Of a DNA stretch of 64,000 nucleotides, positions 1 to 64,000 are shown piece after piece. Numbering within the stretch: position 1 is the first letter of the stretch; the number at the start of each line of letters is the position of its first letter. The position numbers and the translations under genes were made by a program. This DNA is from Thermoprotei archaeon (GTDB taxonomy: Archaea > Thermoproteota > Thermoprotei > Thermoproteales > B15-G16), in contig QMRC01000001.1 in the NCBI GenBank assembly GCA_003649205.1, positions 192,001-256,000 of the forward strand, read 5' to 3'. Under the pieces are notes generated by a model that was not told where the DNA came from, searched no databases, and saw nothing but the letters and a program-made list of their open reading frames with translations.

Positions 1-2
1 TC

Positions 3-860
3 GATAGGGTATTCTACCCAACAAAACCAGAGTTACAGGACTTAGTCATTAAGCTAGTTATTGAAGTTTTAGGTGGAACTGTACTCAAGCTACCTACGAA
101 TCTGTATAGGTTCGTGAAGTATGTAGTTGAGAGGCTACGTGTTAGAGGTAAGATCTTCTTAGTGATAATTGATGAAATAACTAGGTCACTAGATCAATAC
201 CGTGTATCGATTAGGGATTATGTTGCTAGTCTCAGCTTGAAGATATACGATATCTCAAATGAGTACAGCTGTACATTCTACCCAATACTCCTCACGAGTG
301 ATCAAACAGCTACAGAACTCTTTATAAGGGAGAGAGGTAAGAACCTAAGTACTCACCTACTATGGAACTTACCTAAAGAAGCACTCACTGAACTTCTTCA
401 ATTACTCAATTCACCACTTGACACTGCTGTAGTTTGGTACATTACTGGTGGAAATCCTAGAGAAGTTCTTCTACTAATGAGGGAGTATAGGTGGGAGTTG
501 ATACCCTACATAGATGCCAGGGTGAGGGATGTTGTATCTGTAATTGCTGAGTACATCCGAGATGTTGGTATCTCCATAGATGAGGTAATACATCAGTGTC
601 GAGTAGCAGTTGAGAATCCAGATTACTTAAGTTATCAGAGATTTTGGAATTACCTACTTAGGTACAACGTAGCTATGTACGTAGATGCTAGATTGCACAG
701 ACTATCAACTATTGATAGGTGTGAGTGGATTGGTGAGGATTGTGCATTTCAATTACCTATCTACTACTGGATACTGAGAGCTATCGTCGATAGGAGGAGA
801 TTGAGAGTAACAGCAAGAGATGTACTGGAGGTACTTAGATCACGTACTAACATCTTTTAA
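3..860 (+). CDS. Archaeal P-loop ATPase (Arch_ATPase-like), 5'-truncated by window edge
   Basis: Frame open from position 3 (DRVFYPTKPELQ...) into ORF 114..860; Walker B IIDE and TGGNPR motif. Confidence 0.7.
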   Translation, partial: DRVFYPTKPELQDLVIKLVIEVLGGTVLKLPTNLYRFVKYVVERLRVRGKIFLVIIDEITRSLDQYRVSIRDYVASLSLKIYDISNEYSCTFYPILLTSDQTATELFIRERGKNLSTHLLWNLPKEALTELLQLLNSPLDTAVVWYITGGNPREVLLLMREYRWELIPYIDARVRDVVSVIAEYIRDVGISIDEVIHQCRVAVENPDYLSYQRFWNYLLRYNVAMYVDARLHRLSTIDRCEWIGEDCAFQLPIYYWILRAIVDRRRLRVTARDVLEVLRSRTNIF

Positions 861-1665
861 ATACTACATTGATTGGGTGTAGAGCTGGTCTAAAGGTGGA
901 TTCTAGCTCTAGTGTTGGTCCTAGTACTTTGTAGAGTTTCCAGCCAACGTCTTCAGCTAGTTTAATCAGTTCATTAAGTGAGTAAGCACGTAGTTGGAAT
1001 GAGACCTCACCAAGGTACTTAAGGTCGTGATTTTGCTGCTTGTAAAATCTCCACGTATTGATGAATAAACCCCTCTCAGACCTGTAATCAGGGTACTCGA
1101 TAACGACTAGGTCATCGTAATGTGAAATAATACCCTCAACAGGTACTATATTCCTTATCAGCGATATAAAGTGTGGATTACTATGTTCAAGAATTAGTAG
1201 GTACCCACCTTCCTCAGTTAGTTCTAGACATTGCTTCAGTATTGATTTATCGGTTTCTTCATCGTAGTACCCAATTAACGTAGTCCAGATGAAGTACACT
1301 ACCTTGAAGGGTGCGTAATCACGTAGGTACTTCACTAGCTCTCTAGCATCACCAGCAATGAACTTAACTCTGTCTTCAAGACCTAGCTCTCTAGCTCTCT
1401 TAATACCATCCTCGATGAGGATAGGTGAGATATCTATACCATAGACCTCATACCCATACCTAGCGAGGTGTAGAGCAACTCTACCATTACCATAACCAAC
1501 TTCAAGCACCTTACCAGACTCAACACCAAGTGACTTCAGTAATCGAGCAATTGCCTCAGCACTCCTCCTACCTCTCTCCCACATTTGCCCTGAACTAACC
1601 ATCTTTAGGAATAGCTCACCATAGTCTATGAATAGCTTCTCAATCCAGTTACTCAGGCACTTCAC
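847..1665 (-). CDS. Class I SAM-dependent methyltransferase
   Basis: Motif I VLEVGYGNGR, GIDIS, GDAR. Confidence 0.85.
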   Translation of the reverse strand: MKCLSNWIEKLFIDYGELFLKMVSSGQMWERGRRSAEAIARLLKSLGVESGKVLEVGYGNGRVALHLARYGYEVYGIDISPILIEDGIKRARELGLEDRVKFIAGDARELVKYLRDYAPFKVVYFIWTTLIGYYDEETDKSILKQCLELTEEGGYLLILEHSNPHFISLIRNIVPVEGIISHYDDLVVIEYPDYRSERGLFINTWRFYKQQNHDLKYLGEVSFQLRAYSLNELIKLAEDVGWKLYKVLGPTLELESTFRPALHPINVVFKRC

Positions 1666-1669
1666 CTCA

Positions 1670-1909
1670 CTAGGTACCTGTTAAGAGGTCAAGCAATCTA
1701 ATACCTTCCTTGATACCATCAATAACTTCCTTGCTGTAGAACTCAGTGTACCCACAACGACAGCAGATAACAGCAACGTACTCGTAAGCTTGCCAGTCAA
1801 GTAATCTAGTTAGTCCTGCACCTGTGAAGGCATGTTCCTGTATCTTAAATTCAATTGAGCCACACTTAGGACAACGCCAACCGGAAAAGTACTGACTTAG
1901 CTCGACCAA
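1670..1909 (-). CDS. Zn-ribbon protein (DUF2082-like)
   Basis: CPKCG...CCRCGYTEFY pattern, 79 aa. Confidence 0.75.
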   Translation of the reverse strand: MVELSQYFSGWRCPKCGSIEFKIQEHAFTGAGLTRLLDWQAYEYVAVICCRCGYTEFYSKEVIDGIKEGIRLLDLLTGT

Positions 1910-1948
1910 GAGAGTTCACCTCTACTCATCTGGAGTATGGTATTATAG

Positions 1949-2428
1949 CTATACCTTGTCTCTCCTCTTGTTGAGTATTTCTAAGAGTTTATCAATGTAG
2001 TGAGCAATTGTACTGTATACTCTGAGGTATGTAGTGATATCATGTCCAAAGGGATCCTCTATATCGTCGTCAATACCTGTGATGTACCCAATCAATGTCG
2101 TTACTGGTACATCAATTCCATGAATCTCACAGATGCACTTAACTTCATCAACTAGATTACGCTCCATGGTCAGCACTAAATCTGGTCTAAAGACCTTAAT
2201 TACATCACCTACGTACCTAGGTACGTGATCACTTAAATTCACACTAAATATCCTAGCCGCTTCAATAGCTTCATGCGGTATTCCATATCTGTACGGTACT
2301 GTACCTCCTGAGCTAGCTACATGAGGTAAATTGATATCTCTACACCTCTTATTGAAGTACCTCTCAGCAAAAGGACTCCTACACACATTACCGATACACA
2401 CAAAGACTATTCTCATGATTTCTCTCAA
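1949..2428 (-). CDS. Low-molecular-weight protein tyrosine phosphatase family protein
   Basis: VFVCIGNVCRS P-loop (C-x5-R) and DIEDPF general-acid motif. Confidence 0.85.
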   Translation of the reverse strand: MREIMRIVFVCIGNVCRSPFAERYFNKRCRDINLPHVASSGGTVPYRYGIPHEAIEAARIFSVNLSDHVPRYVGDVIKVFRPDLVLTMERNLVDEVKCICEIHGIDVPVTTLIGYITGIDDDIEDPFGHDITTYLRVYSTIAHYIDKLLEILNKRRDKV

Positions 2429-2663
2429 GTAATGTGGGTTATTTTAGAAATTCTCTTAGTTACATACCTATCCTCAAGTGATTAGAAGGTGATACAGCTG
2501 GCTTAGCTTAAATTGCGTGATCTCAAGTTGGAGTTGTACCATGACTACATCGTTATACCAAATTATGTAACTTGTCAATCTCGTTTAGAGAAGTTACTCG
2601 GGATAAGGAGCATACTTAGTGATTTGTACATGAAGGTTAATCGACGTACTTCCATATTGAGAT

Positions 2664-2682
2664 GAGAAAACGTTTATCTTTT
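2664..2682 (+). promoter_or_regulatory. Putative BRE/TATA of a leaderless operon 2706-4952
   Basis: gagaaaacg-TTTATCTTTT about 25-33 nt before ATG 2706; no RBS. Confidence 0.45.
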
Positions 2683-2705
2683 AGCTTGTTCTTCTTTCTC
2701 ACAGC

Positions 2706-3299
2706 ATGCTGTTACTCCTAAAGCTGACAGAGGAGGGCTACGTTCCAGTTCTATTCTCAAGAGAGGACGATCCTCTAGATGAGGAACGTGATCTAGAGTT
2801 ATTGACTTCCTTGACTGTAGCTGTGCTCGGTTTTGCATCAATACTATCACATGACACTGTTGAGCTCAGTACTGATACTGGTCAGAAGCTCTTTGTTGTA
2901 ACTTCTCAGAGCGGATACTGTTTAGCTATTTGGAGTGATAGCGAAATCAATAGGAATTTAGCTAGGGAGACATTACGTAAACTCGAGGAGCTGCATAAGA
3001 GTAGTAAACTTACGCCTCTTCACATGTGCGTTGCTGAGTCCCTACTACGTAGTAATTTACCTCCCGATGTTCTTGACTTTGTTGGGAGAGCTATTGACTT
3101 TGCTGAATCCGAGTTTAAGTATGCTCTTGACCTATCAGTCAATTTCACTGAGCTTCCAGATGACGTGAAGAAGAGAATGATTGCTATCCTCGAGAAGCTA
3201 CCTATGAAATTTGAGGAATTACTTCACTATGTTTCTGATAGGGATGTCCTTATGGGTATTCTCGAGTTAATTAAGTTAGGTATTCTCATAGTTAGGTGA
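2706..3299 (+). CDS. Hypothetical protein; probable longin/roadblock-like N-terminal domain plus C-terminal winged helix
   Basis: Hydrophobic pattern beta-beta-alpha-beta-beta-beta-alpha in residues 1-100; C-term MKFEELL...LMGILELIKLGILIV is wHTH-like. Confidence 0.55.
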   Translation: MLLLLKLTEEGYVPVLFSREDDPLDEERDLELLTSLTVAVLGFASILSHDTVELSTDTGQKLFVVTSQSGYCLAIWSDSEINRNLARETLRKLEELHKSSKLTPLHMCVAESLLRSNLPPDVLDFVGRAIDFAESEFKYALDLSVNFTELPDDVKKRMIAILEKLPMKFEELLHYVSDRDVLMGILELIKLGILIVR

Positions 3300-4321
3300 G
3301 CTTCATGTTGTGGATGCTCGAAGCGCTCAAAATTGCACGCAAGGTTGATGACTACGTACTGCACTGTGTTTGGGATGAACTCAATAAGCTTGGTATTGTT
3401 GATGAATTGAAGAGAGGTACTGAGCCTACGGTTATTGCCGATAAGTTTGGTCTCGATAGATCACTATTCTTGTCATTGTATAACGCTCTCACTCAAACAA
3501 GACTTATTAAAGCTATTTTAAAAGGTGTTAAGAAACCGAAACTTGGTCCTGAGTTTTCTAAATTTGAAACTGGTATGAGAATGCTTGTTAGAGCTTTCTT
3601 CATGAGGATGCAAGGTAAGGTTCCAGATGAAATGGAGATCTTTGATAGAAGGTTCTACATCTTGTCGTTTAAGTCTATACATGTAAATAGAGCTATTATC
3701 AGAGCAAAAGCGATAGGACTTAGAGGTCTTGGCTTTAAACCTAAAAACGGTGTTAAGCTTATTGAGCTTGGTGCTGGTTATGGCTCATTTACACTATCTA
3801 TCCTCAGTATGTTAGCTAGATACGGTGTGAGAGACTTCAAGCTAATATGCGTTGACATGAGTGAAGATATGGAAAAGGAATTCTATAAGACTGTGACATC
3901 TGAAATGTTAACGTCATTGAACATACCTGAAAAGTATCTTGAAAATATCGAGTATAAGATTGCTGATGTCTCAGAGCTTCCTAAGTTTGCCAACGACCTT
4001 GGTAAGGAATCCTTCGATTATGCTCTATCCTGCGCTCTTCAGCATTGGGTTAGGAATAGGCATGAGATGTATAGAGGTATTGCTACGTTACTTAAACCTG
4101 GTGCTATTTGGTTTGATGTAGGTTCTCTCTATACTGAGAAGGTTCCTTCACTAATGTCAGTACTTCTACTATTTACGAGGGATTATGCTGGTGCACTTAC
4201 TGAAGCTGATTTAGATGAAATTAGGAAACACCTTGTAGTTGAGAAGGTTAAGACAAGGAGAACTAAGACCTTTACATCAATTCACATCCGAGCCGCTAAG
4301 CCAGTGTACTTGGTGATGTAG
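3296..4321 (+). CDS. SAM-dependent methyltransferase with N-terminal HTH-like domain
   Basis: IELGAGYG motif I, ICVDMS, IADV, SFDYALS, LLKPGA; overlaps upstream stop (GTGA). Confidence 0.8.
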   Translation: MSFMLWMLEALKIARKVDDYVLHCVWDELNKLGIVDELKRGTEPTVIADKFGLDRSLFLSLYNALTQTRLIKAILKGVKKPKLGPEFSKFETGMRMLVRAFFMRMQGKVPDEMEIFDRRFYILSFKSIHVNRAIIRAKAIGLRGLGFKPKNGVKLIELGAGYGSFTLSILSMLARYGVRDFKLICVDMSEDMEKEFYKTVTSEMLTSLNIPEKYLENIEYKIADVSELPKFANDLGKESFDYALSCALQHWVRNRHEMYRGIATLLKPGAIWFDVGSLYTEKVPSLMSVLLLFTRDYAGALTEADLDEIRKHLVVEKVKTRRTKTFTSIHIRAAKPVYLVM

Positions 4322-4322
4322 G

Positions 4323-4952
4323 ATGAATATTGACATCAGGTCTCTCCTGGAGAGATTGAGGACTGTTAAAGTCATGGTAATTGGCCCCCCGTATGCAGGT
4401 AAGACTACATTACTGCAAGCTATCGATAGTAGGTGTAGGTGTATCACTACACAAGCAAATTCTCCAGCTCCGTACAGGAGTACAGTGTTTATTGATAGTA
4501 GCTGTATTGTTTTTGATTTGAATACCGGTAGGTGGTTCTCAAGTGGATCTGAGTTCAGTAATTACCTTCTGGAATCTCAAAGTGCTATTGACAATGCTGT
4601 GAAACGCTTTATCAAGGTTAAGTTCATAGGTACCCCAGGTCAGCGAAGATTTGAGTATCAACGTGATATACTGTTTAGTCTACATAAGGTAGTTGATGTT
4701 GTTGCTCTTGTCGTCGATTCTGCTTCTGAAAGTAGCATCAATGAGATTCCTAAGTTTCTTGACCTTGTTAAGGCTAAGTTGAGGTATAAGGCTCTGTTAC
4801 TAGTTGCTAATAAGCAGGATATACCTGGTGCATTGCCTGGTTCTGAAATTGCTAAGAGATTCGGTATTCAGGAATTTGTTGAGACTAGTGCTCTCCATGG
4901 TTGGGGTGTAGACAGATTTGTCAGGAAGTGCGTTGAGTTAGGACTTAGCTGA
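4323..4952 (+). CDS. Small GTPase (MglA/CvnD-like, Ras-like superfamily)
   Basis: G1 GPPYAGKT, G2 TVFID, G3 GTPGQ, G4 NKQD, G5 SAL. Confidence 0.88.
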   Translation: MNIDIRSLLERLRTVKVMVIGPPYAGKTTLLQAIDSRCRCITTQANSPAPYRSTVFIDSSCIVFDLNTGRWFSSGSEFSNYLLESQSAIDNAVKRFIKVKFIGTPGQRRFEYQRDILFSLHKVVDVVALVVDSASESSINEIPKFLDLVKAKLRYKALLLVANKQDIPGALPGSEIAKRFGIQEFVETSALHGWGVDRFVRKCVELGLS

Positions 4953-4999
4953 TCAAGGAATTACCTTAAGAATATTCCTGAAGAGGTACTAGGAAGCCT

Positions 5000-5025
5000 A
5001 AGAAAGAGAACGAAAATAGAGAAAG
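5000..5025 (-). terminator. Pyrimidine/T-rich terminator after rpl15e
   Basis: TTTCTCTATTTTCGTTCTCTTTCT on minus strand just past the stop codon. Confidence 0.4.
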
Positions 5026-5046
5026 CCTATGAGAGAACCCACCTCC

Positions 5047-5601
5047 TTACTTCTCCTTCCCCTCCCCCTCTTCACTCTTACCTTCTTTGCCAATTCGCCT
5101 CTCAGCCTCCTCAATAATCCTACGTACATCCACTTTATACCTCTTCCTCCTCTCGACACCATACAACCAGCTAAAGTCAGGATCACTCCTTATACATGGA
5201 TGTTCAGGATCGACAAGAATGACCTCGAAGTATTTATAATGACCGTCTTCACCTACCCAGTAGCTTCCAAGGACCTCCATGTTTGGGTACCTTCTTGCTG
5301 CTCTCTCCTCTGCTATTAGCTGTAGGCTTTTCTTTGCTGCATGGTAAATACCCATTCTCTTTGGTCTTCGACCTGAGTCAGGTCTTGGTTTCTCGAGTAG
5401 TCCTCTACGAACCTTTACTCTCACAACTATGATACCGGGCTTTGCCTTGTAGCCTAGTTGTCTAGCTTTGTCTAGTCTCGTTGGTTTTGGTATCCTAACT
5501 ACTGTTGGTTGCTTTCTCCACTGAACCATCCTTTGTTTGATGATTTCCCATATCCAGCTCTTTCTAGCTCTTCTCCAAGCTAACTTAATGTACTTGTACA
5601 C
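5047..5601 (-). CDS. rpl15e: 50S ribosomal protein eL15
   Basis: [30 protein letters not shown]-type motifs; GGTGA RBS. Confidence 0.97.
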
Positions 5602-5660
5602 TGAACTTCACCGCGTAGGTCTTCCTTGAGGTACTTCTCTAAAAACTTAACCACTTTGAG

Positions 5661-6926
5661 CTAGGTAAGTACCTTAGTGAGGAGTGACTCAGTAGCTACT
5701 ACGAGGGGATCTCTCAAATTAGTTAGCTCTGGATTGTATCCAATGGTGATGTGTAGTAGTTCCTGTAGTGATGTACTCTTCAGTATGCTTATTGCAATGA
5801 GTTTAGCTATGTCACATACTCTCTGATCTGTACCAGCTATGAAGCTACCGAGTAGTCTCTGTGTTCTGTAGTCGCAGATTAGCTTTAGCGTGATCTCACT
5901 AACTTCCTTCCCTGGAAGGGGTTGAGTTATCGGTGATCTAATTCTCGAAGCTACAGTGTTCACACCTTGCTTTCTTAGGAAGGTAGCTGTGTAGCCGATG
6001 AGTGCTATGATGTACTTACCTAGCTTCAGTAGCCTAATTGGTACGAAACCTCTTACGTGGATGCTGTACCCAGCTAGCTTCAGTGCTACGTACAGTGCAT
6101 GGAGGTAGGAGAATGTATCTGATTCAAGCTTATTAGCTATACCGAGTACAGGATCTACTACCTTGCTGCATCTACCTACGCAGTAGATATTGCTGTACTT
6201 CGTTGATCCGATGGTATTAGTTGCAGGTTCTTCACCGAGATCGAGATTAGGTACCTTAGACCAACTACGTAGCTCTACCTTAGCAATTACGTCAACTTCA
6301 TACACTTTCTCAGGCTCCGTGACGACACCGTACTTAATACCTTCCTCTTCAAGCACCTTGGTGATTAGAGACCAAGTATCTGGATCTAGGTACTCACGAA
6401 CATAGCTAGGTATTAGGAGTACACATTCGATACCTAATTCCCTCAATACGGTGAGTAGAGTTGATGCAAGAGTAGAGAAACCGTAGACACCAATGACCTT
6501 ACCCCTATCAACTAGCTTACGAAGCTCTAGAGCACTATCCTCACTCCAGAAGTGAAGAATTACCCTATCATCAATCACGAGAGGACCATGTACTTTGGGT
6601 CCAGTACATACTGCCAGAATATCGAAAGCTATCTCTTCATCACCTACTACAGCTATACGCTCAGTAGTGCTGATGCTTGAGACTGTAGATCGGAGTAGTA
6701 GTTCAACACCACAGTAATCTTGTAGATGTTCACGAGTATACATCTGCACATCATCAAGTGACAAAACATCAGAAACCACGTAAGGAAGTAGAGACCTAAT
6801 GACAGCAATTCTCTCGTGTTCCTCAACTACGGTGATATCTACCCGTGGTAAGTACCTACTTAGCAAGACTGCGAGCGAGCAACCAGCAATACCACCACCA
6901 ATGATGAGTACCTTCATGGCTATCAA
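5661..6926 (-). CDS. FAD-dependent pyridine nucleotide-disulfide oxidoreductase-like protein (CoADR/NADH oxidase fold, degenerate)
   Basis: IIGGGIAG FAD motif, LPY, C-terminal dimerisation-like LKLICD...LLG...YNP. Confidence 0.7.
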   Translation of the reverse strand: MIAMKVLIIGGGIAGCSLAVLLSRYLPRVDITVVEEHERIAVIRSLLPYVVSDVLSLDDVQMYTREHLQDYCGVELLLRSTVSSISTTERIAVVGDEEIAFDILAVCTGPKVHGPLVIDDRVILHFWSEDSALELRKLVDRGKVIGVYGFSTLASTLLTVLRELGIECVLLIPSYVREYLDPDTWSLITKVLEEEGIKYGVVTEPEKVYEVDVIAKVELRSWSKVPNLDLGEEPATNTIGSTKYSNIYCVGRCSKVVDPVLGIANKLESDTFSYLHALYVALKLAGYSIHVRGFVPIRLLKLGKYIIALIGYTATFLRKQGVNTVASRIRSPITQPLPGKEVSEITLKLICDYRTQRLLGSFIAGTDQRVCDIAKLIAISILKSTSLQELLHITIGYNPELTNLRDPLVVATESLLTKVLT

Positions 6927-6941
6927 CCTCCATACTTTCCC

Positions 6942-7475
6942 GTGGAGAAACTTAATTTAGCTACCTACGCAATTTGGACATCAATGGGAAGGATCAAGGT
7001 ACTATTCCTCGATCTAGATGGTACAGTGTGGGATCACCTTGACATATCGAGCCTTAAACCACCATTCACAAGAATATCTGACAACACCATTGTAGACAGT
7101 ACGGGTGTGACTGTACACCTTCACCAGAACGTACGTAGATTTCTGTCAGAGATTAGGGAGCTAGGTATCAAGGTCATTGCACTGAGCTGGAACGTCTACG
7201 ACATAGCATACCAGGCACTACAGGCATTTGACTTAGTTAAGTACTTTGATGCACTCTACATAGAACCTCATCCACATAAGGGCTACCTAATGGCGAGAGC
7301 ACTTCAGGAACTCAACCTAAATGTTAAACCGTGTGAGGTCCTGTATGTCGATGATCGAGATATACACATTGATGAGATTAAAGCAATTGTTGGAGATGTA
7401 GTTTTTATCCAGGCTTGGAAGCACTTTAAGAGCTTTAATGAGCTTCTCGACCTTGTAAAGAAGTTATGCTCATAG
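6942..7475 (+). CDS. Magnesium-dependent phosphatase-1 (HAD IIIC); start probably 6984
   Basis: DLDGTVWDH, SWN, YVDDR. Confidence 0.88.
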   Translation: MEKLNLATYAIWTSMGRIKVLFLDLDGTVWDHLDISSLKPPFTRISDNTIVDSTGVTVHLHQNVRRFLSEIRELGIKVIALSWNVYDIAYQALQAFDLVKYFDALYIEPHPHKGYLMARALQELNLNVKPCEVLYVDDRDIHIDEIKAIVGDVVFIQAWKHFKSFNELLDLVKKLCS

Positions 7476-7583
7476 TGCTCTCCTCCAACTACTTGCTGCT
7501 CTAGGTACTTTACTCATTACCTCAATTGAGCTAGGGTTTTTTATTCTGAGCTGGTCTACAGGACTCCTTGAGGTATCCCTACG

Positions 7584-8612
7584 TTGATCACTATGAGGCG
7601 TGTAGTTAAGGTTGATGGTGATCTTCCGCTTATTGGTTGTATAGCGTTTGGGATAATTGATCGTGGTACCAACCTACTTCAGATTAGGGTTACTACGTTA
7701 TGTCCCTACAACTGTATCTACTGCTCGGTTGATGCTGGACCTCACTCACGTACTAGACAGACTGAGTACGTGATTACTGATGTTGACTATCTAGTTGAGA
7801 CCTTGAGGCAGGTAATTGAGTATAAGGGTGTTAAGCATGTTGAAGCTCACTTAGATGGTGTTGGTGAAGTTATGACCTATGACAAGATTGTTGAGTTAGT
7901 TCAGAAATTGAGTGAGATTCCTCAGATCAAGGTAATTTCGATGCAGACTAGGGGCTATAGATTCACCTATCATATCCTCGATGAGTTAGCTGATGCAGGT
8001 TTGAGTAGGGTCAATTTATCGATTGATGCTTTGGATTCTGACTTAGCTAAGTACATGGCTGGTGTTGACTGGTACAATGTTGAGGAGGTTATCAACTATG
8101 CTGAGTACATTGTGCGTTCAACTAAGATGGATCTTCTGATAGCTCCTGTTTGGGTTCCTGGTATTAATGATCGTGAGATACCTAGATTGATTGAGTGGGC
8201 TAAGAGAATTGGTGCCGGTAAGAGGTGGCCTCCTCTTGGTATTCAGAAGTTTGTTGTTCATAAGAGAGGTAGGAAGCCTAGAGGTGTTAGGGAGATGAGG
8301 TGGAGTGAGTTCTATAGGTGGTTGAGGAAGTGGGAGAAGGAGTTTGGTATTAAGTTGGTGCTCTCTCCTGAGGATTTTCAGATATTTAAGACTAGGTCGC
8401 TACCAACTAGGTTTAGAGTTGGTGAGAGAATTTGGGTTAAGGTCGTTGAGTGGGGGTGGCAGAAGGGTGAGTTACTTGGTGTTTGTGGTGATAGATTAGT
8501 AACTATTGTTGGTGTTCGTAGCGATGAGGGGGAGTATCTTCTTGGTAAAGTTGTTAGGGTTGAGGTTATCGAGAATAAGCACAACATATACCTAGCTAGG
8601 TTACATCTATAG
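7584..8612 (+). CDS. Radical SAM protein with C-terminal TRAM domain (COG2100-like)
   Basis: CPYNCIYC motif; GIIDRGTN; C-terminal beta-rich TRAM-like domain. Confidence 0.85.
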   Translation: MITMRRVVKVDGDLPLIGCIAFGIIDRGTNLLQIRVTTLCPYNCIYCSVDAGPHSRTRQTEYVITDVDYLVETLRQVIEYKGVKHVEAHLDGVGEVMTYDKIVELVQKLSEIPQIKVISMQTRGYRFTYHILDELADAGLSRVNLSIDALDSDLAKYMAGVDWYNVEEVINYAEYIVRSTKMDLLIAPVWVPGINDREIPRLIEWAKRIGAGKRWPPLGIQKFVVHKRGRKPRGVREMRWSEFYRWLRKWEKEFGIKLVLSPEDFQIFKTRSLPTRFRVGERIWVKVVEWGWQKGELLGVCGDRLVTIVGVRSDEGEYLLGKVVRVEVIENKHNIYLARLHL

Positions 8613-8805
8613 TTTATGAGGTGTTTTAGTAACTTATTTGCTATCTCCATGTAGTAAGCTAAGGTGGTACTAGCTTGTGTAGCAGAGCAACACCATGTAC
8701 GTCTCCAGTAGCTCCATTAGTTGTAAGGAGGTATTGAGTGCATTCCAGAGGAAGCTCAGTACAATTTCATTAAGCTAGGGTAATTGTTTAAGTGTAGGTT
8801 ATTGT

Positions 8806-8819
8806 GAAAGCTTATATAG
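8806..8819 (+). promoter_or_regulatory. BRE/TATA for leuS
   Basis: gaaagc-TTATATAG about 70 nt upstream of ATG 8890. Confidence 0.5.
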
Positions 8820-8889
8820 TTAATTTGTATGTTTTACGAGGACGAGGTGAAGTCTGTGGTGCAGAGCTTTCTATAAGGCTCTTGAGCAA

Positions 8890-11853
8890 ATGCTTCATGA
8901 TCCTAGGGTTAGGGGTTTTGTAGAGTACTTAAGGAAGATTGAGAGTAAGTGGCAAAGGAAATGGATGGAAGAAAGGGTTTTCGAGGCTGATCCTGATCCT
9001 AGCAAACCTAAGTTCTTCATAACAGTAGCATTTCCGTACCCCAATGCCCCTCAGCACCTAGGTCACGTCAGGACATACAGCATAACTGATGTACATGCTA
9101 GGTACAGGAGAATGAAGGGGTATAACGTACTATTTCCAATGGGCTTCCACTACACAGGTACTCCGATACTAGCAATGGCTAGGAGAATAGCTAGGGGAGA
9201 TTCCGACCTAGTATGGTTACTTACAGAGGTGTATGGTGTACCTAAGGAGAAGCTACCTGAACTCACTGATCCACTTAAACTAGCTAGGTACTTCCATCAG
9301 GAGATTAAGGAGGGCATGATTAGACTTGGCTATAGCATTGACTGGCGTAGAGAGTTCACTACAGTTGATCCTGAATTCAATAAGTTCATTGAGTGGCAAT
9401 TCCTAAAGCTTAGGGAGAAGGGATTTATTGTCTCCGGTACCTACCCCATACCTTACTGTCCAAGCTGTGAGAATCCCGTTGGTATGCATGATACAGAGGA
9501 CGATGTAGAACCTGAGGTAGCTGAGTTCACGGTGATTAAGTTCAGGTTAGAGGATGGTACAGTACTCCCAGTGGCAACCCTTAGACCAGAGACTATCTTT
9601 GGTGTTACAAACCTCTGGATTAATCCTGACGCCACTTACGTAGTGGCTGATGTCAATCAGGAAAGGTGGATTATATCGAGGGAGGCTGTTGAGAAGTTAA
9701 AGCATCAGAACTACAGCGTGGAGATTCTATCTGAAGTTCGTGGTTCTGATCTCATCGGTAAGTTCGTGCTAAATCCAGTAACTAATGAGAAGGTACCTGT
9801 ACTACCAGCTACATTCGTTGATCCTGACTTTGCAACAGGTATAGTAATGTCGGTACCTGCTCACGCACCCTTTGACTATGCAGCACTCAAGGACTTGAAA
9901 CAGAGGTCTAGAGAGGTAGCTGAGAAGTACGGTCTACCTGAAGAACTCATTAAATCTATAGAGCCAAAGATAATCATTAAGGTAGATAGTACCCCTAAAG
10001 CCACTGCTGTTGAGTATGTCGAGAAGTACGGTATTAAGTCGCAGTCTGAGAAGCTAGCTCTCGAATCTCTCACTCGAGAGGTATACTCACTGGAGTTACT
10101 TAGAGGGGTAATGCACGATAATACGCCTTATGCAGGAACATCAGTTAAGGATGCACGAGAGAAGGTGAAGGAGGATCTCACTTCACGAGGTTACGCTACT
10201 ATAGTGTACGAGATTGTGAATAGACCTGTCTTCTGTAGGTGTAAGACAAAGGTTATAGTGAAGATACTTCCAGATCAGTGGTTTATCGACTACGGTAATG
10301 AGAAGTGGAAGGAATTAGCTAGAGAGTGCTTAAGGAAGGTCAACATAATTCCACCTGAGATACGTAAGGAATTTGAAAACACTATTGAGTGGTTGAGGAG
10401 AAGACCATGTGCGAGGAAGAGAGGTTTAGGTACTAAGCTACCTTGGGATAGAAGGTGGGTTATCGAGTCGCTAAGTGACTCAACCATATACATGGCATTC
10501 TACACAATAATTCACCTCATAAGGAAGAACAGGATACCACCAGAGAAGTTAACGCCAGAATTCTTCGACTACATACTCCTAGGTATAGGAGATGTAGAGG
10601 AGCTATCGAAGAAGCTAGGAATACCTACGGAAGTACTTGAGGAAATTAGAAGGGAGTTCACCTACTGGTACCCCTGTGACGCTAGACACAGTGGAAAGGA
10701 CTTAGTACCAAATCACTTAACATTCTACCTCTTCAATCATGCAGCAATATTCCCTGAGGATAAGTGGCCTAGATCGATAGTTGTCAATGGTTGGGTACTA
10801 CTTGAAAAGCAGAAGATGTCTAAGTCAAAGGGTAACATAATTCCTGTACGTAAAGCACTTGAGCTACTTCCAGCAGATGTCATAAGGTTAACCATACTAT
10901 CAGCTGCTGAGTTGATGCAGGATGCTGATTTCTCGCTTGAAGGTGTTAAGACTTCGATAGACATACTGTCCAAGATGTATACACTCATTAGGAAGGTAGT
11001 GGAGATGGGTAGACCGGGACCCGTGAAGAGTACTGAGTTAACGTACTGTGACAAGATCTTCATTAACAAGGTTAAGTTGCTGATTAAGGAAATAGATGAG
11101 TCACTGAGTAGATTGAGAATTAGGGATGCAGTGCAGAAGGCTTACTTCAGTATGTACAATTTTGTTATGGACTACTTATCGCTTGTAGAAGATGAGATGA
11201 GTGACGAGAGGAGGCGAGAAGTGATTAAGTATGTGCTGTGGTATGTGATCGATAAGTGGATTAGGGTCATTGCTCCTTTCACACCACACATAGCTGAAGA
11301 GCTTTGGTCTATGATTGATGGTGAAGGTTTTGTATCCATTGCTAGGTGGCCTGAAGTAAGGGATGAGGAGATTGATTACAGCTATGTCCTAGCTGATGAG
11401 TACATCAAGAGGTTAGTAGATGATATCTCTGCTGTTGTGAGAGCTACAGGAAAGAAACCTAGCAGAGTGTTCATTTACGTTGCTAAGAGAGAACACCTAG
11501 AGCTACTACGCAAGGTACTACACTACATAAGTACCGAGAAGCTTAGTGCTAGCGAAGCTGTTCGTAAGGTACTCAGTGAGGTCAAGGATCGTGAACTCAA
11601 GAAGTGGCTTGGTGAGAGAATGAAGAAGTTCATTGAGTACGTTGTCACAATTCCAGAGCTAATGAGGGATCTAGTGATTAGAGGAGTACCTATAGACGAG
11701 TATAGTGTGCTGAAGGAAGGTAGTAAGTACTTAGCTAAGTTACTGCACTGTAGTGAAGTCATTGTGTATCACTACGATGATCCTGAGAGGTATGATCCAG
11801 CAGGTAGGAGTAAACTAGCACTACCACTTAGACCGGCAATATACATCGAGTAG
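8890..11853 (+). CDS. leuS: Leucine--tRNA ligase
   Basis: FPYPN..HLGH, KMSKS, editing-domain TLRPET, archaeal C-terminal ALPLRPAIYIE. Confidence 0.97.
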   Translation: MLHDPRVRGFVEYLRKIESKWQRKWMEERVFEADPDPSKPKFFITVAFPYPNAPQHLGHVRTYSITDVHARYRRMKGYNVLFPMGFHYTGTPILAMARRIARGDSDLVWLLTEVYGVPKEKLPELTDPLKLARYFHQEIKEGMIRLGYSIDWRREFTTVDPEFNKFIEWQFLKLREKGFIVSGTYPIPYCPSCENPVGMHDTEDDVEPEVAEFTVIKFRLEDGTVLPVATLRPETIFGVTNLWINPDATYVVADVNQERWIISREAVEKLKHQNYSVEILSEVRGSDLIGKFVLNPVTNEKVPVLPATFVDPDFATGIVMSVPAHAPFDYAALKDLKQRSREVAEKYGLPEELIKSIEPKIIIKVDSTPKATAVEYVEKYGIKSQSEKLALESLTREVYSLELLRGVMHDNTPYAGTSVKDAREKVKEDLTSRGYATIVYEIVNRPVFCRCKTKVIVKILPDQWFIDYGNEKWKELARECLRKVNIIPPEIRKEFENTIEWLRRRPCARKRGLGTKLPWDRRWVIESLSDSTIYMAFYTIIHLIRKNRIPPEKLTPEFFDYILLGIGDVEELSKKLGIPTEVLEEIRREFTYWYPCDARHSGKDLVPNHLTFYLFNHAAIFPEDKWPRSIVVNGWVLLEKQKMSKSKGNIIPVRKALELLPADVIRLTILSAAELMQDADFSLEGVKTSIDILSKMYTLIRKVVEMGRPGPVKSTELTYCDKIFINKVKLLIKEIDESLSRLRIRDAVQKAYFSMYNFVMDYLSLVEDEMSDERRREVIKYVLWYVIDKWIRVIAPFTPHIAEELWSMIDGEGFVSIARWPEVRDEEIDYSYVLADEYIKRLVDDISAVVRATGKKPSRVFIYVAKREHLELLRKVLHYISTEKLSASEAVRKVLSEVKDRELKKWLGERMKKFIEYVVTIPELMRDLVIRGVPIDEYSVLKEGSKYLAKLLHCSEVIVYHYDDPERYDPAGRSKLALPLRPAIYIE

Positions 11854-11859
11854 GTAGAA

Positions 11860-12486
11860 GTGAAGAACTTGAAGCTAAATACCCTACTAGAGATTCGTAC
11901 CAAAAAATTAAGAGATCTTGAGTTCATTGAGTTAAAACCAATTCAAGCACTCCTCCTCTTTCTATCTCAAGAACCTAAGGGATTTAGTAGCTATTTAAAA
12001 CTACACCTAGCCATATTTCACGTACATGACTTAGTTCCTTACAATTTCATGGTAACACCATTCATGCCCTACAGCTCTGAACTTGAAAACGATATTGAGC
12101 AGTTACGTAGGTTGAGATTGCTTGAGTTCAGGTACAGGAAGTACTACAGTGGTAGGGTGTGTGAGATCGTGGTTACTAATCGAGGAATTGAAATCAGTAA
12201 TCATTTGCTCAATCTCGTTCGTAAAGGTAGCATTTTGCTATGGTCATCACTCATAGTGAAGGGAAAGGATTACGTGAGTAGGTTACGGTACATGAAGAGA
12301 TTACTCGCTGAGTTACCTATGAGGAAGCTAGTAATGAGCTATATCGTGAAGTTCCTATTTAGAAGTAATGAAGTGATCTTCAAGCATGATCTGAGTAATC
12401 TCAAGAAACTAGCTCTGTACGAAGCTTTATCGGTAATCTCAGCAGATACTTCTTCAGACCTATACATATTAATCCCTTCATACTAG
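11860..12486 (+). CDS. Hypothetical winged-helix protein, YwgA/Panacea(SocA)-like
   Basis: KL..AIF...Y.F..TPFMPYSSELENDIEQL....LL...VTNRG resembles GPYSxELxxDLxxL...LTxxG. Confidence 0.5.
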   Translation: MKNLKLNTLLEIRTKKLRDLEFIELKPIQALLLFLSQEPKGFSSYLKLHLAIFHVHDLVPYNFMVTPFMPYSSELENDIEQLRRLRLLEFRYRKYYSGRVCEIVVTNRGIEISNHLLNLVRKGSILLWSSLIVKGKDYVSRLRYMKRLLAELPMRKLVMSYIVKFLFRSNEVIFKHDLSNLKKLALYEALSVISADTSSDLYILIPSY

Positions 12487-14532
12487 TTCAAGAATGGAGT
12501 TTATGAAGGTATCAGCACCAACTACTCTACATCCAAGTACTTTAAGTACCTGAGGAACAATATTGGATAGCCTAATCGAGCGCATCCTACCTATTTTCCT
12601 CCTCAATCTGGCGTACAAGCAATCGGGAATTACTACCAGTACATCACCCCTCTCAAGACCTCTAGGTTCAACTTCACTACTCAACACTACAATGCGTGTA
12701 ATACCTTGAACTGGGTTCTTCAGATGAACTTCATATCCTAGGTACTCAACCTCCATACCTAGTAGCTGAAGTGTAGTAGCAAGCAATGCAGAAATTTCTT
12801 CACTATGTACGGTATCCTCAATCTTTGTTAGTGGTTTTGGTGAGTAGAATCTTGATCCATCTCGGGTATACGATTGAGCTACGTTCTCTACTTCCTTAAT
12901 TACGTAGCTCAGTGGTACATATAGGTGAGCTAGGTTTAGTACTGAGTAGGTGAAGAGGGTAAGAGATAGCGCTCTCAATCTCTTTTCACGTAATTTACGA
13001 AAGAGCAATATGAATATGTATGGTAGGAGCTTAGAGAGTGTAGGTACCTTACCTACGACATCATTATCCACGTACTGGGTGTGTAGGTTCTTAGGTTGTT
13101 TAAGGCTACAGATGTTGGTGTATACTTCTAGAGCTAGATTCCTCACTTGTTCATCTAGATCACGTAGGAGGTAACTAGATATGGTTCTTAGATTGAGCAA
13201 TTTCTCTCTTTTCTGTAAGGTCTTTCCCTCTGTAAACTCCATGACTGTGGTTATCCATCCCTGTAGTTCATCTAGAGGTTTACCTCTCTCAGCTGCTCTT
13301 GTTTCAAGTCTTGAGAGCGAGTACGTAGCTTCTCTTAGTGTGAAGTTGTTTAATCTACGTATACGTAATACTTCAGGTACAAGTCCACATTTAGTGAGGA
13401 CGACCAACTTGCCGCCTTTGCTGGAGTTATCTAATATTGTGTTTAAACTTTTCAGTTCACTTTGATCCGTAACCTCGATGAAGATCGTGTGTCCTTGCTT
13501 TATCTGTCTTATCTGCTCTATGTCTGATGTACATGCGATGGTTGCTTTACATGACATTACCTCATCTATGTTACCCCATCTGCAGTAGTTACTTAGCTCA
13601 CGAATAGCTTCCTTTCTGGAGTCTAGGTACTGTTTGAGGAAATTCTCAAGGAATAGTGGTAGTGCAACTTCGACAATTAGTGGTTTTGCTTCATTGATCT
13701 TACTCATGTACAATTCTCGAATACATCTGAAGAGAGCTGTACCTATTTCTCCAAACTTTTGCTGAAGTATTTCTTGAAGAGCATCAAATGAAGTTCTTAG
13801 TCTCGTATTGAGTTCACCAATTACAAGAGGATTCAGTACCCTTGAGAGACCACATCTGCACCTACTACGTAATTCAGCAAGCACAGGTACGTAGTTCAGT
13901 ATACGCAGTACATCACTTGATAACCAGTCAATGATTAGTTTCCTTGCATTACGTTCATCTACATTAAGATTTTGTCTGGTCAGTTCAAGAAGTTTGCTGA
14001 AGCTCATAGGGAAGCTCAAGTCCTTTAAGAACACCTTACTCTTACTCTCATGATTACGGTGTTCACTTGAGAAAGTAAGTACAGGTTCCCAAACAATGCT
14101 CTTTACATCAACTAACTCTCCGCAACCTTTACACCTTACCCTATAGAGATTCCCTAGCTTCACAACCTCACCATTCAGATTCACAGTATACTCCAACATG
14201 CTAGATATTGCGGCACTTAGTTCCTTCCTCAGTTCCTTGACATTGCATACATGTGTTAGTGCTCTAAGAGCTACACATTCTAGCTCATTACATAAGCAAA
14301 TTACCTTCCTCCTAAGTCGTAGTGCTTCATAAGTTGTAACAGGTAGTCCGGATGATACGTTAATCACTACATCACCAGAGTTGGTGTACTCCTTTAAATA
14401 CGTCCTGACTACACTCCACGGTGTACGTACTAAGAGCCTAAATGGTCTATACACTGATCGTGGAGGATACTCACAGGTAGATATAGGTGCGCCTAGATTC
14501 CTAACAACACTAATAACTGATCTATACGACAT
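12478..14532 (-). CDS. Large hypothetical protein resembling a degenerate adenine DNA methyltransferase with Zn ribbon
   Basis: YTNSGDVVINVSSGLPVTTYEALRLRRKVI matches YTxxGDxVLDPFxGSGxTxxEAxxLGRxxI; LYRVRCKGCG...CRCG. Confidence 0.55.
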   Translation of the reverse strand: MSYRSVISVVRNLGAPISTCEYPPRSVYRPFRLLVRTPWSVVRTYLKEYTNSGDVVINVSSGLPVTTYEALRLRRKVICLCNELECVALRALTHVCNVKELRKELSAAISSMLEYTVNLNGEVVKLGNLYRVRCKGCGELVDVKSIVWEPVLTFSSEHRNHESKSKVFLKDLSFPMSFSKLLELTRQNLNVDERNARKLIIDWLSSDVLRILNYVPVLAELRSRCRCGLSRVLNPLVIGELNTRLRTSFDALQEILQQKFGEIGTALFRCIRELYMSKINEAKPLIVEVALPLFLENFLKQYLDSRKEAIRELSNYCRWGNIDEVMSCKATIACTSDIEQIRQIKQGHTIFIEVTDQSELKSLNTILDNSSKGGKLVVLTKCGLVPEVLRIRRLNNFTLREATYSLSRLETRAAERGKPLDELQGWITTVMEFTEGKTLQKREKLLNLRTISSYLLRDLDEQVRNLALEVYTNICSLKQPKNLHTQYVDNDVVGKVPTLSKLLPYIFILLFRKLREKRLRALSLTLFTYSVLNLAHLYVPLSYVIKEVENVAQSYTRDGSRFYSPKPLTKIEDTVHSEEISALLATTLQLLGMEVEYLGYEVHLKNPVQGITRIVVLSSEVEPRGLERGDVLVVIPDCLYARLRRKIGRMRSIRLSNIVPQVLKVLGCRVVGADTFINSILELV

Positions 14533-14678
14533 ACCGAGGTTACCAGATGGTATTACAGTGATCTTGGATTTGCTACTTCTCGAAAGGTTAAAAAGATTAG
14601 CTAGTACTCTCTTGTAAGCTCGGAGAATATCCCAATCATTACCTTGGTATTACAACATTGATGTGAGGTGTAGCGGTT

Positions 14679-16208
14679 ATGTCAGTTGATCTAGCAAGAG
14701 AAACGTACAGAGGTCTCAGCCCAGCTGAGTTCTTCTACAGGAATAAGGAGATTGCAGGTTTTTCGAATCCAGCTAGAGCACTCTACCAAACAATTAGGGA
14801 GCTTGTTGAGAATGCACTTGATGCTACGGAACTTCACGGTATACTACCTGACATAAAGATCTTCGTTGATGTAGTTGATCCAGGTAAGAACATAGTGAAG
14901 GTAAGGGTTGAGGATAACGGTATTGGCGTACCTAAGGAGGAGGTACCTAAAGTCTTCGGAATGGTCTTCTACGGCTCGAAGTACAAGATTAGGCAATCAC
15001 GTGGTGTCTTTGGTCTTGGTGTAAAGATGGCTGTACTCTATGCTCAAATAACCACCGGTAAGCCAGTTTACGTAAAGAGTTCAACAATTGACTCGAAGGA
15101 GATCTATGAATTTGAGGTCATGATAGACGTCATTAACAATAGACCGATTGTACTCTCTCACCGAAGCTATCGCAAAGATAATCAATGGCATGGTACGGTT
15201 GTCGAACTGACAATTGAAGGTAATTGGTCATATGCAAAGAAGAGAATTGAGGAATACATAAAGAGAACAGCACTCATAACACCCTACGCAAACATATACT
15301 TCAAAGGGCCTGACATAGAGTTAGCGTTCACAAGAGCAACTAGGAGAATACCGAAACCACCAAGGGAAGGCCTACCACATCCTAAAGGTGTCGACATTGA
15401 GATGTTGAAGCAAATGATAGCTATGACCGAGGAAAACCTATCGCTTAGAGACTTCCTGATTAAGTACTTCGATGGTGTTGGAAAGATATCAGCAGAGACA
15501 TTCCTCAAGTGGGCTGGCTTCAATCCAGAACAGTCAATAAAGACACTCACATTGGAGCAACTTGATGAGTTAGCTCGTAAAATGCGTGAGTACAGTGGTT
15601 GGAAGAGACCAAAGGACATCTCACTATCTCCATTAGGTGAGGAACTCCTTAGGAGAGGAATTGAGGAGGTACTGAAGCCAGAATTCATAGCTACTGTCAC
15701 ACGAAAACCCTCATCCTACATAGGTAATCCATTCGTAGTTGAAACAGCAATAGCGTGGGGTGGTAAGATACCACCATCGGAGAAACCAATACTGTACAGA
15801 TTCGCTAACAAGATACCACTACTCTACGATGAGGGTGCTGATGTAACCAGAAAGATTGTTGATAGTATTGACTGGAGTGTGTATAAGGTTAAGTTCCCTG
15901 CACCACTCCTTGTCGTGGTTCACATATGCTCAACGAAGATACCGTTTAAGGGTGTAGGTAAGGAAGCTATTGCTGAGGTACCTGAACTTGAAGAGGAGAT
16001 AGAGGCTGCTCTTAGAGAATGTGCTAGAAAGCTGAGAATGTACATAACTAAGAAGGAGAAGGAACTTGAACTAGCACTCAAAAGAGTTACCTTCATGAAG
16101 TACCTACCCGAAGTAGCATCAGCACTATCCTACATAACTGGTAAGGATAGGGCACACATTGAGAGAAATCTCATAGATATCCTCGAAGCAAAGCTCAGAG
16201 GTAGCTAG
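14679..16208 (+). CDS. top6B: DNA topoisomerase VI subunit B
   Basis: SPAEFF, ELVENALDA, DNGIG, GVFGLG GHKL motifs; RFANKIPL. Confidence 0.97.
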   Translation: MSVDLARETYRGLSPAEFFYRNKEIAGFSNPARALYQTIRELVENALDATELHGILPDIKIFVDVVDPGKNIVKVRVEDNGIGVPKEEVPKVFGMVFYGSKYKIRQSRGVFGLGVKMAVLYAQITTGKPVYVKSSTIDSKEIYEFEVMIDVINNRPIVLSHRSYRKDNQWHGTVVELTIEGNWSYAKKRIEEYIKRTALITPYANIYFKGPDIELAFTRATRRIPKPPREGLPHPKGVDIEMLKQMIAMTEENLSLRDFLIKYFDGVGKISAETFLKWAGFNPEQSIKTLTLEQLDELARKMREYSGWKRPKDISLSPLGEELLRRGIEEVLKPEFIATVTRKPSSYIGNPFVVETAIAWGGKIPPSEKPILYRFANKIPLLYDEGADVTRKIVDSIDWSVYKVKFPAPLLVVVHICSTKIPFKGVGKEAIAEVPELEEEIEAALRECARKLRMYITKKEKELELALKRVTFMKYLPEVASALSYITGKDRAHIERNLIDILEAKLRGS

Positions 16209-16312
16209 GTAGCGAGGTATGGAGGTACCACAGCAATACCACCCAACGTATTACTGGAAGGCTTATAGGGGCTTTTCTACGGAGTTAGAAAGAACTTACT
16301 GGGGGATTTCCT

Positions 16313-17416
16313 GTGAACAAGAGGGATGAAGCTCTAAGGAGATTGGAGGAGTTCGCACTGAAGTTACTGGAGCAGATTGAGAATAAGCAACCTCCATACA
16401 TGGAAATACCATCGAGGACACTAAGCAATACAGTATGGGACCCAGAGAGGAAGATGCTACTACTTGGACCAGCTAAATTCAGGAGAGAGCTCTTCGACAT
16501 GAAGGAAGCGAGGAAGTTCATGCAGACAGTACTCATGCTTAAGCTCTTAGTTCAAGCTATTAGGGAAGGGGTTTACCCTACGATAAGAGATCTGTACTAC
16601 CACGGTAAGCACACAATAGAGTTCATTGATCACTTAGGTAGGAAGCAGAAGGAGAATACCTGGGATGAGCAAACTGAGTCAAATGCTGTTCTTCAGGATA
16701 TTGAGGTAGCTACTGGATTGCTTAGAGAGGAGATGGGTATTTCAGCTGATGTTAAGGGTAAGATGGTTGGCCCAATAATTGTTAGGTCTAGAGGTTACGA
16801 AATTGATTGTACGAGAATGGGTGAAGGAGCTTTTGGACTACCTCCAAATCCTGATGATCTGGAGATAGTTAAGATTGAAGCTACGTACGTGCTCTGTGTC
16901 GAGAAGGATGCTATTTTCCAGAGACTTAATAGAGAGGAGTTCTGGAAGAGGGAGAACTGTATTCTCATAACTGCTAAGGGCATGCCTGATAGAGCTACTA
17001 GGAGGATGCTTCGTAGGCTTTGGGAGGAGTATAAGTTACCTGTTTACATACTGACTGATGCTGATCCATATGGATGGTACATCTACAGTGTGTACAAGAG
17101 TGGTTCAATAGCACTTAGCTACGAGAGTGAGAGACTTGCTTGTCCTGGTGCTAAGTTCATTGGATTAACGACAAGTGACATTATTGAGTACAGGATATCT
17201 GATGAGTATGTCATAGCTGCAACTGATAGGGACATAAAGAGAGCTACTGAGTTAATGAAGTACCCATGGTTTCAATCACCACATTGGCAGAAGGAGCTTA
17301 AGCTATTCTTGAAGTTGAAGAAGAAAGTTGAGATTGAGGCTTTAAGTACTCATGGGTTTAAGTTCCTTCACGATTACATAATTGACAAAATTCATCATGG
17401 AAAGTTCATAGATTAA
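16313..17416 (+). CDS. top6A: DNA topoisomerase VI subunit A
   Basis: TIRDLYY catalytic Tyr, VEKDA, DADPYG toprim. Confidence 0.97.
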   Translation: MNKRDEALRRLEEFALKLLEQIENKQPPYMEIPSRTLSNTVWDPERKMLLLGPAKFRRELFDMKEARKFMQTVLMLKLLVQAIREGVYPTIRDLYYHGKHTIEFIDHLGRKQKENTWDEQTESNAVLQDIEVATGLLREEMGISADVKGKMVGPIIVRSRGYEIDCTRMGEGAFGLPPNPDDLEIVKIEATYVLCVEKDAIFQRLNREEFWKRENCILITAKGMPDRATRRMLRRLWEEYKLPVYILTDADPYGWYIYSVYKSGSIALSYESERLACPGAKFIGLTTSDIIEYRISDEYVIAATDRDIKRATELMKYPWFQSPHWQKELKLFLKLKKKVEIEALSTHGFKFLHDYIIDKIHHGKFID

Positions 17417-17426
17417 TGGTGAGTTC

Positions 17427-19091
17427 GTGAGTCCTGAAACATATGTATTTAGACCGAGGAGGTATCTTGAGAAGGAGGACTTTGAGAAGTACCTACAGCT
17501 AGTTAGGAAGGTAGCTACCTTCGATGCTAGTACTAAGCATTGGGTATTTTCACCTGAAATAGCTGCAAAGTACTTTGGAAGTAGTGACGAATTGCTAGAT
17601 CACTTAATTGAGTTAAGAAGTTACGTAGATCTAGATTACAGCACTATACTCGATCTAGTGGATCTATTTGAGGATTACTTGGATAGGTTGAAGTGTGTTA
17701 TTGTAACTAGGGAAGGGGGATTGCTCAGGTTAAGAGTACATAGGAGATACTTTCGTGATGTGTTGTCAATCCTCAGGGAGGTAGCTGTTGTGAGCTATTA
17801 CATTGAGGTTCCTAAAGTTGATGAGGTCACTGGTGAGTTTCAGGGTACGGAATTAGTTGAGAAGAGATTGAAGCTGTATAGGGTTGCTAAGGTTGGTGAA
17901 GAGTTTGTTACACCAGTTGGGCTACTTCATGTATTGAGAAAAGAACTTCAGAGAAGAGGGTTTGGTACTGATGTCAAGATTGAAGTCAGAAAGTTCGATA
18001 GGGATGTACCTATGGAACTCAATTTCAAGCTGTACCCCTACCAAGAGGAGGTTTACAGTAAGTGGCTTGAAGCAGGTTGTAGAGGAACAGTCGCTATATT
18101 CACAAGAGGTGGAAAGTCCTTCATCGCAATGAAAGCAATATACGACCTCAAGGTCCCAACAGTGATTTTCGTTACTACTAGAGAACTTGCCTACACCTGG
18201 AGGGAGTACCTCAAGAAATACCTATCTATTCCAGAGAGTTACATTGGGTACATAGGTGAGGGTGAGTTTAGCATTAGACCAGTTACTATCGCTACTTACA
18301 AGAGTGCTGTTCAGCACATCGAGAGGTTGAAACAGGTATTTGAACTAGCAATATACGATGAGTCACACCATGTACCAGCAAAGACCTTCAAGACCGTAGC
18401 TATACACCTCGATTCACTGTATAGATTAGCTCTCTCAGCAACACCAGAGAGGAGGGATATGAATCATGAACTCCTCTACAGACTTTGTGGTGATCTCCTA
18501 GCTAGTATAGATTACATACAGCTAGTTAGATTGAAGGTTGTTGCACCAATTGAGGTATTTGATACCCTCTACGCTAGAGATCAAAGCGAGAAGCTTCTCC
18601 ACCTACTCGCTGTACTGGATAAGCATAGAAATGAAAAGATTTTCGTATTTACTCAGTACAGGAAAACAGCCGAGAAGCTCTATACCGAACTGATGAAGAG
18701 GGGGTACAAGGTAGCTCTAATCACTGGTGAAACACCTCAAAGCAAGAGAGCTTTAGCGTTTAAGGAGTTCATCTCTGGCCAGGTAAATATCATAGTTACA
18801 ACGACGGTACTCGACGAGGGTATTACTGTACCTGATGCGGATGTAGCTGTGATATACGAAGGTACCGGTGAAGCTAGACAAATGATTCAGCGAATAGGTA
18901 GAGTCCTCGGTTACATGCCGGGTAAGACAGCTAAGGTCTACGAGATAGTTGACCTGTCCAATACCAGAGAGAGGAATGCTCATCTGAGGAGACGATGGGT
19001 TAGAGATCTGTACATGAAACCTGAAGTTAGGAAGTATGTTCTTGAGGAGAAGAAGTTGACTACACAGAAGTTAATGAGCGATTACCTCTAA
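17427..19091 (+). CDS. SF2 helicase, XPB/Rad25-like
   Basis: LYPYQ, TRGGKS, DESHH, LSATPER, LDEGITVP, QRIGR. Confidence 0.85.
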   Translation: MSPETYVFRPRRYLEKEDFEKYLQLVRKVATFDASTKHWVFSPEIAAKYFGSSDELLDHLIELRSYVDLDYSTILDLVDLFEDYLDRLKCVIVTREGGLLRLRVHRRYFRDVLSILREVAVVSYYIEVPKVDEVTGEFQGTELVEKRLKLYRVAKVGEEFVTPVGLLHVLRKELQRRGFGTDVKIEVRKFDRDVPMELNFKLYPYQEEVYSKWLEAGCRGTVAIFTRGGKSFIAMKAIYDLKVPTVIFVTTRELAYTWREYLKKYLSIPESYIGYIGEGEFSIRPVTIATYKSAVQHIERLKQVFELAIYDESHHVPAKTFKTVAIHLDSLYRLALSATPERRDMNHELLYRLCGDLLASIDYIQLVRLKVVAPIEVFDTLYARDQSEKLLHLLAVLDKHRNEKIFVFTQYRKTAEKLYTELMKRGYKVALITGETPQSKRALAFKEFISGQVNIIVTTTVLDEGITVPDADVAVIYEGTGEARQMIQRIGRVLGYMPGKTAKVYEIVDLSNTRERNAHLRRRWVRDLYMKPEVRKYVLEEKKLTTQKLMSDYL

Positions 19092-19100
19092 CCTCAGGAT

Positions 19101-20039
19101 TTAGAGGTACACCCTACACATTAGACTAAATGGACATTCATGACAGAGCTTTTTCCTACATAACACACGACCTATGTACGATAGTCCGTATAGTATTGTT
19201 GGGTCTTCAGGATTTAGTGACCGAGCTAAGTTCTGGAGAAAGTGATACTTCTTGTCATTGAAATCTGGTGCTGTTGCTCTGTCAACTACACCTATGTTTT
19301 TCATGACCTTAAGGAGGTCACTATCAAGTGGGCAATGCAGTAACCTAAGTACATCCTTTGTAGGTTCACTTAGGAGCTTTATTGTGAAGTACAGTGTTTG
19401 GTCTACTACCTGTGCTGTGCTTGAAGGTAGTGTTGCTAGTGCTATCCTAAGTATCTCGATAGCTTTCTCCATACTTGTTGCATTTCGCTCCTTAATGAGT
19501 AAACCTATGTAGTATGCTCTTCTGTGGTATTCACTATGTGGTAATGCCATAGGTAGTAATTCAAGTAGCGTTGCTCTGAAGCATTGAGTAAGGAGTATTA
19601 CGTCATTAATGTTCTCGTACTTGAGCAGTCGTTGGAGCTTGCTTAGTGCTTCAGCAAGTAGGGTTAGTGATGCGATTACTCTATCACGCACCCTACCATC
19701 TAATTTGTACGCATATCGTGTGTGGTCTATTGCTGCTTCTAGTAATTCAGGATCTCTGTAGTTCTCGAGTTCATTTAGTGGATCACCAAGATGATTGAAT
19801 ATTACTGATAAGTCCTTAGCTAACGACAATGTACTTGCTCTAAGTATACGTTTGTATCGATAAAGCAGTGCAAAGAAATACGTTGTAAAGAGCTTTATGG
19901 GAAGTGGTAACTTCTTGACTATTCCTGTAGCCGCTAAGACCCTTACGAAGAACTCACTATTCTTGTTATCTAACTCTAGTATCTGCTCCTTTAGAGGTTC
20001 TAGGTACTTAACCTTATACTCTAACTCCTCACTTCTCAT
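19101..20039 (-). CDS. Divergent HhH-GPD/endonuclease III-like protein with C-terminal Cys cluster
   Basis: PLDSDLLKVMKNIG (cf. PVDxHxxRVxxRLG); GRVLCRKKLCHECPFSLMC. Confidence 0.5.
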   Translation of the reverse strand: MRSEELEYKVKYLEPLKEQILELDNKNSEFFVRVLAATGIVKKLPLPIKLFTTYFFALLYRYKRILRASTLSLAKDLSVIFNHLGDPLNELENYRDPELLEAAIDHTRYAYKLDGRVRDRVIASLTLLAEALSKLQRLLKYENINDVILLTQCFRATLLELLPMALPHSEYHRRAYYIGLLIKERNATSMEKAIEILRIALATLPSSTAQVVDQTLYFTIKLLSEPTKDVLRLLHCPLDSDLLKVMKNIGVVDRATAPDFNDKKYHFLQNLARSLNPEDPTILYGLSYIGRVLCRKKLCHECPFSLMCRVYL

Positions 20040-20067
20040 GGTATCTTATTGGGTTCTGTTTAAGGAT

Positions 20068-20631
20068 CTATGGTGTGAACCATGAGAGAACCAAGTAATT
20101 TACCTTACCGTAGATCTTATCCCTGTAAGCTAGTATGAACTTCTTCCTAACTGTGTGTGAAAGCCTGCCTGCTCTAATTATGTCAAGAGGTTCGAGCTTG
20201 CTACCGGGTTCTAGTACATGTACTAGGTATGGCGCATGATCTATACCGGGGCCTTTCTCGTACACGGCAAAGTAAGTACCGTACTTAAGTCCTGTCCTAA
20301 CGACGTACCCCCTAGATCTGAGATCCCTGTAGACTTCGTAAAGTAGGTCGAAGTTTGCTATGTACTTCCTACCAACCTCCAACAATTCATCTCTACTCAG
20401 CACCTTACCGCTAATGTCCACTACCTCGATTCTACCCTCATCGAGTAGATACAGTGCTTCCAATAGTGAAAGCTCGAGAGGTCTCGCTACCTTACTAACC
20501 TCATCAGGTTTTACCTTGTCTATCCCTATGAACTTTCCGAAGAATCCTCTCTGGAATAGTTCCCTAGCTTTCTCAATGTCAAGTACTATAACTCTAGAAC
20601 CTATGAGAATTGCTTGAGCTTTTGATGACAT
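20068..20631 (-). CDS. endA: tRNA-splicing endonuclease catalytic subunit
   Basis: LSLLEALYL, VYRDLRSRGY, GLKYG..FAVY..GPGIDHAPY, RLSHTVRK. Confidence 0.93.
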   Translation of the reverse strand: MSSKAQAILIGSRVIVLDIEKARELFQRGFFGKFIGIDKVKPDEVSKVARPLELSLLEALYLLDEGRIEVVDISGKVLSRDELLEVGRKYIANFDLLYEVYRDLRSRGYVVRTGLKYGTYFAVYEKGPGIDHAPYLVHVLEPGSKLEPLDIIRAGRLSHTVRKKFILAYRDKIYGKVNYLVLSWFTP

Positions 20632-20638
20632 GAAATCA

Positions 20639-20947
20639 CTAGGCTTGCTTTAAAGGTGCTCTAACAGTAGCTATTGTATTGTCTGCTATACCCAGAGTCT
20701 TTAGTTCATCCGCATTGCACCAAACCTCATTCTCAGGAACGTCACCGGATGCTAGTACGTTCAGCACTAATCTCTTTGGTCCTGCACCACCACCACCTGA
20801 TACCACGATCTCAACTTTATCCTTTATGTTCAGATACTGAATTGCCTTAGGATTCATCTTAGCCCAACCCTTCTCAACAACATCCTTCCTCCTAATTCTC
20901 AATCTTTTCTCTCTTCTGGGTTGTACTATTGACACAGGATCACCCAT
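20639..20947 (-). CDS. Small hypothetical protein, double-psi beta-barrel-like (Cdc48 N-domain-like)
   Basis: Twofold repeat AKMNPKAIQYLNI / VWCNADELKTLGI. Confidence 0.55.
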   Translation of the reverse strand: MGDPVSIVQPRREKRLRIRRKDVVEKGWAKMNPKAIQYLNIKDKVEIVVSGGGGAGPKRLVLNVLASGDVPENEVWCNADELKTLGIADNTIATVRAPLKQA

Positions 20948-20997
20948 CTAGAGTTCTAGGTTACTATAATTTAACCTATGCTATGTATCTCTACTAG

Positions 20998-22782
20998 CTA
21001 AGTAAATTTAGTTAGATCACTGAAGCTTATTGACTTATCACTAAAGTACTTCATGAGCACCTCAGGTAGCTTCTCTATCGGCACCCTTATCTGTGTCCAG
21101 GTATCTCTATCCCTGAGAGTTACTGTGTTATCCTGTAGTGTCTGCCCATCAATCGTTATTGCAATTGGTACACCTATCTCATCTGCCTTAACGTACCTCC
21201 AACCTATGGTACCTCCATCGTCATACATTGCGTAGAAGTACTTCTTCAGCATGTTGTACACTTCTCTAGCCTTTTCAACGAACTCAGTTTTCTTTACTAG
21301 TGGAAAGACAGCTACCTTTATGGGTGCTACATCTCTAGGTAATCTAAGCACTACCCTTCCATTCTTTTCAGTGTACGCATACTCAAGAACTACGTAGGTA
21401 ACTCTATCAGCACCAAACGACGGCTCAGCAACATGCGGTATAAATCTCTCAACCTCAATCTTCTCCTCTCTCTCCTCAATTATGAAGTATTCTCTACTCA
21501 ACTTCACATCCTGTACCTCAACGTACCCTACCTCATTTAGCCTTTGAACAATCTCATCTCTACTCAACCTACTCAAGTCACGTAAAATGTACTTAGCATT
21601 TTCACCAAATTGCTTCTTGATTAACTCAATGTTTGGTTTCACAATTAACTTCTTCTCGATTCTTGGTTGTGAAAGCCTTCTATAGGCTCTTAGGTCTCTC
21701 TTACTGTACTCCATGTGTCTACGTAAGTCATAATCCGTTCTATACGCATGTCCTGATACCTCAATCCATCCCCACCTCTCAGTCCATACAACTTGGTCAA
21801 AGGTCTGTGCTGCGTAGTGTGCTCTTTCCTCTGGTAACTTCTCAATAAACATCTGCTTTTCATGTGGTATACCTAGATCCTCCATGAACAACTTAGCTAG
21901 TGCCATGAAGTATGCATTCCATTCAGTCATTATGAGCTTCTTCTCAATAGCTTCCTTAACCGTTACCTCTCTAGGTTCTTTCTTACCTTCCCTAATGTCT
22001 TCACAGGTAAGTAGCCTCAGCTTAACGTCCTTAACCTCATCGATCAGAGGACATGATGGATTCTGTGGGTCGAAGAACAGCTCAAGTTCCATTATTGTGA
22101 ACTCTCTAAGCCTAATCGGTCCTTGTCTAGGTGATATCTCATTCCTCAAGACCTTACCTATCTGAGCAATACCGAGCGGTAACCTCCTATCCATCATCTC
22201 ATAGATTCTGTGGAAGTTAACAAACATACCCTGCGCAGCCTCTGGTCTTGCATAACCTATGTTATCACTGTATGGACCTATCGTAGTCTTGAAGAGTAGG
22301 TTAAACTTCTTAACAGGCCCAAATTCTCCACCACACTCTGGACACTTAATGCCGTACTTTCTAATTATCTCGGTAAGTTCATCTGCTGTCTTACCCTCAA
22401 GACCTGTTAAGCCAGTTAAATCCTCTATCAAGTGATCTGCTCTATACTTCCTACCACACCTACTACACTCAACAATGTAGTCAGTAAAGTGCTCCACGTG
22501 TCCTGAAGCTTCAAAGACTATGGCAGGCATTACTACTGGAGTCTCTATCTCAACTATGAAGTCTTGATGCCTCTTAACAAACCATTCTCTCCACTTCTCC
22601 TCGATATTCTTCTTAAGTAAAGTACCAAGTGGACCATAGTCTATGAAACCACTTACACCACCGTAGATCTCACTAGATGACCAGAAGAAACCCCTCCTCC
22701 TACCTAACTCACACAACTTCTCGTACTTATCCTGTTTAGTAGTCATGGTGAGGAGCCTCTCTTTGTAAACATCTTGACCCAA
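20998..22782 (-). CDS. glyS: Glycine--tRNA ligase (start probably 22746)
   Basis: RRRGFF, YARPEAAQG, RNEISPRQG, IPHVAEPSFG. Confidence 0.97.
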   Translation of the reverse strand: MGQDVYKERLLTMTTKQDKYEKLCELGRRRGFFWSSSEIYGGVSGFIDYGPLGTLLKKNIEEKWREWFVKRHQDFIVEIETPVVMPAIVFEASGHVEHFTDYIVECSRCGRKYRADHLIEDLTGLTGLEGKTADELTEIIRKYGIKCPECGGEFGPVKKFNLLFKTTIGPYSDNIGYARPEAAQGMFVNFHRIYEMMDRRLPLGIAQIGKVLRNEISPRQGPIRLREFTIMELELFFDPQNPSCPLIDEVKDVKLRLLTCEDIREGKKEPREVTVKEAIEKKLIMTEWNAYFMALAKLFMEDLGIPHEKQMFIEKLPEERAHYAAQTFDQVVWTERWGWIEVSGHAYRTDYDLRRHMEYSKRDLRAYRRLSQPRIEKKLIVKPNIELIKKQFGENAKYILRDLSRLSRDEIVQRLNEVGYVEVQDVKLSREYFIIEEREEKIEVERFIPHVAEPSFGADRVTYVVLEYAYTEKNGRVVLRLPRDVAPIKVAVFPLVKKTEFVEKAREVYNMLKKYFYAMYDDGGTIGWRYVKADEIGVPIAITIDGQTLQDNTVTLRDRDTWTQIRVPIEKLPEVLMKYFSDKSISFSDLTKFT

Positions 22783-22817
22783 GTATTTATAATAAACTCA
22801 TCTAGCTAAGTACTCTC

Positions 22818-23729
22818 GTGAGTTTCAGAGAGTTGTTGCTAGTACCTACTTCACCTGCTTTCGGTGGCGTGAGTAGGAAGTATGAGGAGAGCGAGTGGGT
22901 ACTGCTAGGTACTCCGTTCGATTCCACAACCACATATAGACCAGGTTCACGATTTGCTCCGAGGAGAGTAAGAGAGATTTCTCAGGAAATAGATCTCGTG
23001 AATCCATTCATACCTGAGTTGAGATATGAGATGTACCCAATGTGTGATTTAGGTGACTTAGTATTTACAACAGATGTCAATGAGTTTCTACGTTGTTACT
23101 GTAGGGTCTTGAGAGAGCTATTGTCTGATTCCAAGAGGGTTTTGGTGTTGGGTGGAGAGCACACTGTGACTATTGGTACGGCTAGAGTTCTGAGGGGGTT
23201 AAGCAGGAAGGTGTGGATTGTGTACTTTGATGCACATCTCGATCTCTATGATGAGTACCCTAGAGGGTGTAGGATCTCACATGCAACTGTTGTCAGTAGG
23301 TTAATTGAGTGTGATTGTGAGGTAGTTGCTATTGGGTATAGAGCCTACTCAGAGGAGGAGTATAGGAAGTTGAGGAAATTGACTTTTTGGATTAGTGCTA
23401 GTGATGTAGTTCGTAGTAGAGAGGAGTGTTTTCTTGAGTTAGCTCAGGTACTACAGTGTGTTAGTGGTGATGTTGTTATCTCACTAGATGTAGATGTTCT
23501 TGATCCGTCAGTAGCTCCTGCGGTTGGTAATCCTGAACCAGGTGGTTTAGATTACTGTACCTTGTTGGAATTGCTTCGTATTGTGCTCCTATCTCTTGGT
23601 CAGAAGGTTAAGGTGATTGAGATTGTTGAGTATACACCCATGCTTGATCACAATGGTGTGACTGGTTGCTTAGTTGCTAAGTTAGTTTCCGATCTGTACT
23701 TACTAGCATTGATTGGGAGTAAGTGCTGA
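22818..23729 (+). CDS. speB: Agmatinase (ureohydrolase)
   Basis: RPGSRFAP, GGEH, DAHLD, SLDVDVLDP. Confidence 0.85.
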   Translation: MSFRELLLVPTSPAFGGVSRKYEESEWVLLGTPFDSTTTYRPGSRFAPRRVREISQEIDLVNPFIPELRYEMYPMCDLGDLVFTTDVNEFLRCYCRVLRELLSDSKRVLVLGGEHTVTIGTARVLRGLSRKVWIVYFDAHLDLYDEYPRGCRISHATVVSRLIECDCEVVAIGYRAYSEEEYRKLRKLTFWISASDVVRSREECFLELAQVLQCVSGDVVISLDVDVLDPSVAPAVGNPEPGGLDYCTLLELLRIVLLSLGQKVKVIEIVEYTPMLDHNGVTGCLVAKLVSDLYLLALIGSKC

Positions 23730-23734
23730 ATCTA

Positions 23735-24739
23735 CTACTTCTCTACCTTTTCAACTCTAACACCTTCAACACCTAGCTCCGTAATTATTGGTGTGCCATT
23801 AGCTATTGCTATTGCTGCTGCTACTTCCTTTAATTTATTTGGCGCTAGAGCTAGCATACAACCCCCACCACCCGCACCACTGAGCTTAGCACCTATCGCT
23901 CCAGCCATTCTAGCTGCGTAAACCATATCGTTTAGTCGTTTATCTGAGACGCCAAGAGCTTCTAGTAGACCATGGTTTATATTCATGAGCTCGCCAACTG
24001 TCCCTAGCTCACCCTTCTCAATAGCTACTCTAGCTCTCTCAACTAACTCGCCAATTGCCCATATGATTTGATCAATGAGCTTAGTATATTTATCACGTAA
24101 CTTCCTAACCCACGCAACCAACTCCTTAGTAGTTGCTACCCTCTTGACATAGCCAATAACTGTTGGTAGTTCAGCACCCTTCCTAACAGGTTCAATTATG
24201 GGGCTTGAGCTTGTTGGCTTTATGTAGAGCAAACCACCGTAGGTAGCTACAGCAGTATCCATTGGTGAAGCAGCTCCCTGAACTGTCAATTCCGTCCTAT
24301 GACCGAGCTTAGCTATTTCCCTCTTCTCCAATTCATGACCTGTTATTGTAGCATAGGCAAAGACTGTCGCCACCGAGACGGCAGCGGAGGTACCTAATCC
24401 AGCACCTACTGGCATGTCAGACTTTATCTCAAGCTCAACACCGGCTCTTTCTCCAAGGTACTCACGAGTTAGTTCAATAGCTTTTCTGACGTATGCTATA
24501 GCTGGAATTACCTTACCGTAGTCTGTACCTACGACAATTTCACCATTTGGTTTAAGCGTAACTATTACACCATGTGTAGATAGGTCGTACGCAGCTATTT
24601 TGACCTCACCATTATTTCGAAGCCTAGCAGTTACGTAGAGTCTCCTATCTATTGAAGCAGCTATAGCACCTGTACCGTAGACAACAGCGTGTTCACCAAA
24701 GAACTTAACAACGCCAGGTGCAGAAACGACAACCTTCAT
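23735..24739 (-). CDS. mvk: Mevalonate kinase
   Basis: GEHAVVYG, PVGAGLGTSAA, KLSGAGGGG. Confidence 0.93.
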   Translation of the reverse strand: MKVVVSAPGVVKFFGEHAVVYGTGAIAASIDRRLYVTARLRNNGEVKIAAYDLSTHGVIVTLKPNGEIVVGTDYGKVIPAIAYVRKAIELTREYLGERAGVELEIKSDMPVGAGLGTSAAVSVATVFAYATITGHELEKREIAKLGHRTELTVQGAASPMDTAVATYGGLLYIKPTSSSPIIEPVRKGAELPTVIGYVKRVATTKELVAWVRKLRDKYTKLIDQIIWAIGELVERARVAIEKGELGTVGELMNINHGLLEALGVSDKRLNDMVYAARMAGAIGAKLSGAGGGGCMLALAPNKLKEVAAAIAIANGTPIITELGVEGVRVEKVEK

Positions 24740-24801
24740 ATTTAGTCGAACGGAAATACGACAAACAACAAATTTTATCAGTTACTACGTGAGGAAACTA
24801 G

Positions 24802-24969
24802 CTATACGGCCTTAATTCTCTTAGTTACAAAGGATCTAGTCTTAGCAATGATCTTGTACCCACAGTAGGGACAGTGAACACCAGGTATTAGCTCCATATC
24901 AGCAGGATCGAAAGTTCTCTTACATCTGAGGCAGATGTACTTCTTCCATTCACGATACTCTAGACTCAC
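24802..24969 (-). CDS. rpo12: RNA polymerase subunit Rpo12 (RpoP)
   Basis: YICLRC...CPYCGYKIIAK; GTG start at 24969 chosen. Confidence 0.88.
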   Translation of the reverse strand: MSLEYREWKKYICLRCKRTFDPADMELIPGVHCPYCGYKIIAKTRSFVTKRIKAV

Positions 24970-25486
24970 CGTGCTCAACCTCCCATAGAATCCTGACTCT
25001 CTCTTCACCTCCAATCTCCTTAATAAACTGTGCTACGGACTTAGGTACTAACTCCTCCCAGGGACCACCTTCAACCATTAACTTCCTAATGTATTTACCA
25101 CAGTACCTCTCCCTATTGAAAAACGGTATGCTAAGTACCTTCACCCCTGCTCTCTCAAGTAGGAATTTAACGAAGTGATTATTGCTGTAAGCTACATCGA
25201 ATTTAGGTACATATGAGAGTACTAGAGTTGCCCATAGGTAGTGCATTCCTCCTGTATCTGGTACGATAGCTATAATGCACCTATTGTAGATACCGCACTC
25301 TCTAAGAGCTCTAACAATCATCTCAATTCTCTCACCTGTCGTGAATGGATTCTCGTAATTTAGACCGTACTGGGGACTACCGATAGCTACTATAACCTCA
25401 TCTTCTCTCCCTAGAATCCACTCAATAGCCTTTAGGTGACCGAGGTGAAATGGTTGAAATCTACCAATGAAGAGAGCCCTACCCAT
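24950..25486 (-). CDS. nadM: Nicotinamide-mononucleotide adenylyltransferase
   Basis: GRFQPFHLGH, NPFTTGER. Confidence 0.92.
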   Translation of the reverse strand: MGRALFIGRFQPFHLGHLKAIEWILGREDEVIVAIGSPQYGLNYENPFTTGERIEMIVRALRECGIYNRCIIAIVPDTGGMHYLWATLVLSYVPKFDVAYSNNHFVKFLLERAGVKVLSIPFFNRERYCGKYIRKLMVEGGPWEELVPKSVAQFIKEIGGEERVRILWEVEHGESRVS

Positions 25487-26609
25487 TACCTATAACCTCT
25501 CTTGCAATTACTTCAAGACCTTCAATAACACTGTCGACAGATACGTAATCGATGAGATCCATGTCAGTACCACTGAAGAAGTTCGGTACTCTGGTAACTA
25601 ATACAACTTCTCTACAATCAACATACTTACCAACATCAACAAGCAATCCATACCTCCTACAAGCTTCACGACATCTAAACACTGTAACCTGACCAGCAAC
25701 AAAACCAATAGCCTTAACCCCAATAACCTTGGTGATCGAGATACCACACTCATCAGTAATTCTACGTACTTGCTCCCAAAGGCGCCTACGTACTCTCCTA
25801 TAGAAGCTGTAGGAACCTGAAGACGTAACAGCAATTACGAGAGAAGGGACATCAGAACATCTTCTCCTCAACTGCACATACGCTCTAGCAAACTCCAAGA
25901 TGCCAATAACACCACTGAGATTATCTACATATCCAGGACAAAAGAGCTTGGAGTCGAGATTAGCAAGCAGTAAAACTCCTGAGTCCTTCTTCCCCTCAAT
26001 AACAGCAATAACATCAACAACTCTACCACTACCCTTCTCGCACTGACACTCAACATAAAGATCCTCACAGACGTACCTAGTAGCTAGTTTCAGAGCTTCT
26101 TCAAGAGGTAACGTAGCTAGTACTGGTCCCTCTTCGATATCTGGGCTCAATGATATGAGCTTCGTAGCTCTTCCAGGTTTAGGTACTGAGAGAAGTACAC
26201 CATAAGCACCATGCTCCCTTAAAGAGGAATAAAGCCTACTAACACTTAGCCTACTAGTAACAATAGCTAATACACAGCGACCCTCGACCTCACTTCGAGG
26301 AGGTAAATTTGAGAGATTCCTCAGGTAGAGTAACCTCCCTACAAAACCACCCGAAGGTGAGAAGTATGCAGGATAGCCCTGTACAGGTATCATATCCCTA
26401 AATGTGTAGATGTTAAACGTAGTTACAACCCAAGTCGGGACCTCGTACTCAAACCTATACACGTGAACTTCCTTACCCAAGTACTCCCTACAGTATGTGT
26501 GTACGAAGGTACCTGCGGAGTAGCATTCTGGATACCCACATACTCTAGGTTCATACCTCTGAAATTCCTCAAGTAAATTCCTCACATTATACCTCGAGAA
26601 CTCTAGCAT
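25479..26609 (-). CDS. M28 peptidase-like protein with PA domain (degenerate metal site)
   Basis: DVIAVIEG, LLLANLDS, PGYVDNLSGV. Confidence 0.55.
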   Translation of the reverse strand: MLEFSRYNVRNLLEEFQRYEPRVCGYPECYSAGTFVHTYCREYLGKEVHVYRFEYEVPTWVVTTFNIYTFRDMIPVQGYPAYFSPSGGFVGRLLYLRNLSNLPPRSEVEGRCVLAIVTSRLSVSRLYSSLREHGAYGVLLSVPKPGRATKLISLSPDIEEGPVLATLPLEEALKLATRYVCEDLYVECQCEKGSGRVVDVIAVIEGKKDSGVLLLANLDSKLFCPGYVDNLSGVIGILEFARAYVQLRRRCSDVPSLVIAVTSSGSYSFYRRVRRRLWEQVRRITDECGISITKVIGVKAIGFVAGQVTVFRCREACRRYGLLVDVGKYVDCREVVLVTRVPNFFSGTDMDLIDYVSVDSVIEGLEVIAREVIGNG

Positions 26610-26667
26610 CTGAGTTCCATAGTTAGTGTGTAGAGAAAAAGATTACGAAGAGTTTTACGTAGTCTAA

Positions 26668-27027
26668 CTACAGTACGAGGAATGAGAGAGCAGCAAGTAT
26701 GAGAGCAGCAAACATCAATTGTTTACCTCTATAAGGTGACCAACCGGTTGACCACAGCACAACCCCTAGAGCGCCGAGCGCCATCGATGCCACCTTAGCT
26801 ACAGCCTTTATCAGATCAAGAAGTTTTTTGAAGAAGTGTGAGAGTGCTGTCTCAACAGCTGTAAACATTGAGTCTACAACGTTAGAGACCTTCTCTGCTA
26901 AGTCATTTAACTTAGTTTCTTGTGTAGTTTGGCTCTGTTGCTGATTCTGAGTACCTTCAGCTGCATAGCACATTACCGTTACGACCATCAGTACCAGTAC
27001 AAGTACTGTAATTACCTTACTTAGCAT
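26668..27027 (-). CDS. Small membrane protein with signal peptide; VirB2/TrbC-like pilin candidate
   Basis: Signal peptide, Q/T linker, amphipathic helix, two hydrophobic helices separated by SPYRGK. Confidence 0.5.
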
Positions 27028-27084
27028 TTTTCCACCGCTATGCTTTTAAATAGAAATAAATTTAGTGACCCCAAGGGTGTCACT

Positions 27085-27240
27085 ATGCCAATTACAGATC
27101 CAGAGAAGTTGAGGATTGCACTTGAGTGGAATTTCAATGTGTGGATTTGTAGGAGATGTGGTGCTAGGAATCCTCCTGGTGCTGAGAAGTGTAGGAGATG
27201 TAAGAGTAAGAACTTGAGACCGAAGAGATTCAAGAAGTAG
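27085..27240 (+). CDS. rpl40e: 50S ribosomal protein eL40
   Basis: MPITDPEK...[27 protein letters not shown]. Confidence 0.95.
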
Positions 27241-27246
27241 CTGTAA

Positions 27247-27717
27247 TGGAGCTGGAATCAACGCAGATTAAGGGTCGTTGATCTTGGTTGCGATACAGGT
27301 CGTGTAGCTAAGGTATTCAACATCAAGTATAGATACTATGTTCTCTGCCTTGACCTTAGCTTCGATCTAGGTCTTTCCCTCTTAGCTACCATAAAACCAC
27401 CTACCTAGCATAAGTGCTATCTCAGCATTTTCACAATGTAGCTAGAGTACTTAAGCGATACGGCTCATACATCATTGATTGCGTCTATCAATGTGCTAAG
27501 ACATGTGAGGAATGGGAAGTATTCAATGGTGTAGATACGTATAAGGTAAGGTCAAGTGGTTCACTAAGACAGTAAATGGATTTAGGGTCACGAATAGAGT
27601 TGTAGTTTACCTTAACGATAGGGTACTTCTCTCAGATGCTTAGAACTCACGTACCTGAGTAAGGATGTAGCTACTGAACTGGTTAGAGATAGAGTGTTCA
27701 CTGTGTTTATGAAATAG
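27247..27717 (+). pseudogene. Decayed class I SAM methyltransferase remnant
   Basis: Start-less frame RLRVVDLGCDTGRVAK...VLCLDLS followed by stops; right boundary approximate. Confidence 0.5.
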
Positions 27718-27725
27718 CTTAGTGA

Positions 27726-28319
27726 TTATATCTTCCAGATGACCTCTCCTGTCTTAGCTAACTCAACTTGGTACAGGTATATTCCATCGAGTACTCCAGG
27801 ACCTCCTTCTCTACCATGTGGACAAGGTCTGTTCTTACCTCTTAGGCGTACTGCGTTGTGTATGTTTGCTGCTGTCTGACTAACCTTCTCGATATCGATA
27901 CCCTCGATTATGACTTCATCCTTCTCTACCTTGACCTTGACATCACCCACTATCTTAGCTACCTTCTTATCCTTCTGACCGAGGAAGTTCTCTATGACAA
28001 CCTTATCGCCTTCAACCTTCACACTCATTGGGAAGTGCGCATAAACTATCTTCATCCTGTACCTAAAGCCCTTAGTTACTCCGGTTATCATGTTCTTGAT
28101 GTGCTTAGCTATTGTGCCGACAAGTGCTCTTTCACGCTTCTTAGCGAAGTAACACTCAACAATTACCGTATTTCCTTCCTTCCTTATGGTGACTGGTTGC
28201 TTTGAAAAGTCTCTAACTAATTCACCTAGTGGACCCTTGACCTTAACAACATTGTTCTCTACAGTTACCTCAACACCTTCAGGTACCTCAACTTCCTCTG
28301 ATACATACGGTATCTTCAT
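27726..28319 (-). CDS. rpl6: 50S ribosomal protein uL6
   Basis: VKGPLGEL, NMITGVTKGF, YAHFPM, IENFLG, DGIY. Confidence 0.96.
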   Translation of the reverse strand: MKIPYVSEEVEVPEGVEVTVENNVVKVKGPLGELVRDFSKQPVTIRKEGNTVIVECYFAKKRERALVGTIAKHIKNMITGVTKGFRYRMKIVYAHFPMSVKVEGDKVVIENFLGQKDKKVAKIVGDVKVKVEKDEVIIEGIDIEKVSQTAANIHNAVRLRGKNRPCPHGREGGPGVLDGIYLYQVELAKTGEVIWKI

Positions 28320-28359
28320 GACCTATCCCGAGAGACACGACTAGACCCCCCTAATTAAC

Positions 28360-29616
28360 TTACTTCACTACAGCCGACGTCACTCCTGAGCTGAGTGATT
28401 GCCTTAGAGATGAGATGAGAGGTCTTAGCTGTGGCTCCTCTTCAAGTGCTTTAAGCAAATGCTCATCACCAACAATGAGCTTCACTCTGCGGGTCCTCCC
28501 ATACCTCCCCAAATTAACGACCTTAGCCTCAACAAGACCGAGTAGCTCTAACTGAGCTAAGATATCACTGACCCTCCTCTGAGTCAGAGGTGTAACACCA
28601 ATACATGAACAGACTTCACAGTACGTACTATACACATCGCCAGTAGTCACAGTTAGAGGATACCTCTTAGTAGCTACGTATATAGCCAATAAGACCAACT
28701 TCATGTGAAACGGCATACCACGAAGAAGCTCACTAACCCTATCTCTCTCAAGCTGAACAAGAGCTTTCTTCACATGCTCCTCAGTAACCTGCTCACAACC
28801 CTCCCTCTCGGCTATTTCACCAGCAACCCTCAGTAAGTCAAGAGCCTTCCTAGCATCACCATGCTCTCTAGCAGCAATAGCTGCACAGAGCGAGATAACG
28901 GAGTCAGATACAACACCAGGCTTAAAAGCTAACCTAGCTCTCTCCCTAAGAATATCACATAACTCAGCATAGTTGTACGGTGGAAACACAATAGTCTCCT
29001 CACCTAAGCTACTCCTAACCCTAGGGTCAAGCAATTCTGTGAACCTAAGATCATTACTGATACCGATGATAGATACCTTACCCTTCGACAAGCTAGTATT
29101 CAACCTAGTTAAGTGATACAAAACAGCATCACCAGATCTCTTAACAAGAACATCAACCTCATCAAGAACAACAATAGCAACCTTACCATACTCCTCAATA
29201 CCATCACTAAACCTCCTCAAAACCTCACCAGTCGACAAACCAGAATTAGGTACGTGAAGTCCCAGTTGCCTACAGAGCTCAGTCAACACCCTATAGCTAG
29301 TATCGTACTGTCTACAGTTCACGTAAAGAGAAATAACACCACCACGAGATTCCTCAACAAGCTTCCTCAAGACAAGGAGAACACAAACAGTCTTACCAGT
29401 ACCTGTAGGTCCATAAACAATGACATTAGACGGTTTTGAACCACGAAGTGCAGGAGCTAGGATTAGAGCTAACTTCCTCAACTGCTCCTCCCTATGTGGG
29501 AGAGCTTCAGGAATGTAATCAGGTAGAAGAACATCCCTACACAAGAAGATACGTGACTCCTTAAACCTCCTAAAGACCTCCTCAATAACGGCAAGAGCTG
29601 TAGTCAATGTAATCAC
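28360..29616 (-). CDS. cdc6: Orc1/Cdc6 replication initiator (start possibly TTG 29607)
   Basis: PDYIP..LPHRE, GPTGTGKT, LDEVD, LDPRVRSS, GDARKA, wHTH GRYGRT. Confidence 0.95.
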   Translation of the reverse strand: MITLTTALAVIEEVFRRFKESRIFLCRDVLLPDYIPEALPHREEQLRKLALILAPALRGSKPSNVIVYGPTGTGKTVCVLLVLRKLVEESRGGVISLYVNCRQYDTSYRVLTELCRQLGLHVPNSGLSTGEVLRRFSDGIEEYGKVAIVVLDEVDVLVKRSGDAVLYHLTRLNTSLSKGKVSIIGISNDLRFTELLDPRVRSSLGEETIVFPPYNYAELCDILRERARLAFKPGVVSDSVISLCAAIAAREHGDARKALDLLRVAGEIAEREGCEQVTEEHVKKALVQLERDRVSELLRGMPFHMKLVLLAIYVATKRYPLTVTTGDVYSTYCEVCSCIGVTPLTQRRVSDILAQLELLGLVEAKVVNLGRYGRTRRVKLIVGDEHLLKALEEEPQLRPLISSLRQSLSSGVTSAVVK

Positions 29617-29709
29617 CTAGGCATCTAGAGAAAAAAAGAGAACTATCCACGTAACGTAGTGTAAAGTGAGTGGAGTAGCTACATAATACCTAGAGAACAT
29701 ATACGTAAA

Positions 29710-29744
29710 TTCCACGAGAAATGAAGCACTGAAATAGAGGGGGT
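29710..29744 (+). promoter_or_regulatory. Two ORB-like boxes upstream of cdc6 (candidate oriC or autoregulatory site)
   Basis: TTCCACGAGAAATGAAG and CACTGAAATAGAGGGGGT resemble TTCCAnnnGAAAnnnnGGGG. Confidence 0.45.
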
Positions 29745-29818
29745 AAGGTATGTACATTAGCTCTCGTGAAGAGAGAAACCTTAAAATCAGTAAAGTGTAG
29801 GGAGGAATGTAGAGTTAA

Positions 29819-29895
<77 letters not shown>

Positions 29896-29912
29896 ATTTC
29901 CTCAATTCCTAC

Positions 29913-30599
29913 TTGAGATATCTTTTAGTGCTTCAAACACTAATTAGTTCAGAGAGCATGGAGGCTGAAGTGGAATCAATATGGTCGGTTGCTAGATTCC
30001 TTGAAAAGACCCTACACTATAGGTTGGTTAAGGTACCTAGAGATGGTTTTATTGAATTTACCTGTACTCACTGTGGTGAATGTTGTAGGGAGGGTCCTAT
30101 CATTACCGTATTTGACGTTGCTAGGATTGCTCGTGGTCTCCACACTACATTCACTGATGTGATTGATAGGTACTGTAGTGTTGAGTGTGTTGAAGCTAGA
30201 AATTGGGTATGTCCTATTGTTAGGTTGAGGAAAGGAGCTAAGTACTGCATCTTTCACGATGATTCAGCTATGAGATGCCGTATACACGACTTTAAACCAC
30301 TGACCTGTAAGCTATACCCCATTAAGGTTCTTGATCCTGCTAGTGATTGGATTTGGATTGACTGTAGTTGTGAAGGTGTTGGCTCTGGAGAACGCGTACA
30401 AATACCGAATAACTTAATTGATCAATACATTGCTGAGGTAACTGCACACTACCTAGCTCTCGCAATGATGTACATACTGGGTTACAGAGGCAAGGAGTGT
30501 GTTCTCAAGGCTGCCGAATTAATTGGTGTCTATAGACCAGGCCTCGATTCACTGAAGAGCACAGTGTTGAAGTCTCTGGTATTCAGCTCTCAGCACTAG
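29913..30599 (+). CDS. YkgJ family (CxxCxxCC) cysteine-cluster protein; start probably 29958
   Basis: CTHCGECC, YCIF..CRIHDFKPLTCKLYP. Confidence 0.85.
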   Translation: MRYLLVLQTLISSESMEAEVESIWSVARFLEKTLHYRLVKVPRDGFIEFTCTHCGECCREGPIITVFDVARIARGLHTTFTDVIDRYCSVECVEARNWVCPIVRLRKGAKYCIFHDDSAMRCRIHDFKPLTCKLYPIKVLDPASDWIWIDCSCEGVGSGERVQIPNNLIDQYIAEVTAHYLALAMMYILGYRGKECVLKAAELIGVYRPGLDSLKSTVLKSLVFSSQH

Positions 30600-30639
30600 T
30601 CATCACGTATCAGTGGCCAGTCCAATCATCACCAGTACC
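30578..30639 (-). ncRNA. C/D box guide sRNA
   Basis: C GTGATGA - 12 nt - D' CTGA - C' GTGATGA - 13 nt - D CTGA; terminal GGTA/TACC. Confidence 0.85.
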
Positions 30640-30649
30640 AACTAGCTAC

Positions 30650-31573
30650 TTACCTCCTTAAAGCAATTCCTCTAATCTCGTTAACATCATCGAAACCTCT
30701 ATTCTCAAGCTCCTTCACTAGTTCCTGGAGAATCTCAGATACAATAGTAATGCCACAGAGTAGAACAGCTGAGCATATACCAACAGCTCTAGCACCTAGA
30801 GCTATGTACTCGAGAACATCTGTTCCACACATGACACCACCTGTAGCAATAACTGAGACATCAGGATACTCACTACATACCAAGTACACTAGCCTCTGTA
30901 CAATTGGTTTAATACCAGGACCTGAGTAACCACCACATCGATCAAGTGATGGTAGAACTAGAGCTAGAGTTGATGGATCTACGTAGGTTGCGGGTACGGT
31001 GTTAGCTACTACCAAACAGTCGCAGAACTCAAGCACTGTATCAACTAGTTTGAGGAAGTACCTCTTTAAGGTGATAGCAGGTAGTTTTACCAAAAGTGGT
31101 TTAGCTGAGATATCACGTACCTCACGTAGGAGATTTCTCAATGCTGATACATCCTCGCTTAATCTAAGGTACTCCTCAACATGAGGACAGGAGATATTTA
31201 GCTCAAAGGCGTGTGAGACATCGCTTAGGTAGTTCGCGACGTACCTAAACTCATCACCTGTCGTAACGGCTAAGCTAGTTATGACCTTAGTATCTACCTC
31301 AAGGAGCTTAGGTAGTACTGTCTTCAGCTCATTAGCTAACTTCACAGGACCTGGATTCTCTAGACCAATGGCATTCACTAGACCAGTAGGTAGTCTAACT
31401 ACCCTCCTACCTCTATACCCAATCCTTGGTTGAGGAGTTACAGTCTTAGTCGTTACAGCTCCGAGATCTAAGAAGTGGAGGAGAGAACGCGCATTAGCTA
31501 CAGCACCAGAGGATAGAATTAAGGGGTTTTTCAAGTGAAGGCCAGGTACTAGATCAGTAGATAGCTTAGGCAT
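30650..31573 (-). CDS. pyrD: Dihydroorotate dehydrogenase family 1 catalytic subunit
   Basis: TTKT, NAIGLENPG, ELNISCPH, VKL, ANT, GGYSG. Confidence 0.8.
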   Translation of the reverse strand: MPKLSTDLVPGLHLKNPLILSSGAVANARSLLHFLDLGAVTTKTVTPQPRIGYRGRRVVRLPTGLVNAIGLENPGPVKLANELKTVLPKLLEVDTKVITSLAVTTGDEFRYVANYLSDVSHAFELNISCPHVEEYLRLSEDVSALRNLLREVRDISAKPLLVKLPAITLKRYFLKLVDTVLEFCDCLVVANTVPATYVDPSTLALVLPSLDRCGGYSGPGIKPIVQRLVYLVCSEYPDVSVIATGGVMCGTDVLEYIALGARAVGICSAVLLCGITIVSEILQELVKELENRGFDDVNEIRGIALRR

Positions 31574-33047
31574 CTGTAGCTCTCCTCAGGTACTCTACCA
31601 CTTCCTCAACATTTTCATTAGTTACCTTCGTTGCATACGATACTAAGATAGTGACTAACCAGTTCAGTGCAAATGCCCAGATGAAGTCAGGTATTCCTAG
31701 TGGTGCTACCTTCATTATCCTGAAGCTCACTAGTACGATTAGTCCTGTGAGGAGTCCAGTTATCGCACCCCACTTTGTAACCCTTCTCCAGTATAGACCA
31801 AGTATGAGAGCTGGAGCTACTTGTGCTGTACCGACAAATGTTAGCTTAATTACAACTTCAACAATTAACTTTGGTGGACTAAGAGCTATGAGGTACGCCA
31901 TTGCTATCAACGCAGCACTTATCAACATACTGAGCCTAACAGCTGCCTTCTCACTGATACGAGTTCGTAGACCCTCAATAACAATATCCTTTACAACCAT
32001 CTGTGAACTAACAAGTAGCATCGAGTCAATAGTCGACATACCAGCTGCTAAGCAACCTGACATTATTACTGCTATTAACCACAGAGGCATAGTAGCTGTC
32101 AGCAGCTGCATGAGTGCGTAGTCAGGTCTCTTCAACCCTGGATAGAGGACTGCCGCTGCAATACCAGCGAAGAGAGCTGACGTACAGAAGATAATTATTT
32201 GTGACAATGGCATACCAATAGCGCAGGCAGCTATACCTCTCTTATCCTTCGCAGTGTAGAATCTAACCCATAGAGCTGGTGTACACCAGATACCGAATGG
32301 CAGTACCAACCACATGTATATCCAACCAACATCAGTGTAAGCACCCTTAGGACCCGGCCTACAGAGGAGTGCTGGTGCTTTTTCAGCAGCTAGCTTGAAT
32401 ATGTGCGGTATACCTCCAAGTGCTGATACAGCATAAATGACAGCTCCGGGGAGTGTCGTTAGCAGTACAAGCGCCTGGAAGACATCCGTTAGCACTACAG
32501 CCCTCATACCACCAATTATCGTGTAGATACCTGTTATCAACACGGTTAGTAGTAGTGCTTGTTGATACGTTATGTGACCACCAGTAACACCAACGAAAGC
32601 CCAGGATATACCAACAAACTGTACCGCGAAGTAGAACATGTTGAATATGAATAGCGTTAAGGCAACAATCAATCTAAGTACTCTACTCCTGTATCTATGG
32701 TCGAAGAAGTCACCTGGTGTCAAGTACCTATATTTACGACTGAGCAACCACAATCTGTAACCGAGAAATAACGTCATGAGTGCACACCAAGCCTGTGATA
32801 GTGGAAGCACCATGAAGCCTATACCGTGTGTATAGTACATACCTGTAGCACCCAAGAAAGCAAAAGCACTCTGTAGAGTAGCTACGTACGTTAGTACGAG
32901 GAAGAGCCAGCTGAGCCCCCTACCAGCTAGGAAGTACTCATCTAGAGTCACTGGTCTATACCTGAAATAGCAGAAGAATCCTTTACCTAGACAAAATGCG
33001 AAGTACGCTAGTAGTATGCCTAGAGCAATCTGCCACTCAGGTATCAT
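31566..33047 (-). CDS. Sodium:solute symporter (PanF/PutP family)
   Basis: EYFLAGR, SAFAFLG, GGMRAVVLTD, AAGMSTIDS; about 13 TM helices. Confidence 0.92.
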   Translation of the reverse strand: MIPEWQIALGILLAYFAFCLGKGFFCYFRYRPVTLDEYFLAGRGLSWLFLVLTYVATLQSAFAFLGATGMYYTHGIGFMVLPLSQAWCALMTLFLGYRLWLLSRKYRYLTPGDFFDHRYRSRVLRLIVALTLFIFNMFYFAVQFVGISWAFVGVTGGHITYQQALLLTVLITGIYTIIGGMRAVVLTDVFQALVLLTTLPGAVIYAVSALGGIPHIFKLAAEKAPALLCRPGPKGAYTDVGWIYMWLVLPFGIWCTPALWVRFYTAKDKRGIAACAIGMPLSQIIIFCTSALFAGIAAAVLYPGLKRPDYALMQLLTATMPLWLIAVIMSGCLAAGMSTIDSMLLVSSQMVVKDIVIEGLRTRISEKAAVRLSMLISAALIAMAYLIALSPPKLIVEVVIKLTFVGTAQVAPALILGLYWRRVTKWGAITGLLTGLIVLVSFRIMKVAPLGIPDFIWAFALNWLVTILVSYATKVTNENVEEVVEYLRRATDA

Positions 33048-33051
33048 GAAA

Positions 33052-33249
33052 TCACCTCTTCAACCATTTGTAGACTAGGATGCAGATGTAGGTGAAGTAC
33101 ATGGCTTCTAGTACCCAGTAGTACAGTAGTGGTAGTGGTAACCATCCACCAATAAGTGGGTATGGACTTTTCGTGAAGGGCCATGGTATCAGTCCTAGTG
33201 CAATTAGTATGATCACTATGACTACATCTAACTTGGTGAACTTACTCAT
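33052..33249 (-). CDS. Small two-TM symporter accessory protein (DUF3311/YhdT-like)
   Basis: Two TM helices, P.IGGWLP, directly upstream of the SSS gene. Confidence 0.75.
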   Translation of the reverse strand: MSKFTKLDVVIVIILIALGLIPWPFTKSPYPLIGGWLPLPLLYYWVLEAMYFTYICILVYKWLKR

Positions 33250-33422
33250 ATGACATACACCACTTACTCTTATTCGGCAAATTGACTATTATTTAAGTAT
33301 TTTCTTGTCAATGTGAATTACTTGTCTCATGATGGTCTATGTGACTTATTAGCTATGTTTAAAGTTGTCAATATGGTAATGTTAATAAAATACCCTCAAT
33401 ATTCTCGCTCTGGTGTTTCTCC

Positions 33423-35513
33423 TTGAGGATTCGAGTAGGTATTGATGTTGGTGGAACATTTACTGATGTAGTTGTATTCAATGTCGATACCGGTCGCGTG
33501 CAGAGGGTAAAGGTACTCTCTACACCAAGAGATCCCTCTGTAGGTGTTATTGCTGGTCTCAAGGAGGTCCTTAAGGAGGTTAAGCCTGAGAGCATTGAGT
33601 TAATTGTTCACGCCTCAACCATAGGCTCGAATCTCTTTCTCGGTCAACTCGGTCTAGAGATACCTAAGGTTGCTCTCATTACAACTCGTGGATTTAGAGA
33701 TGTACTTGAGATTGGTAGGCAGAGGAGACCAGAGATCTATAATGTGTTCTTTACTAAGCCAAGACCTCTTGTGCCTAGGCGACTTCGTTTAGTTGTTACT
33801 GAGAGAGTTGCTTCAGATGGTAGGATCTTAATTCCTTTGAGAGAGGATGAGGTTAGGGAAATTGTGAAGGTGATTAAGTCGGAAGGTGTTAGGGCTGTTG
33901 CTGTGTGTTTGTTGAATAGCTACGTGAACCCAGTTCATGAGAAGCGTATTGTTGAGATTTTGAGGGAGGAGTGTCCTGATGTGCATGTGGTTGCTAGTTA
34001 TGAGGTTGATCCAGAGTATCGTGAGTTTGAGAGGATGAGTACTACTGTTGTGAATGCTGTTTTGCTACCTGTCATAGGTGAGTACTTGATGAAGTTGGAG
34101 AAGAGCTTTAGGGACTTAGGTATAGGGGCTAGATTCCTTGTGATGTTATCTAGTGGTGGTATTGCTACGATTCAGCAGGTTAGTAAGGTACCTGCAGCGA
34201 CCTTAGAATCAGGTCCTGCTGCTGGTGTTGTTGCTAGTGCTTACTTCGCTAAGTTGCTTGGTCTAGATAAGGTTCTTAGCTTCGATATGGGTGGTACAAC
34301 GGCTAAGGTGGGAACTGTTGTTCATGGTGTTCCACTACAGGTTCCTGAGTTCGAAGTTGGTGGGAGGGTTCATAGAGGTAGGTTGGTGAAGGGTAGTGGT
34401 TACGTTGTTAGGTACCCCCACATCGACTTAGCTGAGGTCTCTGCTGGTGGTGGTACTATTGCTTGGGTTGATGAAGCGGGATCACTTAGAGTTGGTCCTT
34501 ACAGTGCTGGTGCTGATCCAGGGCCTGCCTGCTATGGTAAGGGTGGTACTGAACCCACGGTGACAGATGCAAACTTGGTGTTAGGTAGGTTGGGTAAGTT
34601 CCTAGCTGGTGGTAGGGTTGTATTGAGGAAGGATTTAGCTGAGAGGGCTATTCGTGAGAAGATCTGTGAGAAGATAGGTCTCGACCTTACGGATGCTGCC
34701 TACGGCATCATTAAACTAGTCAACGTTGAGATGGCTAGAGCTATGAGGATAGTAACTGTTGAGAGAGGTCTAGATCCTCGAGAATTTACTGTAATTGCCT
34801 TTGGTGGTGCAGGACCTATGCACGTATGTGAGCTAGCTGATGAGCTAGGTATAGAGAGCATAGTGGTGCCACCAGCTCCTGGTACCTTCACAGCTCTTGG
34901 ACTATTACTCTCAGACTTTAGACATGATCTCAAGAAATGTGTGTTGAAGTCACTTAGTGAGCTGTCTCCTAGTGACCTCGAACGCATGTACAGAGAGTTA
35001 GAAGAGCAAGGTAGGGAGATACTGCTTTCTGAAGGTGTTAGTGAAGATAGGATAGTGTTCATTAGGTATGCTGATCTGAGGTACTGGAAGCAATCGTATG
35101 AGCTAACAATTGAAGTCCCTAGTGACTTGGGTTCTGTAGGTCTGGAAGAGCTTAAGAGGAGATTCATGATTAAGCATGAGGAGGTCTATGGTTACTACGT
35201 GGATGAGGATGTTGTTCTCGTTAATGTGAAGGTAGCTGCTATAGGTCTTACTGAGAAACCTAAACTCAAGAGATGTGAAATTAGAGAGAAAGTACCACCG
35301 CCTAAGTCAGCTATTGTTGAGATTCGTGATGTATACTTTGGTGATAAGTACGATTGGGTTAAGACAACGGTATACTCTAGAGATAGGCTAGTACCTGGAG
35401 CTATACTACAGGGACCAGCAATAGTTGAGGAGTACGATTCAACAACAGTAATTCCACCGAATTGGTCTGGATACATTGATGAGTACGGTAACCTGATACT
35501 TCGTAGGGTATGA
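33423..35513 (+). CDS. hyuA: Hydantoinase A / 5-oxoprolinase ATP-binding subunit
   Basis: GIDVGGTFTD, ESGPAAG, DMGGTT, SAGADPGPACY. Confidence 0.92.
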   Translation: MRIRVGIDVGGTFTDVVVFNVDTGRVQRVKVLSTPRDPSVGVIAGLKEVLKEVKPESIELIVHASTIGSNLFLGQLGLEIPKVALITTRGFRDVLEIGRQRRPEIYNVFFTKPRPLVPRRLRLVVTERVASDGRILIPLREDEVREIVKVIKSEGVRAVAVCLLNSYVNPVHEKRIVEILREECPDVHVVASYEVDPEYREFERMSTTVVNAVLLPVIGEYLMKLEKSFRDLGIGARFLVMLSSGGIATIQQVSKVPAATLESGPAAGVVASAYFAKLLGLDKVLSFDMGGTTAKVGTVVHGVPLQVPEFEVGGRVHRGRLVKGSGYVVRYPHIDLAEVSAGGGTIAWVDEAGSLRVGPYSAGADPGPACYGKGGTEPTVTDANLVLGRLGKFLAGGRVVLRKDLAERAIREKICEKIGLDLTDAAYGIIKLVNVEMARAMRIVTVERGLDPREFTVIAFGGAGPMHVCELADELGIESIVVPPAPGTFTALGLLLSDFRHDLKKCVLKSLSELSPSDLERMYRELEEQGREILLSEGVSEDRIVFIRYADLRYWKQSYELTIEVPSDLGSVGLEELKRRFMIKHEEVYGYYVDEDVVLVNVKVAAIGLTEKPKLKRCEIREKVPPPKSAIVEIRDVYFGDKYDWVKTTVYSRDRLVPGAILQGPAIVEEYDSTTVIPPNWSGYIDEYGNLILRRV

Positions 35514-35518
35514 GGTAG

Positions 35519-37258
35519 GTGATGAGTATGGTCGATGTGGTTACTGTTGAAGTTATTAGATGTTGCCTAGAGTACATTGCTGAAGAAATGGGTATAGCTC
35601 TGAGGAATGCAGCGTACTCGCCAAATATCAAGGAGAGAATGGATCATAGCTGTGCAATCTTCGATAAGTTAGGTAGGTTAGTTGCACAAGCTGAACACAT
35701 ACCGACCCACCTAGGTTCAATGCCTTGGGGCGTAAGGAATACACTCAAGTATATTGAGAAGGAGGGTATGGTGCTAGAGCCAGGTGATGTAATTGCTGTC
35801 AATGACCCTCACATAGCTGGTACTCACTTAAATGATGTTCTCATACTTAAACCGGTATTTTACAGAGGCGAGCTAATAGCGTATGTAGTGAATAAAGCTC
35901 ATCAAGTAGATGTCGGTGGTAAGGTACCTGGAAGTATATCAGGTGATGCGACGGAAATCTATCAGGAAGGGCTGATAATACCTCCAATCAAGATCATTGA
36001 GAAGGGTAGATTTAGAGATGACATAGTGAAACTATGGTTGAAGAACGTTAGAGCACCTGAGATGATAATTGGTGACATTAGAGCACAGGTAGCAGCATGC
36101 AACCTCGGTGAGAAACATCTCCTTGAACTCGTTGAGAAGTACGGTACAGAGACCCTCAATGAGGTATTCGACCATATACTGAAGCACTGTGAGGAGTTGA
36201 CTAGAGCAGCATTGAGAAGGTTACCGGATTTTGTAACTGAAGCCGAGGATTATATGGAAGATGTTGGTGAAGAGGGTGAAGCAGTGATAAAGGTCAAGGT
36301 GATTAAGAGAGGTGACGAGATAAATATCGACTATAGCGGTTCGTCACCTCAGGTATCTGCACCAGTAAATGCACCTATGGGAGTAACCATAGCTGCAACC
36401 ACCTTTGCCCTCAAGACAGTAATAGCACCTGACCTACCTATCAATGATGGATTCTACAGACCAGTGCGCATAACAGCACCTGAAGGAACTATAGTGAATG
36501 CTAAGTGGCCTGCACCTGTTGGAGCAAGCATAGAGACAGCACAGAGGATAGTCGATGTACTGTACCTAGCTCTATCGAGGGTATTACCTGAAAAGGTTCC
36601 AGCAGCTGCCTGTGGATCGATGAATAACGTACTCATAGGTGGTATCGATCCTGAAACGGGAAGAACATGGGCATTCTACGAAACAGTAGCAGGTGGTTAC
36701 GGCGGTAGATACGGTATGGATGGTGTAGATGCCGTACACTGCAACATGACGAATACCATGAATACACCAATTGAGGCTATTGAGAGAGAGCTACCAGTAC
36801 TCTTTACTCGATACGAAATTAGGCCCAGGAGTGGTGGTGCTGGTAAGTGGAGAGGTGGTATGGGCGTTATCAGAGCATTTAAGTTACTAGCTAAGAGAGC
36901 CGTATTGACTGTAGTAGGTGAGAGAGTGAAGAGAAGTCCATGGGGTCTCTTCGGTGGATTACCAGGTTCACCAGCTAGATACTACGTAGTTAGGAGTAAT
37001 GGTGAGATCGAGATGTTGAGAAGTAAGGAGAGTGTTGTACTGCATTACGGTGATGAGATCGTCATCGAGACAGCAGGTGGTGGAGGGTATGGTGATCCCT
37101 TAGAGAGAGAACCAAGAGCAGTAGTTACGGACTACCTGAATGATTTAATTACTGAGGAAGATGCTGAGAAACTATACGGTGTTGTCATCCGCGATGGTAA
37201 ACTCGATGAAAAGAGTACGGAAGAACTTAGGAGAAGGTTAAGGTCTACTACGAAGTAA
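35519..37258 (+). CDS. hyuB: Hydantoinase B / 5-oxoprolinase subunit
   Basis: AYSPNIKER.D, HIPTHLG, NDP..GTHLND, NTPIEAIE, GGGGYGDP. Confidence 0.92.
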   Translation: MMSMVDVVTVEVIRCCLEYIAEEMGIALRNAAYSPNIKERMDHSCAIFDKLGRLVAQAEHIPTHLGSMPWGVRNTLKYIEKEGMVLEPGDVIAVNDPHIAGTHLNDVLILKPVFYRGELIAYVVNKAHQVDVGGKVPGSISGDATEIYQEGLIIPPIKIIEKGRFRDDIVKLWLKNVRAPEMIIGDIRAQVAACNLGEKHLLELVEKYGTETLNEVFDHILKHCEELTRAALRRLPDFVTEAEDYMEDVGEEGEAVIKVKVIKRGDEINIDYSGSSPQVSAPVNAPMGVTIAATTFALKTVIAPDLPINDGFYRPVRITAPEGTIVNAKWPAPVGASIETAQRIVDVLYLALSRVLPEKVPAAACGSMNNVLIGGIDPETGRTWAFYETVAGGYGGRYGMDGVDAVHCNMTNTMNTPIEAIERELPVLFTRYEIRPRSGGAGKWRGGMGVIRAFKLLAKRAVLTVVGERVKRSPWGLFGGLPGSPARYYVVRSNGEIEMLRSKESVVLHYGDEIVIETAGGGGYGDPLEREPRAVVTDYLNDLITEEDAEKLYGVVIRDGKLDEKSTEELRRRLRSTTK

Positions 37259-37388
37259 CTCACATAAAATTGATGTCAAGACCATCGTATGAACCCCTCC
37301 CTAAGCTCTTGACCAAAGTTTTAACACGAGTCTGTACCTACTACTACGTAGATCTCATGTTGAATCCAAAGGAGGTAGCTAGGATATC

Positions 37389-37460
37389 TGTGGGGGTCCC
37401 TAAGTGAGCTACTTCATCGGGAGAGTACTCTCATCCTCGTAGCCCCGGCGTGGGACCCCC
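37389..37460 (-). ncRNA. Box H/ACA pseudouridylation guide RNA (single hairpin with K-turn)
   Basis: GGGGGUCCC/GGGACCCCC stem, pocket ACGCCG/ACUUA, GGGCUAC/GUAGCUC stem, GA...GAUGA K-turn, 3' ACA 14 nt from top of pocket; TTTTAAG about 30 nt upstream. Confidence 0.85.
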
Positions 37461-37519
37461 ACAACTGAGATTCTAGGGGTTACTAAACTTAAAACTTAGT
37501 CACTTACCTAACCAGTAAT

Positions 37520-37819
37520 TCACTTTCGAAGTATTGAATCTATTAACGTAGCTACCAGTAGTAGTGATAGTGCATAAGCTACATACATTTTTCTTGAGTT
37601 TGTTAATGCCTCTACAAGTAGTATCGCAACAGCTATTAGGAGAACCTCAACAAGTTTTGTGAGAAGTGACTTAGCAAATTTCCTAATACTTGCATTCACT
37701 AGAAAGACATACTCCCACCTAGGTGTATATCCCGTAAATTTACTAGTGGAGGAGTCTATTAATTTCACCGCACTTAACCCACTACTAGAGAGCTTAACCG
37801 TGTATGAGCCTTGGGACAA
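37520..37819 (-). CDS. Possible small membrane protein (true start likely internal)
   Basis: Two hydrophobic helices in the C-terminal 55 aa; no motif. Confidence 0.3.
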   Translation of the reverse strand: MSQGSYTVKLSSSGLSAVKLIDSSTSKFTGYTPRWEYVFLVNASIRKFAKSLLTKLVEVLLIAVAILLVEALTNSRKMYVAYALSLLLVATLIDSILRK

Positions 37820-37839
37820 CAGAATTAGATATATTGGTT

Positions 37840-37958
37840 TGGTGGCCCCGCCGGGATTCGAACCCGGGACCTCCCGCTCCCTCAGCGGGTGCTCGTGAGG
37901 CTTATGCGGGTGGGGCTAACCCCCACCCTGGGCATCCTAACCGCTAGACGACGGGGCC
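37840..37958 (-). tRNA. tRNA-Val(CAC) with two introns (29/30: 37902-37929; 37/38: 37879-37893)
   Basis: Removing 28+15 nt gives a 76-nt cloverleaf with CCCGC-CUCACGA-GCGGG; both junctions form BHB-type motifs. Confidence 0.93.
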
Positions 37959-38052
37959 CAATTCTACCTCTGAGTTCAGTTTAGGAAAATTAATCTTTTA
38001 CCCGATTACCATTTATCCCACTACTTAGCATTGTCTATTGTTGGTGTAGGAA

Positions 38053-38532
38053 ATGGTTGAGGAGATTAGTGGAGTAGCATTTGGTACGTATGATATAAAT
38101 CACGTGGTTCCCATAGCATTTGCTTTGAGGTCTAAAACTAGAAGAAGTATACTCTCAACACTGTACCTTCGTGGTGAGTTGAGCCCGATTGAGATAGCTA
38201 GGAGTATTGGTGTAGCACCTACATCACTTGTTGAGCATTTGAAGATGTTGAGGGAGCTAGGCCTTGTTGAGGAAGCATCATTGCTTAGAGCACCTTATAG
38301 GAAGGTTATTAGACTGAACATTCCTGTCGTGAAGCTCGATGTGTTGGAGAAGGTCAAGAAGGAGATGAAAGATGTAGTAGCTAGTTTCGTTAGTGCCATA
38401 CTTGAAGAATTGAGGAGTAATATTGCTCTTTCAGGGCTAAGTGAAGTTGAGGTACGAGCACTATGCTTAGCATTAATCTGTAGCGTTGCTGGTGAAGTTC
38501 TTGGCATTGATACAGCCCTCATACACTTCTAG
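38053..38532 (+). CDS. ArsR-family winged-helix regulator
   Basis: ALRSKTRRSIL..L...SPIEIAR...LVEHLKMLRELGLV. Confidence 0.8.
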   Translation: MVEEISGVAFGTYDINHVVPIAFALRSKTRRSILSTLYLRGELSPIEIARSIGVAPTSLVEHLKMLRELGLVEEASLLRAPYRKVIRLNIPVVKLDVLEKVKKEMKDVVASFVSAILEELRSNIALSGLSEVEVRALCLALICSVAGEVLGIDTALIHF

Positions 38533-39049
38533 CTACCTTCTGCTCAGCAACCTTAAGCTTCTCTATAACTGAGTTTATGGCTTTCACAAGGGATTCAGTA
38601 CTTTCCTGAATGAGGTAATCGCCACAGAGAGGGCATCTAAATTCAAACTCCATTGCTTGATCCATTGTGTAGTGTCCACCACATTTCTCACAGGTAAAGT
38701 AGGCACCTAGCTCACTCTCATACCTTAACCTCTCTCTCAACTTCTCAATGACCTCACGAATTCTCCTATGTAGGACATGCCTTAAGGCACTCATGTCTAT
38801 ACTCCACATCTGTTGAGCACCTACCCTACCTGTCTGTGGTACAGTAAAAGTGATGAAACCTTCCTCAGCTAGCTTCTGAAGTATTCTCCTAACCTGGTTT
38901 ATGTGTAGACCTGAAACCTGAGCAATTTCCTCATCCGTCATGGGGCCTCTAGATACCAGTACATCAAGCACCTTCTCAGCTGTGTCATCTCCAATGATCC
39001 TCTTAGATAACATCTTCACTAAAGATATTAACTGTGAATCAGATACCAT
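38519..39049 (-). CDS. tfe: Transcription factor E
   Basis: TDEEIA..VRRILQKL wHTH; CEKC...FRCPLCG Zn ribbon; trm56-hflX-mbf1 context. Confidence 0.9.
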   Translation of the reverse strand: MVSDSQLISLVKMLSKRIIGDDTAEKVLDVLVSRGPMTDEEIAQVSGLHINQVRRILQKLAEEGFITFTVPQTGRVGAQQMWSIDMSALRHVLHRRIREVIEKLRERLRYESELGAYFTCEKCGGHYTMDQAMEFEFRCPLCGDYLIQESTESLVKAINSVIEKLKVAEQKVARSV

Positions 39050-39050
39050 G

Positions 39051-40908
<1,858 letters not shown>

Positions 40909-40913
40909 ATCCT

Positions 40914-41471
40914 CTACTTCTCCCTCTTCTTTTCCCTAATCACAACAACATCACCTAGAGTCAACTCAAATCCTCTACTCTTACTCACGTAGCTCTCCAT
41001 CTCTTCCTCCTCAAGCACTGGTTCAAGGAGCTTTATCTTGAGCACGCGCTCGAGCTTCCTAGCTAACTCGATGGTTGGTTCGAGTGAACCCTCTTCGATT
41101 CTACGTATAACGGACTCCTTCTCATTAACTAACCTAGCTAGTAACTCACGTGTTAAACCAAGTTGTTCTCTAGCCCTCTTAACTCTCTCAGCAAAATCCT
41201 CAACGATCTCATACCTTAACTCACGTGGAGTACCTAATGTACTCACTCTCCTACTAGCTCTAGGTACTGGTCTAGGTGTACTCATCTGGGTTGTTATCTT
41301 AGGGGTGGTTGCCGCTGACATACTTCTAGCTCTACCTGGTGGTATTACCTGAGCTCTTTTTGAGTACTTTTGTGCACACCTCCTACATACTCTCAGTGTT
41401 GCTCTATCGAGGACTATGATAACTGGTTCACCAATTATCTCGGCTCCACAAATATCACAGTAGATCTTCAT
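40914..41471 (-). CDS. mbf1: Multiprotein bridging factor aMBF1
   Basis: CDICG..VCRRC Zn ribbon plus HTH_3, C-terminal TLGD. Confidence 0.92.
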   Translation of the reverse strand: MKIYCDICGAEIIGEPVIIVLDRATLRVCRRCAQKYSKRAQVIPPGRARSMSAATTPKITTQMSTPRPVPRASRRVSTLGTPRELRYEIVEDFAERVKRAREQLGLTRELLARLVNEKESVIRRIEEGSLEPTIELARKLERVLKIKLLEPVLEEEEMESYVSKSRGFELTLGDVVVIREKKREK

Positions 41472-41530
41472 GGAGCTTCACTTCACGAAGCACATACTTT
41501 AGTACTGAGTTATAAGGCTTAGTTATTGGT

Positions 41531-42010
41531 ATGAGGGTTAAGGTAAATGAGTTACTTTTAGAGAAGATCAAGGGTATTGTCTCGTATCTATACGGGATTG
41601 ACTTTGCAGATGCGATACTCGACGGTCATGATATCGAGGTTGAAATATCTCGTAGTACAGGTAGGGTGAGACACGTTTTTGTTGATGGGGTTATGGTTCT
41701 CACTCTAAGAGCCAGTGATGGTTATCTCTTACCGACAATTGATGGTATGAAGAAGGTTCTTGAGAAGCTAGGTCCACAGTACTACGTTAAGGTTAGGAGG
41801 GATGCTGCAGAGTACATCGCGAGAGGTAGAAGTGTTTTCACTAAGCACGTTATTGAAGTTGATCCTAGAATTAGAGCAGGTATGGAGGTTATGGTCGTGG
41901 ACGAGGACTGTAGGTTGATTGCTGTTGGTAGAGCTCTACTGTCAGCTAGGGAGATTAGGGATGGTGTTGCTGGTGTCTGTGTTAAGGTTAGGAGGGGTGC
42001 TTTAGAGTAG
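41531..42010 (+). CDS. PUA-domain RNA-binding protein
   Basis: TGRVR, TLRASDG, GRSVFTKHV, VKVRRG. Confidence 0.85.
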   Translation: MRVKVNELLLEKIKGIVSYLYGIDFADAILDGHDIEVEISRSTGRVRHVFVDGVMVLTLRASDGYLLPTIDGMKKVLEKLGPQYYVKVRRDAAEYIARGRSVFTKHVIEVDPRIRAGMEVMVVDEDCRLIAVGRALLSAREIRDGVAGVCVKVRRGALE

Positions 42011-42097
42011 TTCCTTCATGTAGAGATGTGGTGTCTACTGCTCTTTGGAGTAATGTTCATAAGGGTTAGTTAGATCGTGGGAGTTTGGTGATGAAGT

Positions 42098-43804
42098 TTG
42101 AGTAGATGGGTTATAGGTGCAGCATGGCCTTACACCAATGCTGTACCGCACCTAGGTACGTTAATAGGTTCCGTGTTATCTGCTGATGTAGTAGCTAGAT
42201 TCCTGAGAATGAAGGGTGAAGAAGTTATCTTCGTATCGGGTTCAGATGAGCACGGTACCCCTATTGAGGTTGAAGCTAGGAAGAGAGGTGTTGACCCAAA
42301 GGTTCTCACAGATAAAATGCATGAGCTAGTTGCTGAGTTGTTTAGGAAGTGGAACATATCGTTTGATAACTATACAAGAACTGAGAACCCTCTTCACAAA
42401 GAATTCGTTAGAGAAATATTCACCAAGATCTACAGGAATGGCTACATATTCACGAAGGAGATCGAAGTACTATTCTGCGAGAAGTGTGGAATTTACCTAC
42501 CTGATAGATTTGTTGAGGGTAAATGCCCATTCTGTGGATATGAATTTGCTAAAGGGGATCAGTGCGAAAACTGTGGTAGACTACTTGATCCGGTTCAGCT
42601 AGTTGAACCACACTGCGTCTTCTGTGGCTCAAAACCAGTTGTTAGGAAGGTTAAGCATTGGTTCATTGACCTACCCAAGCTTGAACCGGAGATCAGGAAG
42701 TACATTGAGAGTAATGATAGGCTACCTGAGAATGCAAAGAACATGAGCTTATCAATACTTAGAGAGGGGTTGAGGCCACGATGTGTCACGAGAGATAATA
42801 AGTGGGGTATACCAGCTCCATTTCCTGGTGCTGAAGACAAGACAATCTATGTCTGGTTCGACGCTGTCTTAGGTTACATCAGTGCCACAATCGAGTACTT
42901 CAAGAAGTTAGGTAAAGAGGAGGAGTGGAAGAAGTTCTGGCTCAATCCAGATACCAAGGTAGTATTCTTCATCGGTAAGGACAACATACCATTCCACACA
43001 ATAATTCTACCAGCTCTATTAATAGCTTCAGGTGAGAAATTCGTCTTACCATGGACTGTAGCATCTACTGAGTACCTACTATTTGAAGGTAGGAAGTTCT
43101 CAAAGAGCAAGAGAGTAGGTATTTGGATTGATGAAGCGCTGGAATTACTCCCTGCTGATTACTGGAGATTTGCTCTACTCTACATGAGACCAGAGACTAG
43201 GGACATGTCCTTCTCATGGGAACTCCTACAGGAAATCGTCAATACACAGCTAAATGATGTTATTGGTAACTTCATACACCGCGTACTAACGTTCGTGAAG
43301 AAGAACTTCAATGGAGAAATACCTAGAGTCGAGAAGCTATATCCAGAAGATGTTAGGTTTCAGGAGTTAATAGTGAAGGTAGTTGATGAAGTCGATAACC
43401 TACTCATGAACATGAGGATCAGAGATGCCCTCCTCAAAGTAATAGAGCTTGCAAGAGAAGGTAATAGGTTCCTAAATGAGAGAGCCCCTTGGACTAAGAT
43501 CAAGACCTCTAGAGAAGAGGCTGCATCAATAATGTTCGTTGCCATTCATGCTGTGAAAGCACTGGCCATAATGCTGGCACCATTCATACCGACGTTTGCT
43601 AATGAGATCTGGAGACAACTAGGGTACAGTGATGATGTTACATCGAGGAGATGGGATGAAGCGAAGAAACCAGTTACAGCTGGACAGAAGTTAGGTGAAG
43701 TCAGACCGGTATTCAAGAAGATAAGTAACCACGAACTAGAGGAGTTGAAGAAGAGACTACAGAAGATTAGAGCTGAAGGAAAGGTACCTAGTGCACGTAT
43801 CTAA
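42098..43804 (+). CDS. metG: Methionine--tRNA ligase (short form)
   Basis: WPYTN.PHLG, SGSDEHGTP, Zn knuckle, YVWFDA, KFSKS. Confidence 0.97.
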   Translation: MSRWVIGAAWPYTNAVPHLGTLIGSVLSADVVARFLRMKGEEVIFVSGSDEHGTPIEVEARKRGVDPKVLTDKMHELVAELFRKWNISFDNYTRTENPLHKEFVREIFTKIYRNGYIFTKEIEVLFCEKCGIYLPDRFVEGKCPFCGYEFAKGDQCENCGRLLDPVQLVEPHCVFCGSKPVVRKVKHWFIDLPKLEPEIRKYIESNDRLPENAKNMSLSILREGLRPRCVTRDNKWGIPAPFPGAEDKTIYVWFDAVLGYISATIEYFKKLGKEEEWKKFWLNPDTKVVFFIGKDNIPFHTIILPALLIASGEKFVLPWTVASTEYLLFEGRKFSKSKRVGIWIDEALELLPADYWRFALLYMRPETRDMSFSWELLQEIVNTQLNDVIGNFIHRVLTFVKKNFNGEIPRVEKLYPEDVRFQELIVKVVDEVDNLLMNMRIRDALLKVIELAREGNRFLNERAPWTKIKTSREEAASIMFVAIHAVKALAIMLAPFIPTFANEIWRQLGYSDDVTSRRWDEAKKPVTAGQKLGEVRPVFKKISNHELEELKKRLQKIRAEGKVPSARI

Positions 43805-45128
43805 TAACATTACCGTACAGGTAAATGGGGGTTGCTCTCTCGATATAGACCTCAGCAAATTCACCCACTCTAGCTTCCTTGAGAAAAGTCAGCTTGTAGC
43901 TCCTAGTTCTTGAACCTATGAATCCTCTCTCACTTTGCCCCTCACCGGTCACTAACACCTCAACACGTGAACCTACAAGCCTCATGTTTCTCTTCAGTGC
44001 AACTTCGTTCGCGACGATAGTCAAGACCCTAGACCTACACTTCTTAACAGGTTCAGGAATCTGCTCCATAGTAGAACCAAGGGTAAATGGTCTAGGAGTA
44101 TACCTAGCTACGTGAACCTTATCGAACTCAAGCTCTTTAACTACCTTACACGTATTCTCAAAAGCCTCCTCATCCTCACCAGGAAAACCGACAATTATAT
44201 CTGTCACAATACTAGCATCAGGTAGCTCCCTCCTGATACGCCTAACAAGCTCGATATACTCGGCAACGCTGTACCTCCTATTCATTAACTTCAAAACCCT
44301 ATCATCACCGGACTGAAGAGGGATATGGAAGAACCTATAAAGCTTCTCACTCCTCTTAAACACATCCAGAAGACCATCCAGAATCCTCATGACCTCACTA
44401 GGCTCCATCATACCAACCCTGACGAAGAACTTACCCTCAATCCTGTCAATAGCTTCAAGGAGTTCAACCAACGTGTAACCACGATCAATACCGTACACAG
44501 CAGCATCCTGAGCAGTCAAGAAGATCTCCCTAGCACCTCTCTCAACAGCTCTACGAACTCCCTCAACAATGAGGGACTTATCGTAACTCCTAACAGCTCT
44601 CCTAGCAACCTTATCGATGCAAAAAGTACAGTTACCACGACAACCAGTAGCAATCGGCACAACGTACCTCAAACCACCTCTAAACTCAGGAAGAACATCA
44701 CGAGTAGGGACATCACTAAAAACAAGACTACCCGGCTCAAGATTAAGCACCTCACCAATCCTCTCTATAGAGTTAGGATCGAGAAGTATAGCATCAGGAA
44801 AAACCTCAAGAATAGACGCCGGTCTAACCCTAGCTAAACAACCACAGACAATAACCCTACAACTCCTACCTTCAAGAACTCTCCTTAATTCACTCAACCT
44901 CTTCAAAATCCTGTTCTCAGTCTCAGACCTAACAGCACAAGTATTGACAATTATCAGATCAGCCTCATCCACACTACTACAGACCTCATAACCTAGCCTA
45001 CTCAGGATAGTAATCATAACCTCAGATTCAGCCCTATTCAACCAACAACCATAAGTCTCAACATAGACCTTAGGCATCACCAAGAGTAAGAACTCAAATA
45101 TTTTATACCTTACACCAAACCACTTCAC
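43788..45128 (-). CDS. tRNA t6A37 methylthiotransferase (archaeal MiaB-like/e-MtaB); start probably 45077
   Basis: ETYGCWLN, NTCAVR, CRGNCTFC, DIIVGFPGE, TRAM. Confidence 0.9.
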   Translation of the reverse strand: MKWFGVRYKIFEFLLLVMPKVYVETYGCWLNRAESEVMITILSRLGYEVCSSVDEADLIIVNTCAVRSETENRILKRLSELRRVLEGRSCRVIVCGCLARVRPASILEVFPDAILLDPNSIERIGEVLNLEPGSLVFSDVPTRDVLPEFRGGLRYVVPIATGCRGNCTFCIDKVARRAVRSYDKSLIVEGVRRAVERGAREIFLTAQDAAVYGIDRGYTLVELLEAIDRIEGKFFVRVGMMEPSEVMRILDGLLDVFKRSEKLYRFFHIPLQSGDDRVLKLMNRRYSVAEYIELVRRIRRELPDASIVTDIIVGFPGEDEEAFENTCKVVKELEFDKVHVARYTPRPFTLGSTMEQIPEPVKKCRSRVLTIVANEVALKRNMRLVGSRVEVLVTGEGQSERGFIGSRTRSYKLTFLKEARVGEFAEVYIERATPIYLYGNVIRYVH

Positions 45129-45140
45129 CTAGGTGAGTAC

Positions 45141-46235
45141 ATGAGAAACAGAGCAATCACCGTACTAATAGCACTAACACTAGTAGTAGTACTGCTATTA
45201 CATGTAGTGCAGATCCAAACAGAAGAAGGAGAAAGGAAGGAAGTACGTGTAGTAAGAGAGATTAGGTTAATAGGGTTCATAGTGCAGGTAGTAGATAAAA
45301 GCAACATAACGATTAGCTATAGGGAAGATAGAGACCTACTAATGAGGTACAGCACTACGTACGTACTAACGGATACAGGTCAGGAGAAATTACCATACAA
45401 GAAGGAGTACGTGTGGTATCTCTGGTGTAACATAACTGTTGCTGATAGAGAGATCAACATAACGACCTACATGCCATGGCCAAGCAACGTGAACTACACA
45501 GAGGTGAAACTAGTTAGGTTAGGAGGAATCTACGACGTAGATATCACAATAGGAAACCTAACACTAGACATGGAGTCTGAAGGAAACTACTACGTAGCTA
45601 AGGTCCCGACAAGGAACATAACGACACCCAACACACTAACAACAATAACGCTAAAAGGAACAACAACAATCCTCGCAATAGATAAGCTCGAGAGAGAAGT
45701 ATACAAAATTGACAAGAGTACGTTTTACGTCGTAGACAGGATAGAGGTGGTGAATCTAGGAAACTCATTCTCACCACCAACATACATCACACTCACCCTA
45801 CCAACATACCCAAAGAACGTCAAGGTTCGAGACACAGTAATGGAGTACAGAGCAAACTACACAGTAGCCGGGTACAAGGTGGTAGGTAACGTAATCAGAA
45901 TATACCCCCTAACACCCCCAGTACCAAGATCTAAAGCAATACTAGAAGTAAGGTATGTATTAAGCAACATAACACTACCTAGACTAGTAAACAACACATA
46001 TAGATACCCAGTGAAGACGTATGTACTCAAGATAGGAGGTAAAACGATAACATTTAGTAATGTACTAGATAAAGCAGTAGCAAAGGTGACGATATCAACA
46101 GCTAAAGTACCTGAGATAAAGTTAGTAGAGCAGAGAACACAAAGAGCAATAACACTACTGGTAGCGATAGTACTCGTGATAGCAGTAGTAGCATTCATAC
46201 CACCTCTCTTGAGAAAACTTAAACATAGTGGATAG
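45141..46235 (+). CDS. Type I membrane protein, ribophorin-I-like
   Basis: Signal/TM, many NxT/S sequons, LEREV...DRIEVVNLG...LP...VKVRD...IYPLTP, C-terminal TM. Confidence 0.55.
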   Translation: MRNRAITVLIALTLVVVLLLHVVQIQTEEGERKEVRVVREIRLIGFIVQVVDKSNITISYREDRDLLMRYSTTYVLTDTGQEKLPYKKEYVWYLWCNITVADREINITTYMPWPSNVNYTEVKLVRLGGIYDVDITIGNLTLDMESEGNYYVAKVPTRNITTPNTLTTITLKGTTTILAIDKLEREVYKIDKSTFYVVDRIEVVNLGNSFSPPTYITLTLPTYPKNVKVRDTVMEYRANYTVAGYKVVGNVIRIYPLTPPVPRSKAILEVRYVLSNITLPRLVNNTYRYPVKTYVLKIGGKTITFSNVLDKAVAKVTISTAKVPEIKLVEQRTQRAITLLVAIVLVIAVVAFIPPLLRKLKHSG

Positions 46236-46261
46236 ATACAGCAACATAGCGGGTGAACTCC

Positions 46262-46444
46262 ATGCCAAAACCCGTAGTGGACATGAATAAGTGTACAGGA
46301 TGTGGAACCTGCGCCTCAGTGTGCCCAGTAGGCGTCTTCGAAATAAAGGAAGGAAAGGCACACGTAGTTAAACCAGAGGAGTGTATAGGTTGCAGAGCCT
46401 GTGAAACACAGTGCCCAACAGGAGCTATAAAAGTAGTAGAGTAG
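46262..46444 (+). CDS. 2[4Fe-4S] ferredoxin
   Basis: CTGCGTCASVCP and CIGCRACETQCP. Confidence 0.93.
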   Translation: MPKPVVDMNKCTGCGTCASVCPVGVFEIKEGKAHVVKPEECIGCRACETQCPTGAIKVVE

Positions 46445-46501
46445 AGGAACGAAATGAAGCAAGATTTTTAACATCTACATTTTTTAGATGAAAACCGACT
46501 A

Positions 46502-46577
<76 letters not shown>

Positions 46578-46686
46578 CCACACCTCCTCAATACTACTAC
46601 CCCAAGACAGTACCAGAAGACTTCTGAAGAATTCTCCTCAATATGCCAGCTATACACCATAGTTAGTCCTGGGTCATTGGCTCAAG

Positions 46687-46741
46687 TAATCAGACGGGTT
46701 CATCTTCTTCACCAATCTGCTACGGGCCTTCTTCATCACCG
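46687..46741 (-). ncRNA. C/D box guide sRNA
   Basis: C GTGATGA - 13 nt - D' CAGA - C' GTGAAGA - 12 nt - D CTGA. Confidence 0.78.
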
Positions 46742-46788
46742 AAGGATATACGTTACGAGATGAGATTTAGACTTTCCCATCACAATGT

Positions 46789-46806
46789 TGTTCTAACCCT
46801 AGAACA
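46789..46806. promoter_or_regulatory. Inverted repeat (putative operator) upstream of beta-propeller operon
   Basis: TGTTCTA-accc-TAGAACA. Confidence 0.4.
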
Positions 46807-46865
46807 GTAGTGTTCAAACTTAACACTTATCCAGTAAGTACGAGAGGTTCTTCATGGTGTAGAGT

Positions 46866-49286
46866 ATGTACGGTAAGTGGAGGTATGTTGTCGTTGCTGT
46901 AGTGCTGACGGTAGTTCTACTATTTGCAGTAACTATTGCAGTGTCAAGGTTCCTACATACCCCGGAACAAGTAAGTGAGAGACCATGGTTCAACGTAACA
47001 ATTCCTAGCATCACCACTGGTGAGGAGGTAGTTACTGAGTTCAGTAGTTATGATGAATTGAGGAACTACCTATCTAAGCTAGTGTACGAGTACAGGATCT
47101 ACCCATATAGCTATGTTGTAGAGACTTCTCGAGCACCAGTACCTGTACCACCTATCCCACCACTCCCTACTATGCCAGCTGTAGCGGAGACCGCAAAAGC
47201 TCCAGCAAAGACCTCTGCACCAAGATTTTCTGTTACCAATGTACAGGTTCAAGGTATTGACGAGCTAGACATAGTTAAGACAGATGGTGAGTTCATATAC
47301 ATCTGTGATCGTGGTAGGGGTTTGGTGTTCATAGTTAGAGCATATCCAGTGACTGAGCTGAAGCTAGTGTCTACAATCAATGTATCTAGCTATGTGCACA
47401 CTCTCTACAGCTCAACTACGTACTACACTAGATCAACTGTACGTGGAATATTCATTTCAGGTAATAAGTTAATTATCATAGCGTGTACCCATAGCATTGG
47501 AGTGTTGAGAGAGGAAGGACAGGTAGGTCCAGCTAAAGAGGAGATCTACATTCCATGGAGAGTAAGCAATACTACAGTACTAGTATTTGACGTTAGTGAT
47601 GTCTCGTCACCAAAGCTCATCAAGTACTTTGTAATCAGTGGTGAGTACCTGACATCAAGATTACTTGGTGAATTACTCATTGTCCTCACACAACACCCAG
47701 CACTTGAACGAGATAAACTACTTCTACCTCACGTGTGTGGTGAGGTAGCTAATCCAAAGGATATCCATGTCTTCAAGTTCATAGCTCGCTACCCTGTTGT
47801 ACTCAACGTATTCATGCTAGACCTAAAGGGATTGAAGCATCGTCTCCACTCATACATTGGTGATCCAACGTATAGGATCTACGTATCGAGAGACAGTATG
47901 TACATTCTCTTAACTAAGGAACCAGTAATCGAGATCAGGAAGGTAAAGACCATGATTGACGAGCTACGAGAGAAGTTGAGTAGAGAAGCTAATGTACCGA
48001 TTGAGTACATAGATGAAGCATTTAACAAGGTAGGAATTGATTGGGGGAAAGTGAACGTATCGAGTGTACGAGTAAGGTCAGTAGCTATGTACATTAACGC
48101 ATTCCTATTGACATTGAGTAGGTTAATTGAGGAAAATCCAAGAGGATTGAGGTACGATATAGCGCTGGATAAGCTATGTGATTGCGTTAATGGAGTCTTG
48201 GAGAAGTACCTACCGAAGAGGGTTTCATATAGGACAGGTATTGTAGAGTTTAGGTTCAGGTATCCCGAACTCGAGTTAAGTATTACAGCTATCAGAGAGA
48301 TTGATGGTAAAGTCCTAGATCAGTTCGCTATTGAGGAATACCGTGACTATGTCTTCGTAGCAACAACTTGCTGGAATGTAGAGTACAAAGTACGCGTACT
48401 TAAAGTACATAGACCACCCCCACCACCAGGTACACCTGTTGAAGAGGAGAAGAGAGAATACACGGCCATAGTTTTCGAAGTATCAAGGATAAGCACAGAC
48501 AATAGGTTCTACGTACTTAGGAAGAACGACCTAGGTGTAGTAGCGTGCTTAGAGAACCTAGCTCCAGGTGAAAGAGTTTACGCAGCTAGATTACTGGGTA
48601 AGTACTTCTTCTTAGTGACGTACAGGAGGATAGACCCATTTTACGCTATCGATATATCGAATCCAGAGAAACCTAAGGTAGTTGGTTACCTGAAGATACC
48701 AGGGTACTCAGAGTACCTACATCCACTAAGTGAAGACTGGATCTTAGGTATTGGTGTTGAGGCAGTTGATACTAGACCTGTAGGTCTCAAGATATCACTA
48801 TTCAATGTAAGTGACCCGAAGAACATAGTTGAGACATCAAAGATAGTGTACAAGTACTCGTGGAGTCCAGTACTTCACGATTACCACGCAATACTAGTTG
48901 ACTACGACAATAACTACTTCGTAATTCCAGTAATCCGTAGAGTACCAAGTAAGATCACAGGTACATTAGCTCTAATCACTAGGTACGACCTCAAGAGAGG
49001 AGAATTGAAGGTAGTAAAGGAGGTACCACTTGAACCAAAGAGAGAAGGAAGCTCCAGTAGTAGCAATCACCCAGCAAAAAAGATCTCACTACCTCCACCA
49101 ATACCAATACTAACTCATGATGTAAGGTTCATCTACATAGGTAACTACCTGTACACAATCGCGTGTTATAGGTATGCAGTAGTGATCAAGGCACTAGATA
49201 TAGGTAAGGACTTCAAGTACGTGAGTGAGTTACTACTACCTCTAAGTACCCTCAAGGTAATAGTTAAAAACTCAGTAAGGTGTTGA
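46866..49286 (+). CDS. Membrane-anchored/secreted beta-propeller domain protein (COG4880-like)
   Basis: FSVTNVQVQGIDELDIVKTDG, LAPGERVYAAR, VTYRRIDPF, LKIPGYSEYLHP. Confidence 0.88.
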   Translation: MYGKWRYVVVAVVLTVVLLFAVTIAVSRFLHTPEQVSERPWFNVTIPSITTGEEVVTEFSSYDELRNYLSKLVYEYRIYPYSYVVETSRAPVPVPPIPPLPTMPAVAETAKAPAKTSAPRFSVTNVQVQGIDELDIVKTDGEFIYICDRGRGLVFIVRAYPVTELKLVSTINVSSYVHTLYSSTTYYTRSTVRGIFISGNKLIIIACTHSIGVLREEGQVGPAKEEIYIPWRVSNTTVLVFDVSDVSSPKLIKYFVISGEYLTSRLLGELLIVLTQHPALERDKLLLPHVCGEVANPKDIHVFKFIARYPVVLNVFMLDLKGLKHRLHSYIGDPTYRIYVSRDSMYILLTKEPVIEIRKVKTMIDELREKLSREANVPIEYIDEAFNKVGIDWGKVNVSSVRVRSVAMYINAFLLTLSRLIEENPRGLRYDIALDKLCDCVNGVLEKYLPKRVSYRTGIVEFRFRYPELELSITAIREIDGKVLDQFAIEEYRDYVFVATTCWNVEYKVRVLKVHRPPPPPGTPVEEEKREYTAIVFEVSRISTDNRFYVLRKNDLGVVACLENLAPGERVYAARLLGKYFFLVTYRRIDPFYAIDISNPEKPKVVGYLKIPGYSEYLHPLSEDWILGIGVEAVDTRPVGLKISLFNVSDPKNIVETSKIVYKYSWSPVLHDYHAILVDYDNNYFVIPVIRRVPSKITGTLALITRYDLKRGELKVVKEVPLEPKREGSSSSSNHPAKKISLPPPIPILTHDVRFIYIGNYLYTIACYRYAVVIKALDIGKDFKYVSELLLPLSTLKVIVKNSVRC

Positions 49287-50038
49287 ACATGGGATCACTA
49301 CTTCGTAAATCTCTCCTCTTTCTCTACATACTCGCTTTCCTGGTAGGTATTGTTGTTGGGTACATACTCCTCGTAATCCCCACACTCCATGGAGCTGAAG
49401 TGAGAAAGAGAACATTTACTACTTCACCAACTTGCAAAGCCCCTGCACCACCAACTGAGAAAGCGGTTGTACCAGCAGTGAAGAAGGTTCCACCAGTTCC
49501 TGCACCACCAGCACCCCCCAAACCATTTGTATCGAGGACTAAGATCATTGCTACTGGTGAAGCAATACATAGCTTATCGAATGTCGGTATTCCACTCACT
49601 ATCTTCTTCCATCCATGTAGGGTTATTACGAACTTAACGAGACCAAGTATTAACATTACCATCACTTTTGATCTATCGAAGGAGTACAATGAGACATTAA
49701 TTGTGTACGTTGATAGGGTTGTTCTCGGTGTTAGTACGTATCCTCTGTACTGGAGTGGTAGTGGGTGGGTTAGGGGTTGCGTTCCATATCGTGTTGCTAA
49801 GCCGGTTAGATATGTAGTTAATGTCGATCCACTAGTGATGACTATTGTTCCTGGTTGTAGGAAGTACATGAAGGTTCATGTAGGTTTTCTCGAGGATGGG
49901 TATGGCCCTTACATCGTTTACGTACATGTCGTGATTGCTAGTGAGCAGGTTAGGTACGTTAGGGTGTTCAGTACTTGTCTATGGGTTGGTGGCTATGAGG
50001 AGGTAGGCAGTGTTCCATTAGAGTATTTGAGGTCTTAG
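49280..50038 (+). CDS. Membrane-anchored protein with Pro-rich linker and beta-rich domain
   Basis: N-terminal TM, PPVPAPPAPPKP linker; overlaps upstream gene. Confidence 0.65.
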   Translation: MLNMGSLLRKSLLFLYILAFLVGIVVGYILLVIPTLHGAEVRKRTFTTSPTCKAPAPPTEKAVVPAVKKVPPVPAPPAPPKPFVSRTKIIATGEAIHSLSNVGIPLTIFFHPCRVITNLTRPSINITITFDLSKEYNETLIVYVDRVVLGVSTYPLYWSGSGWVRGCVPYRVAKPVRYVVNVDPLVMTIVPGCRKYMKVHVGFLEDGYGPYIVYVHVVIASEQVRYVRVFSTCLWVGGYEEVGSVPLEYLRS

Positions 50039-50080
50039 GTACTTAACTTAAGCAGTGACTACCCTTCGAGGTCACTGATC

Positions 50081-50506
50081 ATGGAGAGAGAGGAGCTTGG
50101 TGAAACTACGGTGAGAGTCTATACCTACATGGTTGAGAGAGGTGTACCTCTTGGTCCTCGTGAGTTAGCTAGAGCACTTGGTCTTAGTCCAAGTGTTGTG
50201 TACTACCACCTCAAGAAGTTAGAGGAACTTGGTGTTGTTAAGAGGACGAGTAATGGCTATGTTGTTGTGAGGAGATTGAGGATTAGTGGTTTCCTATATC
50301 TAGGTAGGTGGTTAGTTCCTCGACTTCTACTCTACTCGCTCTTCTTCCTTGGTCTCCTCGTTAGCGAGGTCATTTCACTCATTATACGACTACTACATGG
50401 ATTACCTATCTCGGTGGAATTCGTACTATTGCTGGTAACTACCTCTGTTGCCTTTATTATCACATTTGTTGAGGGTTTCATTGTAAGGAGAAAGTTATTT
50501 ACGTAG
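50081..50506 (+). CDS. Membrane-bound HTH transcriptional regulator
   Basis: GPRELARALGLSPSVVYYHLKKLEELG plus two C-terminal TM helices. Confidence 0.82.
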   Translation: MEREELGETTVRVYTYMVERGVPLGPRELARALGLSPSVVYYHLKKLEELGVVKRTSNGYVVVRRLRISGFLYLGRWLVPRLLLYSLFFLGLLVSEVISLIIRLLHGLPISVEFVLLLVTTSVAFIITFVEGFIVRRKLFT

Positions 50507-50529
50507 TGCTCTACACGTGAGTTTTCGCA

Positions 50530-51348
50530 ATGGGTAAATTGGTGTTTATTGGTCTCGGTCTCTTCACTGGTGATCTACCGTATAGAGCTGTTGAGGTTAT
50601 TAGGAGAGCTGATGCTGTGTTCATTGAGCTGTACACAACAGTACTTCCTCAGGACTACATTGAATACCTCATCAAGATAACTGGGAGAAGTGATTTCAAG
50701 ATCTTGACTAGGAGTGACTTAGAGGATAGAGGAGGTGAGGACGTACTTGAGGTAGCAGCGAAGGGATTGGCTGTTCTCCTCGTTGGTGGGGATCCTTTTG
50801 TAGCTACTACACACATGGCATTGAGAGTAGAGGCTGAGCGAAGAGGTATCGAGACTGAGGTAATTCATTCCTCCTCCATAATCTCCGCAATAGCTGGTGC
50901 AACGGGACTCCATGTATATAAGTTTGGTCGATGCGTAACCCTTGTGTACCCGCAACCTGAGGTAGGCTACATACCTTACAGTACCTACGAGGTTATCCTT
51001 GAAAATATTGAACGTGGATTACATACGTTAGTTCTACTCGATTACCGTCATGAGGAGGGTAGAGCAATGACAATACCTGAAGCTGTGAGCATCTTACTGT
51101 GGTTAGAGGAAAGGCTCGGTGTGGAGAAATCGATTAGGGATAGGGTTGCTGTAGGAGCTGCGAGGGTTGGTTGGTCTACAGAGTTCGTGAGAGCTGATAC
51201 GTTAGCTAATCTTAGGGAAGTTGACTTCGGCGCACCACCACATGTCCTTGTGATAACAGGTGACCTTCACCCAACTGAAGTTGAAGCACTTGAGGTTCTC
51301 TGCCACCTACCACGTGAATTAGCTATAAAGCTATTGAGGAGGCGGTGA
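50530..51348 (+). CDS. dph5: Diphthine synthase
   Basis: FIGLGL, GDPFVATTH, YKFGR, GLHTLVLLD, FGAPPH. Confidence 0.95.
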   Translation: MGKLVFIGLGLFTGDLPYRAVEVIRRADAVFIELYTTVLPQDYIEYLIKITGRSDFKILTRSDLEDRGGEDVLEVAAKGLAVLLVGGDPFVATTHMALRVEAERRGIETEVIHSSSIISAIAGATGLHVYKFGRCVTLVYPQPEVGYIPYSTYEVILENIERGLHTLVLLDYRHEEGRAMTIPEAVSILLWLEERLGVEKSIRDRVAVGAARVGWSTEFVRADTLANLREVDFGAPPHVLVITGDLHPTEVEALEVLCHLPRELAIKLLRRR

Positions 51349-51349
51349 T

Positions 51350-52069
51350 ATGGAGCTGAGTGAGAAGGTAAGGTGCTACATAGAGAATGTGAAGCTAGCT
51401 CTAACACAGCTTGAGGGTAAGGTACTTGGTGATCAAGTCAAGAAGGTAGTTGACTTAGCTAGATGCTACGTATCTGATGCTGAGTACTACCTGAGTAAGG
51501 GGTGTAGTGACGTTGCTCTAGCATGCATAGCATATGCCGAGGGTTTGCTTGATGCTCTTAGGTTACTTGGACTAGCTGAGTTTAGTTGGCGAAGTATTAC
51601 TGAGCTAAGTTCTAGACCTAAGGTCTTTGTTGCAGGTACTTTCGAGTTCCTTCACCCAGGTCACATTCACTTGCTAAGGAAGGCATATGAGATTGGTCGA
51701 GTACATGTGGTCATTGCTAGAGATGTTAATGTAGCTAGGTTAAAAGGTAGAGAACCAGTAATTCCTGAAGAACAGAGATTAGAGGTCATCAAGAGTATAA
51801 GGTACGTCTCAACAGCTAGATTAGGTAGTCTACACGATTTCTTCGAGCCGCTTCTAGAGATTAGACCAGATATTGTACTGCTGGGTCCCGATCAAGAAGT
51901 TGATGAGGGTAAGCTAGCTAGGTACCTAGAGGAGAGAGGAGTTACACCACCGAAGATCCTTAGGTTGAATGAGAAGTATAATAAGTTTCCACTCTGTAGC
52001 TCTAGCAAGATCATAGCTGAGGTGATTCGTAGGTATGGAAGTAGGAGAGAATTTTGCTCAACAACTTAG
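51350..52069 (+). CDS. ribL: DUF357 domain fused to FAD synthetase-like cytidylyltransferase
   Basis: YVSDAEYY...IAYAEGLLDALR; GTFEFLHPGH, LGPDQ, SSSKII. Confidence 0.75.
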   Translation: MELSEKVRCYIENVKLALTQLEGKVLGDQVKKVVDLARCYVSDAEYYLSKGCSDVALACIAYAEGLLDALRLLGLAEFSWRSITELSSRPKVFVAGTFEFLHPGHIHLLRKAYEIGRVHVVIARDVNVARLKGREPVIPEEQRLEVIKSIRYVSTARLGSLHDFFEPLLEIRPDIVLLGPDQEVDEGKLARYLEERGVTPPKILRLNEKYNKFPLCSSSKIIAEVIRRYGSRREFCSTT

Positions 52070-52679
52070 GGATGTTGTGGCGAAGATCATTGAGTACCTA
52101 TCCATTAAGGATAGTGTTAGGGAGGAAGTCATTAAGCTATCTAGAGAGATAATTAGGAAGTCAGGTGAGTGTATTCGTAAGATAATTCGTGGAGAGTTAG
52201 AGAGTGCGAATTCTCTGGTTATGGAGTTGAAAGAGCTAGTTAGGAAGCTGAATGATGTAGCTAGATCGCATCCAGAAATCTACTACAGTGGATTAACTTC
52301 AAGTTGCCTAATGGAGTATGTTGAAGCACAGATCTTGTACAGAGTCATTACGGAGGGTAAGTTAGCAACACCTGAGGAACTCGATGTACCCTACGTACCG
52401 TACCTACTTGGTCTAGCTGATGTAGTTGGTGAATTACGTAGAATGTGTCTAGACTGCATGAGAGAGGGAAAGCTTGATAAGGTTCGTAATTACTTAGCGG
52501 TGATGGAGAGCATATACCTTGAGCTGAGGACGATAGAGTTTCCTGAAGCGCTGATACCAGGTCTAAGACATAAGGTAGATGTGTGTAGGAGATTAATTGA
52601 AGATACCAAGGCCATGTACGTCCAGTTACTTCACATGAGAGAACTGGTTAAGTATCTTGAGAAATTAGGTAGTGGGTAG
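52035..52679 (+). CDS. Translin/TRAX family protein (archaeal C3PO-like)
   Basis: REEVIKLSREI, EYVEA, YLLGLADVVGELRR, LRHKVD. Confidence 0.85.
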   Translation: MEVGENFAQQLRDVVAKIIEYLSIKDSVREEVIKLSREIIRKSGECIRKIIRGELESANSLVMELKELVRKLNDVARSHPEIYYSGLTSSCLMEYVEAQILYRVITEGKLATPEELDVPYVPYLLGLADVVGELRRMCLDCMREGKLDKVRNYLAVMESIYLELRTIEFPEALIPGLRHKVDVCRRLIEDTKAMYVQLLHMRELVKYLEKLGSG

Positions 52680-52687
52680 GTGAAATC

Positions 52688-53407
52688 ACGAGTACGAGAG
52701 GTGTCAAATCGAGACATTACTTCGATGAATTAGCTAGGAGGAGAGCACCACCTGGATTCTCACTTGAACGTGCTAGAGCAATTCAGCGTTTACTCGCAAG
52801 TAAGGTAGTTACAGATAATAGGCTCAGGTACCCACCTGAATTTGTCGCTGGTGTTGACATATCGTACACTCACGATAGTAGAGCTATTGGTGCTGCTGTT
52901 CTTCTCGATTACAGAAACCTCATAGTTATTGAGGAAGCTATAGCCGAGACGGAGGTCAAGTTCCCCTACATACCGACCCTACTCTCGTTTAGAGAACTAG
53001 CACCCATGATAAAGGCACTCAAGAAGTTGAGTAAGGTACCTGATGTCGTACTAGTGGATGGCCACGGACTAAGTCACCCATATAGACTTGGAATAGCTTC
53101 GCATTTAGGCGTAGTGCTCGACATACCGAGTATAGGTGTAGCTAAGTCACTACTATGGGGGATCGTAACCGAGTTCAAGGGTGACATAGCGTACGTACTT
53201 GATCCAGATACTAGAGAAATCATTGGTGCTGCACTGAAAACACACCCACAGTACAAGCCGATCTACGTGAGTGTAGGTCACAGGATTCGCCTTGAGACAG
53301 CTATTGAAATAGTCAGGTACCTCGTAAAGGCGAGTAGAGGTAGGCTACCACTACCGCTAAAGCTAGCTCACGACCTAGCGACAAAAGCAAAGCGTAGAGC
53401 TAGGTAA
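52688..53407 (+). CDS. nfi: Endonuclease V; no canonical start, ACG 52688 proposed
   Basis: Open frame upstream of ORF 53006 encodes VAGVDISY and FPYIPTLLSFRE; then LVDGHG..HP..GIASHLG, GVAK, YVSVGH. Confidence 0.88.
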   Translation, partial: TSTRGVKSRHYFDELARRRAPPGFSLERARAIQRLLASKVVTDNRLRYPPEFVAGVDISYTHDSRAIGAAVLLDYRNLIVIEEAIAETEVKFPYIPTLLSFRELAPMIKALKKLSKVPDVVLVDGHGLSHPYRLGIASHLGVVLDIPSIGVAKSLLWGIVTEFKGDIAYVLDPDTREIIGAALKTHPQYKPIYVSVGHRIRLETAIEIVRYLVKASRGRLPLPLKLAHDLATKAKRRAR

Positions 53408-53410
53408 GCA

Positions 53411-54454
53411 CTACTCCTCATCACTCTCAACGTACTCCTCTGTCTCCTTCGTACTCAGTGCATAGGGGTGCATGTCCTTAGGTATTATCTCGATAGGTTT
53501 CTTGAACTTACACAATAACACAACTCTTGAATGTAGTGACTCATCAACAATGTAGTAGCCTGTCTCCTCAGCTATCTTCTCAGCAAACTTCCTAATTTCT
53601 GAGTGACGAGGCATAGCATCATTGCTTAATCTGTACCTGAAGTATCCAAGCGCCATAGCCGCCTTAGCTTCAACATACGTTGGCTCTGCCTTAACCACCA
53701 ACTTAGCGTACTCCTCAGGTCTCTCCATGTTAAATCCCTTAACTAGGGTCAACCTAAGTACTGTTGGGCACTTAAAGGATTTCAGCAACTCCAAGCTCTC
53801 AAGTACCTTACTCCACAGGTTACCACTAAGTGGTCTAGCTGTTAACTTAAACATCTCCTCATTTGCTCCATACAGTGATAGGTACAGCTGAGAAGGTTCA
53901 TACTCTAGCTTACTCATTGCCTCTGGCATGGTACCGTTCGTAACAATGAAGACACTCCTGAAACCTCTCCTAAAGAACTCGTAAACTAGCTCACCTAGGT
54001 AAGGGTATAGGAAGGGTTCACCAGTTAAGCTAAATGTTACGTGAATTGGTCTAAGAGCTTCCTCAATCAATTTCTTAGGTATCGATGGACTACCAATAAA
54101 TCCACTTAGTACTCTCCTCCACTCCTTAAGTGCGTTCTCAGCAATAGTCTCTGGATCATCTAAATCCCTAGGATCAACCTTGGTTTCATCCCAGTCGTAG
54201 ATACCTATATCCTGTGGATGTGTTCTCCAACAAAATACACAACGTAGATTACACTGAATTATTGGTGTCATTTGAAGACATCTATGCGATGGGATGCCAA
54301 AGAACCTGTACTTATAGCACATGTACTTACCACCAGTCTTCAAAGCCTTCCTCAACCAGTGACATGGCTTAACACATGCCTGCTTACCAATGAAGTGGTA
54401 ACCCTGCTCTCTATACACCTCAATGAATTCCCTCGGAATAGGTATGAAAATCAC
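53411..54454 (-). CDS. taw1: 4-demethylwyosine synthase Taw1 (radical SAM)
   Basis: KPCHW, CYK, SHRCLQMTP, CNLRCVFCWR, SLTGEP. Confidence 0.93.
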   Translation of the reverse strand: MIFIPIPREFIEVYREQGYHFIGKQACVKPCHWLRKALKTGGKYMCYKYRFFGIPSHRCLQMTPIIQCNLRCVFCWRTHPQDIGIYDWDETKVDPRDLDDPETIAENALKEWRRVLSGFIGSPSIPKKLIEEALRPIHVTFSLTGEPFLYPYLGELVYEFFRRGFRSVFIVTNGTMPEAMSKLEYEPSQLYLSLYGANEEMFKLTARPLSGNLWSKVLESLELLKSFKCPTVLRLTLVKGFNMERPEEYAKLVVKAEPTYVEAKAAMALGYFRYRLSNDAMPRHSEIRKFAEKIAEETGYYIVDESLHSRVVLLCKFKKPIEIIPKDMHPYALSTKETEEYVESDEE

Positions 54455-54526
54455 CTCTTAACTGTACTTCAACCCACGCACTTAAATACTCATTCAAACA
54501 TTTAGGAAAGTGAGGAGAAGTTAGCT

Positions 54527-55198
54527 CTAGGTGCTGGATGGTATCGGTATAAATTCCTCCTCTGCACCATTCTGTGTTATGATTAGTACGTCAATACCAT
54601 CTCCGGAAACAGCATCTCTCTCAATAGCTCTCTTAATAGCTCTGATAGCTATTTCACGTCCTTCCTTAACCGTTATGGTGTCTCTATACTGATCCTCGAT
54701 GATGCCTATAGCTATCTTAGCACCTGTACCGAGTGCTGCGTACTTATCCTCAATCAATGAACCAAGTGGATCGAGTACAAATATGTGAGCACCCTCCTCA
54801 TCTATACCTCCAACGATTGTCTCTGCAATATATGGCATGGCTCTACTGTTGAATAGTATCACTGAGAGCAACTTAGCAGCTGCTCTAACAGGAATAGGGT
54901 TCTTGTTCTCTAGCTCGTACAGGGATATGTAGTACCTCAGTAACTTAGTCAATGTCTGCATATCAGCTAGGATGCCAGCGAAGGCAACACCAATCCTATT
55001 AGTTACTCTAAACACCTTCCTTCCTGATCTACTCAACATGTAGAAGCCGTACGTAACTCTCTTCTCTGAAGCTAGAACAACACCATCCGTACAGCGAATG
55101 CCAACTGTCGTAGCACCAGGCATGTAGTAGTACTCTTCCTCTGCTCTACGTAGCCTAAATGCTACATCCCGTGAAATCAAGGTAAACCCCTCAACCAC
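54527..55198 (-). CDS. psmB: Proteasome beta subunit
   Basis: GATTVG propeptide junction, ASEKR, ERDAVSGDG. Confidence 0.93.
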   Translation of the reverse strand: MVEGFTLISRDVAFRLRRAEEEYYYMPGATTVGIRCTDGVVLASEKRVTYGFYMLSRSGRKVFRVTNRIGVAFAGILADMQTLTKLLRYYISLYELENKNPIPVRAAAKLLSVILFNSRAMPYIAETIVGGIDEEGAHIFVLDPLGSLIEDKYAALGTGAKIAIGIIEDQYRDTITVKEGREIAIRAIKRAIERDAVSGDGIDVLIITQNGAEEEFIPIPSST

Positions 55199-55254
55199 AC
55201 CTAACTAGAGATGAGTTAAAAAACTTCACTAGCAAGAGTGTAGTGAGTGTCTAG

Positions 55255-56361
55255 ATGAGTAAGGTAGGTACTAAGGTAAGAGATGTCGTGAACTACAATC
55301 CATTCCATGGACTAGGCATACCCATTCCTAACTCTGCTGAAGACTTAATGAGGAGCATATACCAGAAAGCAATGAGAGTTGAGGTCAAGCTACCTAAGAC
55401 ACTACCTGTCTTGGTGAAAGCAAAGAGGAGGGAGAGAGCAAGAATTGAATTTGCCACGAAATTAGCTATTGAGGTCCTGAAGAGAATAGCTTACACTATG
55501 CCTTTTGTAGACTCCATACACCCATTCTACAGGGATCTACTATCGATATTCATACCGATTGATGAGTACAGAAAGAGACTAGCGAAGGTTAAGGCATGTA
55601 TAGATGTAGTCAAGAAAATTTCGAGGGACGCACTCGTAATGTTGACAATAGCGGCTACACCACAGGATGCAGTTAAAGCTAGGAAAATGTTCTTCGGTAG
55701 AGTTAGGTCAGTCTTTGAATCACTTGACGAGGAGTTTAAGCTCTTCAAGAACCTAATCAAGGAGATGAGAAAGCTACCATCGATAAACCCGGAGATACCG
55801 ACGATAGTTGTTGCAGGTTACCCAAATGTCGGTAAGTCATCACTAGTGAAAGCAGTTTCAACAGCAAAACCAGAGATTAAGGAGTACCCATTCACTACAA
55901 AGCACCTAGTTCTTGGACACATAGATCTAGTACATGACTTCAAGGTACAGATAGTCGATACACCCGGTCTATTAGATAGACCACTCTCGGAGAGGAACAA
56001 GATAGAGCTACAGGCAATACTAGCACTTAGACACTTAGCTAAGGTCATAATATTCCTGATAGATCCAACAGGACACTCAGGCTACGAACTAGAACCACAG
56101 CTAAGGTTACTAAATGAAGTACTTCAGTACTTTGGAGATAGACCAGTGATAATAGCGATAAACAAGGCAGATCTAGCCAGCGAAGAAGAGTTGAGTAAGT
56201 TGAAGAAACAGCTCGAGGAGAAATACAAACTACCGGTCTTCATCGTAAGCGCGGCAACGGGAAAGGGATTAAAAGAATTGATGAACCATGCAATCAAACC
56301 CATACTCGATGAACTCATCAAGAAATTGAGAGAAGAAGCTATGAGAAGTACTCATTCCTAA
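55255..56361 (+). CDS. NOG1 family GTPase
   Basis: HPFY, GYPNVGKSS, YPFTTK, DTPGLLDR, NKAD. Confidence 0.92.
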   Translation: MSKVGTKVRDVVNYNPFHGLGIPIPNSAEDLMRSIYQKAMRVEVKLPKTLPVLVKAKRRERARIEFATKLAIEVLKRIAYTMPFVDSIHPFYRDLLSIFIPIDEYRKRLAKVKACIDVVKKISRDALVMLTIAATPQDAVKARKMFFGRVRSVFESLDEEFKLFKNLIKEMRKLPSINPEIPTIVVAGYPNVGKSSLVKAVSTAKPEIKEYPFTTKHLVLGHIDLVHDFKVQIVDTPGLLDRPLSERNKIELQAILALRHLAKVIIFLIDPTGHSGYELEPQLRLLNEVLQYFGDRPVIIAINKADLASEEELSKLKKQLEEKYKLPVFIVSAATGKGLKELMNHAIKPILDELIKKLREEAMRSTHS

Positions 56362-57439
56362 GACCAAGACCCTTAACCTTAATTACAGCCCTCTCACCAA
56401 GATCACCCTTAACCTCGAACTTAACACCCAGTATCATCTCTGTAACCACGATGTTTGTCTTTGTGTGAAGTGTCAATTCGCTCACACCAATCTCTGATGT
56501 ACCTGAAGCAATTGCAATGTACGGAATCAACATATCACCCATATGCTTGTCAAATGCCATACCTCTCTCAATTTCCTGAATGAGCTTCTTAGCAGCTTCC
56601 TCACCAACAACCTCAGCCCTCTTACCTCTCTCACCAAGAGCATCAGCACCTAGGACAAGGCCTCTATCTGATACAGCCCAAAGCACAATACCACTACCAG
56701 GACCTAGATGTGGGTCTCTAGTAGGTTCGTAGTACTCGAGATCTATCTTAATCGGTACATCGATACCGTGATCTCTAAGACACTTCTCAGCAGCTCGAGC
56801 CTGTCTCTCAGCAACATGCTTAGGTAACTTTACACAATGTGAAATACCCCTAATCTCAACTAACTTACCGAATTCAAGTTCTTGGAGAGGTTTCAGGAAG
56901 GGGACAGGATAGGTCTTAGCTATGACGTGTCCACCACCACGAGGATAGTGGCCACGACGAAGAACACTAATCTCAACTCTGTAACCCATCTTAGCTAGTA
57001 CGGGGACCAGTACGTACCTAACGTAGTCAATTGGTGGACTCCAAGCAACATCAGTACCACCAGTAATCACAAACTCACACTCACCGGGAGCAAACGCAGC
57101 AGCCGGAAGGAGAGCCTGTAGTACGAGAGATATACTACCAGCAGTACCCACATCAAACCTAAACCTACCGGCAACTCTCCTCTGTGGGATAAATGTCAAC
57201 TCCTTAGAACCCTTGTAAGCACCCTCTAGCTTAGCAGAGCATAGAGCAGCAACAGCCTTAACGCCAGTAAGGTGTTGAGCTTGAAGACCAGGATTAGGTC
57301 TCTTAGCCCTTATGTTGAATATCCTAACAGGTCTAAGCACAAGTGCAGACAACGCAATACTACTCCTAACTATTTGACCACCACCTTCAAGCATTGAACC
57401 ATCAATTTCAACAATACCTCTCGAACTCACAGAGACCAC
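56339..57439 (-). CDS. rtcA: RNA 3'-terminal phosphate cyclase
   Basis: EGGGQIVR, PGLQAQH, GGTDV, RGHYPRGGG, DKHMGD. Confidence 0.95.
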   Translation of the reverse strand: MVSVSSRGIVEIDGSMLEGGGQIVRSSIALSALVLRPVRIFNIRAKRPNPGLQAQHLTGVKAVAALCSAKLEGAYKGSKELTFIPQRRVAGRFRFDVGTAGSISLVLQALLPAAAFAPGECEFVITGGTDVAWSPPIDYVRYVLVPVLAKMGYRVEISVLRRGHYPRGGGHVIAKTYPVPFLKPLQELEFGKLVEIRGISHCVKLPKHVAERQARAAEKCLRDHGIDVPIKIDLEYYEPTRDPHLGPGSGIVLWAVSDRGLVLGADALGERGKRAEVVGEEAAKKLIQEIERGMAFDKHMGDMLIPYIAIASGTSEIGVSELTLHTKTNIVVTEMILGVKFEVKGDLGERAVIKVKGLGLRNEYFS

Positions 57440-57601
57440 CTGAGGAGATAGAGGTAAACCACCTAATTAGATAGGCTTACCCTCATTTACATCACACAAA
57501 CCCATTCATCACCTAGCGAGGAGAACTAAACTACACAAAATACTTCAATTGTGTAATCACGCATCTCAAGCTACATATGAGAAAGATCCTAAATACCCGT
57601 A

Positions 57602-58435
57602 GTGAAGTTGATATTCATGGTCATGAAGCCAGTAATTACGTTGCTAACTGATTTCGGTACTAGAGATCCCTTTGTAGCTGAGATGAAAGCTGTAGTACTT
57701 AGCATATGTCCTGAAGCAACTATCGTAGACATATCCCACGATATTGAGAAGTTCAATGTAAGACAAGGTGCATTCGTACTAGCCTGTGCATATAGGTATT
57801 TCCCCAAGGGAACAATTCACGTAGTTGTTGTTGATCCTGGAGTTGGTACCGAGAGGAGACCTATCGTAATCAAGACGAGAAACTACTACTTCATTGGTCC
57901 TGACAACGGCGTTTTACTGCTAGCAGCTGATGAAGATGGTATTGAGGAGATACGTGAAATCAAGAACCCTAAGTACATGCTACCACAGATCTCAACTACC
58001 TTCCATGGTAGAGACATCTTCGCACCTGCAGCTGCCTACATAGCTCGTGGAGTACCGTTGAGAGATTTCGGTCCTGAATTAAGACCAAGTCAGTTAACTA
58101 GACCTAGATTCAGTACTGTGGAGGTACGTGGTAATGTAATTGAGGGAGAGGTACTGCACATCGATTCGTTTGGCAATGTAATAACGAACATTAAGGCTCA
58201 CCACCTAGATGAGATCGGTATTAGGTACGGAATGAGGCTACTCGTGAAGTTACCAGATCTAGGTATAGAGCTTGAAGTACCCTTTGTTAAGAGCTATGGA
58301 TACGTCGATGTAGGTAAGGAGCTAAGTCTCATCGATAGCCACGACTTCCTCGAGCTAGCGATTAACCAGGGGAGTTTCTGCTCAAGGTATGGAGTTAGGG
58401 TAGGTATGAGAGTAATAATCACGAAATGCGATTAG
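57602..58435 (+). CDS. SAM hydroxide adenosyltransferase (DUF62)
   Basis: LLTDFG, VVDPGVG, GPDNG, TFHGRDIFAP, DSFGN. Confidence 0.92.
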   Translation: MKLIFMVMKPVITLLTDFGTRDPFVAEMKAVVLSICPEATIVDISHDIEKFNVRQGAFVLACAYRYFPKGTIHVVVVDPGVGTERRPIVIKTRNYYFIGPDNGVLLLAADEDGIEEIREIKNPKYMLPQISTTFHGRDIFAPAAAYIARGVPLRDFGPELRPSQLTRPRFSTVEVRGNVIEGEVLHIDSFGNVITNIKAHHLDEIGIRYGMRLLVKLPDLGIELEVPFVKSYGYVDVGKELSLIDSHDFLELAINQGSFCSRYGVRVGMRVIITKCD

Positions 58436-59042
58436 TACTTAAGTCACGTAGAATGTACTTCTCCATTACACGACCATCGATAACCTCTACACCTTCCTTC
58501 CTAAGTAACTCAGCTTTCATCCACCATAGATCTCTAGAACCGAGGTAACCACCTACAAAACCACTACTCATGACAACTCGGTGACAAGGTATCACTAGAG
58601 GCCATGGATTTCTCATCAATACCCTAGCCACTACACGTGGTGATGTATTGAGTACCTTAGCCACCACACTATAGGTTGTGACCTTACCTGGAGGAATACT
58701 ATCAACAATAGTGAGAACTCTCCACTCGAAATTACTTAGTAGTTCACGGTAGATGAACTTCCGTACATAATGTACTAGGTCTATCCTACCCGGCTCAGCA
58801 TACAGTACCTGAAGTAACTTAATGACAGTGAAGATAGGAGTTACCTCACCCTCGTACTCCTCTCTACTCAGTACCGTAGCTCTCTTACTGACAAATTTAC
58901 AGAAACTACTCAGTATCGAAGTGAAGTAATTGTGGGGAACTGGAGGTATGTAGGCGAGTAGTTTTCGATAACTCCACCATACTGTAGCTGTTCTGTAACT
59001 ACCTAGATTGACCTCGATAACAAATATCTTACTCCACAGCAT
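58419..59042 (-). CDS. ogt: O6-alkylguanine-DNA alkyltransferase (MGMT)
   Basis: IPPGKVTTY, NPWPLVIPCHRVV, LLRKEG. Confidence 0.88.
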   Translation of the reverse strand: MLWSKIFVIEVNLGSYRTATVWWSYRKLLAYIPPVPHNYFTSILSSFCKFVSKRATVLSREEYEGEVTPIFTVIKLLQVLYAEPGRIDLVHYVRKFIYRELLSNFEWRVLTIVDSIPPGKVTTYSVVAKVLNTSPRVVARVLMRNPWPLVIPCHRVVMSSGFVGGYLGSRDLWWMKAELLRKEGVEVIDGRVMEKYILRDLSTNRIS

Positions 59043-59062
59043 AGCACCTAGGGGAAATATCT

Positions 59063-59674
59063 ATGGAGGTACGTGAAATACTTGTTGATGAGAAAGAGAG
59101 GTACTACCTAGCTATTGGAGGTATTGTCTTTGGTAGAGAATTAAGTGATTGTGATGTTGATTACGTACTAAACGTACTTAGAGAGTGTGAATCTAAGTTC
59201 AAAGATGCTGTCCCGGTGCTAGTTGACGCTAACTACGTAGTGTCTGTAAACCAGCTAGTAGTAGCTACTGTCCAAGCTGTTAGAGCTTGGTTGAGGGGTA
59301 AGGCGAGAGCTAAGAAGTTTGGTATTGAGTTACTTCTATGGATAGGTGCTAGGAAGCAGATTAGGGATGTAGTTGATGTACTTGGTGTTCACAGAGGATT
59401 GCTACGTGCATACCTTTTGTGTGTAAGCAGGAGTCTGGAGATTTGTAAGCTAGCTTGTGAAGCCGTATTGAGGAAGTTGAGTGCGGTAGTTGAGCTGAAT
59501 ATTGTTGAGCCGAGTAGGGTACTTAGTGAGGTCCTCAGTAATGGTGGGTCTATTGAGTTGTTGAGGAAGTGGTTTAATGTAGGTGATCGTGAACTAGCAG
59601 CAACCCTAGGTTCAGAAATCGAAAAACTTGAGAAGTGTATTCTCTCGAGAATTGCCCTACTAGCCTCTGAGTAG
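59063..59674 (+). CDS. cgi121: KEOPS complex subunit Cgi121
   Basis: QAVRAW..G..AK..IELLLWIGARKQI. Confidence 0.8.
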   Translation: MEVREILVDEKERYYLAIGGIVFGRELSDCDVDYVLNVLRECESKFKDAVPVLVDANYVVSVNQLVVATVQAVRAWLRGKARAKKFGIELLLWIGARKQIRDVVDVLGVHRGLLRAYLLCVSRSLEICKLACEAVLRKLSAVVELNIVEPSRVLSEVLSNGGSIELLRKWFNVGDRELAATLGSEIEKLEKCILSRIALLASE

Positions 59675-60208
59675 TTTTGCTTCTCTAAGGACTTTCATCA
59701 GTGAAAATACCTCCTCACTTGGTGAGAGTACGGAGATTCCTGTGGATTCGGGGAATATCTCTAAGTGTAGTACTTTCTCAGGATTTTCAAGATTTACCTT
59801 TCTCGGAATTTCCTTAGCTATGGAGTTTATCAGCTCCATTCTATTAATCGGTACACCTCTGTATCTAATCTCGATCTTGTAGGTCGCTGTTTCAGGGATT
59901 CCACGTATAGCAAGCTCGATAGCTGTTCTCTTTATTGTTTCGAAATCAGTACTTACAACAACTTCAATAGGTATTACCTTGAGTATGAAGCTAGGAATGA
60001 ACTTACTTGTGAGGACTAATTCACGTAACCTCCTCGTGAATACCTTTGGATCGGAGCTAACTAATGCAGTGAGAAGTCCAGGGAAGCCAGTTCTCCTAAC
60101 CGAGAGAACCTCAGTACCTTCACCTATTAACTTAGCTGCGACCTGAAGCTCATTTATACACTGTACTTCACGCCACCTACCAGTAGATACAACTAGGTTG
60201 TAGCTCAT
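59660..60208 (-). CDS. THUMP domain protein
   Basis: LKVIPI, TYKIEIRYR, KVNLENPEKV. Confidence 0.85.
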   Translation of the reverse strand: MSYNLVVSTGRWREVQCINELQVAAKLIGEGTEVLSVRRTGFPGLLTALVSSDPKVFTRRLRELVLTSKFIPSFILKVIPIEVVVSTDFETIKRTAIELAIRGIPETATYKIEIRYRGVPINRMELINSIAKEIPRKVNLENPEKVLHLEIFPESTGISVLSPSEEVFSLMKVLREAKLLRG

Positions 60209-60335
60209 TAGAACACCGTGAACAGCACCACAACATAGAATAAAAACCTTAACCCAGTAGTGTAGGCTTATTGCTAATGATACGAAGATGTAAAACTTTA
60301 AATTCCAGCAATAGATAGCATGCTTGGTGACGTCG

Positions 60336-60434
60336 ATGGTATTGTACGAGGAAGAATGGGAAGAGGAATGGGAGGAGGAAGAGTGGGAGGAAGAGGAATG
60401 GGAAGAAGAGGAGTGGGAAGAGGAAGAGTGGTAA
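60336..60434 (+). CDS. 32-aa acidic micropeptide MVLY(EEEW)2(EEEEW)4
   Basis: GGTGA RBS at 60326-60330, ATG 60336, TAA 60432-60434, TTTAAAT at 60297, T-tract downstream; mixed GAA/GAG codons. Confidence 0.75.
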   Translation: MVLYEEEWEEEWEEEEWEEEEWEEEEWEEEEW

Positions 60435-60545
60435 TTAGAAATTTTTCATAAATAATACAACACCTCTTTAAATAGTACCTCAATTCATACATTCCATGAT
60501 ACTTGAGCGAAATGTTTTTACGCACGTTGTAATCCTATCAAAAGG

Positions 60546-60857
60546 TTGGTAAGGGGTGTAAACTTGAAGTTCTGTCCAAAGTGTGGTAAGTTAATGATAC
60601 CACGTAGAGAAAAGGACAAGATCGTACTGATATGTCCTCAATGTAAGAACACTATTGAGGTCACTCACAGTGTAGAGGTCGGTTACAGAGTTAAGCACGA
60701 AGTTGAGGAAGAGAAGAGAACAAAAATGGCTATAGTTACCGGTACTGAGCGTAAGCTAACTGAGGAAGAGAGGCAGTTACTAGAGGACTACTACAAGGTA
60801 TTCCTAGAGACTTACATGGAAGCTGAAGAGACGTCAAGTGAGGAAGGTAGTGAGTGA
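60546..60857 (+). CDS. TFS/RpoM-like protein with N-terminal Zn ribbon only; start probably TTG 60564
   Basis: KFCPKCGKLMIP...LICPQC; helical acidic C-terminus without second ribbon. Confidence 0.7.
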   Translation: MVRGVNLKFCPKCGKLMIPRREKDKIVLICPQCKNTIEVTHSVEVGYRVKHEVEEEKRTKMAIVTGTERKLTEEERQLLEDYYKVFLETYMEAEETSSEEGSE

Positions 60858-60929
60858 AGGATAAACTTCAGCAATAGGTAGTTCTCGAACACCAAGTTAT
60901 ATAGTTCCTGTGAATCTGAATCAGCGAGT

Positions 60930-62753
60930 ATGGTTAGGGTAGCTGTCATTATAAAGGATAGGTGCAAGCCTAAGTACTGTAACAAGGAGTGTATTAGGTT
61001 TTGCCCACTAGCTAGGACAGGTAAGGAGGCAATTAAGTTCTCAGAAGAACTTGGTAGACCAGTGATATCTGAAGTACTATGTACTGGGTGCGGCATCTGT
61101 GTCAAGAAGTGTCCATTCAAGGCAATTTACATCGTGAATCTACCTGAAGAACTTGAAGAAGAGTGTGTTCATAGGTATGGACCTAGCGGATTTAAGCTCT
61201 ACAGACTACCAATTGTTAAGGAGGGTAAGGTACTTGGTCTAATTGGTCCTAATGCAATTGGAAAGACTACCGTCCTGAAGATACTTGCTGGTGAACTCAA
61301 GCCTAATCTAGGTTATGTAGATAGGGAACCCTCTTGGAGTGAAATAATTAAGCATTTTCGAGGTACTGAGTTGCAGATCTACTTCGAGAAGTTATCGAGA
61401 AGGGAATTGAAGGTAGTTCATAAACCTCAATTCATCGATGCTATTCCACGTGTTGTTAAGGGTAAGGTTCGTGATATCCTGAGTAGAGTAGCTGAGAGGA
61501 ATAGGTTGAGGGAGGTTATTGAGCTACTACACATGCAACATATCTTAGATAAGGACGTTAGTGTGCTTAGTGGTGGTGAACTACAGAAGTTAGCCATTGC
61601 AGCTGCTTACCTACGTGATGGAGATGTATATCTTTTCGATGAACCTTCATCACATCTTGACGTCCGTGAGAGGTTGAGAGCAGCTAAGTTGATTAGGAGG
61701 TTAGCGAGTGAAGGTAAGACCGTTGTCGTTGTTGAGCACGATCTAGCCGTGCTCGACTACGTATCTGACTACGTATGCGTTCTCTACGGTGCTCCAGGTG
61801 CATACGGTATAGTATCACTACCAAGAGGCGTTCGTGTTGGTATCAATGAGTACCTTGATGGCTTCCTAACAGCTGAGAACATGAGGATTAGACCAGAGCC
61901 GATTAGATTTAGATTGAGACCACCAGAGAGACAGAAGAGTAAGGAGAGGATATTGCTTAGCTGGTCTAGAATTGTCAAGAAGTTCCCTGGCTTCACTCTA
62001 GAGGTTGAGCCCGGTGAAGTCTATAGGGGTGAGGTAGTGGGTATCCTAGGACCGAACGGTATAGGTAAGACAACATTCGTGAAGATACTAGCTAACGTAC
62101 TCGAACCAGATGAGGGAGTAGTGGTACCGTACACAGAGAAGGTTAGGGTGAGCTACAAGCCACAGTACATAAAGCCAACAACAAGTGCTATTGTTGAGGA
62201 GGTATTCGCTAAGATAGACCCTAACTACAGGGATAAGTGGGTTTGGCATGAATTAGCTGAACCACTACAACTCACACACCTACTAAAAAGAGATATCATG
62301 GAGCTCAGTGGTGGTGAGCTTCAGAGAGTGGCTATCGCAGCTTGTCTCCTACGTGATGCCGAGATATACCTACTTGATGAGCCACTTGCCTACCTAGATA
62401 TTGAGCAGAGATTTGCTGTAGCTAAGGTACTTAGGAGGATTGCTGAGGAGAGAGAAGTTACAGTATTCGTAGTCGAGCACGATGTCATAATGCAGGACTT
62501 CATAGCTGATGCCATCATGGTCTTTAGCGGAGAACCAGGTGTACACGGTATAGCACATGCACCTGTAGGGCTGAGAGAGGGAATGAACATGTTCCTACGT
62601 GAGCTAGATGTTACTTTCAGACGTGACTTACACACTGGGAGGCCCAGGATAAACAAGGAAGGTTCATGGCTAGATAGGTACCAAAAGGAGGTACTGAAGG
62701 AATACTACTACATCCCTGAGAAACCTGAAGAGGAAAGAGAAGAGGAAGAGTAG
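60930..62753 (+). CDS. rli: Ribosome recycling ATPase ABCE1/RLI
   Basis: N-terminal 2x[4Fe-4S] Cys motifs, two ABC NBDs with LSGGELQ, RPRINK. Confidence 0.97.
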   Translation: MVRVAVIIKDRCKPKYCNKECIRFCPLARTGKEAIKFSEELGRPVISEVLCTGCGICVKKCPFKAIYIVNLPEELEEECVHRYGPSGFKLYRLPIVKEGKVLGLIGPNAIGKTTVLKILAGELKPNLGYVDREPSWSEIIKHFRGTELQIYFEKLSRRELKVVHKPQFIDAIPRVVKGKVRDILSRVAERNRLREVIELLHMQHILDKDVSVLSGGELQKLAIAAAYLRDGDVYLFDEPSSHLDVRERLRAAKLIRRLASEGKTVVVVEHDLAVLDYVSDYVCVLYGAPGAYGIVSLPRGVRVGINEYLDGFLTAENMRIRPEPIRFRLRPPERQKSKERILLSWSRIVKKFPGFTLEVEPGEVYRGEVVGILGPNGIGKTTFVKILANVLEPDEGVVVPYTEKVRVSYKPQYIKPTTSAIVEEVFAKIDPNYRDKWVWHELAEPLQLTHLLKRDIMELSGGELQRVAIAACLLRDAEIYLLDEPLAYLDIEQRFAVAKVLRRIAEEREVTVFVVEHDVIMQDFIADAIMVFSGEPGVHGIAHAPVGLREGMNMFLRELDVTFRRDLHTGRPRINKEGSWLDRYQKEVLKEYYYIPEKPEEEREEEE

Positions 62754-62868
62754 CAAGGTAAGGGTACCTAGCACTCAATAGGTATTAAATGAATTTGGTA
62801 CACATCAATATGCAAAAGCTTTTAAGAAAGTAAGGTACGTGCTAGAACAGAAACGAGGTGACTACTAA

Positions 62869-63999
62869 ATGCCAAGAAAGATAACAATTTCTCTAATTAA
62901 AGCTGACATAGGCTCAATACCAGGTCACGTCGTTGTCCACCCCAAACAACTAGAAGTTGCTAAGGAGAAAATGGAGGAAGCAAAGAAGAATGGACTCATA
63001 ATTGACTACTTTGTATTCAACTTCGGAGATGACCTAGCACTACTCATGACACATGAATACGGTGAAAACAACCCCAAGATACATGAGCTAGCTTGGACGA
63101 CATTTAAGGAGATAACCGAGAAGGTTTCGAAGAAACTAAAACTATACGCAGCTGGACAAGACCTACTAGTTGAGGCGTTTTCAGGAAATATCAGAGGAAT
63201 GGGACCACAGGTAGCAGAGATGGAGATTGAGGAGAGACCAAGTGAACCACTTGTAGTCTTCGGTGCAGACAAGACAGAACCAGGCGCATTTAACCTACCA
63301 CTATTCAGAATCTTTGCAGACCCATTCAATACAGCAGGACTAATAATCGATCCAAAGATGCACGATGGCTTCATATTCAGAGTACTAGACCTAATTGAAG
63401 GTCAGTACGTAGAGCTTAGATGTCCAGAGGAAATGTACGACCTACTAGCACTTATCGGTACACCAGGTAGGTACGTCATTGAGAGAGTATTCAGAAAGGA
63501 TGGGCTACCAGCAGCAGTCTGTAGCGTAACAAAGCTAAACCTCATAGCAGGTAGGTACGTAGGTAAGGACGATCCAGTATGCATGATCAGAGCACAGCAC
63601 GGACTACCAGCAGTTGGTGAGATACTAGAAGCATTTGCTTTCCCGCACCTAGTAGCGGGATGGATGAGAGGTAGTCACCACGGACCACTAATGCCAATGA
63701 AGATGATAAAGATCGACTGGGAGAACAAGATAGGTTACGGACCAAAGATGACAAGGTTCGACGGGCCACCAAAGATTGTAGCACTAGGATTCCAGCTACA
63801 TGACGGTTACCTAGAGGGACCAATAGACCTATTCGATGACCCAGCATTCGACTACACAAGACAGGTAGCAGCATACATAGCAGACTACATCAGGAGACAC
63901 GGACCATTCATGCCACATAGACTAGGACCAGAGGAGATGGAGTATACAACACTACCACAGGTACTAGAGAAGCTAAAGTCCAGATTTAAGAGGATGTAG
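62869..63999 (+). CDS. fbp: Fructose-1,6-bisphosphate aldolase/phosphatase (class V)
   Basis: KADIGSIPGH, YAAGQDL, DPFNTAGL, YVGKDDP, GWMRGSH, EMEYTTLP. Confidence 0.96.
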   Translation: MPRKITISLIKADIGSIPGHVVVHPKQLEVAKEKMEEAKKNGLIIDYFVFNFGDDLALLMTHEYGENNPKIHELAWTTFKEITEKVSKKLKLYAAGQDLLVEAFSGNIRGMGPQVAEMEIEERPSEPLVVFGADKTEPGAFNLPLFRIFADPFNTAGLIIDPKMHDGFIFRVLDLIEGQYVELRCPEEMYDLLALIGTPGRYVIERVFRKDGLPAAVCSVTKLNLIAGRYVGKDDPVCMIRAQHGLPAVGEILEAFAFPHLVAGWMRGSHHGPLMPMKMIKIDWENKIGYGPKMTRFDGPPKIVALGFQLHDGYLEGPIDLFDDPAFDYTRQVAAYIADYIRRHGPFMPHRLGPEEMEYTTLPQVLEKLKSRFKRM

Positions 64000-64000
64000 G

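Follow-up and report, generated by a model that had tools for sequence, protein, structure and literature searches.

A candidate small-GTPase module in Thermoprotei that combines an MglA-type GTPase, a predicted longin-fold partner and a class I methyltransferase

We describe a three-gene cassette encoded in a 64,000-nucleotide stretch of Thermoprotei archaeon DNA (the whole of which is hereafter called the window) that, in our estimate somewhat above an even chance, constitutes a lineage-restricted three-component small-GTPase module, with the GTPase (G) as the switch, a longin-like protein (X) as its regulator or adaptor, and a methyltransferase (MT) as the most likely output. The genes, their motifs and predicted folds, their repeated co-occurrence and the purifying selection that acts on them make up the established part of this case. 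MglA-type small GTPases are widespread in prokaryotes, and, except in Myxococcus and the actinobacterial conservons, little is known of their regulators and outputs. The cassette provides a matched set of a GTPase, a predicted direct partner from a new sequence family and an enzyme, and a paralogous set in the same genome is usable as a specificity control.

The cassette as observed is genuine: the ORF list agrees with the preliminary description in the position and strand of all three genes (Table 1), and the tight coupling noted there is confirmed at both junctions, in that 4 nt are shared between the end of X and the GTG start of MT and a single nucleotide separates the MT stop from the ATG of G. 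The overlap depends on the GTG start; the public MT protein (P0011) is 335 aa long and begins at ATG 3314, six codons downstream, so that a 14-nt gap after X replaces the overlap and the spacing is still tight. The hexamer TTTATC at 2673-2678, 33 nt 5' of the ATG of X, is a plausible candidate for a promoter element of the cassette (sigma-70 promoter scanners are not applicable to archaea), and it is unchanged among strain variants of this region, which fall at 2671, 2690 and 2689/2692. Purifying selection acts on the cassette genes: comparison with an independent vent metagenome (run X2) gives 29 synonymous and 8 nonsynonymous changes among the 37 listed coding differences, counts that rest on the 40 of 108 differences that were listed. 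The strain contigs (runs X2-X4) are too short to span the gene junctions and are thus uninformative on gene order. Third codon positions are indeed richer in T (0.40 in X, 0.395 in MT and 0.46 in G) than those of most flanking genes (0.22-0.36), as had been judged by eye; the lateral acquisition that this was taken to hint at is rejected, because the genome itself spans such values (81st-93rd percentile of 1609 crude ORFs; mean 0.314, sd 0.101) and the codon-usage distance of the trio is ordinary (36th-57th percentile).

Table 1. Features of the cassette (nucleotide positions within the window)
Feature	Residues	Position	Strand	Remarks and basis
Promoter-like stretch		2662..2684	+	A-rich BRE-like run, then TATA-like TTTATC; read directly
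Gene X	197 aa	2706-3299	+	ATG start; ORF list
X longin-topology domain	1-118	2706-3059	+	AF2 model
X E27-R28	27-28	2784..2789	+	N-terminal end of helix 1; alignments and X-G contact list
X winged-helix-like C-terminal domain	~119-197	3060-3296	+	AF2 model
Gene MT	341 aa	3296-4321	+	GTG start; ORF list
MT N-terminal helical/HTH-like domain	1-145		+	AF2/Foldseek
MT class I SAM methyltransferase domain	~146-335		+	Pfam over aa 146-272, AF2
MT motif I ELGAGYG	157-163	3764..3784	+	SAM-binding; alignment and direct read
MT acidic residue D187	187	within 3848-3865	+	End of strand after motif I
MT invariant H250-W251	250-251	within 4040-4048	+	Alignment
Gene G	209 aa	4323-4952	+	ATG start; ORF list
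G1 GPPYAGKT	21-28	4383-4406	+	Alignment and direct read
G2 T54	54	within 4479-4490	+	Alignment and direct read
G insertion, about 35 aa between beta2 and beta3	62-98	4506..4616	+	10-row GTPase alignment
G3 GTPGQ	103-107	4629-4643	+	Gly instead of usual Asp
G4 NKQD	163-166	4809-4820	+	Alignment and direct read
G5 TSAL	188-191	4884-4895	+	Alignment and direct read

Judging from its sequence, G is a small Ras-superfamily GTPase of the MglA groups 2-5 kind, with Pfam matches to Arf (4.6e-10) and Ras (7.8e-8). The motifs G1-G5, like motif I of MT, are all intact, as stated in the preliminary description, and its assignment of G to the MglA/CvnD type is borne out by the GTPGQ form of G3, in which all 10 aligned GTPases share G103, T104, P105 and G106. 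According to Wuichet and Sogaard-Andersen 2014 (PMC4316618), GTPases of MglA groups 2-5 possess GTPGQ, not DxxGQ or TVPGQ, at G3 and a threonine, not an intrinsic arginine, beside the G2 threonine, and their roadblock partners have no conserved arginine. This arginine is likewise absent from the window G, but the residue that replaces it is serine (S53-T54), not threonine; A-T stands at this position in the paralogue and T-T in the seven other relatives. The beta2-beta3 insertion is present in the window G and in the GTPases of loci L003, L004 and L017, that is, in the three GTPases that neighbor an X-family gene and in one other, and is absent from 6 of the 10 rows.

X appears, from its structural model, to represent a new sequence family whose fold is of the longin type, followed by a winged-helix-like tail, which agrees with its earlier description as a longin-like/wHTH protein. 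Sequence searches with X gave no match in Pfam (DUF742 included), in NCBIfam or, to E ≤ 10, in the PDB; none of the six X-family members matches the Pfam longin or Robl_LC7 models at E ≤ 10, and no sequence link to neighboring roadblock proteins was found (hhalign probability 0.1%). The family comprises five members among 1.84 billion (1.84e9) representatives, and E27-R28 is kept in all five full-length members, the sixth alignment row, P0010, being without this region. The AF2 model (pLDDT 83.2, pTM 0.78), built on a 6-row alignment from which two of the five AF2 models reached only pLDDT 62-63, has DSSP elements E2-8, E11-17, H23-47, E53-57, E62-68, E71-77, H83-98 and H104-116. This order of beta-beta-alpha-beta-beta-beta-alpha-alpha, with no N-terminal helix, corresponds in the model to the longin topology as defined in PMC10933270. 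In Foldseek searches, 45 of the 46 matches listed are longin/roadblock-fold proteins, with probabilities up to 1.00, including Ykt6, Sec22b, a TRAPP-core chain, Mon1-Ccz1, GATOR1 chain C, Ragulator and a Lokiarchaeal Roadblock-Longin protein. Ykt6, Sec22b and the TRAPP-core chain 7b6d_E match with probability 0.99-1.00 and TM by target of 0.46-0.51 over 101-109 columns, at E of only 7e-3 to 1.3e-2; across the whole search no match reached E ≤ 0.001, the best E being 4e-3, with target-normalised TM of about 0.45-0.5 over ~100-110 columns.

A direct interaction of X with G is predicted by complex modelling. The X-G prediction scores 0.80 overall (0.80, 0.80 and 0.81 in three runs, as against 0.00 for the best of 3 controls), a value that expresses the confidence of the model and may in part stem from longin-GTPase geometry that it has learned; 58 of 80 solved complexes score at least this high, as do 2 of 110 mismatched pairs, counts that hold only roughly for X-G because analyst-built alignments went in. 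The runs have at least 80% of contacts in common, with partner pLDDT of at least 84, and place helix 1 of X, with E27-R28, on the switch face of G. The predicted interface involves X residues 22-39 and 56-60 and G residues 37-43, 55-63, 72-78, 98-102 and 112-120, so that residues 72-78 of the G insertion are among the contacts. These models support the earlier proposal that the first gene encodes a partner of the GTPase, and in their light X is most likely a cognate regulator or adaptor of G. Of the predicted contacts to G, those of the conserved R28, at the start of helix 1, have the lowest error; since these are with switch I and strand beta2, not with the P-loop or Q107, a role as an arginine finger is not indicated.

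On the evidence of motif I, D187, Pfam matches and model fold, MT is a class I SAM-dependent methyltransferase. Methyltransf_11/12/25/31 all match over aa 146-272, Methyltransf_11 and Methyltransf_25 above the Pfam cut-offs, and the Rossmann-like methyltransferase fold is confirmed by the AF2 model (pLDDT 86.8) and by its Foldseek matches, of which at least 500 have E ≤ 0.001. Small-molecule C/O-methyltransferases that carry a helical or winged-helix lid at the N terminus are the nearest neighbors of the predicted fold among the matches listed; examples are CurJ, AprA (C-MT; MT2), PsoF, DsyB, MmcR, PhzM, Rv2258c and ASMT, and in these the N-terminal domain serves as a lid or dimerisation module. 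MT resembles these enzymes in its two-domain fold (E 1e-11 to 1e-8 and TMq 0.39-0.61 among the matches listed) and in the presence of motif I and the acidic ribose-binding residue, and differs from them in that its identity to them is 11-17% and its Pfam matches are to generic methyltransferase models, not to an O-methyltransferase family. To our knowledge, no enzyme of these types is encoded together with a GTPase.

The trio recurs as a unit. A second cassette in the same genome, on contig C4, contains all three paralogues in the order MT-X-G, with identities to the window proteins of 27-28% for X, 29% for MT (E 1e-35) and 58% for G (53% by BLASTP), and a cassette of the C4 type is also kept in a congener. 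Furthermore, X and MT are convergent on a metagenome contig whose MT is 36% identical to that of the window. Contig searches with the X relative P0009 recovered one 1565-base metagenome contig and none among the genome contigs, and those with P0010 no locus among the genome contigs; altogether, the module was found in one genus and in two metagenomic X relatives only. The paralogous MT of C4 has, in both species, a degenerate motif I (the middle Gly is replaced by Pro) and no acidic residue at the aligned position, so that catalysis may be non-essential to the module; the paralogue alone matches a methyltransferase dimerisation-domain Pfam model, at E 0.1.

In other families of the class, related GTPases adjoin Roadblock/LC7 genes, and finding a regulator of the roadblock/longin class beside the GTPase thus accords with expectation. 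No roadblock-like ORF is present in or beside 2400-5050 of the window. The idea that a longin protein takes the place of a roadblock GAP fails for the C4 cassette, which also adjoins a 146-aa roadblock-fold gene, an assignment made from the Atlas structure search alone. This gene has no sequence link to the neighboring roadblock proteins; its only homologue lies at C4 itself, and the sole Pfam Robl_LC7 match in the genome is on C6.

Comparison with known systems shows both parallels and departures. The cassette resembles MglA-MglB, as described for MglA groups 2-5 in PMC4316618, in that G has GTPGQ, a canonical NKxD and no arginine beside the G2 threonine, in that the GTPase gene is accompanied by one for a regulator of the roadblock/longin fold class and, at the paralogous cassette, in the roadblock-fold neighbor. 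It differs in that no roadblock gene is found at the window cassette, in that X has a longin, not a roadblock, topology with a winged-helix-like tail and, in the predicted complex, makes its contacts with helix 1 and strand 3, and in that a methyltransferase belongs to the window set; the word does not occur in the main text of PMC4316618, whose supplementary neighborhood tables may bear on this point. The conservons (CvnA kinase, CvnB roadblock, CvnC/DUF742 and CvnD; Mfp in mycobacteria) likewise combine a GTPGQ-type GTPase with partners in one operon, one of them of the roadblock/longin fold. Another, CvnC/MfpC, is described in PMC11343762 as a small protein acting as a GEF, and X could merge the CvnB-like and CvnC-like roles in one chain. 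However, the conservon GTPases have NxFD at G4 (PMC4316618) where the window G has NKQD, the window cassette includes a methyltransferase, and no match to the histidine kinase, roadblock or DUF742 parts was found in the cassette or the neighboring ORFs. With the longin GTPase regulators of eukaryotes and Asgard archaea (NPRL2/NPRL3, FLCN, SMCR8, Mon1-Ccz1 and the TRAPP core) X shares Foldseek matches, predicted contact with the switch regions of a GTPase and, as in NPRL2/3, a longin domain followed by a small C-terminal domain. X differs from them in the lack of sequence similarity and in that its partner is MglA-type, not Rag, Rab or Arf. The longin GAP subfamily (FLCN, SMCR8 and NPRL2) is characterized by a GP motif in the beta1-beta2 loop with a neighboring arginine finger (PMC12290439), whereas X has no GP motif between strands 1 and 2, a region that is unconserved across its family.

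A literature search recovered no report of such longin regulators from the phylum of the host, nor of a small GTPase, a longin/roadblock partner and a methyltransferase in one archaeal operon (the neighborhood tables of PMC4316618 were outside the search). No description of the combination of a bacterial-type GTPase switch, a protein shaped like a eukaryotic regulator and a methyltransferase was found, and the distribution of the module is narrow. The layout of X is otherwise discussed for eukaryotes and Asgard archaea, and the known range of this type of regulator will widen if the fold holds experimentally in the present lineage.

In the mechanism that we favor, G would act as an MglA-family GTPGQ switch with no intrinsic arginine finger, and helix 1 (E27-R28) and strand 3 of X would dock on switch I, the interswitch strands, the insertion and switch II of G. 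Given such docking on the switch regions, X would read or set the nucleotide state of G and could be a GAP, a GEF or an adaptor for the GTP state. MT, a putative third obligate partner and a class I SAM enzyme apparently built like the small-molecule C/O-methyltransferases, would most likely be the output, with the G-X complex controlling its activity or location. All roles assigned to MT here are inferences, as is the direction of regulation. The recurrent link to a methyltransferase suggests a tie between GTPase switching and either methylation or SAM status, and a role of MT as a SAM-sensing input fits the data as well as that of an effector or writer.

A specific version of the input role, which we rate as unlikely though the best placed of the alternatives, posits that SAM occupancy determines the binding of MT to X, or its release, and that X then sets G, by analogy with SAMTOR, which acts upstream of the Rag GTPases on GATOR1, a complex that contains longin domains. 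The SAM-binding motif is kept in MT, and the degenerate motif I of its paralogue would suit a possible non-catalytic partner. Moreover, chain C of the KICSTOR-GATOR1 and KICSTOR-GATOR1-SAMTOR entries ranks among the best whole-length Foldseek matches of X, SAMTOR is described as binding GATOR1-KICSTOR only when SAM is absent (PMC10212514), and the architecture of NPRL2/3 has been reported in Asgard archaea (10.1101/2020.10.19.343400). However, GATOR1 superimposes poorly on X (rmsd 13-15 Å, TMq 0.26-0.32), SAMTOR is absent among the 40 MT neighbors listed, which are catalytic small-molecule methyltransferases with a substrate lid, and the analogy comes from folds, homology not being established.

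Conceivably, X and G constitute a pair of regulator and GTPase, and MT, an unrelated small-molecule methyltransferase, is only carried on the same transcript. The tie between MT and G consists in gene linkage alone, and the fold neighbors of MT are ordinary natural-product or metabolite methyltransferases. We nonetheless give this arrangement only a small chance, given that MT accompanies X in three different orders (X-MT-G, MT-X-G and X/MT convergent) and that the MT family (E ≤ 1e-6) occurs in only 1 of 401 genomes sampled from the phylum, there exclusively at both cassettes. A more far-reaching proposal, and a clearly doubtful one, is that the cassette is a prokaryotic counterpart, outside Asgard archaea, of eukaryotic SAMTOR-GATOR1-Rag nutrient sensing, in which methyl-donor status would be coupled to a GTPase switch through X as an NPRL-like longin/winged-helix regulator and MT as a SAM-binding methyltransferase-fold protein.

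The winged-helix-like tail raises the question of whether X is a transcription factor that binds DNA through this domain and whose longin domain would allow G to turn this binding on or off, with MT as a co-regulated target. The C-terminal order of helix-strand-helix-helix-strand in the AF2 model and a weak Pfam match to the small winged-helix-type protein Sp-CxC (E 0.056) would be compatible with such a function. It is made quite improbable by the composition of the helix in the recognition position, in which, throughout the six members, basic residues number 0-2 and acidic ones 2-3, by the pI of 4.7-6.5 of the C-terminal part (aa 119-197), and by the finding that none of the six members matches a Pfam DNA-binding HTH model at E ≤ 10. 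Least probable of all is that MT methylates G or X as a protein methyltransferase in an adaptation-type feedback like that of CheR on chemoreceptors: tight translational coupling with X and G and weak PDB profile matches to rickettsial protein lysine methyltransferases (E 0.011-0.04) speak for it, but the best structural neighbors of MT are small-molecule C/O-methyltransferases and no known protein-methyltransferase family passes for MT in Pfam or NCBIfam. Taken as a whole, the preliminary interpretation of the cassette as a GTP-switched methylation circuit is partly supported.

Several further candidates were considered. In another family of the class (L013/L014), a GTPGQ GTPase is convergent with proteins of 266 aa and 270 aa, and the link of this locus to the trio is unsupported (methyltransferase BLASTP E 1.2; hhalign 15%, 4% and 0.3%; ESM Atlas scores of only 0.85; nothing relevant by PDB profile search). 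The 270-aa protein carries a methyltransferase-like glycine motif. An LMW phosphatase gene, divergent from X in the window, was dismissed as a fourth component, being absent at the paralogous locus. Assignment to a defense system was likewise rejected: PADLOC detects generic methyltransferase and P-loop similarity alone, with mad2 matching MT at 6e-12 and mad8 matching G at 2.7e-4, and an unrelated neighboring methyltransferase matches mad2 better, at 1e-20.

We propose that the three genes X, MT and G (see table) form a GTPase cassette in which G would be an MglA-type switch, X its cognate longin-type regulator or adaptor, and MT a third component tied to them in function and most likely serving as the output, a reading that we rate as somewhat better than an even bet. 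ORF listing places the three frames exactly where the preliminary description had them, and the single TATA-like box that it noted before the trio reads as TTTATC, 33 nt 5′ of the X start behind an A-rich run, a candidate promoter. The tight junctions reported there are likewise read from the sequence, a 4-nt overlap for X/MT and a 1-nt gap for MT/G; however, the overlap could instead be a 14-nt gap, because the public gene call for MT (P0011, 335 aa) starts at ATG 3314. Other-frame and antisense ORFs inside the cassette region reach just 54–60 aa. Furthermore, short contigs from an independent hydrothermal-vent metagenome (run X2) carry a variant cassette in which ~2–9% of letters differ (4–35 per 135–408-base piece). 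Among the 40 of 108 differences listed, 29 of 37 coding differences are synonymous and 8 are not (synonymous/non-synonymous: X 9/1, MT 2/0, G 18/7), an excess indicating that all three frames are real, constrained genes.

Genes of the cassette and its upstream neighbours in the window
Gene	Position	Strand	Product or match
X	2706-3299	+	197 aa ORF
MT	3296-4321	+	341 aa ORF, GTG start
G	4323-4952	+	209 aa ORF
LMW phosphotyrosine phosphatase	1949-2428	-	Pfam LMWPc 4.9e-19
Second, unrelated class I methyltransferase (272 aa), then DUF2082 zinc-ribbon protein (79 aa)	847-1909	-	

With respect to the GTPase, which had been described as intact and of the MglA/CvnD kind, all five motifs are present (G1 GPPYAGKT, G2 T54, G3 GTPGQ, G4 NKQD, G5 TSAL). 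G matches Pfam Arf (4.6e-10) and Ras (7.8e-8), and a profile of ten GTPases (G and relatives) retrieves Arf/Arl chains (~1e-18) and MglA (1e-15) from the PDB. GTPGQ is common to MglA groups 2–5, in which the intrinsic arginine seen in group 1 is missing and whose MglB partners have no conserved arginine (Wuichet and Sogaard-Andersen, PMC4316618); judged by its motifs, G fits this description. A beta2-beta3 insertion of ~35 residues is present in G, its paralogue and the paralogue's orthologue, and absent from 6 of the 10 aligned GTPases. A similar insertion occurs in a GTPGQ GTPase at another locus (L017 3361-5548), where the gene overlaps by 23 nt that of a 535-aa, apparently coiled-coil protein without a Pfam match, which may be another non-roadblock partner type. 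Weakly related GTPases (28–30% identity) from other families of the same class adjoin Pfam Roadblock/LC7 genes (4.6e-10, 5e-9 and 1.2e-3 for three of the GTPase neighbours tested), which is the canonical layout. Loci L015 2505-4535 and L019 1339-2127 encode coiled-coil proteins with a membrane anchor and a C-terminal roadblock or roadblock-like domain. At L015 the gene for this protein is followed immediately by a roadblock gene and a GTPGQ GTPase gene; its counterpart in the window genome is a 262-aa membrane-anchored coiled-coil protein on contig C6, the sole Pfam Robl_LC7 match in that genome, and none of the ORFs at that locus encodes a GTPase.

Complex prediction supports binding of X to G, the pair in which gene 1 had been suggested to regulate the GTPase: the score is 0.80 (0.80, 0.80 and 0.81 in three runs) versus 0.00 for the best of three controls, a mark that 58 of 80 solved complexes attain, as against 2 of 110 mismatched pairs, counts that are rough here given custom alignments. 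At least 80% of contacts agree among the runs, with a partner pLDDT of at least 84. The predicted interface comprises residues 22-39 (helix 1, including E27-R28) and 56-60 of X, and 37-43, 55-63, 72-78 (the insertion), 98-102 and 112-120 of G, that is, its switch I, interswitch strands and switch II. The score may be owed in part to learned longin-GTPase geometry.

As for MT, Pfam Methyltransf_11/12/25/31 match residues 146-272, and motif I, the acidic residue after it and the invariant His-Trp are all in place. Thus, of the proposed HTH-methyltransferase, the intact SAM motif stands, but the simplest reading of the 'HTH' is as this enzyme class's lid or dimerisation domain, because the solved folds closest to the AF2 model (pLDDT 86.8) by Foldseek are small-molecule methyltransferases of two domains, the N-terminal one a helical or winged-helix lid (E 1e-11 to 1e-8; among them CurJ, AprA MT2, DszA, PsoF with TMq 0.61, the citrinin PKS C-MT domain, DsyB, Fur6, MmcR, PhzM, Rv2258c and ASMT). 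The family is narrow: a word-indexed search recovered MT alone, and in a sample of 401 genomes from the phylum the MT profile matches one, there at two cassettes.

The second of these, on contig C4 of the same genome, encodes MT (394 aa), X (215 aa) and G (197 aa) in that order, with a 4-nt X/G overlap, and is retained in a congener, so that the trio recurs. Identity between the two cassettes is 27% for X, 29% for MT (E 1e-35) and 58% for G (53% by BLASTP). Motif I of the paralogous MT is degenerate in both species. By analogy with SAMTOR and GATOR1, MT could be a SAM sensor working through X, which we consider unlikely but worth keeping in mind. On a 1565-base metagenome contig, the gene for the X relative P0009 is convergent with that of an MT relative 36% identical to the window MT. 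Thus, X and MT travel together in three gene orders (window, C4-type and metagenome contig), and G is present in both cases with enough DNA around them; that MT is an unrelated passenger seems to us improbable. A third X paralogue (~26% identical to both other X types) lies at a congener contig end (L002 257-847), the contig stopping 256 nt beyond it; a 374-aa gene without annotation precedes it on the same strand. Convergent with the C4 cassette is a 146-aa gene, single-copy in the genome, whose Atlas model matches a Robl_LC7 cluster (TM 0.67/0.79, within the naming threshold). Two genomes of another family of the class (L013 3385-5585, L014 1454-3572) have a GTPGQ GTPase convergent with a 266-aa protein (cysteine-rich N-terminus, X-like tail), whose gene is overlapped by that of a 270-aa protein with a methyltransferase-like glycine motif; we do not count these as further trios, the likeness being one of layout, with homology to X and MT not established.

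X itself has no sequence match in Pfam, NCBIfam or the PDB, and none of the six family members matches longin, roadblock or HTH families even at E <= 10. A word-indexed search returned only X among 357 candidates, and screening 1.84 billion representatives with a profile gave five proteins, three from the window genome and congener plus the metagenomic P0009 and P0010. The AlphaFold2 model (six-row alignment; mean pLDDT 83.2, pTM 0.78; two of five models reach just 62-63) supports the longin-like and wHTH assignment. Its predicted order, beta-beta-alpha-beta-beta-beta-alpha-alpha, agrees with the definition of longin topology in PMC10933270, and a winged-helix-like helix-strand-helix-helix-strand tail follows. 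No Foldseek match in the PDB has E <= 0.001; longin/roadblock-fold proteins make up 45 of the 46 matches listed, with probabilities up to 1.00 (among them Ykt6, Sec22b, a TRAPP-core chain, Mon1-Ccz1, GATOR1 chain C, Ragulator, Fuzzy-Inturned, adaptor small subunits and a Lokiarchaeal Roadblock-Longin protein). The tail might suggest that X is a DNA-binding factor, but its recognition-position helix is hydrophobic or acidic in all family members, so we read it as a probable protein-binding module and regard DNA binding as very unlikely. A protein methyltransferase with G or X as target is the least probable role for MT.

The nearest known systems are MglA-MglB modules and actinobacterial conservons, the latter combining a GTPGQ GTPase with a roadblock protein and with a small DUF742 protein that has GEF activity (PMC11343762). 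In contrast, the cassette has a partner of predicted longin topology with a winged-helix-like tail, lacks a histidine kinase among the neighbouring ORFs and constantly includes a methyltransferase. The modelled layout of X, in which a small C-terminal domain follows a longin, is shared with NPRL2/3 and is reported in Asgard archaea (preprint 10.1101/2020.10.19.343400). In sequence, neither X nor MT has a detectable relative in Asgard archaea. Our literature search found no account of a GTPase, longin partner and methyltransferase combined. The cassette is narrowly distributed and offers a clean, testable partner set.

Third-position T is raised, as had been judged by eye (X 0.40, MT 0.395, G 0.46), but the lateral acquisition read from it is rejected: the values fall at the 81st-93rd percentile of a wide genome spread (mean 0.314, sd 0.101) and codon usage is ordinary. 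Many genome patches have one strongly A-poor strand (A ~0.10, T ~0.45, more G than C; the threshold is passed by 87 windows of 600 nt), among them contig C4 24.7-26.2 kb (L004 2155-3528), ~40 other places and, in part, window 7584-8612, a radical-SAM-like gene (T3 0.458, A3 0.122, GC skew ~0.4). Such patchiness would account for the spread. The paralogous C4 MT gene is itself such a patch (sense strand 12.6% A versus 22% in the congener's orthologue), and its antisense strand is therefore free of stop codons.

A 277-nt spacer separates the phosphatase gene from the divergently oriented X; being missing at the paralogous cassette, the phosphatase gene is probably a local neighbour, and the methyltransferase–DUF2082 pair lies just upstream of it.

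Follow-up and report, generated by a model that had tools for sequence, protein, structure and literature searches.

DSS1/Sem1 is a tiny, disordered and highly acidic protein which is fastened by a few conserved Trp and Phe residues to basic surfaces of larger partners, and which can mimic single-stranded DNA. Bacterial SSB and T7 gp2.5 carry acidic C-terminal tails with a terminal Phe, and LysW has an acidic EDWGE end. The C-terminal tail of the archaeal stalk protein aP1, whose tip motif is rich in Leu, Phe and Gly, reportedly binds ABCE1 and translational GTPases. ABCE1 itself is essential in archaea and eukaryotes, and the archaeal protein is the main structural model of ribosome splitting. 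MgtL is an acid-rich leader peptide that acts through intrinsic ribosome destabilisation, and some translation factors (prfB, infC) autoregulate through their own activity. Cia1-Cia2-Met18, the recogniser of the TCR tripeptide, is not known to exist in archaea. This C-terminal tripeptide, [LIM]-[DES]-[WF]-COO-, is described as recruiting the CIA targeting complex, and eukaryotic Rli1/ABCE1 is described as needing the Yae1-Lto1 adaptor, with a critical terminal Trp in Lto1 (PMC10245660; PMC6857552).

The window, that is the whole stretch of 64,000 nucleotides that was analysed, contains a micro-ORF encoding MVLYEEEWEEEWEEEEWEEEEWEEEEWEEEEW, a peptide of 32 aa with 22 Glu, 6 Trp and no Gly (Table 1). 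This micro-gene is a member of a previously undescribed microprotein family spread through Thermoproteota, and is a conserved neighbour of ABCE1 in many thermophilic and sediment-dwelling archaea. Our preferred reading, to which we give a probability of roughly 0.45, is that this stand-alone gene encodes a disordered, polyanionic microprotein that would act in trans by docking on some basic surface within the ribosome-recycling module of ABCE1.

Table 1. Features of the micro-gene locus in the window, with strand and basis of assignment.
Feature	Position	Strand	Basis
Stand-alone THUMP-domain protein	59660..60208	-	Pfam THUMP, E 4.4e-09; divergent from micro-gene
BRE/TATA-like promoter element (GTAAAAC TTTAAAT) of micro-gene; TTTAAAT at 60297-60303	60290..60303	+	Read in sequence
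Shine-Dalgarno-like GGTGA	60326..60330	+	5 nt 5' of ATG
Micro-ORF, 32 codons + TAA, MVLY(EEEW)2(EEEEW)4; ATG at 60336, TAA at 60432-60434	60336..60434	+	Sequence reading, orthologues, codon-level selection
T5 run (TTTTT), archaeal terminator-like	60442..60446	+	8 nt 3' of stop
Second TATA-like box (TTTAAATA)	60467..60474	+	Conserved in same-genus relative
Small zinc-ribbon protein (Rpb9/TFS N-terminal ribbon only)	60564..60857	+	Pfam Zn_ribbon_RPB9, E 4.1e-08, residues 2-30
ABCE1, RNase L inhibitor type ribosome-recycling ATPase, two 4Fe-4S sites	60930..62753	+	Pfam Fer4_RLI, Fer4, 2x ABC_tran

The original prediction had placed here an independently expressed micropeptide, with a TATA element, GGTGA, ATG, TAA and TTTTT in succession; on re-reading the sequence all five were found at the positions claimed, and translation confirmed the 22 Glu and 6 Trp in 32 aa. 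Judged from such signals, the micro-ORF is a stand-alone gene with its own putative promoter and terminator, and its orthologues likewise carry promoter-like and terminator-like signals. The promoter element is 97/100 identical in a relative of the same genus, and the orthologues displayed have a BRE/TATA (consensus about GGTAATGCTTTTAAA / TTTATAAATA) 25-45 nt 5' of the start codon. Orthologues located upstream of ABCE1 in family f32 present GGTG(A) 5-6 nt 5' of a TTG start. A run of at least five T occurs at most 40 nt 3' of the stop codon in 114 of 198 distinct family loci, compared with 103 of 990 random windows taken from the same loci. Judging from the position of the TATA element, the transcript of the window's micro-gene would have this GGTGA at its extreme 5' end. 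A scan for sigma-70 promoters and hairpin terminators, which is not built for archaea, returned 0 sites.

According to the codon-level comparisons, the micro-ORF is a protein-coding gene under strong purifying selection as a peptide, and not a product of slippage. Across 24 core codons in 13 genomes of genera g3 and g6, the variable columns are distributed 0/0/19 over the three codon positions, with one conservative E>D replacement, and the last 17 codons in genus g4 give 1/0/15, all synonymous (13 genomes). Five synonymous third-position changes and one Tyr>His separate the 99 nt of genomes G000 and G001. In public runs, the sole indel within the micro-ORF is of 3 nt, 1- and 4-nt indels being found just outside; likewise, a related strain in one of these runs shows only substitutions inside the micro-ORF and all its 1- and 4-nt indels outside. 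Among the 7 runs listed for 59600-61000 none was of RNA, which says nothing about expression either way. Relatives do not share the positions of GAA and GAG, and their codons bear out the earlier observation that these codons vary while the peptide stays perfect, as well as its interpretation as selection at the protein level rather than slippage. Frame-breaking changes, which had been proposed as a refutation, were seen in a single copy (L043), in a genome only 47% complete. Since variation at third positions alone fits only this reading frame, the pattern rules out two other candidates for the gene, an antisense Pro/Leu-rich ORF of 75 aa and the +2 Gly/Arg frame.

The degenerate word EEWEEE occurs 5 times in the window versus 0.00 expected (100 shuffles), and in the six-frame translation of the whole 2,066,741-bp genome the pattern ([ED]2-6[WFY])x3 retrieves a single stretch, which is the micro-ORF. 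Matches to the same word, which misses variants with F or D, are present in most of the genomes surveyed (order, 55/62; class, 98/120; phylum sample, 251/401), usually at one locus per genome; the reversed-pattern control gave mostly 0 and never more than 2 matches per strand. Variants with F or D were found in 4/5 genomes of f4 and in 4/5 of f32, and in 4/5 genomes of f32 the orthologue is located directly upstream of ABCE1. A search of the 1.5 kb upstream of ABCE1 recovered no micro-ORF in 5/5 genomes of f26, 3/3 of f16 and 1/1 of f43, nor over the same distance in three genomes outside the phylum (Hadarchaeota, Nanopusillus and Nitrososphaerota). Start codon, stop codon and promoter are conserved across the phylum.

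The family peptides have a median length of 30 aa, with about 65% Glu/Asp, about five Trp/Phe and a median of 0 basic residues (82 distinct peptides). Their N-terminus is short and hydrophobic, and Glu runs start at residues 2-8 in relatives and at residue 5 in the window peptide. The free C-terminus is hydrophobic and mostly Trp: among the 82 distinct peptides, which were collected without bias towards this end, the last residue is W, L, F, M or Y in 75 and W, F or Y in 62, with L or E at the end of some members. Lineages differ widely in how many aromatic residues there are and in how these are spaced, with a period of 5 in the window and a 3-4-4 spacing in g4 and g8, a variation that is unusual for a peptide fitting one defined pocket. 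The regular (EEEEW)n of the window is one derived variant, and the common form of the family is irregular, as in ...EEEEWEEEEELWEEFEEEWEEEEEW. In two public loci (L213 and L257), the acidic-aromatic tail is fused to a LysW-like CPECGA zinc ribbon.

Pfam and NCBIfam have no family for these peptides (5/5 scanned against Pfam were without match), which also gives them no membership in P1/L12. At E up to 0.001, a profile search of 1.84 billion representatives returned only two proteins, of 34 and 48 aa, both of them members of the family; it revealed no longer, fused form, and with its 31 positions the profile lacks the power to rule out further relatives or fusions. ESM Atlas yielded only matches under 0.8, all without names. 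No description of the family was found in the literature, where supplementary tables of transcript starts and small ORFs (Sulfolobus, Pyrobaculum) may list the transcript.

Like DSS1/Sem1, the archaeal peptides are very small, acidic and equipped with Trp/Phe, and they would likewise be disordered and dock on their targets. However, DSS1/Sem1 is eukaryotic and 70-90 aa long, and none of its partners (proteasome lid, BRCA2, TREX-2) occurs here; compared with it, the archaeal peptides are shorter and contain far more Glu, and their last residue is aromatic. The DSS1/Sem1 profile (PF05160) was not recovered with the window peptide (0 families at E up to 0.01) or with four relatives (E up to 5). 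The aP1 tail similarly combines a Glu-rich stretch with a short hydrophobic tip and has a partner in the same pathway, but the stalk tip motif is absent from the peptides, and the aP1 tail belongs to a ribosomal protein of 100 aa whereas the present peptide is free. With SSB, gp2.5 and LysW the likeness lies in an acidic tail with an aromatic residue at or near a free C-terminus and in a docking on basic pockets, which would apply here too; those tails, on the contrary, belong to folded proteins, and the surroundings of the micro-ORF suggest no gene of DNA metabolism or lysine biosynthesis.

The gene order is the strongest lead to function. A TFS-like gene and ABCE1 had already been pointed out downstream of the micro-ORF; this is true, the order is conserved across the phylum, and it proved the key clue. 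Of 119 public loci ending WEEEEW-stop, 76 have a same-strand ABCE1 whose start is 49-267 nt further downstream. Outside the order, the next same-strand gene is ABCE1 in 22 and the zinc-ribbon gene in 10 of 54 loci, so that one or the other follows in 32/54, from several classes; among 30 loci anchored on the zinc-ribbon gene, 8 have it directly downstream of the micro-ORF. The zinc-ribbon gene sits between micro-ORF and ABCE1 in the window's class. Its product is no full TFS, being devoid of the C-terminal TFIIS-type catalytic ribbon and scoring under the family cut-offs (30.4 bits against TIGR01384 TFS, cut-off 64.75; 21.5 against the TFS4 model, cut-off 120); its PDB matches are Rpb9 N-ribbons only (E 0.013), and its C-terminal half, which has no Cys pairs, is acidic and helix-like. 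Taken together, what is conserved around the gene suggests a role with ABCE1 in translation rather than in chromatin, although neighbours that have promoters of their own need not share a function. A THUMP gene is adjacent in g1, g4, g8, f5 and f33 (divergent or upstream in the last four), but THUMP as a conserved partner was ruled out, the gene being located elsewhere in g3, g6, g2 and g7; the divergent ORF of 190-200 aa in g3 and g6 has no similarity to the THUMP protein (E 0.063) and no Pfam family.

A phylum-wide microprotein encoded beside ABCE1 would be an obvious candidate accessory factor or regulator. In the preferred reading, the peptide would be a disordered polyanion resembling nucleic acid, whose Glu runs would attach to a basic surface that binds RNA, specificity being conferred by the Trp/Phe side chains and the C-terminal aromatic carboxylate. 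The likeliest target would be the module in charge of ribosome recycling and hand-over to initiation, with the basic Fe-S domain of ABCE1, its small-subunit site or the zinc-ribbon protein as candidates, and the peptide would thereby modulate binding or release. That it would act in trans is suggested by its being kept unchanged where it is away from ABCE1 and faces a convergent gene, and the peptide is under the same selection at loci whose next gene is convergent. A complex prediction for ABCE1 (alignment of 32 rows) and the peptide (24 rows), run without controls, twice gave a score of 0.00 with a partner pLDDT below 50, and speaks neither for nor against binding. Family f32 presumably contains genetically tractable organisms of the Sulfolobus type, in which case a bench test would be possible at once.

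Among the alternatives, the one that survives best, unlikely as we consider it, sees in the peptide a generic polyanion unrelated to ABCE1, a free acidic tail mimicking nucleic acid that would chaperone or compete for basic proteins (ribosomal, chromatin or single-strand binding) or buffer Mg2+ and polyamines. The activities conjectured in the original prediction (mimicry of single-stranded nucleic acid, chaperoning, cation binding) belong to this reading. It accords well with a peptide 65% acidic, without basic residues and with regularly placed aromatics, in which composition rather than positions is conserved across lineages. It also accords with the persistence of the gene far from ABCE1 and, in g3 and g6, with its place upstream of the gene for AdoMet decarboxylase (polyamine synthesis), which the micro-gene precedes there instead. 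However, it leaves the linkage with ABCE1 (76/119 loci) and with ABCE1 or the zinc ribbon (32/54 loci) unexplained, and the sequence is invariant per residue within genera, which is tighter than a charge buffer needs. Even such a polyanion would be a new and widespread archaeal counterpart of the DSS1-like acidic microproteins.

We regard it as somewhat less probable still that the peptide is a dedicated cofactor of ABCE1, whose C-terminal Glu-Trp would be read either by the Fe-S delivery system or by the small ribosomal subunit. Under the former option, it would be the prokaryotic precursor, or a counterpart, of the C-terminal tryptophan code (Lto1/TCR) by which eukaryotes mature Rli1/ABCE1. 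Under the latter, the peptide would mimic RNA as a polyanion and dislodge the ABCE1 Fe-S domain from helix 44, thereby timing the hand-over from ribosome recycling to initiation. If true, a component of about 30 aa would have been missing from an essential and universally conserved step of translation, and the protein would have been overlooked in every model crenarchaeon.

An improbable explanation is that of a cis-acting leader peptide autoregulating ABCE1 through read-through of the T-run or re-initiation, with as trigger either an N-terminal acidic run destabilising the ribosome or slow termination at the Trp-stop. The architecture is indeed that of MgtL-type leaders, with a promoter, a short ORF with an early acidic run, a terminator-like T-run and a same-strand gene, and some genomes have very little DNA between the two genes (8 nt from micro-ORF stop to ABCE1 start in one of them; 46-54 nt in f32, with a Shine-Dalgarno sequence before ABCE1). 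Consecutive acidic residues near the N-terminus, as present here, are a described trigger of intrinsic ribosome destabilisation (PMC12673854), on which archaeal ribosomes might abort. However, at loci where ABCE1 directly follows, TATA-like hexamers are most frequent 45-41 nt 5' of its start (this 5-nt bin has 59 matches over 64 loci, the next one 15), so that ABCE1 has its own promoter; in the window, the TATA-like box at 60467 is probably the promoter of the downstream zinc-ribbon gene. Unlike a leader, the archaeal ORF is kept without a same-strand follower: the next gene is convergent in 6/6 loci of g4, g7, g2 and one g8 genome, with full purifying selection (in 13 genomes for g4). Within the class to which the window belongs, most genomes do not keep the ABCE1 link, the ORF being retained with ABCE1 at least 89 kb away in 20/20 single-contig class genomes that hold both. 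These three observations (separate ABCE1 TATA, convergent loci, distance) argue against an MgtL-like attenuator with the regulated gene on the same transcript. Furthermore, a leader gives no reason for the conserved Trp/Phe pattern and the C-terminal aromatic, which differ from the MgtL type. A tryptophan-sensing leader was also ruled out, as no trp genes are nearby.

Slightly less credible again is an Fe-S maturation adaptor for ABCE1, in which the C-terminal Glu-Trp would be the tip offered to the cluster-delivery machinery and the acidic body would hold the basic apo Fe-S domain, as an archaeal analogue of the C-terminal tryptophan of eukaryotic Lto1. The likeness to Lto1/TCR resides in a free C-terminus that is acidic then aromatic, and in the same client, Rli1/ABCE1, here by gene order only. 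The 62 peptides ending in W, F or Y mostly do so after an acidic residue, -2 being Glu in the window peptide and in most listed relatives; the gene is linked to ABCE1, and a SufB/D gene is the upstream same-strand neighbour in g7 (one locus). On the contrary, position -3 of the window peptide is Glu and not Leu, Ile or Met, the deca-GX3 domain, which in Lto1 pairs with Yae1, is absent from a peptide without Gly, and some members end in L or E. Archaea, moreover, are not known to have a CIA targeting complex. The tripeptide is itself described as missing from the archaeal orthologues of the client proteins (PMC10245660), which further weighs against an adaptor of this kind.

Finally, that the stretch is no gene at all, being either a purine-rich (GAR)n/TGG repeat that slippage maintains or the source of a non-coding RNA or of some antisense product, is very improbable: the 15-nt tandem period (5.8 copies, 79% matches, Tandem Repeats Finder) and an mRNA full of SD-like GGAGG words would suit it, but 19/19 variable columns fall at third codon positions, start, stop and promoter are conserved across the phylum, GAA/GAG positions are not conserved, frame-breaking variants are rare (1 seen), the RNA folds no better than shuffles (MFE -5.9 kcal/mol, z = 0.19) and Rfam 15, searched with 58000-64000 at E up to 1, gave 0 matches. 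A repeat of low-complexity appearance can thus be a gene under saturating purifying selection, and routine annotation often overlooks or masks such repeat-like genes. The statement that this one is too short for gene callers is partly right; relatives of 34 and 48 aa nevertheless sit in the protein library, and ESM Atlas contains the exact sequence of the window peptide.

The micro-ORF encodes a product of 32 aa, MVLYEEEWEEEWEEEEWEEEEWEEEEWEEEEW in translation of the window, and its DNA repeats imperfectly in tandem with a period of 15 nt (5.8 copies, 79% matches). The TATA box, GGTGA, ATG, peptide, TAA and TTTTT of the original prediction were each found exactly where described. Five occurrences of the degenerate EEWEEE word lie at the micro-ORF, against 0.00 expected from 100 shuffles of the window, and this Glu/Trp stretch is not due to chance. 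No second stretch of the kind turned up when the full 2.07-Mb genome was translated in all six frames, Rfam gave no match across positions 58000-64000, and the micro-ORF RNA does not fold better than shuffles (z = 0.19). The Cgi121 and Ogt-like genes lie farther upstream than the THUMP gene; the ends of the Cgi121 and THUMP genes overlap by 15 nt, and the Ogt-type gene carries an N-terminal extension of ~100 aa, without family match, ahead of its DNA-binding domain.

Signals of the micro-ORF and neighbouring genes in the window
Feature	Position	Strand	Basis
TATA box TTTAAAT	60297-60303	+	sequence read
GGTGA	60326-60330	+	sequence read
Micro-ORF ATG	60336	+	sequence read
Micro-ORF stop TAA	60432-60434	+	sequence read
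TTTTT	60442-60446	+	sequence read
Second TATA, 5' of zinc-ribbon gene	60467-60474	+	sequence read
Ogt-type methyltransferase DNA-binding domain gene	58419-59042	-	domain scan
Cgi121 (KEOPS) gene	59063-59674	+	domain scan
Stand-alone THUMP protein, divergent from micro-gene	59660-60208	-	domain scan
Zinc-ribbon protein, 97 aa, with the Rpb9/TFS ribbon of the N-terminus only	60564-60857	+	domain scan
ABCE1	60930-62753	+	domain scan

Judged by its sequence variation, purifying selection on the peptide is unambiguous, and the micro-ORF is close to certainly a real, conserved, protein-coding, stand-alone gene. Genera g3 and g6 (13 genomes) share one core, EEEWEEEEELWEEFEEEWEEEEEW, save a single E>D, and 19 of 19 variable DNA columns fall at third codon positions (0/0/19). 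Similarly, the last 17 codons in 13 genomes of genus g4 give 1/0/15 variable columns by codon position, all synonymous, and between the window and a same-genus relative there are five GAA/GAG changes, each synonymous, plus one Tyr>His. A related strain, covered over the whole stretch by one 1,197-nt contig of a public metagenome run, presents substitutions only within the ORF, whereas deletions of 1 and 4 nt and an insertion of 7 nt are all in flanking intergenic DNA; the sole indel placed within the ORF, from other metagenome contigs, measures 3 nt. This pattern of third positions and indels excludes other frames, an antisense ORF or an RNA-level function, and it bears out the protein-level selection originally proposed. 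Frame-breaking changes in relatives, which had been named as evidence to the contrary, were seen in one copy only, L043 (G061:C3, genus g5), from a genome 47% complete. That copy reads ...EEEFESEW, then GGGILIL..., the ABCE1 match of the same genome is likewise split in two, and the frame break may reflect misassembly or decay of the locus.

The micro-ORF is a member of a new, phylum-wide microprotein family, and the micro-gene is an old one. A first survey anchored on the zinc-ribbon gene, with 61 related genomes, returned 30 loci, eight of which have an acidic, aromatic micro-ORF directly 5' of that gene. Genome-wide, the EEWEEE word was present in the order (55/62 genomes), the class (98/120) and a sample of the phylum (251/401), counts that are lower bounds since a Phe version, MAEEEELEEFEEFEEFEELEEFEEF, in family f4 (0/9 genomes by the word, yet present in 4/5 examined) and EEDW versions in family f32 (4/18 by the word, yet 4/5 examined) escape it. 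A genome nearly always has a single locus, and a control with the reversed pattern gave mostly 0 matches, at most 2 per strand. A pattern fixed at the C-terminus (WEEEEW-stop), scanned over one genome per prokaryotic species, gave at least 119 stretches. The 80 titles among the matches listed are archaeal almost throughout (Bathyarchaeia, Desulfurococcaceae, Ignisphaera, Pyrodictium, Hyperthermus, Thermogladius, Sulfolobales MAGs, a few Nitrososphaerota); five or six are labelled otherwise, namely Nanoarchaeia/Nanopusillus (three), Hadarchaeota, one Krumholzibacteriaceae MAG and Lactobacillus, the last a chance-like 8-aa frame. In public metagenome runs X2-X5, from hydrothermal vents and sediment, contigs of many other organisms stack on the Glu/Trp-coding part (60348-60432), where summed depth peaks at 158 compared with 2-50 over the flanks, which means that many co-occurring archaea have their own version; the loose ends of these contigs read ...GAATGGTAA or ...GAGTTTTAA, then T-runs.

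Across 82 distinct peptides, collected free of C-terminus bias, median length is 30 aa (range 18-64), 65% of residues are Glu/Asp, and each peptide has a median of five Trp/Phe/Tyr and zero Lys/Arg/His. The last residue is W in 53, L in 11, F in 8, E in 7, M in 2 and Y in 1. At the N-terminus, most have one to four hydrophobic residues after the initial Met. The regular (EEEEW)n of the window is one variant, a similar one occurring in a distant family (L140). The window's own peptide sequence and two relatives are present in protein collections, so that some records may list the micro-ORF as a 'hypothetical protein'; literature searches by motif, keywords, Lto1 tryptophan and locus tag yielded no description of the family.

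A BRE/TATA-like element lies 25-45 nt 5' of the start codon in the orthologues examined, and GGTG(A) precedes the start by 5-6 nt in the window and the f32 copies. Of 198 distinct loci, 114 have a T-run (>=5 T) within 40 nt past the stop; among random windows drawn from these loci, 103 of 990 have one. Where ABCE1 is directly next (64 loci), TATA-like hexamers peak 45-41 nt before its start, with 59 matches in this 5-nt bin and 15 in the next bin. With its own BRE/TATA and T-run, and a separate TATA before ABCE1 or the zinc-ribbon gene, the micro-gene looks like a monocistronic unit; these promoter-like and terminator-like signals support the independent expression first suggested.

Gene order is the clue to function and gives a concrete, testable link to ABCE1. 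The ABCE1 N-terminus lies 49-267 nt downstream, on the same strand, in at least 76 of the 119 WEEEEW-stop loci listed, a minimum since flanks were only 400 nt. In other families of the class and phylum, the next same-strand gene is ABCE1 in 22 of 54 loci, an Rpb9-N-type zinc ribbon in 10 and neither in the other 22. Family f4 has the order peptide, zinc ribbon, ABCE1, matching the window, and in one genome merely 8 nt separate the peptide stop from the ABCE1 start. By coordinates, 20 genomes of the class have peptide and ABCE1 within ~2 kb of each other; in each of the class's 20 single-contig genomes with both genes, the distance is at least 89 kb. The next gene is convergent in 6/6 loci of genera g4, g7, g2 and one g8 genome, and in g3 and g6 the next same-strand gene is an AdoMet decarboxylase (3/3 loci scanned; that of a fourth locus was left unassigned). 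Purifying selection on the peptide is undiminished in lineages separated from ABCE1.

In g3 and g6 (L061-L073), the AdoMet decarboxylase and a SIS-domain gene follow on the same strand ~100-265 nt past the micro-ORF, and a conserved ORF of 187-208 aa, without Pfam or NCBIfam family, faces it from the other side. The zinc-ribbon protein of these genera has Asp for the second Cys of the first CxxC (CPKDG/CPRDG), so its metal binding may differ or be absent. The ABCE1-linked zinc-ribbon family (the window copy, L012, L014, L017-L030) has a conserved acidic C-terminal helix, ...LLENLYE/LLENLQE.... ABCE1 matches in several related genomes cross one in-frame stop (for instance TAG in G092 and G084, TAA in G026, TGA in G077 and G007); such stops may reflect alignments running past the end of the gene, or genuine interruptions.

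We propose that the peptide is a trans-acting microprotein, since a cis leader would not outlast the loss of the gene it leads, and ABCE1 has a promoter to itself. Its make-up (a polyanion with no basic residue, hydrophobic ends and aromatics every 3-8 residues) suggests a disordered tail that would dock on a basic, nucleic-acid-binding surface. The Trp/Phe residues and free aromatic C-terminus would provide docking specificity, and in view of the conserved neighbourhood the peptide most likely acts in the ABCE1 module. In the window ABCE1, the Fe-S domain is clearly basic: residues 1-77 include 13 Lys/Arg and 10 Asp/Glu, and the part ahead of the acidic LPEELEE linker has the 13 basic residues but 6 acidic ones. 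It is this domain that reportedly touches helix 44 of the rRNA once the subunits have split (PMC12673854). We give the whole chain a tentative probability of about 45%.

A generic polyanion or chaperone, the function originally put forward, fits the composition but leaves the ABCE1 link unexplained, and we find it unlikely. Distinctly improbable is a leader peptide that, by slow termination or intrinsic ribosome destabilisation, would autoregulate the splitting factor ABCE1. In its favour, a run of acidic residues at the N-terminus is the described trigger of destabilisation (PMC12673854), but the separate promoters of micro-gene and ABCE1 contradict it, as do loci that keep the micro-ORF with no target gene after it. 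We see a slim chance for an Fe-S maturation adaptor. Eukaryotic Rli1/ABCE1 requires Lto1, which uses its C-terminal Trp, within a [LIM]-[DES]-[WF] end, to recruit the complex for cluster transfer (PMC10245660, PMC6857552). Most of the archaeal peptides have a comparable acidic-aromatic end and would serve the same client, ABCE1, but they differ at position -3 (Glu in the window) and lack Lto1's adaptor domain and a known receptor. That the micro-ORF is no gene has a negligible probability, the codon-position pattern excluding it.

As a trans-acting docking tail, the micropeptide would be, by analogy, a small acidic aromatic docking protein in type, comparable to the acidic, aromatic docking elements of DSS1/Sem1, the SSB and gp2.5 tails, the ribosomal stalk protein tail and the Lto1 end. 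It is assigned to none of these groups: profile searches with the micropeptides (Pfam, NCBIfam) were empty, and the defining motifs are absent or, for the Lto1 end, matched in part. Fused forms occur in a Hadarchaeota record (L180, a 94-aa Cys-rich zinc-finger ORF with the end ...EEDYWGWEEEEW) and in Nitrososphaerota records (L213/L257, 83-aa ORFs with a LysW-like CPECGA ribbon, then EEEEWEEEEEEEWDEWEEEEW). ABCE1 does not adjoin them, and they may show what domain type the free peptide replaces or partners. A separate family (L093, L098, L108, L109), with ORFs of 409-424 aa ending in ...IQEEEWEEE(E)-stop, shows a folded protein bearing an acidic-Trp tail within the same archaeal class; the stretch ahead of this tail resembles, by eye, a putative TrkA-C/RCK-type domain.
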